DNA of 64,000 bases from contig NC_043011.1 in assembly GCF_006345805.1 (NCBI RefSeq), forward strand, positions 7,564,001 to 7,628,000. Direction: 5' to 3'. The DNA comes from Octopus sinensis. Taxonomy: Eukaryota. The notes under the pieces are model-generated. The model worked only from the letters and a program-made list of their open reading frames with translations, was not told the DNA's origin and made no database searches. A program made the translations under genes and the position numbers. Of this stretch, positions 1-64,000 are shown piece by piece (positions within the stretch are counted from its first letter, which is position 1; each line of letters begins with the position of its first letter).

Positions 1-1480
1 TTTGACTGGTTTAGAGGCGAAACCTCGCTGCACCCATTAGCAACCTCATTCAAATTATTGAGCCTCCCTCCGGGCAGGAAATGAGTCACAGCTCGCAAGA
101 AATGGTAATCTAATGGTCTAACGTTTCGACTGAGAGGCAGGGAGAGGCAACACTTCCAGACTTCTTCCAGACCCTCAAATTCCTCGATTTTATGCTCAAG
201 TCCCATTGGTAGTGTGTACTGGGGTGTTGTTATTCTGTAAGAGTGCGTGCCTTCGATTCACCGATGCCGGGCAGCGGACTTTCAATGCATCGTCGCTGCC
301 GCCGTTAAGCATACAGGTTCGAGTTCACAGTATGACCATCGGGAACAAGCTCGAAGGGAAATAACTTTCGAAATTCCAGCAAAACACACAACATGACCTT
401 CTGTTCAATCTGCTCTTGTTTGACAGAAGCTTGGCCGGAACGAAGCACCTGATTTCTCTCGCTAGGATTACAAAAATAGATCTATTTTCCACCCACCCCA
501 TTACAATTAGACACCAAAGAAATGGGTATCTTGTGGATTTGCCAGTTCTTTGCCAATGTTTATACGTAGTTGAACCTGGTCATTGGTCAGTTTAAGAGGA
601 GCTTCTTGATAGGGTCGAGCGTAAGATGTTGATTGAAGGTGCTTTGTGAAGGAACAAACTCTGCCGACAATGTGCGAGTGCTTGTGCATGGCTGTTGTTC
701 ACCTTACACCACAGGTTTCTCAGACCTTCGTCCATCAACAAACCTGATGTTATCTTCCTTCAAACATTTGAACCAGTTTTGTGTCACACATTCGTTGATA
801 GTTCTTGGACCTTCCTCATCATTAACCCTTCGTGGGTTGGTGGGGTCTCAAAGGACCCCAGCTAATTTTAAAATTCATGCAAATTTTACATTTTTTATCT
901 AAATGATTTTATATCTCATCCCTTTTACTGTCAACAGTTTATGAATGCACACACAAATTTCCATTCATATGGATGTTATAGCATAAAATAGGGTCATTGG
1001 AGTCCAACTGGACCCTATTGGCCCTCTGTGAAATTATATTTTCCTATTCTTTTTTTCAGTCAATTTTCTTCGTATTTGTTCTGGTATGAATTGATACACT
1101 AAATAATTCTGTTTTATTTTATATTTCGTGTTGTATGTATAGTTTATAAAACTGTAAAAGATGATGATTTCTTTCAATAAAGGTCTTTTTTGGTCAATAA
1201 ATTATATTGTAATTCCCCTTCATTAAACGCAAATAATTACAAATATATACCAATAAAGTATGAAATTTCTTGTTCTGTATCATGCACCCACACATATATA
1301 CAAGATTAAACAAATCTTTATAGATAGTATGGACATGCACAAAAATAAAAAGGGTGTCCCTCGGGACCCAATAACTTTTTTGTGTAATTCCAACACCACC
1401 GGCCCACGAAGGGTTCATTTGCTTTGCCCACTGCCCTTTTCCCTACAGGTAGCGTACAACGGCTCTAATTACAATTTTTA
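1..1480 (-). mobile_element. Decayed mariner (Tc1/mariner) transposon relic, split by a MITE and running off the left edge
   Basis: Manual minus-strand translation gives mariner-like blocks: KIVIRAVVRYL (N-terminus), INDEEGPRTINECVTQNWFKCLKED (HTH), QKVMLCV..FELVPDGHTVNSNLY, LLQNNNTPVHT (HDNARPH-like) and PLDYHFLRAVTHFLPG. It has many stops and frameshifts. Confidence 0.75.
826..1413. mobile_element. piggyBac-like non-autonomous element (MITE)
   Basis: Terminal inverted repeats CCCTTCGTGGG(TT/CC)GGTGG are flanked by TTAA (822-825) and TTCA (1414-1417). Internal GGGTC..GACCC motifs are present and there is no ORF. Confidence 0.7.
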
Positions 1481-1804
1481 TTTTAAAACTATAAAATAAA
1501 GAATAAATAATTAATTTTTCCACGTAATTATATATATAAATTAAAGAATAAATAATTCAACAACGATTGGACAATAACTTGTCCAATCAGATTAATAATA
1601 TAACATGGAGATACAAGTTGCCAAAAACATCAGAGAAACTTCGTGAAAACATTTAACTCAAGGTGGTACATACACACATACACACACGCACACACACAAA
1701 GGTAAAAAGAGGTGTATATAAATGCACGCGTACATACATACATACATACATACATACAGACAGACACATACACACGTGTATGTGTGTGTGAGTGTGTGCG
1801 TGTA

Positions 1805-2010
1805 TGTCTCTTTCAGTTCGTCCTTACACCGTTTGATAACTGGTGCTGGTTTGTTTATGTCCCTGTTACTTAGCAGTTCTGCGAAAGTGACCGACAATAA
1901 GTATCAGACTTGGAAAAAAAACCCCAAAGAAATAAGTCCCGGGGACGATTTGCTTTCCTAAACTCCAGCATGGCCGCAGTCCAATGACCGAAGCAAGTAA
2001 AAAAAAAAGA
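1805..2010 (+). mobile_element. SINE family A, 3' half
   Basis: Reverse-complement match to the tail at 21694-21880 (ctccagcatggccgcagtc..aagtaaaa). Confidence 0.7.
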
Positions 2011-2560
2011 AACATTTGAAAACATTTGGCCTAACAACACTAACATTCCACATTTCTTATCTCTACTCTCCTCGTCACTCCAAAAAAGCCCCAGAAAAAC
2101 AAAATCCACCTAGACTGGATTTGAACTCAAAACGTCAAGATTCGTAAACTAAATAATAAAAAAAACCCGTTCATAAAAAAACCCTTGCCAGCTTTACCTT
2201 CCCCCATCACCTCCCCTGTAATATAGACACTGCATAATGTAAATCTGTTTGCCTTATTGGAATTATGTTCTCTAAACAAACAGTCCAGCACCGTTATTAC
2301 CACATTCAAACCACCACCAACAACAACAACAACAACAACAGTAGCGGCAGCAACAGCGCCCTCTGTATGTCGGCCCACATAAACACAATCAGTGTTACAG
2401 ACGACAGTTAAAATGTCGGTGATGTGGACATGGATTTGTGTGTCTATGTGTTTGTATTTGAATCTTAATTACCAAATACCCGCTGCAGTCTTAATCACCA
2501 GACACCCACCCGCTGCAAATCTTGACACTTGAGTGACTTATTAATAGAATAAATGAAAAT

Positions 2561-2652
<92 letters not shown>

Positions 2653-2919
2653 CCCGGAAAATGCACCCTTCGTTCTGTTTAATAACAGCCTTACAACACT
2701 AGATGTTGTACAACAATACAATCTGTTTGAAACGAGAAAAAAAGGAAAGGGGTGGGTGGGTAGGTGGGTGGGTGGGGGGAAATGACATCTTCCTTTCTCC
2801 CCCTCCCCCACCTCACCCCGCAACAACCAAAATAGAAAATAAAACAACAAAAAAACATGGGTGGTTCTACACATTTAGAATTCTCTTTCGTAGCAGACAT
2901 TCTCGTTGTCGTAGTCATC

Positions 2920-3179
2920 AGCGTCTTTACCACCAACATCATTGCAGCCCTCCTCCTCTTCCTCCTCCTCTTAGTCATCATCATCATCGTCGTCGTCGTC
3001 GTCATCATCATCATCATCAGCATCATCATCGTCATCATCATCGTCGTCATCATCGTCGTCGTCATCATCATCATCATCACCTTCATCATCATCATCATCA
3101 TCTCATCGTCATCATCATCGTCGTCGTCATCATCATCATCATAATCGTCATCATCATCATCGTCGTCGTCATCATCGTT

Positions 3180-3227
<48 letters not shown>

Positions 3228-3339
3228 GTCGTCGTCATCATCATCATCATCATCATCGTCATCATCATCATCGTCGTCGTCGTCGTCATCATCATCATCA
3301 TCATCATCATCATCGTCATCATCATCATCATCGTCGTCG

Positions 3340-3371
<32 letters not shown>

Positions 3372-3450
3372 GTCATCATCATCATCATCGTCGTCGTCAT
3401 CATCATCGTCGTCATCATCTGTAGCATCACCATCATGGTTATCATCATTT
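2920..3450. repeat. Compound (CAT)n/(CGT)n trinucleotide microsatellite
   Basis: Direct reading of the sequence. It is the source of the poly-H/I/M/S ORFs. Confidence 0.95.
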
Positions 3451-3605
3451 CATTATTGATGCCAGACGAGAGCTAAATGACTAACTTTGTTGTTGTTGTT
3501 GCATCTTCCGTTGTTGCTTCTGTTGTTGTTGTTGTTGTTGTTGGGGAAGCAAAGCGTCAGGTAAAATGTTATCTCTGTTTTGAGTTCAAATCTGGTAAAT
3601 ATGTT

Positions 3606-3812
3606 TCTTTATTACCCACAAGGGGCTAAACATAGAAGGGACAAACAAGGACAGACGAAGGGATTAAGTCGATTACATCGACCCCAGTGCGTAACTGGTA
3701 CTTATTTAATCGACCCCTAAAGGATGAAAGGCAAAGTTTACCTCGGCGGAATTTGAACTCAGAACGTAACGGCAGACAAAATACCACTAAGCATTTCGCC
3801 CGGCGTGCTAAC
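3606..3812 (-). mobile_element. SINE family B (tRNA-like head ggcggcgagctggcagaa; body gtcgactttgcctttcatcctttcggggtcgataaa)
   Basis: Near-identical to the copies at 4787, 31388 and 33900. A further partial copy lies at about 3945-4082. Confidence 0.85.
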
Positions 3813-4109
3813 AAGATATATTGTTGAGGCCGATACAGTTGGGCGCACAAGTTTCGTAATCAGCGCACACTGTGTGCTTACAAACTATCGTCAGTCACCT
3901 GAACTAATATAAGAAATAAATAATAATTAGCTGTAATTAATAAATCTTTCTTTCTACTTATAAGCACAAGCCCTGAAATTTGGGGAAAAGGCTTAGGCTA
4001 TTAGATGGACCCCAGTACTCAACTGGTACTTATTTTATCGACCCCTAAAAAGAGGAAAAGTAAAATCGGCCTCGGCATTTTCAGCTCCTTTTGAAAAAGA
4101 AGTGATCAC

Positions 4110-4168
<59 letters not shown>

Positions 4169-4312
4169 TCTCTCTCTTTCTTTCTTTCTTTCTCTCACTC
4201 TGTCTCTTTTTCACGCCCACCCACTCAAAGACATACATACACACTCTCAAACACACACGTACTCAAACATACACGCACTCACACTCAAGTTCACACACAC
4301 ATACACACACAG

Positions 4313-4344
<32 letters not shown>

Positions 4345-4643
4345 TGCGCGCGCGCGCGTGCACGCACAAACATATTCGCTAGCTCCTCCAAGATCATGAA
4401 TTTTACCATCCTTCCAATCCGACGTTATATATAATAGTTACAATAAGCCTTGTTTATATGATTAATACTGTGTTACTATTAATCACCTCAAGTTAATGAA
4501 ACGTACGTAAGATACTGCAACGAAATAGTTTATAACCAGTCCCTTTCGTCTGTTCTTTTGCTTTGTTTGCTCTCTCTCCCTCTCGCTGTATACATAAATT
4601 CATTCATTCATACATACACACATACATACATACATACAAACAT

Positions 4644-4675
<32 letters not shown>

Positions 4676-4677
4676 CA

Positions 4678-4708
<31 letters not shown>

Positions 4709-4786
4709 TTAATATCTACACTTAACAAAAGAGCTACCAATAGTTTCATGCCTTAACGTACATTAAATTGACAGATTTATATATAT

Positions 4787-5015
4787 TTCTTTACTGCCCA
4801 CAAGGGGCTAAACATAGAGGGGACAAACAAGGACAGACAAAGGGATTAAGTTGATTACATCAACCCCAGTGCGTAACTGGTACTTAATTTATCGACCCCG
4901 AAAGGATGAAAGGCAAAGTCGATCTCGGCGGAATTTGAACTCAGAACGTAACGACAGACGAAATACCGCTAAGCATTTCGCCCAGCGCGCTAACGCTTCT
5001 GCCAGCTCGCCGCCC
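4787..5015 (-). mobile_element. SINE family B, near full length
   Basis: Head (gccagctcgccgcc on the plus strand), body and tail all present. Confidence 0.9.
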
Positions 5016-5680
5016 TATATATAACATGCCACATATTGCTAGGATTTCAGGCTTTGTTCATAATGTTATATTTTCAAAATACCAGGACGCTGAACTATGA
5101 GAAAACATGACAAAAGAAAACAAATAAAAATCAGAAAAAAAACAAAGCAAGGAGAAAGATGCGAAGAAGGTTGAGACAAAAAGTGGAACAAATAGAAGGA
5201 AAAGAATAGAAAACCAAAATAATCGTTGCTTTGACAGAAGGGACCATAATTAATGAGGCTGGTGCGGACGAATAGAACAGAAAGGTGACTAAAGTCTATG
5301 AGATGGCTACGCAATCCAGAATGGGTGGGATCTTCCAGTTCGAGGAAAGTGCGTTCTGTAAAAACTCTACGGCCTTGTGTGCCTGCGAGGCACAGAAGGA
5401 GCAGCGTTGCAAGATATGAAGGACGGCAATACTGTCTGAAGATTGAAAGAGAGAAGCAAAAGAATTAAATGCAGAGAGAAACCTCTTTGTTGAGCTTCGT
5501 TAGAAAGCTCCTCACTCGTGGAGGCCGTAAAGGAATTGTGAAAAACTGTCGAAAAAGCTCTGACTTTGCTTTCAGTCATTGGGTTAAGGGTTATATACTA
5601 GGAAAACCGCATTGAAAGGGGTCGGGTTAGTCGATTAAATCAACTCCAGTACTTACGTTTTGTTTTGAAATTTGGTATTT

Positions 5681-5765
5681 ATTCCGAGTTCGATTCCAGG
5701 CAGTGACCCGAATAATAAAAATAGTAATAATAATAATAATAAAAATAATAATAATAATGATAATT

Positions 5766-5817
<52 letters not shown>

Positions 5818-5858
5818 TGATAATTATAATGATAATGATAATAATGATGATGATAATA

Positions 5859-5899
<41 letters not shown>

Positions 5900-6052
5900 A
5901 ACATCGAAAAATACCTTAGGAATGAGAACCCAGGTTCGAAATTTCTCCAAGACACCTGATGAAAGCTGGAGGGTATATCAGCCGAAATGTTGTGTTAACA
6001 ACAAACAAGATGAGGACAAATATCCATCAAATGTATATAATGTAAATAATGT
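5681..6052 (+). mobile_element. SINE family E (5'-truncated tRNA-like head, (AAT/GAT)n spacer, hammerhead-like tail)
   Basis: B-box gagttcgattcc plus aggcagtgac matches the head at 43565-43640. The 150-bp tail matches 46622-46777. Confidence 0.7.
5951..5996 (+). ncRNA. Minimal type I hammerhead-ribozyme-like motif
   Basis: GACAC-CTGATGA-A-AGCTG-loop-CAGCC-GAAA-TG-TT-GTGTT. Stems I and II pair by eye; activity is untested. Confidence 0.5.
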
Positions 6053-6265
6053 TTTAACGGTTTGTTTTACCAAACCATTATATGATGAGGATCTAAGCAA
6101 ACCAACGCTACTTATCAAGTGGTGATGGTGGGGTGTGACAAACGTAGACACAAAAGCACACGCACACACATACATACATACACACATACGTACATACATA
6201 CATACATACATACATACATACATACATGAATTACATAAACATATATAGGTAGTATGTATATATAT

Positions 6266-6568
6266 GTGAAGGCGTATGGCTCAGTGCTTAAGGTGTTGCA
6301 CTCACGATTGAGAGATCGTGGGTTCGATTCCCAGACTAGGTGCTGCGTTGTGTCCTTGAGCAAAACACTTCATTTCATGTTGTTTTGCGATCATTTCGAC
6401 ATCTGACATGTGGCACCCAGTTACACCTGTACAGGTAATGTCGATTTGATGGAGGGAGTGAGCTTATGTCTAACCCAAACATTTGATCACTATAAACAAA
6501 TCATCTGTGTGGTTGATCGGTAAGAAATTGTCGAACCCGCATACGTCATCTAACGACGCGAGAGTTCA

Positions 6569-6570
<2 letters not shown>
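6266..6570 (+). mobile_element. SINE family D (tRNA-like head, CORE-like gtccttgagcaaaacac), variant tail
   Basis: A-box tggctcagtg and B-box gggttcgattcc. The head is shared with 37586, 38536-38849 and 54229. Confidence 0.7.
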
Positions 6571-6635
<65 letters not shown>

Positions 6636-6692
6636 CATACATACATACATACATACATACATACACATACATACATACATACATACATACAT

Positions 6693-7250
6693 GGTGGCTG
6701 CCCCCTCGTTATCGAGTAGGGTCATTGCACGAAACTTAATCAATGTTGTTATCGTGCAATGCCTGTTCAAGAAGATTTTTTTAAAGTGGAGAAAGGCTGT
6801 GCACTGAGTCAATCCCACTCACTAAGCAACAGCAGCCATAATCCGAAAAGAAGAACAAGTCAACATCATTGGTAACCACTGAACCGCAGGTTTTATGTCG
6901 GAGTTATCCCAGTTACCTGAGTTACCTTCTCCTAGAAGGATGCCCTGACAAAGACTGGGAGTCCTTCACTCCCAAAGGTTTAACCGCGCGATCGGGTATT
7001 CTGTCCGATTATTTCTATGTCTCCACGCATGATACAGCCTTGAGGCATTTATTGGATGGCCGTTGACTCTCAAGAGTTCCTCCGCCCTTTGACGGGTTTA
7101 GTTTTTCATCCCGCAAGGTGTCCGATAAACACCCTCCTCACCAAGCAAGCTTGGTGGGGTTGCCGGTTTAGTCGCCGACGACCCGACCATGCAACAGGTT
7201 GTACTGGGTTACATGTTACCAGTAGCACTCGAATGTGACCTGACACTAAC
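6693..7250 (-). mobile_element. Non-autonomous RTE derivative (RTE 5' UTR-like part joined to an RTE 3' end)
   Basis: The terminal ~43 bp match the 3' end of the RTE at 17619-17661. The other end matches 63800-64000. (TACA)n flanks both sides. Confidence 0.7.
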
Positions 7251-7486
7251 ATACATACATACATACATAACATACATACATACATACATAACATACATAC
7301 ATGCATACGTACATACATACATATATGTGTGTGTGTATTGAATTGACTATTTACTGCACGTTCACACGGAATCCCCGTCTTTCCGACTATTTTGGAGTAC
7401 CTGATTCATGGGACTCTCTCAGCCATTGGCTTACATCACCTTATGCATTCGGGGTACGCCATTTCTGCACCTCATGTGTATGCATG

Positions 7487-7565
<79 letters not shown>

Positions 7566-7631
7566 TGTATGTACTACTCTCACACACATGACATTAACAT
7601 AAAAATGGAGAACTATACATCTACACACTTT

Positions 7632-7709
<78 letters not shown>

Positions 7710-7727
7710 CATTATTATTATTATTAT

Positions 7728-8120
7728 TGCGTGAGAGAGCAGTACATGCTATCAAAGTGATAGTGCGGTAAAATATACGAAGCCTGATATACCCATCATG
7801 ACTACCCGTCTAATAAGGGTACACTGTGCACTTGCATCACATCCATATGTGCGCGACATGGTGATATCATAGCAAGATGAAAAGCGCTTGACCTTGCATG
7901 TGGGACCCATTAAAAATTTTCCTCAGATCGAGTAGGCCATCTTGCCCAAAAGGTACCTGAATAAGGTTTATTTAAGGATAATGAATGAAACACCCATGTT
8001 TCCAGAGGTGAATTATTCAAACCGTAAAGAATTCTTCTCAGCACATGGCTATGATGCTGACCCACTAACTCTGTCCGTGAACAGAGATACACATATCGTC
8101 AGCCACCAAGAGACATGTTC
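7728..8120 (-). mobile_element. Retro-element family F with (AAT)n tail
   Basis: 7728-7960 is the reverse complement of 46244-46476. Both copies end in ctctctcac(g/t)caataataat. Confidence 0.6.
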
Positions 8121-8229
8121 AACCGGTTAAAGTTGGTAGACGGACAAATCGTTGACAGACAGTTGGCCGTCAGAGAACTTTCAGATACTTCATGATCAAT
8201 ACTTCCGCATGTCGACTTATTATTCAATC

Positions 8230-8715
8230 AGCCAATTGCCCCATCAGCGAATTGTCTGTCGGCGGACTGTCTGTCGATGAATTGTCTTTCGGCGAATTGT
8301 CTGTCGACGAATTGTCTGTCGGCGAATTGTCTGTCGCCGACTTGTCTGTAGGCAAATTGCTCAATCTGCGAATTGTCTTTCGGCGAATTGTCTGTCGACG
8401 AATTGTCTGTCGGCGAATTGTCTGTCGCCGACTTGTCTGTAGGCAAATTGCCCAATCTGCGAATTGTCTTTCGGCGAATTGTCTGTCGATGAATTGTCTG
8501 TCGGCGAATTGTCTGTAGCCGACTTGTCTGTAGGCAAATTGCCCAATCTGCGAATTGTCTTTCGGCGAATTGTCTGTCGATGAATTGTCTGTCGGCGAAT
8601 TGTCTGTAGCCGACTTGTCTGTAGGCAAATTGCCCAATCTGCGAATTGTCTTTCGGCGAATTGTCTGTAGGAAAATTGCCCAATCTGCAAATTGTCTTTT
8701 GGCGAATTGTCTGCA
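8230..8715. repeat. Higher-order minisatellite: 91-bp unit made of five 15-mers (gaattgtctgtcggc) plus a 16-mer
   Basis: Units start at 8279, 8370, 8461, 8552 and 8643, an exact 91-bp spacing. Confidence 0.95.
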
Positions 8716-8841
8716 CACGTTAAGGTCAAACAACTGATAAGCAAATCTGTGGTATTGAGCAAAATATTTGCTGGAGCTCGTCTTTTATACCAAGACAAAA
8801 CATGTACATGATAGCACTTCCATGAGAGCCACTACCTGGTA

Positions 8842-8950
<109 letters not shown>

Positions 8951-9236
8951 ATTATTATTATTATTGTCTTTTATACAGTATATTCTCTTTAACCGGACGG
9001 AGGATTAAAGAGAGCATGCTGTATAATAGACTGTAATTCTGACTGAATTTGGATCGGTCGAATCATCTGGCACTGTCCTTTTTCTTGAGGAGTTCTAATT
9101 GTTAATTCTTACCTATACTCACCTGATGAATACGTTTTTGTTGTTGCTTGATGCAGCACTTCTGTTCATCAGTATAAACATGTTTGAAACAGCTGTAGTG
9201 AATCGCATTCCATCTGTCGTTATCTATCTATCTATA

Positions 9237-9294
<58 letters not shown>

Positions 9295-9382
9295 CATACA
9301 TGCATATAGAACATACACACACAGACATATATGCACACACATGCACACGCATATATATGTACATACATGCATATGTATGTAC

Positions 9383-9413
<31 letters not shown>

Positions 9414-9631
9414 TGTATGTATGTATGCATGCATGCATGCATGTATGTATGTATGTGTATGTATGTGTATGTATGTATGTATGTATGTATGTATGTATGT
9501 ATGTGTGAATGTATATATTATGGCCAGTATGTCTGATGATCGCCAATTCCTATGAATAATGGCAGACACGAAACCAATGGTAGCCTTCTGACCGGTAATG
9601 ACCAGTGGCAATATTATATGTATTCTTTTGT

Positions 9632-10014
9632 TCTTTTACAATGTCCAGTCATTTGACTGCAGCCATGCTGGAGCACCACCTAGAAGGGTTTTAGTTGAAC
9701 AAAAGGACTCCAGGGCTTATTTCTTTTAAAGCATAGTACTTATTCTATCATTTTATTTAAGCGAACCGCTAGGTTACGGGGACGTAGACACCGCAACGCC
9801 AGTTGTCAAGCAGTGATGTGGGGCTAGGTGATAAGCATAAACACAGACACACGTACACACACGCATATATACGAAGGGCTTCTTTCAGTTTCCAGGCTTT
9901 GGTCAGCCCGAGGCTATAGTAGAAGACATTTACCCAAGGTTCCACGCAGTGGGACTGAACTCGGAACCATGTGATTGGGAAGCAAGCTTCTTACCATAAA
10001 GCTATTCTTGCACC
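9632..10014 (-). mobile_element. SINE family A, near full length
   Basis: Tail, short internal CA/TA tract and tRNA-like head, as in 21694-22156. Confidence 0.8.
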
Positions 10015-10102
<88 letters not shown>

Positions 10103-11236
10103 ATATATATGTATACACACACACACACACACGCACACACACACACACACACAACACACACACACACATAAATGAAAGTGCATATATGCGCGTACGCATG
10201 CACACACATTCACTCCCACCACCACGACCATCACCCACGCAGAAATGGAATTGTATTTCGGCTGCAGTTGAACTCATAAGGTGGAACGATACTATAGAAA
10301 ATACGGTAAACCCATTTGTCGTTGCACCGTTTCTGGGGAGGTCTAAGCACCACACCTCACACCTCACGCCGCACTCAGCTTCACCGACCACACCTACAAT
10401 CGACCTGTGTTTGGAGTCTTCATGAGTTCTAATTAATAACAGAAACAGGGCTACTAAAAAAAAAAGAAATAGGTGGAGGGGGGCGTTTTCACCAGCCCCC
10501 TATAGATGTATATATATATATATTATGTTTTTTTATTGCAACATCTATTACAACCCGCAACATGCTTTAGATATGATATTGGTCAATGAACACCACTGTC
10601 GCCGCAGCCACCACCACCACCACCACCACAACCACCTCACCTCCACCACCACCACCACCGCCGCCGCGCCACCATCACCACCACCATCCCCACCACCACC
10701 GCCGCCACCGCCGCTGCCCCCCCCCATCACCACCACCATATCCGCTGCCGTCACCGCAGTTGGTTCCCATGCCGAGCAGGTTCCTGGTCCAAATTGCATT
10801 TGGGTGCAATGCTGCTGATGATGATGATGCGGATGATCATCATCAACTCCGTCTCTGCACAATGTGACTCGCTTATGTGAATTGTATTGAGCACTCTATG
10901 TCCTATACAGAATGTGTTGCGTTCGACTGTCTGCTAACTGATGAGGGTTTGGCGAACTTTCCTATCAGTTTTCTGGTTGTTTGTGCATTTATTATACATT
11001 TAAAAACTTATATTTAATATTATACATACACGCACGAGCGCGCACACACGCACATTAGCATATATGTATGTCTTACTCAATCAATCAATCAATCAATCGA
11101 TCAGTCAATCTCTCTCTTTCTCTCTTTCTCTCTATCTATCTGTCTATGTATGTACGTATGTGTCTGCCTGTCTTTTGTCTGCCTCTCTCTCTCTCTCTGT
11201 CTCTCTTTCTACCTACCTATCCGTCTATCTGTCTGC

Positions 11237-11339
<103 letters not shown>

Positions 11340-11599
11340 CCTATCTCTGTATTTGTTAATTTTTTATGTGTGTCTGTATGGAAAGGTAAATATTCAAATG
11401 TGTTTCTCCTTCCATTATTTTCATGATTAAATATTATTTTTACAAATAACTACCACCATTGGGAATATTTTATTTTATCGTTTCTGTTGCGGGTCAAGCC
11501 CCATGAATTTTGCAGGTCCTCACAGACTGGCAAGATTATTATTACTATTATTATTATTATTATTATATTATTATTATTATTATTATATTATCATTATTA

Positions 11600-11659
<60 letters not shown>

Positions 11660-12138
11660 AATAATAAAACTCGATAGCTCACTCATAGAAAAATCATAAT
11701 GATTGTTATTAAAGAAAAAATAAATTACATATATCTAACATCCCCCTTTTTTTTTATTATGTCTTCAGCGTGACAGAGGTATAGGGGCTAGTTTGTGTGT
11801 GGGGTACCTCAAATCACCTTCTGTGGTTGTCCCCCTTCCGGCCACCCATTCTCCTTTTGTTGTTGCTTTGCTGTTTCTATGATATGGTTTGCTATCTAGT
11901 TTATTTGTTTATATATTTATTCATGTGTCTATATTTTGATTTCTAGGTCTCACCCCCTTTTTTCACTTTCTCAAAAAATTCTCCCCCCACCCCCGCCATT
12001 TTGCTATCCCGCATCAGTTTTGTTTTGTTGTTGTTGTTGTTCATTTCATTCGTGTTTTTTTCTTCTTCTTCTTCTTGTGCACTCCCCTATGTCTTCAGGA
12101 GGCCCCTTGTGGCCAATAAAAGAAATTATTATCATTAG

Positions 12139-12340
12139 GTGGCGAGCTGGCAGAATCATTAGCAAATCGAACAAAATGCATTTCTTCGGGCTCTTTACGT
12201 TCTAAGTTCAAGTTCTGCCGAAGTCGATTTCACTTTTCATCTTTTCGAGGTCGATAAAATAAGCACCGTTTCTATACTGGTACTCATGTAACCGACTAGC
12301 TCCTACCCCAAATTTCAGGCTTTGATCCCATAGTAGAATG

Positions 12341-12345
<5 letters not shown>
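12139..12345 (+). mobile_element. SINE family B followed by (CTT)n
   Basis: Head ggtggcgagctggcagaatc, diverged body, ccccaaatttcaggc tail. Confidence 0.75.
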
Positions 12346-12371
<26 letters not shown>

Positions 12372-12389
12372 CTTCTTCTTCTTCTTCTT

Positions 12390-12420
<31 letters not shown>

Positions 12421-38459: not shown

Positions 38460-38460
<1 letters not shown>
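38290..38460 (+). repeat. Short element related to 62495-62650
   Basis: Shares ccga(a/c)gagatg..catc(t/c)gaaa and agataaatt(t)cctctatttacataatat(t/c)gaggtctc. Confidence 0.6.
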
Positions 38461-38534
<74 letters not shown>

Positions 38535-38535
38535 T

Positions 38536-38849
38536 GAGACCCCCTTCGGTCACGACACAGACCATGGGATTGCACTAGAAAGTTACCCTTCCAGGCACAA
38601 GTCCGGGCATGGTTGTTTATGAAAGACAGCAGTCACCCATGGATATCGGCCTCTCCTCCTCATGCCACCAGTGTTATCCAAGGTAAAGGCAAAGGGGCCG
38701 ATACAGCTTGGCACCTGTGACGTCGCAACTCATTTCTATAGCTGAAGGAATTGGGGCAAGAACACAACACGCAGCCCGGTCCGGGATTCGAGCTCACAAC
38801 CTCACGATCGTAAGCCCGACGCTCTAACCACTGAGCCATGCACCTTCAC
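38536..38849 (-). mobile_element. SINE family D, full length
   Basis: Reverse complement of 54229-54545. Confidence 0.85.
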
Positions 38850-38899
38850 ACACACACCACACACACACACACACACACATACATACATACATATATTCT

Positions 38900-39490
38900 T
38901 TCTTTTTTTCTTTCATTTGTTTCAGTCATTTGATGCTGGACGACGGGCTTCTTTCAGTTTCCGCCCACCGAATCCACTGTAAAGGTTTTGGTCAACCCGA
39001 CTCTATAGTAGAAGACACTTGCCCAAGGTGCCACGCAGTGGGACTGAACCCGGAACCATGTAGTTGGTAAACAAGCTACTTACCACACAGCTACTACTGC
39101 GCCTATATACATATATTTATATTATATATATTCTTTTACTGGTTTCAGACATTCGACTGTGACCATGCTGGAGCACCGCCTTTTAGTCGAAGAAATCGTC
39201 CCCTGGACTTGTTCTTTGTAAGCCTGATACTTATTCAATCGGTGTCTTTTACCGAACCGCTAAGTTACGGGGACGTAAACACCCCAACATCTGTTATCAA
39301 GCGACGGTGGAAACAAATACAAACTCATAGACACACACATATATATATATATGACGGGCTTCTTTCAGTTAACGTCTACCAAATCTACCCACAGGGCCTT
39401 AGTCTTGGGCACCTTGGGCAAGTAGGGGATACTTGCCCAAGGTCCCACGCAGTGGGACTGAACCTGAAACCATATGGTTGGGAAGCAAGC
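38900..39490 (-). mobile_element. Two adjacent SINE family A copies
   Basis: Heads at about 38940-39105 and 39355-39490, tail at 39130-39320. Confidence 0.8.
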
Positions 39491-39823
39491 TATATATATT
39501 GTATGTTATAGACAGGCATTTTCCTTAGTTTTTCTGTTCTCCCGTTTGTTACCGGTTTCATATATTGTCCAAGATCTTAATTGTACAGAAGAACAACAAG
39601 GTCTGCTATCACAAGAAGCATGCTCCATATCTTAGACTGTATCCGTACTTTATTATGGCAGTACTTTAATACTGAAGTACTGGACTTTGATAATGAAGTA
39701 CTGAAGTACAGTATGGATTGGTGTCTCTGCAACCATTCCATTTTTGCCCCGCAACCCGCAGCAGTTTTATTTCTAAACAACCCGTTATGTTTGATTGTGA
39801 TTGTCCATCGATTATTCAATATT

Positions 39824-39871
<48 letters not shown>

Positions 39872-40542
39872 AGGGTGGTAGTAGAGGTGGTGTTGTTGGT
39901 GCTGATGCTAACGATGGTGGTTGTGGTGGTGGTGGAAGTGGTGATGATAAAGGTGATGGTGATGGTGACGGCGATGATAATGATAACGACGGTAGGGTGG
40001 ACCTCGTTATTCAAATGACAGAGATGCAGACGACAGTGAGAGTTGCTATGATGATGGTGTTTGCGATGATGATTATGATGACGTCGACAATGGCGGTCAT
40101 GATTGTGTTCATGATGACGATGATGATGCTGATAAACGATGGCGATGATGATGGTGATTATAATGTTAATTAAGATGATGGTGATCGTGGATATGAGGAT
40201 GATGATAATGGTAAGAATGGTGGTGGTGGTGGTGATGATGATGATGGAGATCATAGTGATGATGATGATGATGATGAGGGTTTTATGATGAAGATTTTTG
40301 GCAACGGATTGTTATATGTAGCTTTGTTGATAAATGGCGGAAAAGATGGAGGGGCTGATAAGAGTGGGGGTAATCAACCGGTATCAATAAATTACTTTCT
40401 AAATAGGTATTAATCATAAAGTTTAATTGCTTACAAGAACCATAAAAATAAGGAACAATCAAAATCTTACACAACTTTTATTTCTTATTTTCATTGCAAC
40501 AACTTTATAATAATAATAATAATATTGATAATAATAATAATA

Positions 40543-40596
<54 letters not shown>

Positions 40597-40634
40597 TAAT
40601 AATGATAATGATGATAATAATAATAATAATAATA

Positions 40635-40669
<35 letters not shown>

Positions 40670-40682
40670 TAATATAATAATA

Positions 40683-40714
<32 letters not shown>

Positions 40715-40802
40715 TAATAATAATAATAATAACATTATTGATATTATTACAATCATCCTCATTCTCCTTTTTTATCATTCTTCAAATTTGTTGTTGTTGT
40801 TG

Positions 40803-40858
<56 letters not shown>

Positions 40859-41143
40859 GTTTTTATTATTATTATTCTTTTGCCAGCGAAAGACGTTTTA
40901 CCCGAATAAAGAAGAAATGCTTTGAATGCAGGTAAAACTATAAAAGTTAGATTTGTTTGTTTGTGAAACGAAACTATTCCAGCCTGAGACATTTTGGATA
41001 CCGTCATTAAAATGTTATAGTCCATTGTTTATAGTTAATAAAAGACTTAATATGGGGACACACAGACAGACACAAACATACAGATGTTCATTATATTCAT
41101 ATATAGATAGATAGATAGATACATAATACATATATACATATAA

Positions 41144-41174
<31 letters not shown>

Positions 41175-41192
41175 TATGTATATATAGATATG

Positions 41193-41243
<51 letters not shown>

Positions 41244-41251
41244 TATATATT

Positions 41252-41284
<33 letters not shown>

Positions 41285-41329
41285 AGACAGACAGAAGCAT
41301 ATGCCTGTGAGAAGATATAAATGTCAATC

Positions 41330-41725
<396 letters not shown>

Positions 41726-42417
41726 TATCTAACCAAGCATATGTCAATATGCACATAAGCTCATTAAATTATACACACACATACATATATTTACACATAC
41801 GTACATGTATACATATATACATACATGCATGCATGAATACATATATATATACATGCATGTATATATGTACATACACGCATACATACGCGTACACACTACA
41901 TTTTACACGCACACCAACAGGAAAACACACATGCACATCCATCAGTACGTACATTCACGTACAGGAATATATTCACGCGTATATATTAAACGACACTAAC
42001 TTGAATAAGTGTGTGTGTGTGTGTGTCACACATATGCATATAGTATGTTTGTACGCACACATACACATACGTATGCATTACCATAAATATAAACAACCTT
42101 CGACAACAAAACAAACGAATTCATTTAAAATTTATTTCTAATTCATGAAAAAAAAAAAAATGGAAAAACGAAAAAAGGAACAACTTTTTCCTTTCTCGGA
42201 AAAACAAGATTAAAACGAAGCTTTTGAAAGCAGAACAATTCTTGTAGACAAACTAGGTCACACCATCTGCTAATATTGAGTATTTTTGGCTGAGGATTTA
42301 AAGACACAGAAACAAAAAAAAAAATTAAACAACAACAACAACAAAGAACAAAAGTAATCATTGTTCGTTTCCGTTTTAGTGATATTTAAAATTCGTGGCC
42401 AAAAGGTTATTACAACT

Positions 42418-42474
<57 letters not shown>

Positions 42475-42609
42475 TATTGTTGTTGTTGTTGTTGTTGTTG
42501 TTTTGTTATTTTTTTTACCTTCACTTTTGAAGTATTCTCATCATATTCTAATCAATCATAAGGTAGAGCTTATTATATATATATGCATATATATATATTA
42601 TATATATAT

Positions 42610-42653
<44 letters not shown>

Positions 42654-42723
42654 ATAACAAATAATATTTATATATATATATATACATATATGAACATATA
42701 CACACACACACCCACACACACAA

Positions 42724-42782
<59 letters not shown>

Positions 42783-42784
42783 AC

Positions 42785-42819
<35 letters not shown>

Positions 42820-42820
<1 letters not shown>

Positions 42821-43012
42821 GTTAATCCAAACAAGAAAACACAAAAAAAAAACACAACAACGCGAGGACATGGAACAAATAAAGTATTATTGGACGCTCA
42901 GGAAAGAAGGGAAGAAGGAGGGTTTAATGTTTTCAAGCGGAGCTCTTCGTCGGAAACATAGGAGAAGGAAAGATCCCGAGAAGGGAAGACAGAGGAAAAA
43001 ATCGCCAGCATA
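42820..43012 (-). mobile_element. (TA)n-embedded short element with hammerhead-like motif (42922-42957, degenerate)
   Basis: Reverse complement of 62718-62910. Confidence 0.8.
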
Positions 43013-43564
43013 TATTTATATATATTAATATATAATATATATATATAATATATATTATATATATATATATAAATATATAATAACAAATGATATATATAGA
43101 TATATTCCAAATTAACTTCATGCATTAACAATATTGGGTCTGCAACAAGCGGGGTTGGGGTGGGGGTGGGGGTGGTGTTGGTAGTGGGGACCGGGTTAAT
43201 GGGCGCTGGGGTGCCAGGGTTGGGGGTGAAATGGATTGATTGACAGAATGACCAGAGCAGGACATTCAAAATGGTGGATATTCTTTCAGTGTTTAGTAAG
43301 TCCCTTTATTTATTTATTTATTTTTTCTAGGAGTTCAGATTCTGTCATGTTCGATTTTGCGTTCGAATCTCTCCGAGGACAATAAGAATTTAGGAAAAGA
43401 AAAGAAAAGAAAAGAAACCTCAATGTCTGTAGAAGGGTAACAGCACAAGAAATGCTGAAGCAAAACGTAAATAAATACAAAAGAAAGAACATAACGAACC
43501 GACAGGGATTCAGTTCTGTATTTAAGAGATGAGGAATTTTGTACGTTATTTACATTATGCTCAC

Positions 43565-43640
43565 GGGCATATGGCGTAGTGGTTAAGAGCGCGGGCTACT
43601 AACGCCAAGATTGCGAGTTCGACTCCAGGCAGTGACTTGA
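43565..43640 (+). mobile_element. SINE family E tRNA-like head
   Basis: A-box tggcgtagtgg, anticodon-like loop ctactaa and B-box gagttcgactcc, followed by (AAT)n. Confidence 0.8.
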
Positions 43641-43663
43641 ATAATAATAATAATAATAATAAT

Positions 43664-45890
43664 ATAGTTTTTTAACAGACAGCAGCATATTCCCTAATGA
43701 ACAGAAAGGATGTAAACGTGGATCCTACGGCTGTAAAGACCAACTACTCATCAATAAGATGATCTTAGAAGATTGTCACAACACGACACACAAACTTATC
43801 AATAGCCTGGATAGACTATAAAAAGGCTTTTGATAGCCTACCACATAGCTGGATTAGGAAATACCTTGAAATGTATAAGATAGCACCAACTCTGCGAAAC
43901 TCTTGACTGTAAGTATGAGATCATGGAGAACCACACTAACTCTGAACAGTGACAGTGAATCCTAAATGCTGGTGATGTAAAAATTTCGTGTGGCATTTTC
44001 CAGGGTGACTCACTGTCACCACTCCTCTTTTGTTTATCCTTAATACTCTCTCAAAGCTGCTCAATGACGCGCAGTACGGGTATAAAATGTTTGATAAAAA
44101 TATAAATCATCTCGTTTACATGGATGATTTAAAGCTTTTTGCAAAAAATGATCAACAACTCAAGGGCTTACTAGCGATAGTCAAACAATTCAGTGACGAC
44201 ATCAGAATGCAATTCGGCCTCGATAAATGTGCAAAGGCTACCTTTATCAAAGGAAAAATGACAGAAACATCTAACGTTAACCTTGACCAACAGAATGTCA
44301 TAAAAGAACTAGACCCAGCGGAGAGCTACAAGTACCTAGGGTAATGAATGAAGGGAACGGAATAAGGCATTCAGAGATGAAGGAAAGGATCAGGAGAAAA
44401 TGCTATCGAAGAGTGAGAGCAATACTCAAGACAGAGCTGAATGCAAGAAACAGGATCGAAGCAATCAATGCATTAGCTATACCAGTCGTGACTTACAGTT
44501 TCAATATTGTTAACTGGTCAATTACTGAAATATGTCAGCTCGACAGAAAAATAAGGAAACTGTTGACAATGCATAGAATGCACCACCCTAAGGCAGATAC
44601 AGAACGACTCTATCTGCCAAGAAAAGAGGGAGGCCGTGGTCTTTTGCAACTGGCAATAACAATGAAGATTGCTACAATTGGCCTAGACACCTACCTGAAA
44701 AACTCTGAGGATTGGATGTTAAAAATTGTCTCAAAACATGAAAACAAGAAAGCATCATACTCAGTCACAAAACAGGCAAAGGAATATCTAAGTGAATTCC
44801 GAATACAACCAATTTCGGAATTAGAGATAGACATACAAGAAACAAGCACAGAAAAAGCTAGGCGCATGAAAACCCGTGCCAAAACTGCGGCCTTAGATAT
44901 TCTGAATAATAAATGGCAAGAAAAACCTCTCTATGGCAAATACCCAAGAGAGCGAATAATGCAGATATCGACAAAGCCCTGACCCATCAATGGCTAATGG
45001 CCTCTGGCTTAAAATCTGAAACAGAGGGGTTATCATAGCAGCTCAAGATCAATGCCTACCAACAAGAAACTACCAGGCCAACATATTAAAGATCAGAAGC
45101 AGTCCACGTGTCGTGTATGCAAGCAACAAAATGAAACCATTGACCATGTGGTCTCCAAGTGCAGTCTTCTAGCGCCTACAGAGTATCTCAACAGGCACGA
45201 TAGAGCTGCACAATATATTCACTGGGTAATCTGTAAAAACCTGGATTTGCCCCATGAAAAAAACTGGTGGGAACACAAACCACCCCAGTGCTTGAAAATG
45301 ACCACATCTCACTCCTCTGGAACTTCACCATTCAAACTGACAGGAAGATAGATGCAAATAGGCCAGACATCATATTGAAAGACTTCAAACAAAGAACATG
45401 CCTCCTCATTGATATGACTGTCCCAATCGATATAAACGTATCTGTCAGGACCTACCAAAAACTGAGCAAATATAAAGATCTTGAAATAGAAATCAGCAAA
45501 ATGTGGAAGCTGAAGACTAAAACAATACCTGTTGCCATAGGTGCCCTGGGAATGATAGCAAAAGGGGCTGATAGCTACCTAACTCAAATACCAGGAAACC
45601 CAAAAATGGCAGAAGTTCAAAAGATAGTGCTCATGGGAACTGCTCATATCCTACGCAAAAATACTCTCTATGTAACCTCAAGGTTTAAACAACCATAATT
45701 TTCGGTTAAAAAAAAAAAAAAAAAAAAACTTTTTTTTTTAGACATTCATTAGTACAAACATCCCCACCCCCCAAATATATGGCACACTAGGCATAACAAC
45801 AACATGAACTTCCAACCCTGTTGTCTCTTGAGGTCTCTGGGTGAGACTTGGAGCCAACTTGTACAAATTAAAGCAAAAGTCAAACATAGA
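43664..45890 (+). mobile_element. 5'-truncated R4/Dong-like non-LTR retrotransposon (RT, CCHC and restriction-like endonuclease), frameshifted
   Basis: Motifs QKGC, KAFDS, QGDSLSP, YMDD, YKYLG, RLYLPRKEGGRGL, CRVC-x8-H-x4-C and RPDI..LIDMTVP..K. (AAT)n flanks both sides. Confidence 0.92.
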
Positions 45891-45922
45891 ATAATAATAA
45901 TAATAATAATGATAAAATAATG

Positions 45923-45994
<72 letters not shown>

Positions 45995-46243
45995 AACTTG
46001 CACAAAGTAGTATGTAGCGGTTTTTAAATCAAAGCGGACATCTCCTGTCAAGAGTCCCAGATGAACCTACCTCACGGCAAGAGGTGCAAATGAGAGTAGC
46101 TATATCAAACTCCATTCTTCACCAGTGCCACATATTAGACGAGGTTCTTCGTAATAATAGTGTAGCACAAAACGGCGGTGCAACAGCATGGCCGCAGCTC
46201 TGAGCTGAAACTAGAAAAAAAAAATTATTATTATTATTATTAT

Positions 46244-46476
46244 TTAGGGACCTTTTGAGCGGGATGGGCTACTCGACCAGAAGAAAATTCTAACTGGGCC
46301 CCACTGGCAAGGTCATGTGCTGTTTATCTTGATATGAGGTCACCATGTCGCGCACATATGGTTGTGATGCATGTGTCTAGTGCACCCTTATCAGACGGGT
46401 AGTCATGATGGGGATACTGAGCTTCGTATATTTTACCCCAGTGTCACTTTGATGACATGCACTGCTCTCTCACTCA
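46244..46476 (+). mobile_element. Retro-element family F 3' part with (AAT)n tail
   Basis: Matches 7728-7960 in the opposite orientation. Confidence 0.7.
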
Positions 46477-46511
46477 ATAATAATAATATAATAATAATAA
46501 TAATAATAATA

Positions 46512-46596
<85 letters not shown>

Positions 46597-46621
46597 TAAT
46601 AATAATAATAATAACAACAAC

Positions 46622-46777
46622 AACATCAAAAAATACCTTAGGAATGAGAACCAAAGTTTGAAATTTCCCCAAGACACCTGAAGAAGGCTGGAGGGTATAC
46701 CAGCCGAAGCCTTGTGTTGACAACAAATAAGATGAGGACAAATATCCGTCAAATGTAAATAATGTAAATAATGTACT
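46622..46777 (+). mobile_element. SINE family E tail with hammerhead-like motif (46673-46718)
   Basis: Matches 5900-6052. GACAC-CTGAAGA-A-GGCTG..CAGCC-GAAG-CC-TT-GTGTT. Confidence 0.8.
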
Positions 46778-47234
46778 ACAGGGATTCGTTTTGATCCTTT
46801 ATATATTGTGTTTAAATCCTGGCGTAGTCGTTTTTGCACCTTATTCCTCCGAGGTTTACAAAAGAGAATACCAGTCAAACACTCGGGTTTATTTACAATG
46901 TTTTTATAAGTCCTCCCACAAAATATGTAGCATTATACATGCATCAAAAGCCCTTATTCTTTCCAGTTAATTATGGAACCTCTGTGTGTTAGCGCGGCGT
47001 GCTAGAAATAAGAGTCAAATCTCCCGCATATGACATCTCTTCGTCTAACAAAAGTCAAATTGGATAACGTCAGCTACAGGTTTCCAGAATATAGAAAAAT
47101 AGGTATGGTCCCTGCTGGACTAATTTTGACCATAGATCTGATGGATCAGAGTAAAGGACAGCGACAACCACCTCCCCCAGGCGGCCCTTGTGGCAAAAAT
47201 TTGAATTATTATAATAATAATAATAATAATAATA

Positions 47235-47290
<56 letters not shown>

Positions 47291-47292
47291 TA

Positions 47293-47515
47293 AGGCGGCG
47301 AGCTGGCAGAATCGTTAGCACGACGGGCGAAAATCTTAGCCATATTTCGTCTGCCGCTAAGTTCCGAGCTCAAATTCCGCCGAGGTCGACTTTGCCTTTC
47401 ATCCTTTCGGGGTCGATAAATTAAGTACCAGTGAAACACTGGGGGGGGGGGGGTCGATGTAATTGACTTATCCCCTCCCCCTAAATGGCTGCCCTTGAGG
47501 AAAAATTTGAAACCA
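47293..47515 (+). mobile_element. SINE family B
   Basis: Complete head and body, following (ATT)n. Confidence 0.9.
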
Positions 47516-47529
47516 TTAATAATAATAAT

Positions 47530-48000
47530 ATTATTATTATTTTATGTTTCACTTTTGCTTTACATTTGTACAAGTTGGCTCCAAGACTCACATAGAGACC
47601 TCAAGAGACAGCAAATTATAAGTTCATGTTGGTGTTATGCCTATGGTGCCATATATTTGGTTTTGTACTTAGTGTTGTACTAGTGAATATCTAAAAAACA
47701 ATAAGAAAATTGTTTGTTTTGAAACTTGAAATTACAAAGAAAGTATATTGCGTAGGATATGAGCAGTTCCCATGAGTACTATCTTTTGAATTTATGCCAT
47801 TTTGGGGTTTCCTGGTATCTGAGCTAAGTAGCAATCAGCCCCTTTTGCTATCATTCCCAGGCACCTATGACAACAGGCATTGTTTTAGTCTTCAGGTTCC
47901 ACATTTTGCTAATTTCTATTTCAAGATCTTTATATTTGCTCAGTTTTTGGTAGGTCTTGACAGATACGTTTATATCGATTGGGACAGTCATATCAATGAA
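47530..48000 (-). mobile_element. R4/Dong-like 3' fragment (endonuclease C-terminus plus 3' UTR)
   Basis: Reverse-complement match to 45405-45890, flanked by (ATT)n/(AAT)n. Confidence 0.88.
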
Positions 48001-48006
48001 TATTAC

Positions 48007-48058
<52 letters not shown>

Positions 48059-48121
48059 TTATTATTATTATTATATTATTATTATTATCATCATTATAGA
48101 ATGTCCTCAAGCGTTGACAGT

Positions 48122-48965
48122 TCTCTGTCAGTCGGGCAATACAGTAGGTGGAAGTACCATTTTGGCGGTCTATAAAGGATCAGTGATGAACAAATGCGAC
48201 GATGTTCTCAGGAAGTCTCAGGGCGTATGCAGGAATCAACTGGCTGGTCTATCCCGGAGAACTTTCGGACCGGGGACCATGGATAATTTCCAGAAATCCT
48301 TGGCTTGGTAGTACTAGCGGTTTGGAATTACCGGTTCGGGCAAAACTCTACAGACATGGAACTGTCATCGGGCTTGACCGAGACGCGGACAGAGCGACGA
48401 AACTGTCCTGCACGATGTCATCCACTTCCCCCCAGGTATTGCTGAATTGTGGGTTTATGTTGAACACTGCTGTCATGTGTAGGACAAACCCACAATTCAG
48501 CAATACCTGGGGGGAAGTGGATGGCATCGTGCAGGACAGTTTCGTCGCTCTGTCCGCGTCTCGGTCAAGTCCGATGACAGTTCCATGTCTGTAGAGTTTT
48601 GCCCGAACCGGTAATTCCAAACCGCTAGTACTACCAAGCCAAGGATTTCTGGAAATTATCCATGGTCCCCGGCCCGAAAGTCCTCCGGGATAGACCAGCC
48701 AGCTGAGACCATTGTAAAGATCGTCTTGCCTCCTTCCTTTGGCCTGGAAGGACATGTAGTGTTTATTTGTCTGGTAACTTTAGCGAAAACGATTGTGTGG
48801 TGGACTAGATCGAAAAGACTGAAGACACACTTTCCACTTTGGCCAATCTCACATCAACTTATGCAAATTTCACTTGAAAAGAGAGAATAAAGAAGGAACG
48901 CTTCCTGCCAGCAATTTTGCTGGAAGATGGGTGAATGTAGCAAGAATGCTACATGTAGGTGAATG
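48122..48965 (+). mobile_element. Older Tx1-like LINE fragment containing a 221-bp inverted duplication
   Basis: Homologous to 35890-36540. Arms are at 48236-48456 and 48486-48706. Confidence 0.8.
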
Positions 48966-48986
48966 TAGCAACAATGGCCGGAGTCA

Positions 48987-49500
48987 AGGCGGCGAGCTGG
49001 TAGAATCGTTAGCACGCCGGGGAAAATGCATAGTGTCCTTTCGTCCGTCTTTATGTTCTGAGTTCTAATCCCGCGAAGGTCAACTCTGCCTTTCATCTTT
49101 TCGGGGTAGACGAAATAAAAACCAGTGGAATACTGGGGTTAATGTAATCGACTTGTCCCCTCTCCCTAAATTCCAGGCCTTGTGCCTATAGTAGGAAGGA
49201 TTCTTCTTCTTCTTCTTCTTCTTCTTCTTCTTCTTCTTCTTCTTCTTCTTCTTCTTCTTCTTCTTGTAGTAGTAGTAGTAGTAGAAATAAAAGAAATAAA
49301 AAAAGGGGGCCGCGAGCTGGCAGAAACGTTAGCAAGGTATTTAGCGGTATTTCTTCCAGTTTTACGTTCTGAGTTCAAACCCCAGCAAAGGCAACTCTAT
49401 CTTTCCCTGCCAACGACGTCGATAAAACAAGTCGAGCATCGGAAGCAATGTAATCGATTTGTCTCTTCCCCGCTAAAATTGCTGACCATATTGCGAAAAT
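48987..49500 (+). mobile_element. Two SINE family B copies (48987-49200 and 49308-49500) separated by (TTC)n/(TAG)n
   Basis: Each starts with gcgagctgg(t/c)agaa. Confidence 0.8.
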
Positions 49501-49744
49501 TAAAAAGACTTATTTAAGAAAGCAGAAAGTGATTTGGCTGGTATTTCTAGTGGGGCAAGCGACCGCGTACGCGGCCCCACGCAGGCTTAGAGTCCTCGTC
49601 ATGAAGTGTTTGTTGTCACGTTTGATTAATATTATTTAAGACAGGGAAGTTTTGTCTCAGGATTCCGTTTCATCGATTCCATTGAAGTGGTCTGGAGTTT
49701 GTAATATTTACATAGACACTCATGCAAACATATATATATAGAGT

Positions 49745-49806
<62 letters not shown>

Positions 49807-50347
49807 CACACATGACACAGTGAGCAAATGTCATATCCCGGGCCGACCTAAGCCTTGTGAGTCGATTTAGTAGACGGAAAGTGAAAGAAGGCCGCTGTGT
49901 GTACGTACGTACAAAGTTGGCTGTCCATACACAAAATGATGGACTCATGTGAGTATATTTGCTCTTGTGCGAGTTAGTGTAGGGGGCATAACTCAGTTTC
50001 GCCACATGTACACGTGGTTTGTTTCCCTTATATCACTGCAGGGCTTTACGTATGCGACCAAGTCAGTGGAAGCATAAGATATCAGCAACTTAGCAGGAGA
50101 ATGTTCAAGGTTCCAGAGAAATAAAACATTAGATCCCACAGATACATTCATTGGCAGCATGGGGGTCATTTGATGCTACAGAAATATGTGCACTCGTCGG
50201 TCTATGCATACTAGGTGTGTTAAGTGCGAACAGGGTTATACAGAGATAACGGGCTATCAGTCTCTCTTTATATCAAGCATCCCACACTGATAAAAAGATC
50301 TCATTAAATATACATATATATATCCCACACTGATAAGAAGGTCTCAT

Positions 50348-50430
<83 letters not shown>

Positions 50431-51404
50431 GAAATTGCGAGGATAATCTGGTGCTTGACTGAGGAAAATAAACTTCGAATGACCCGTCCTTGTTTTCTTT
50501 GTATCATCTATCTGGATGTGTTGTTCCTTTTTGTATCACCTAGCTGTATCTTATATACATACATATATATATATATAACAAAATAATAAATAAAACATAT
50601 GCATATATACATATATATATGTACGTACCTACATCTATATGTATATATACATGCATATATAGGTACTGGACACCAAAAAAACGTCGAACACAATGAGAAA
50701 CGAAAACATAAAAACAGAACCATGGAAACGGACATATTTTTAAACAACGAAAAAACAGGGTACAAGACATACAACACAAGGAAAATTCCCCTTCTTCAGC
50801 CGCCTCCGTTTCGTCTACTCCGCGTTTCGAAGGTAAAGGCGAGGCACGACTTAGTGAAACGGTCCTTCCCGCAAATAATTTGAAGTTTTTGCGGAGGGGT
50901 AAAAGTGGTAACAAAAACAGGACAGTAAAAATACAAACAAAAATAAAAATAAAAACAGTAAACGACAGGACAAGTAGAATAACCGTATAACGAACGTTAA
51001 AGGCTGTTAAGCCGAACGAAAGAGATATCATTTTGAACGCGTGAGAACAACGGCATAAGAAAGGGATAGGATATATATATATACATATATACAATTTATA
51101 AGTAAGGGCAAAAGAAGAAAATGCCAAAATATGCCGAAAATGGACACTACGTCAATAACCATGTAATATATCACTAAATTTTTTAGAAATTTCTGTCGAC
51201 TTTCTTGGAAATACGTGCTTTTAGTGATATATTACATGGTTATTGACGTAGTGTCCATTTTCGACATATCTTGGCATTATAATTTTTTCTTTTGCCCTTA
51301 CTTATAAATTGTTTATAAATTTAACCTTTAAAGGTATTTTTTAATATGCTGGCCATTGATAGAATTTTTTTTCGAAAAATTCTATCCTATATTAGGTATA
51401 TACA

Positions 51405-51425
51405 TCTATATATATAAAACTCAAC

Positions 51426-51461
<36 letters not shown>

Positions 51462-52242
51462 CTGTGTGTTTAACTTCCCGGCACATCTCCTCCTAGCCAA
51501 CAAATCGTAGAACCACTAAAAATGGGTCACTTAAAGTTTAGGCGAATGAAAATTGAACTGCGCTATTTCTGTTCCGGAATTCATCTCGCAAGTGCAAAAA
51601 TCGATAATGTGTTTGTTTAGGCCTTATCCCATGCATTGAATAGTGAACTTTATTCAGTCAGCTGTTTTGACGTGAACTGTGTTCACCACGACTGCAAGCA
51701 TGCGCAAATTGCATGAAAAAAACAATCAAGATATAAAAACGAATCGCCGTAAACATTGTAGAAATTCGGCAAAGAAATGAATTTTCGGGATGTAGCCTGG
51801 AGGGTTTTTTCGTATTAATCGTTTGGACTTTGTGAACACATAATAATTGTTTTCATAACATTTTTAACGCTTTGCATTAAATATGACCATTTTGCGTTGA
51901 GTCTGCAGTTTGAATCACTTTAACCAAATTTTAGCAGGCCGGATTTTTGATCATCGTGATACATCGCCAGGACTCCCTGAAACTCTTCCCTGAAATCCCC
52001 GTTGAGAAATACTGATCTAAAAGAATAATTCAACAATGCAATTATTTGATCAACAAAAATTTATGAAACGCTTCTATGTACTTCCTATTGAGGAAATGGA
52101 ACACATAAGCGCAAAAATAGAGGACATTAAATGCTTGATTTTAAAGCCAAAATAATTGAATTTTGATTGAACTTCATTCAAGTTTAGCTTAATTCGCGCG
52201 TGCATAGAACGCATGATCGCACGAGCCGGGCAATACTGCTAG
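51405..52242 (+). mobile_element. Non-autonomous Helitron
   Basis: A|TCTATATATATAAAAC 5' end and gccgggcaatactgCTAG|T 3' end, both shared with 20302-20662. Confidence 0.7.
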
Positions 52243-52557
52243 TAGATATATCTATCTAAACTCTTGTCGTCCACCCAAGGTCTTTGAAATTTAATTAATA
52301 ATATCAGGAGAAGTATTTCCAAACACTCTTCAAAGAAATCTTCCTCAAAGCAGCTCCAAACTATAATAATGCTTTAAAAAAGAGGGGTTTCAAGACAGAA
52401 ATTACTAGATTCCCAACTTCTGCCACTTTGGACTGAGAATACAACAAACAATATTATGTGATTCGCCCGTTTCTCCGCTTGTATTTTAAAATTAATACCA
52501 TCAAAAAGCTTCTAAGGCGAGGCTGAATGGTAAGAAGCTTGTTAACTTGTCCCAAGT

Positions 52558-52943
52558 GGAGGCGCAATGGCCCAGTGGTTAGGGCAGCGGACTCGCGGTC
52601 GTAGGATCGCGGTTTCGATTCCCAGACCGGGCGTTGTGAGTCTTTATTGAGCGAAAACACCTAAAAAAGCTCCACGAGGCTCCGGCAGGGGATGGTGGTG
52701 ATCCCTACTGTACTCTTTCACCACAACTTTCTCTCACTTTTACTTCCTGTTTCTGTTGTACCTGTATTTCAAAGGGTCGACCTTGTCACTCTCTGTGTCA
52801 CGCTGAATATTCCCGAGAACTATGTTAATGGTACACGTGTCTGTGGAGTGCTCAGCCATTTACACGTTAATTTCACGAGCAGGCTGTTCCGTTGATCGGA
52901 TCAACCGGAACCCTCGTCGTCGTAACCGACGGAGTGCTTCCAT
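52558..52943 (+). mobile_element. SINE family C, tail variant 1
   Basis: Near-identical to 63424-63794. Confidence 0.9.
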
Positions 52944-52949
52944 CCACCT

Positions 52950-53275
52950 TGTCCCATAATTCCAGGTTCAGTTCCACTTCGTAACACCTTGAGTGTTTTC
53001 TACTACAGCCCCCGGCCGGTCAAGACCTTGTGAGTGGATTTAGGAGATGGAAATTGAAAGAAGCTTGTCGTATATGTCTTGACAACAACTTGACAACCGG
53101 TGTTGGTGTGTTTACGTCCCCGTAAATTAGCGGTTCAGTAACAGAGACCGATAGATTAAATACTAGGCTTTAAAATAATAAGTACTGGGGTCGATTCATT
53201 TGACTAAAGATTCTTCACGGCAGTGCCCCAGTATAGCCTTAGTCTAATGACTGAAACAAGTAAAAGAAAAAGAAA
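52950..53275 (+). mobile_element. SINE family A (diverged, almost no internal microsatellite)
   Basis: Head remnant and tail are contiguous. Confidence 0.75.
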
Positions 53276-54228
53276 ACAAAATAAAAGATTATCCTAATAG
53301 GAATATAATTGTTCGCTTTCCTCACGGCTCTAGGAAAGTCTTCAACAGGAACAACATAAAAGTTAGTTACAGCTGCAGCTCTTGCGTAGAAAACATAATA
53401 ATACATAATCTATTTTCCCCTCCATCCTCACTCGCCTCTCCGTCTTCACCTCGCCAAGTGAAACTTTAAAAAGCAGACGAGGTCTTGACTGAAAAGAAAA
53501 GTGTCTGTGTTTTTTTACTAACCTTCGGCATGCAATCAATTTTGCCTTACACATTACACACTGGTAAATTGCTGTTCTCTACACGACCAACGACGGTTGG
53601 TGGGGTCATCTTCACGATGAAGCCGGGCATTAACTAGATTCGTCTTACTAATATTTCCTTTATTAGACACAAGAGCCGATATATGTTATACAAAACGTGA
53701 AAGGCAAAAGGGTTGCAAAATACGCGGGTATGAACATACATAAGAGAAAAAATACAATTGGTGATGGGCATAAACGTATTTTGATAAATCAAAACTGGTT
53801 AAAAATTGAGTCCACAAACGGGTACCCTCCCACAAAGAGGTGAGAAGCTGTCACCTAGGGTATTTCACGACTCTCGTCTGTTATCTGCTCGTCATCATCG
53901 CAAATGGACGGAGAAGTATTTCTGGGAGAGGGCTTCGGGATCGTTTCCTTATGGGACCGACGACGGGAAGGTCTTATTCCCTGGGGTTTGATTTGCGGTT
54001 AACTTGGAACAACACTTGCTGGACCTACTGTTACTGTTAGAACTCATTGAGACAAAATGTCATCAGATGACCCTTGCTGACGCAGCTATGACAGCTAGGT
54101 CTTCGGACCTGTACCACTTTTCTCATGAATTTCGGAATGACTCTATGCTGACCCCGCTCCGAATACATTGAAGGGAATATGCAACATGCAAAGCGTACTT
54201 GTGTAATCAGTGGTATAATGCCGAAACG

Positions 54229-54545
54229 CATGACTCAGTGGTTAGATTGTGAGGTTGTGAGTTCGATTCCAGGACCCAGCTGCGTGTTGTGTTCTTGAGC
54301 AAGACACTTTATTTCATGCTACTCCAGTTAACTCAGCTGTAGAAATGAGTTGCGACGTCACAGATGCCAAGCTGTACCGGCCCCTTTGCCTTTCCCTTGG
54401 ATAACATCAGTGGTGTGGAGTGGGGAGGCTGGTATGCATGGGCAATTGCTGGCCTTCCATAAACAACCTTGCCTTGACTTGTGCCTCGGAGGGTAACTTT
54501 CTAGGTGCAATCGCATGGTCATTCATGACCGAAGGGGGTCTCCAC
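54229..54545 (+). mobile_element. SINE family D with 12-bp TSD
   Basis: aatgccgaaacg occurs at 54217-54228 and 54546-54557. Confidence 0.85.
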
Positions 54546-54671
54546 AATGCCGAAACGATAGTGTTCGATGATGCTTGGTTAAAACAGCGCTGCTTCAGGT
54601 CGCCCGTCCTCTCTCCCTTATTTTCCTCTCCATCCTTATTCGCCTCTCTGTCTTCACCTCGCCAAGTTTTT

Positions 54672-54930
54672 ATCGTGGGGCAAATCCAGGTTTTTGCAAA
54701 TTATCCAGTGAAAATACTGTGCTGCTCTATCATGCCTGTTGAGATACTCTGCAGGCGCAAGAAAACTGCACGTGGAGACAACATGATCAATGGTTTCATT
54801 TTGTTGTTGACATAAACGACATGTTAGGCTACTGCCGTTCTTTAATATGTTGGCTTCGTAGTTTCTTGTAGGTAGTCTTTGATCTTGGGCTGTTATGATA
54901 AACCCCTGTGTTTCTGATTTTAAACCAGAA
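54672..54930 (-). mobile_element. R4/Dong-like fragment (CCHC region)
   Basis: Reverse-complement match to 45000-45255. Confidence 0.8.
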
Positions 54931-55510
54931 AATACTAACCTCTACTCTTACCCCACACCCACATTGCACTACGAAAGTAACAATTGATTAGCAGTCATTA
55001 TTAGGGCCCATGCACCTGCTTGTCACACCTCTATTGAGCTGGTTCATTTACAATGATACAAGCCCCCTGGTGGGTCTGTAGCACATTATATCTGCTCATC
55101 TTCCATCTTCAAGGCTAGGAAGACACTACTGTCTACGTTTCCCCACCCGATGGAAATTACATCTCACCTATCATCGCCCAGGACTTCCTTCAATCCCTCT
55201 CTTGAAATAACACATCAGAAAACACCCAACCCAACTCTTTTTGCGTAGCAAAGACATATCCCATTTCTACACTTGGACAAACTCCTCGAGCAAGTAAACA
55301 CTGGTCTTTGGGATACACTTTTTATCTCATTTTATTCTCTTATTGAAGCTTCATCATCGGGAATGATAACTATAATGCTGTAATTATACTAAACTATGCG
55401 TTGTTGCTGTTGTGGTTGTTGTAGTTCTGGCTCATCAAGTTTTCAAAATGATTGTCCGTATTATTATTATTATTATTATTATTGCTAATTACTACAACTA
55501 CTACTACTAC

Positions 55511-55572
<62 letters not shown>

Positions 55573-55586
55573 GCTACTTACTACTA

Positions 55587-55866
55587 CTTATTCTTTGTAA
55601 GCCTAGTATTTATTCTATCGATCTCTTATGCCGAACACACCAGCATCGGTTGTCAAGCGATGTTGGGGGGACAAACACAGACACACACACACACACATAC
55701 ATACGACGGGATTCTTTCAGTTTCCGTCTACTGAATCCACTCACAAGGCTTTGGTCGGCCCGAGGCTATAGTAGAAGACACATGCCCAAGGTGCCACGCA
55801 GTGGGACTGAACCCAGAACCATGTGGTTGGTAAACAAGCTACTTACCACACAGCCACCCCTGCGCC
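55587..55866 (-). mobile_element. SINE family A following (CTA)n
   Basis: Partial tail, (CA)n tract and full head. Confidence 0.88.
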
Positions 55867-55884
55867 TAAGAAACCATATGAAAA

Positions 55885-56289
55885 TTATGTGTTTGTTTTA
55901 AAATTTGAGAATACATAGACAGTATTTTACGTAGGATATGGGCAGTTCCCATAAGTTCTAACTTTTGAATTTCTGCCATTTTGGGGTTTCATGGTATCTG
56001 ATCTAGGTAGCAATCAGCCCCTTTTGCTATCATTCCTAGGGCATCTATGACAACAGGTATTGTTTTAGTCTTCAGGCTCCACATTTTGCTAATTTCTATT
56101 TCAAGATCTTTATACTTGCTCAGTTTTTGGTAGGTCTTGACAGATACATTTATATCGATTGGGACAGTCATATGATTTTTGTCTGAAGTCTTTTGCCAGT
56201 TTGAATGGTGAAGTACCAGAGGAGTGAGATGTGATCATTTTGAAGCACCGGCGGTGGTTTGTGTTCCCACCAGTAGGTCCAGGTTTTTG
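55885..56289 (-). mobile_element. R4/Dong-like endonuclease fragment with internal deletion
   Basis: ORF 55989-56171 (MTVPIDINVSVKTYQKLSKYKDLE) matches 45416-45600. Confidence 0.85.
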
Positions 56290-56357
<68 letters not shown>

Positions 56358-56360
56358 TTA

Positions 56361-56650
56361 CAACTGGCAATAACAATGAAGATTGCTTACAATTGGCCTA
56401 GACACCTACCTGAAAAAGTCTGAGGACTGGATGTTATAACTTGTCTCAAAACATGAAAACAAGAAAGCATCATACTCAGTAACAAAACAGGCAAAGGAAT
56501 ATCTAAGTGAATTCCGAATACAACAAATTTCGGAATTAGAGATAGACATACAAGAAACAAGCACAGAAAAAGCTAAGCGCATGAAAATCCGTGCTAAATC
56601 TGCGGCCTTAGATATTCTTGTACAAGTGTAAAGCAAAAGTCAAACATAGA
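56361..56650 (+). mobile_element. Internally deleted R4/Dong-like copy
   Basis: Sequence equivalent to 44648-44900 is joined directly to the terminal ttgtacaa..caaacataga. It lies between (AAT)n and (AAC)/(AAT). Confidence 0.85.
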
Positions 56651-57429
56651 ACAACAACAACAACAATAATAATGATAATTAATAGAATGTAAAATATTGG
56701 TTTCGTATTTTGGCACAAGGCCAGCAGTTTCGGGTGATGGGCTAAGTCGATTAAGTCCCCAAGGTGCCACGCAGTGGGATTGAACCCGGAACCATGTGGT
56801 TGGGAAGCATGCTTCTTACCACAGAGCCACGCCTGCACCTAGTGTGTATTCCTGTAATGTCATATCGTTTGGACTGGTACTTATTTTATCGACCCTGAAA
56901 GGAGGAAATGAAAGTCGACCATGGCAGAATTTGAACTCAGAACGTAAAGACGGACGAAATGCCGCATTTTGCCCATCGTGCCAACGATTCTGACAATTTG
57001 CCGAAATATTCTGCAAATTGACTGAAATCAAAATACAGAACGTGGCAGCAAAACCCTCCAAGACTTGAAATGGTCATTGGTGTGGCACTAATAAAGTTTG
57101 GCAGATCGTTATTAGTTTATTCTTTTACCTACTTCAGTCAACTGACTGCAACCATGCTGGAGCACCGCCTTTTAGTAGAACAAATCGACAGTGTAAGCCT
57201 CGTACTTATTCTGTCGGTCTCTTTTACCAAATCGCCAAGTTGCAGGGACGTAATTTATATATATATAGGCGTAGGATTGGCTGTGTGGTAAGTAGCTTGC
57301 TTACGAACCACATGGTTCCAGGTTCAGTCCCACTGCGTGGCACCTTGGGTAAAGTGTCTTCTACTTCAGGCTCGGGCCGACCAAAGCCTTGTGAGTGGAT
57401 TTGGTAGACGGAAACTTTGTTCACCATCC

Positions 57430-57990
57430 AACTCGATCCGATGCAAGGGTTTCTATATCTTCTCGAACCATTTTCAGTGACTTCATAGTACTCCTTATAC
57501 CGTCCTTAAACCTACGCCGAAAGAGTTTCCCCTCTGCAAGCTCACAATAAAACAACTGTTTCGGCATGCGTTCATCTGCCATTCAAATATGGCCACACCA
57601 TCTCATTTGGTGCCTCAACATCATAGCTTTAATTGAGGTGATGCCTGCAGATGCAAGGACATCTGTGTTTGGAGTAAAAAAACTCCATTTATTGTTTAAA
57701 ATGCAATGAAGGCATTTTTGGTGGAATTGTTCTAACAATTTAAAATGCCTTTCATAACAAGTCCAAGTTTCACAAGAATACAACAGGGATGGTAAGACAA
57801 ATGATTTGTAAAGAGCCAGCTTTGTATTCTAATTTATATGTCACTGGCATCAAACGTGTGACTTCAGGCCACCAAATGCTTTTGCAGCCCTTTGAAATCG
57901 CTTCTGTATTTCTGTATCAATATTTCCATCATTTTGTACAGAGCTTCCAAGGCAGACGAATCGACAACCTCAAGTAACTTATCCTTAACA
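57430..57990 (-). mobile_element. Decayed RTE-clade LINE fragment
   Basis: YSCETWTCYERHFKLLEQFHQKCLHCIL..RHQMRWCGHI is homologous to 18253-18500. Confidence 0.75.
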
Positions 57991-58084
57991 AAAATTTTAG
58001 GGGGTTACAAGCATGACCACACACACACACATACATACATACATATACGTTTTCCCTGTTTCAGACACGCGCTGTTACTATGCT

Positions 58085-60520
58085 GGGGCAACCATATTAA
58101 TGTTGCTAGTTAATTTCACCGCAATCAAACCCTCTCTCCGGGTTTGAATTTGGTGAACCAGTCCGTTGGACCAAGCTGTCCTTATTAGCGTTTCCTGCTA
58201 GGATGCAGTTTCATCCAGAATCTTGGATAAAAATTTATCTAAGTGTTCTGAAAACCCATTCACAATTATGCCTCGCAAATCTTTGAGATCCTTTGGCAAT
58301 ATATTGAAGCGCTGTGGGTCATTGAACCCCAAGCTTTACAGTATTTGATCCTTATTCTAGATGGAAATGGGAGTGCCCTTTGGGTACTCTGCAGTGGTGT
58401 CCAGATCGGGGTTGGGTGGGGGTATAGCTTTCAATCACGAATTGAGAGACCAGGTACTCCAGGACCTTCCTTAAATATATAAACACACACATACACACAC
58501 ACACACAAAAGACAGACAGAAAAACACACGCACACACACAAAAGACAAACGTAATGACAAACTCACAGACATACACACAGACACACAGACACACACACAC
58601 ACACACACACACACCACACACACACACACAAAAGACAAACATAACGACAAACTCACAGACATACACACAGACTCACACGCGCGCGCACAGACACACATAT
58701 ATTGGTGCATACATTTCATGTCTGTGCTGTGGGAGCCGGGCCTCGGCTCTTTTAACCTCTCCTCAGTCGCTCATCTGTTGTACCGAGGCAATCTCGTTTG
58801 CGTTGTGATGCTGGATTGCCTTGAGCTCTGCCGTTAAATCGATGCTCTTTGCAGAACAGTAATCCAAGCGACTGTCACAGACAGTTCTCATTACGACCAA
58901 CATGGTTTCCGTTTGTCCTTGTTCTCAATGATCTCAGAAGCCAACCAGCCTTTCGTCTGCACACTGTTGCCATCTTAGTAATATTCAGTGAAAACGATGC
59001 ATCCTTTATTTCTTTATTGTCGACCGGGGACTAAGCATAGAGGGGACAAACAAAGACAGAAAAAGGGATTAAGTCGATTACATCGACCCTAGTGTTTCAC
59101 TGGTACTTATTTAATCGACCCCGAAAGGATGAAAGGCAAAGTCGACCTCGGCCGAATTTGAACTCAGAACGTAATTTTCTTATTTTATTGCTCACAAGGG
59201 GCTACACACAGAAGAGATAAACAAGGACAGACAAACAGATTAAGTCGATTACACCGACCCCAGTATTTCATTAGTATTTATTTAATCGACCCCGAAAGGA
59301 TGAAAGGCAAAGTCGATCTCGGCGGAATTTGAACTCAGAACGTAACAGCTTAGCATTTCGTCCAGCGTGCTAACGATTCTGCCAGCTCGCCGCCTTGATG
59401 CATCCTCACTCATGCGCATTCCCAAGTGTCTGCGACTGCAATACATCCTGGTTCCGTGTATTGCAACTGCAATCTGTTCGTGGACCGATAGTCGAGTGCT
59501 TGGAACTTCTCAGCATTGAACTGCATGTTATTTTCCTCACCCCACTTGTACATTGGTTTCGTATTTTGGCACAAGGCCAGCAATTTCGGGGGGTCGGGGA
59601 GATAAGTCGACTACATCAACCTCAGTACTCAACTGGTAGTCATTTTATCGATCCCGAAAGGACGAGAAGCAAAGTCGTCCGCTTGTGTAATGCGTTTAAA
59701 TCGTTCCGCAGATTTAGGGTGTCACCAGAATCCTCGAGTGCTTGCGATACTTTTGGATTATCAACGTAGCTGGGGAGAGAGCGTGACTGGATGAATGGGG
59801 GCCTGTCTCAGAGCTCCTCCACAAACAGTAATGGTCCCTGTATAGTTCCCTGAGAATTGATTTAACCTTAGAGAGAGAGAGACGCAAGAGAGGAAGAGAC
59901 GTGAGAGAGAGAGGGAGATGGAAGAGAGACACAGAGAGTCAGAGAGAAGGGAGTTGGAATGAAGAGAGAGATAGGTTAAAGAGAGAGTGATGGTTAGATA
60001 GATAGAGAGAGAGAGTTAGAGGGAGAGGGAGACATGAGAGAGATGAGTTAGATATATATAGAGAAAGATGCGTTAGAGAGAGAGAGGGAGCAGCGTTAGA
60101 TGCGTGCAAGAGAGAGAGAAAGAAAGAGAGAGATGGGGAGAGCAAAATTGGTCGCGACTGTTTGACTCTTGCCTTTTAGAAAATCGTGCGACCACTCCAC
60201 TAGTTTTCTAAGAATACCAAGGTCACGCTGTTTGTGGCATTATTCCGTGATCACCTTTATTCCTTGATCACATCCGCATTTAATTGGCTGAGGTGTTGAT
60301 TCTGTACCTAATCAAAATGCTGTAGTAACCGTGTGAGGCAGTTTCTTGCTGGACGGAAATTATGCAGCCTGTCAGTGGGGAAGATATTTTCGTTTAGGAA
60401 CGTGATCGCCTTCCTTCTGAAAATGCGTTCCATGACTTTCCTGACACATGCGGTTAGACAGGTAGGCCAGCAGAGATCGAAGTTGGAGTTCTGAGGTCGA
60501 ATCCGTTAAATATATGGTGT
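58085..60520 (-). mobile_element. Fragmented CR1-group (CR1/L2/Crack-like) LINE, from the RT domain to the 3' end
   Basis: Colinear minus-strand blocks: KVMERI..HNFRPARNCLTRLL..KVDHG (60140-60520), QGTIQGPLLF..SYVDN (59690-59850), EENNMQFNAEK (59400-59540), SRLDYCS (58730-58990) and FNILPKDL (58085-58470). SINEs and microsatellites interrupt it. Confidence 0.8.
59006..59396 (-). mobile_element. Dimeric SINE family B with 10-bp TSD, inside the CR1-group LINE
   Basis: gatgcatcct occurs at 58996-59005 and 59397-59406. A further partial B copy lies at 59555-59680. Confidence 0.88.
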
Positions 60521-60909
60521 AGGATCAATAAAAATGCAAATAAACAACACTTGATAAGTGAAACTGTGAGTTAAGTCTGTTAACGTTTCGGATGTTTGTC
60601 CGTCACCCAAAAGGAAAAAAAAAACAATAGCATACAGTAAGAGAGGAAAAAGGGAACAGTGAAAGTATAAAAAGGAAAATATTCATTACAAATATATTTA
60701 TTAAAAAAAGTTAAGAAGTGTGAGATAGACACACGAAGAAAATAAAGAATTAGAAACCAGTGAAGAAAACCATTTAATGGCGGTGATGGGGTCATAAAAA
60801 AAGGTGCGGATGTGTAAATGCATATGGCAGAGTGTTTCAGTGTATGGATGCGGATAAAAAGCGAAATGGTTTTGGTGTGTATTGGTGTGATATATCTATG
60901 CGTATATAT

Positions 60910-61136
60910 TCTTTTACTCTTTTACTTGTTTCAATCATTTTGACTGCGGCTTTGCTGGAGAACCACCTTTAGTGGAGCAAATCGACCGCAGGACTTACTT
61001 TTTGTAAGCCTAGTATTTATTCTATCGGTCTCTTTTGCTGAACCGCTAAGTTACGGGGATTTAAACACACTAGCATCGGTTGTCAAGCGATGCTGGGGAC
61101 ACACACACACACACACACAACATATACATACATACA

Positions 61137-61205
<69 letters not shown>

Positions 61206-61383
61206 TATATTATATATATATATACGACGGGCTTTCAGTTTCCGCTTACCAAATCCACTCACAAGGTTTGGTCCGTCCGAGGCTATAGTAGAAGACACTT
61301 GCCCAAGGTGGAACGCAGTGGAAATGAACCTGGAACCATGTGGTTAGTAAGCACGCTACTTACCACACAGCCACTCCTGCGTC
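60910..61383 (-). mobile_element. SINE family A, full architecture
   Basis: Tail with (cttttact)2, internal CA/CATA/TA tract, full head. Confidence 0.9.
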
Positions 61384-61543
61384 TGAATGCAAGTACAAAA
61401 GTATGGTGGGGTTGGTTAGTGGAGAGTGGTGGAAGGCGGCAGTTGCAAAATTATTCGGTGAATAGAATAAAAGCATATGTGTGAAACTGTGAAAACGTGT
61501 GCGTAGTTAGGTTTCAGGCTAGCTTTCAAATATACAGCATTTT

Positions 61544-61582
61544 ATGTTTCTGAAGAAGGTTTAACACCCGAAACGTTAAGAT
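61544..61582 (+). ncRNA. Minimal hammerhead-like motif
   Basis: ATGTTT-CTGAAGA-A-GGT-TTAAC-ACC-C-GAAA-CG-TT-AAGAT. Confidence 0.4.
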
Positions 61583-61692
61583 ACTCTACAGTCATTTCAA
61601 CTTCTCAAGTATTAAATACGTACAATATTGCCAAAATTATATTGTCTTTGCTGTTTTTTTAAAGATTATTGAAATTGCGGCACACATACACA

Positions 61693-61924
61693 TTGGGTTG
61701 TCCGAAAAGATCGTGCCGATTTTTAAAGGAAAGAAAAAGGTCAATAAATACTTGCCGTTACATTTTTAATCAACCAAATATGAACCATTTTCTTGCACAA
61801 TGCGTCTCCATCTTTCCTTTCACTTGAAAATACCCTCTTCCCAGAATTGAGGTGCCTGGGAGGAGGGGGGCAAATTGAAAAGTAAGCTACTATAAAATCG
61901 GCACGAACTTTCCGGACAACCCAA
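61693..61924 (-). mobile_element. Internally deleted mariner (MITE)
   Basis: About 30-bp TIRs ttgggttgtccg(a/g)aaag(a/t)tcgtgccgatttt with CA and TA flanks. It retains the transposase C-terminus EFWEEGIFK*KERWRRIVQENGSYLVD. Confidence 0.9.
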
Positions 61925-62408
61925 TATATACATATTATTAATATACATTTATACATTATCACTCACACACACGTACTCACGCACTACGCATGCATACACA
62001 CACATTACGCTTTCTAATGAAACTATAAGATTTACTCAGGCACTCAACTATGAGTCCACAGCATCAAATACTAGAAACAGCTGTAAGGTAAAGAAATTCA
62101 CAAGATAATCGTTTACTCTTTTCTCATATCTTTTCTTACTCCTCCCCCACCACACACATATATAAACACACACAATCTATGTGTGTGTGTGTGTTTGTGT
62201 CTGAATTGTGCCTGTTGTAGTGTTTACATCCCCGTTAACTAGCGGTTCGGCAAGAGAGATCGACTGAACAAGTACCAATGTTACAAAAAGAAAAGTGCAG
62301 AGGTCAATCCTTTCGACTATAAAAAATCTTCAAGGTGTGCCCCAGCATGACCAGTGACTGAAAGAGGTAAAAGATCATATACGTATGTATGTGTGTGTGT
62401 GTGTGTTG

Positions 62409-62650
62409 TATCTGTAAAATAATATGTGACAATTATTCGGTTTCATGTCGGGGCGGAAATCAGCTCCGGCATCTCGTCAGTTGATTGTCTTAATAACCGA
62501 CGAGATGCCGGAGCAGGTTTCCGCTCCGACATCCGAAATCTGTAGTTTTATTATGGCAACCGAATAATTGTCACATATTATATTACAGATAAATTCCTCT
62601 ATTTACATAATATCGAGGTCTCATTGATTATTTGGTTGTCTTACCATTAC
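62409..62650 (+). mobile_element. Short Penelope-end-like element with nested fold-back duplication
   Basis: Outer arms 62409-62442 and 62558-62591; inner arms 62445-62482 and 62495-62532. Related to 38290-38460. Confidence 0.6.
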
Positions 62651-62652
62651 TA

Positions 62653-62688
<36 letters not shown>

Positions 62689-62699
62689 CATATATATAA

Positions 62700-62910
62700 A
62701 TGTGACCTCGTGTGTACCGTTGGCGATTTTTTTTTCCCTCTGTCTTCCCTTCTCGGGATCTTTCCTTCTCCTATGTTTCCGACGAAGAGCTCCGCTCGAA
62801 ACGTTAAACCCTCCTTCTTCCCTTCTTTCCTGAGCTTCCAATAATACTATATTTGTTCCACGTCCTCGCGTTGTTTGTTTTTTTTTGTGTTTTCTTGCTT
62901 GGATTAACTT
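62700..62910 (+). mobile_element. (TA)n-embedded short element with hammerhead-like motif
   Basis: (TA)n flanks both sides. A second copy lies at 42820-43012. Confidence 0.8.
62775..62809 (+). ncRNA. Minimal type I hammerhead-like motif (CCGACGA core variant)
   Basis: GTTT-CCGACGA-A-GAGC-TCC-GCTC-GAAA-CG-TT-AAAC, with perfect stems I and II. Confidence 0.55.
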
Positions 62911-62959
<49 letters not shown>

Positions 62960-62964
62960 CTATA

Positions 62965-63189
62965 CTTTATTTAAAGCAGCAGAAAATTCAACAAAACCTG
63001 TTACTCTGAGTTTCCCGTTGCCATTCATCGGACAGTTTTCGCTAGCAAAAACTCCCGATGAATGGCAACGGGAAACTCAGAGTAACAGGTTTTGTTGAAT
63101 TTTCTGCTGCTTTAAATAAAGCATATTACTCTACCACTGGTATTTGAGTACTCTTTTTTCCACCTTGTTTCACATTTGTGTTTACTCCG

Positions 63190-63192
<3 letters not shown>
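62965..63192 (+). mobile_element. (TA)n-embedded short element with a perfect 67-bp inverted duplication
   Basis: Arms 62965-63031 and 63055-63121. The tail matches 23641-23735. Confidence 0.75.
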
Positions 63193-63222
<30 letters not shown>

Positions 63223-63423
63223 GTCTTCTCTCGTAATTAAAAATGCTCATATATACGTGTGTATTATTTTTTTTGCATTGTCAGTCGTCCATAGATGAAA
63301 CCACATTTTCATGTCATAATTTTTCTTTCTGTGCAAAATCGTATCAGTTGGCTTCAAGTCCTCGTTGAACGGGTTTCATTTCAGAGACGACCTTCCCTTA
63401 GATTGATTGTGTTCATTACGACC

Positions 63424-63794
63424 GGAGGCGCAATGGTCCAGTGGTCAGGGCAGCGGACTCGCGGTCGTAGGATCGCGGTTTCGATTCCCAGACCGGGCGT
63501 TGTGAGTGTTTATTGAGCGAAAACACCTAAAGCTCCACGAGGCTCCGGCAGGGATGGTGGTGATCCCTGCTGTACTCTTTCTCTCACTCTTTCTTGCTAT
63601 TTCTGTTGTACCTGTATTTCAAAGGGCCGGCCTTGTCACTCTCTGTGTCACGCTGAATATCCCCGAGAACTACGTTAAGGGTACACGTGTCTGTGAAGTT
63701 CTCAGCCACTTACACGTTAATTTCACGAGCAGGCTGTTCCGTTAATTCGGATCAACCGGAACCCTCGTCGTCGTAACCGACGGAGTGCTTCCAT
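63424..63794 (+). mobile_element. SINE family C, tail variant 1
   Basis: Near-identical to 52558-52943. Confidence 0.9.
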
Positions 63795-63799
63795 CTCAT

Positions 63800-64000
63800 T
63801 ACGAGTGGTGACGGCCATTTACCCTTGACTATACTGGTTGACTGTTGACTCCCTTGAGCCCCTATACCCTTTGACGAGCCTTGTTGTCTGTTTTCTTCAC
63901 TCTGCGAGTTGTCCACACCAATTCCATTTCTCACTGAACAAGCTTGGTTCGGGTTACTGGTTTAGTCACCAACAACCCGAACAAGCAACAGGTTTTGCTC
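63800..64000 (-). mobile_element. Diverged RTE 5' UTR-like fragment, running off the right edge
   Basis: aacctgttgc..gtcggg/ttcggg..gactaaacc..ccaagcttg aligns to the reverse complement of 7060-7210. Confidence 0.6.

What the first reader, a model, noticed from the sequence alone, without database searches (positions are those of the whole stretch)
43502..46787. SINE E opened up by nested insertions, with a 10-bp TSD and twin-priming geometry
Seen: ACAGGGATTC at 43502-43511 and 46778-46787 brackets, in order, an inverted piece (43512-43556, whose last 16 nt match the E tail end 46761-46776 at 15/16), the E head (43565), (AAT)n, an R4/Dong-like LINE, a SINE-A-like piece, family F, (AAT/GAT)n and the E tail. 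Established: a short terminal piece in one orientation plus the rest inverted, within one TSD, is the signature of twin priming in target-primed reverse transcription. Inference: head and hammerhead-like tail are one mobile unit inserted by TPRT, and its internal (AAT)n later attracted three more insertions.
Basis: partly seen in the sequence, partly recalled or inferred. Interest (0 to 1): 0.7.

Follow-up and report, generated by a model that had tools for sequence, protein, structure and literature searches.

The report
Nested SINE with inverted tail patch
A short retroposon (SINE) in a repeat-rich animal genome was later split by three other retroposons; its 10-base target duplication is real, and a 53-base patch at its front carries a backwards copy of its own tail tip, which suggests both DNA strands primed copying, but it is one example of a known kind of event.

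Summary
The core observation holds. ACAGGGATTC occurs only at 43502-43511 and 46778-46787. It brackets a tRNA-like head (43565), (AAT)n, nested retroposons and a 157-nt tail. A second copy at 5683-6052 (truncated head, (AAT/GAT)n, tail 90% identical) shows that head, repeat and tail are one unit. The inverted match is real: 43541-43558 is the reverse complement of the tail tip 46759-46776 at 17/18, and it is the best non-self match to that tip in the window.

Some details are wrong.
- The "SINE-A-like piece" is the 3' UTR of the LINE.
- "Family F" is two units, F and G.
- No hammerhead is detectable.
- The 29 nt next to the left repeat (43512-43540) are absent from both direct tail ends, so they are not part of the usual E unit.

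The order is not classical twin priming, because the inverted piece lies 3' of a full-length direct copy, not 5' of it. My best reading is one TPRT event in which the top strand also primed on a 3'-extended E-related RNA. The LINE is R2-group and Dong-like; both of its 3'-complete copies here sit inside (AAT)n.

No further E copy or empty site could be retrieved. Interest is low.

The parts
43502..43511 (+). Left copy of the 10-bp target-site duplication ACAGGGATTC
   Evidence: chance test.
43512..43540 (-). 29 nt ('X'). On the minus strand it reads AAAATTCCTCATCTCTTAAATACAGAACT and continues directly from the inverted tail tip. It is not present at either direct E 3' end.
   Evidence: Unique in the window at up to 3 mismatches. 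Its last 13 nt resemble the E terminus at 10/13. It is 9-nt complementary to AGATGAGGA in the tail.
43541..43558 (-). Inverted copy of the E tail tip, 17/18 to 46759-46776
43559..43564 (.). 6 nt of filler (GCTCAC) between the inverted piece and the head
   Evidence: Read; no match found.
43565..43639 (+). E head, tRNA-like, with A box at 43572-82 and B box at 43616-26
   Evidence: Its 3' part recurs at 5681-5707. It resembles other tRNA-type SINE heads in the window. No tRNA call by ARAGORN or Rfam.
43640..43664 (+). Left remnant of E's internal (AAT)n
43665..45890 (+). 5'-truncated R2-group, Dong-like LINE. The RT starts at about 43665. CCHC lies at 45109-45162 and the RPD..D motif at 45360-45413. 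The stop codon is at 45696-98. The 3' UTR runs to 45890, includes an A21 expansion at 45708-28, and ends in (AAT)n.
   Evidence: RVT_1 E=5e-17 and zf-RVT E=9.5e-6, just under its cutoff. The only PDB hits are R2 proteins, E=4.7e-10. The 3' UTR is contiguous in copy 47999-47523(-).
45891..45990 (+). (AAT)n between the LINE and F
45991..46226 (+). Retroposon F. It ends in A10, and its 3' 60 nt are shared with another SINE family.
46240..46475 (+). Retroposon G. It is 83% identical to 7964-7724(-), and both copies end in (AAT)n.
46476..46620 (+). (AAT)n(GAT)n(AAT)n(AAC)n, the right remnant of E's internal repeat
   Evidence: The same repeat types occur in copy 2 at 5708-5899.
46621..46777 (+). 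E tail, ending in (TGTAAATAA)2TGTACT
   Evidence: 90% identical to 5900-6052.
46778..46787 (+). Right copy of the target-site duplication ACAGGGATTC
5683..6052 (+). Second, 5'-truncated E copy: 27 nt of head, (AAT/GAT)n and the tail. A possible 12-bp TSD, ACG[T/G]TTTGTTTT, lies at 5655-66 and 6057-68.

Best explanation
E is a tRNA-headed SINE built as head, (AAT/GAT)n, then a 157-nt tail ending in TGTAA-type repeats. The copy at 43512-46777 went in by one target-primed reverse transcription event at a 10-bp staggered break, which gave the duplication ACAGGGATTC.

The bottom strand primed at the normal tail end (...AATAATGTACT) and produced a full-length copy. The top-strand 3' end (...GGGATTC) also primed reverse transcription, 29 nt further 3', on an E-related RNA carrying a 3' extension. 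That extension could be a read-through trailer of the source copy, or a longer tail variant. This second cDNA ran 47 nt (43512-43558), 18 of them into the tail tip, and then stopped. It was joined to the head end through 6 nt of filler. That is why a backwards tail tip sits in front of the head.

The patch is a scar of integration, not a heritable part of E. It lies upstream of where a box-A-directed Pol III start would fall.

Later, a Dong-like LINE that targets (TAA)n, and two short retroposons F and G, landed in E's internal (AAT)n.

Shown: the duplication, the inverted match, the unity of head and tail, the LINE type, and the (AAT)n flanks of the LINE copies. Inferred: priming by both strands, the RNA origin of the 29 nt, and the order of events.
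For: - The 10-mer occurs only at the two borders. Chance with the same positional freedom is 0.35-0.8%.
- The inverted 17/18 match is the top non-E hit to the tail in the whole window and lies inside the 53-nt gap. It is absent from 13 other repeat copies.
- An antisense copy attached to the top-strand side of the duplication needs a sense-strand template, which is the defining step of twin priming (PMC12016303).
- Copy 2 shows the unit head-SSR-tail, 5' truncation and the same 3' end.
- There is no TTTT in the E sense strand or in the 29 nt, and TTTT follows within 12 nt of both copies. A Pol III transcript would therefore carry a trailer.
- Both cDNAs start AGT(A/T)C, and the two RNA priming sites share 10/13 nt.
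- Another SINE in the window keeps a 16-bp duplication, so duplications survive here.
- LINE: RVT_1, R2-only PDB hits, and two copies flanked by (AAT)n on both sides. Dong is known to sit in TAA repeats (PMC3774820).
Against: - There is only one instance, and only two E copies from which to define the E ends.
- The source of the 29 nt is unknown and unique in the window.
- The order of the two cDNAs on the RNA is the reverse of classical twin priming. Twin priming is very rare for short elements: 0.02% of germline Alu (PMC12016303).
- No empty site could be examined.
- The flanks are old, AT-rich repeat debris, which raises the background of short matches.
Confidence: 0.5

Rival explanations
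1. The 29 nt are the true 3' end of the E consensus. The insertion is twin priming on one E RNA, and the direct copy is merely short at its 3' end.
For: - The 29 nt end in TAAATACAGAACT, which is 10/13 to the direct terminus TAAATAATGTACT.
- They contain the exact complement of AGATGAGGA in the tail. This gives a 9-bp stem around the terminal repeats, of the kind seen in LINE/SINE 3' recognition hairpins (1.3-1.7% by chance).
Against: - Both direct E copies stop at ...AATAATGT(AC) and go on into unrelated flank.
- The 29 nt occur nowhere else in the window.
- TPRT does not normally give 3'-truncated copies.
- Both hints were found post hoc.
Confidence: 0.15
2. The duplication is real, but the 53-nt patch is filler picked up while the 5' junction was repaired. 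It came from end joining or template switching onto stray nucleic acid, with no reverse transcription primed by the top strand.
For: - Extra nucleotides at 5' junctions are common in LINE and SINE insertions (general knowledge).
- Copy 2 may also carry about 15 extra nt between its candidate duplication and its truncated head.
- 6 nt (43559-43564) are unexplained filler.
Against: - The patch contains an exact-register inverted copy of the element's own terminus, continued without a break by the 29 nt. Random filler does not predict this.
- The local right junction cannot be the template, because it reads ...GTACT-ACAGGG, not GTAC-AAAATT.
Confidence: 0.15
3. Coincidence. The 10-mer pair and the inverted 18-mer are chance matches in AT-rich repeat debris, and the true duplication of E has decayed.
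For: - The window is packed with simple repeats and old SINEs.
- The BLAST E-value of the inverted hit alone is 0.18 window-wide.
- No alternative evidence such as an empty site is available.
Against: - The two position-restricted signals each have p of about 0.001-0.008, and they fall together.
- No better duplication abuts 43565 and 46777.
Confidence: 0.1
4. 43512-43564 is the regular 5' leader of full-length E. E would then have imperfect inverted termini, AGTnCnnTATTTA at both ends.
For: - The termini match at 10/15 in inverted orientation (0.2% of random 15-mers).
- There is only one 5'-complete copy to judge from.
Against: - The leader would lie 50-60 nt upstream of box A. That is outside a Pol III type-2 transcript, so it could not be inherited by retroposition (established knowledge).
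- Other tRNA-type SINE heads in the window show nothing similar upstream.
- Copy 2 is 5'-truncated, as retroposons are.
Confidence: 0.07

Closest known systems
Twin priming / 5' inversion of L1, and rarely Alu (Ostertag and Kazazian 2001; described in PMC12016303)
   Same: Two oppositely oriented cDNA segments lie inside one target-site duplication. The non-inverted segment carries the 3' end. The two segments share an overlap of about 18 nt, close to the reported overlap range (median 12 bp, quartiles 4-17).
   Different: In L1 the inverted cDNA is primed internally and covers sequence 5' of a truncated direct segment. Here the direct segment is full-length. The inverted one starts 29 nt 3' of it, on sequence not found in the element's other copies, and is only 47 nt long.
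tRNA-derived SINEs with LINE-type tails ending in short repeats, such as the L2-partner SINEs with TGTAA repeats (from memory: UnaSINE1/UnaL2, Kajikawa and Okada 2002)
   Same: A tRNA-like head with A and B boxes, no poly(A), a tail ending in TGTAA-containing repeats, 5' truncation, and 10-12 bp duplications.
   Different: A long internal (AAT/GAT)n separates head and tail. No partner LINE with this tail is present in the window, so the partnership is untested.
Dong / R4-clade (R2-group, restriction-like endonuclease) LINEs that insert in (TAA)n
   Same: The RT is followed by CCHC and an RPD..D motif. The nearest solved structures are R2 proteins. Both 3'-complete copies in the window are embedded in (AAT)n and end in (AAT)n. 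Dong is flanked by TAA repeats (PMC3774820).
   Different: The copy is 5'-truncated and frameshifted. No phylogeny was made, so placement within the R4 clade specifically is not shown.
Hammerhead-bearing SINE-like repeats and retrozymes (from memory: Schistosoma Sm-alpha, metazoan retrozymes)
   Same: The tail contains CTGA(T/A)GA ... GAA(A/G) around a 5-6 bp GC-rich hairpin.
   Different: No Rfam hammerhead model matches either copy, even at E<=10. An extra A sits between the core and helix II. No U follows the candidate helix III. The fold is no better than shuffled sequence.

Membership tests
Classical twin priming (L1-type 5' inversion) | One target-site duplication flanks both the inverted and the direct segment | tested here: met
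   ACAGGGATTC at 43502-11 and 46778-87 only; chance 0.35-0.8%.
Classical twin priming (L1-type 5' inversion) | The direct segment carries the element's 3' end, abutting the duplication | tested here: met
   Homology to copy 2's tail runs to 46774, 3 nt before the right 10-mer, and the tail is taken to end at 46777.
Classical twin priming (L1-type 5' inversion) | The inverted segment is element sequence lying 5' of the direct segment (internal priming) | tested here: not met
   The direct segment starts at the head's first base, 43565. The inverted segment is the last 18 nt of the tail plus 29 nt beyond it. Definition from PMC12016303.
tRNA-derived SINE | A tRNA-related head with internal Pol III A and B boxes | tested here: inconclusive
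   The boxes are visible at 43572-82 and 43616-26, 44 nt apart. There is similarity to other tRNA-type SINE heads. ARAGORN and the Rfam tRNA model give no hit.
tRNA-derived SINE | Retroposition hallmarks: flanking duplication, and 5'-truncated copies sharing the 3' end | tested here: met
tRNA-derived SINE | The tail is shared with a partner LINE's 3' end | not testable with these tools
   No LINE with this tail is in the window. No other sequence of the species was reachable.
Hammerhead ribozyme | Conserved core with three helices, as scored by Rfam covariance models | tested here: not met
   No hammerhead family at the gathering threshold, or at E<=10 in 43400-46900 and 5600-6120. MFE z-score is -0.3.
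R2-group / Dong-like LINE | A reverse transcriptase closest to R2-type RTs | tested here: met
   RVT_1 E=5e-17. PDB hits are only to R2 proteins, 9nl3_A E=4.7e-10, with none to L1 ORF2p.
R2-group / Dong-like LINE | A C-terminal CCHC zinc knuckle plus a restriction-like endonuclease motif | tested here: inconclusive
   C-x2-C-x8-H-x4-C at 45109-62 and RPD-x14-D at 45360-413 were read by eye. zf-RVT scores E=9.5e-6, just under its cutoff. The C-terminal part has no PDB hit.
R2-group / Dong-like LINE | Insertion into (TAA)n microsatellites | tested here: met
   Copies 43665-45890 and 47999-47523(-) are flanked by (AAT)n on both sides. Dong's upstream flank is TAA repeats (PMC3774820).
R2-group / Dong-like LINE | Phylogenetic placement within the R4 clade | not tested
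   No reference R4/Dong sequences were available. The best database relatives are unnamed, at 57-75% identity.

The most novel reading that the evidence does not exclude
The patch may record a 'reverse-order' twin priming. First-strand synthesis began at an internal recognition motif (TAAATAnnGnACT) of a SINE RNA that still carried a 3' extension. The second target strand primed at a second copy of that motif at the extension's end. The extension pairs with the tail, giving a 9-bp stem around the terminal repeats.

If this recurs genome-wide, it would reveal the RNA 3' structure that the partner reverse transcriptase recognises. It would also show that both nicked strands can start reverse transcription at defined RNA sites.
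Probability: 0.15. Interest if true: 0.45.

Novelty: new member of a known kind. Interest (0 to 1): 0.2.

Why it matters
Mostly as annotation. It fixes the borders of one SINE insertion. It shows that head, microsatellite and tail form a single element. It identifies a (TAA)n-targeting, Dong-like LINE that explains why microsatellite-bearing SINEs become nests. The inverted tail-tip patch is a rare scar that could say something about how this SINE's partner reverse transcriptase starts, but only if more examples and the source of the 29 nt are found in the whole genome.

Tried and rejected
1. External copies or an empty site.
- Exact-protein look-ups of ORFs spanning the tail plus right flank, and the left flank, found nothing on record.
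- A protein search with the tail's open frame found no candidates.
- Exact-pattern scans of metagenome, genome and viral collections gave only chance 19-mer hits in unrelated bacterial-type sequence, or none.
- LINE protein relatives are at most 57-75% identical. One fetched locus (L006) shares none of the window's SINEs.

2. Paralogous empty site. The right flank 46807-46889 is an old copy of the window's abundant SINE (E=4e-7). The left flank carries the same portion of that SINE, not the adjoining one, so the flanks cannot be joined through a repeat consensus.

3. Longer duplication. Direct similarity beyond the 10-mer, or between the left flank and the E tail, is not significant.

4. Hammerhead: rejected.

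5. DNA-transposon reading (10-bp duplication plus imperfect inverted termini, 10/15). Set aside because copy 2 is 5'-truncated with the same 3' end, and the head has Pol III boxes.

6. Local snap-back copying of the right junction as the source of the patch. Rejected because that junction reads GTACT-ACAGGG, not GTAC-AAAATT.

7. The species was not identified.
Full report
**What is there**

The window is AT-rich (38% GC) animal DNA, dense in microsatellites and SINEs. ACAGGGATTC occurs exactly twice, at 43502-43511 and 46778-46787. Between the two copies lie, in order:
- a 53-nt stretch (43512-43564);
- a tRNA-like head starting at 43565, with A box at 43572-82 and B box at 43616-26;
- (AAT)n;
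- a 2.2-kb LINE fragment;
- (AAT)n;
- two short repeats;
- a long (AAT)n(GAT)n(AAT)n(AAC)n;
- a 157-nt tail ending ...AAATGTAAATAATGTAAATAATGTACT at 46777.

**Head and tail are one element**

A second copy at 5683-6052 has the last 27 nt of the head, about 190 nt of (AAT/GAT)n, and the tail at 90% identity. So head, microsatellite and tail form a heritable unit. Copy 2 is a 5'-truncated copy with the same 3' end, which is the pattern of retroposition. Copy 2 stops at ...AAATAATGT and runs into unrelated sequence. A possible 12-bp duplication, ACG[T/G]TTTGTTTT, lies at 5655-66 and 6057-68.

**Is the bracket more than chance?**
- I drew random position pairs from this window and allowed the same freedom: right copy starting 0-5 nt after the 3' end, left copy anywhere within 110 nt upstream of the 5' end. 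A 10-mer repeat turns up in 0.35% of pairs if simple repeats are excluded, and 0.8% if they are not.
- Scanning the tail against the whole window on both strands, this is the best hit after the true E copies. Of 6380 53-nt windows, only those covering this site reach its score.
- Thirteen other repeat copies in the window show nothing like it.
- One of those copies, a SINE at 33887-34172(-), keeps a 16-bp duplication, so duplications of this size survive here.

I take both features as real and linked.

**The 53-nt patch**

Read on the minus strand, the patch is GTGAGC-ATAATGTAAATAACGTAC-AAAATTCCTCATCTCTTAAATACAGAACT. That is 6 nt of filler, then the tail tip, then 29 nt (X) that abut the left 10-mer.
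- X is unique in the window at up to 3 mismatches.
- X is absent from both direct tail ends.

Two weak, post hoc signals suggest that X is nevertheless related to E:
- Its last 13 nt match the direct terminus at 10/13, so the cDNAs next to both 10-mers begin AGT(A/T)C (0.2% of random 15-mers do as well).
- It contains the exact complement of AGATGAGGA in the tail. If tail and X were one RNA, this would give a 9-bp stem around the terminal repeats (1.3-1.7% by chance).

**Mechanism**

An antisense copy attached to the top-strand side of the duplication needs a sense-strand template. That is, the top-strand 3' end was extended on RNA, which is the essential step of twin priming (PMC12016303).

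In the classical case, however, the inverted cDNA is primed internally and covers sequence 5' of a truncated direct segment. Here the direct segment is full-length, and the inverted one starts 29 nt 3' of it and overlaps it by 18 nt. I therefore propose a variant:
- The template RNA carried a 3' extension.
- The bottom strand primed at the usual tail end.
- The top strand primed at the end of the extension and copied 47 nt.
- That cDNA stopped just inside the region already engaged by the first cDNA.

A trailer is plausible. Neither E nor X contains TTTT in the sense strand, and both genomic copies are followed by TTTT within 12 nt, so Pol III transcripts would run into the flank. Whether X is such a trailer, or part of a longer tail variant or partner LINE, cannot be decided here.

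The patch lies upstream of any box-A-directed start, so it should not be inherited (established knowledge of type-2 Pol III promoters).

**Rivals**

The rivals are: X as the true E end; random filler; coincidence; and a regular 5' leader. Each is listed in the rival explanations with its evidence.

**The nest**

- **LINE (43665-45890).** It has an RT (RVT_1, E=5e-17). Its only relatives among solved structures are R2 proteins (E=4.7e-10). The RT is followed by a CCHC knuckle and an RPD-x14-D motif, read by eye.
- **LINE 3' UTR.** It runs through 45734-45895 to (AAT)n. A second copy at 47999-47523(-) has the same UTR directly after the coding end, without the A21 run.
- **Target preference.** Both LINE copies have (AAT)n on both sides. 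This fits the TAA-repeat context of Dong in the R4 lineage (PMC3774820).
- **F (45991-46226).** It shares its 3' 60 nt with another SINE family and ends in A10.
- **G (46240-46475).** It recurs at 7964-7724(-), and both copies end in (AAT)n.

**Hammerhead**

CTGA(T/A)GA and GAA(A/G) flank a 5-6 bp hairpin. Against a hammerhead:
- No Rfam hammerhead model reports either copy, even at E<=10 in searches of a few hundred to a few thousand bases.
- The core spacing is off by one A, and no U follows the candidate helix III.
- The tail folds no better than shuffles.

**Limits**

No other sequence of this species could be reached. The E consensus therefore rests on two copies, and the empty site is untested. 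The flanks are old SINE debris and do not give a paralogous empty site.

**Verdict**

This is an ordinary nested retroposon cluster with a genuine 10-bp duplication and one unusual integration scar. The twin-priming label holds only in the broad sense that both strands primed. The hammerhead label does not hold, and neither does the claim that the E consensus continues beyond its tail end.

Noticed in passing
window 48236-48706: A near-perfect palindrome with two arms of about 220 bp. ORFs on opposite strands (48202-48594 +, 48348-48755 -) encode almost the same LINE-like C-terminal peptide.
   Followed up: partly
window 33874-34192: A copy of the abundant SINE at 33887-34172(-) is flanked by a perfect 16-bp direct repeat (reverse complement of ATCACTCTTAAGGCGG) at 33874-89 and 34177-92. 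This is a clean target-site duplication.
   Followed up: partly
window 47523-47999 (-): A second 5'-truncated copy of the Dong-like LINE, flanked by (AAT)n on both sides, lies 750 bp downstream of the studied locus in the opposite orientation. Rearranged pieces of a third copy lie at 54665-56678.
   Followed up: partly
window 45708-45739: The A21-C-T10 run inside the LINE 3' UTR is absent from the other LINE copy. It looks like a local expansion or a small insertion, not a poly(A) tail marking an element end.
   Followed up: partly
window 5655-5682 and 6053-6068: E copy 2 has a possible 12-bp duplication (11/12), with about 15 extra nt between it and the truncated head. Extra 5' nucleotides may therefore be common for this family.
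   Followed up: partly
window 15401-15500: A run of 100 N, an assembly gap.
   Followed up: no
window 17035-18843 (-): A cluster of transposon-like ORFs, none of them checked: a mariner-type N-terminal peptide (17035-17424), a C2H2-rich ORF (17666-18097), and an RT C-terminal fragment of a different LINE (18253-18843).
   Followed up: no
window 8224-8798 (-): Overlapping ORFs over a tandem repeat that encodes repeated ...DNSPTDNSSTDNSPKDNS... / ...RQFADRQF... peptides. It looks like a minisatellite, not a gene.
   Followed up: no
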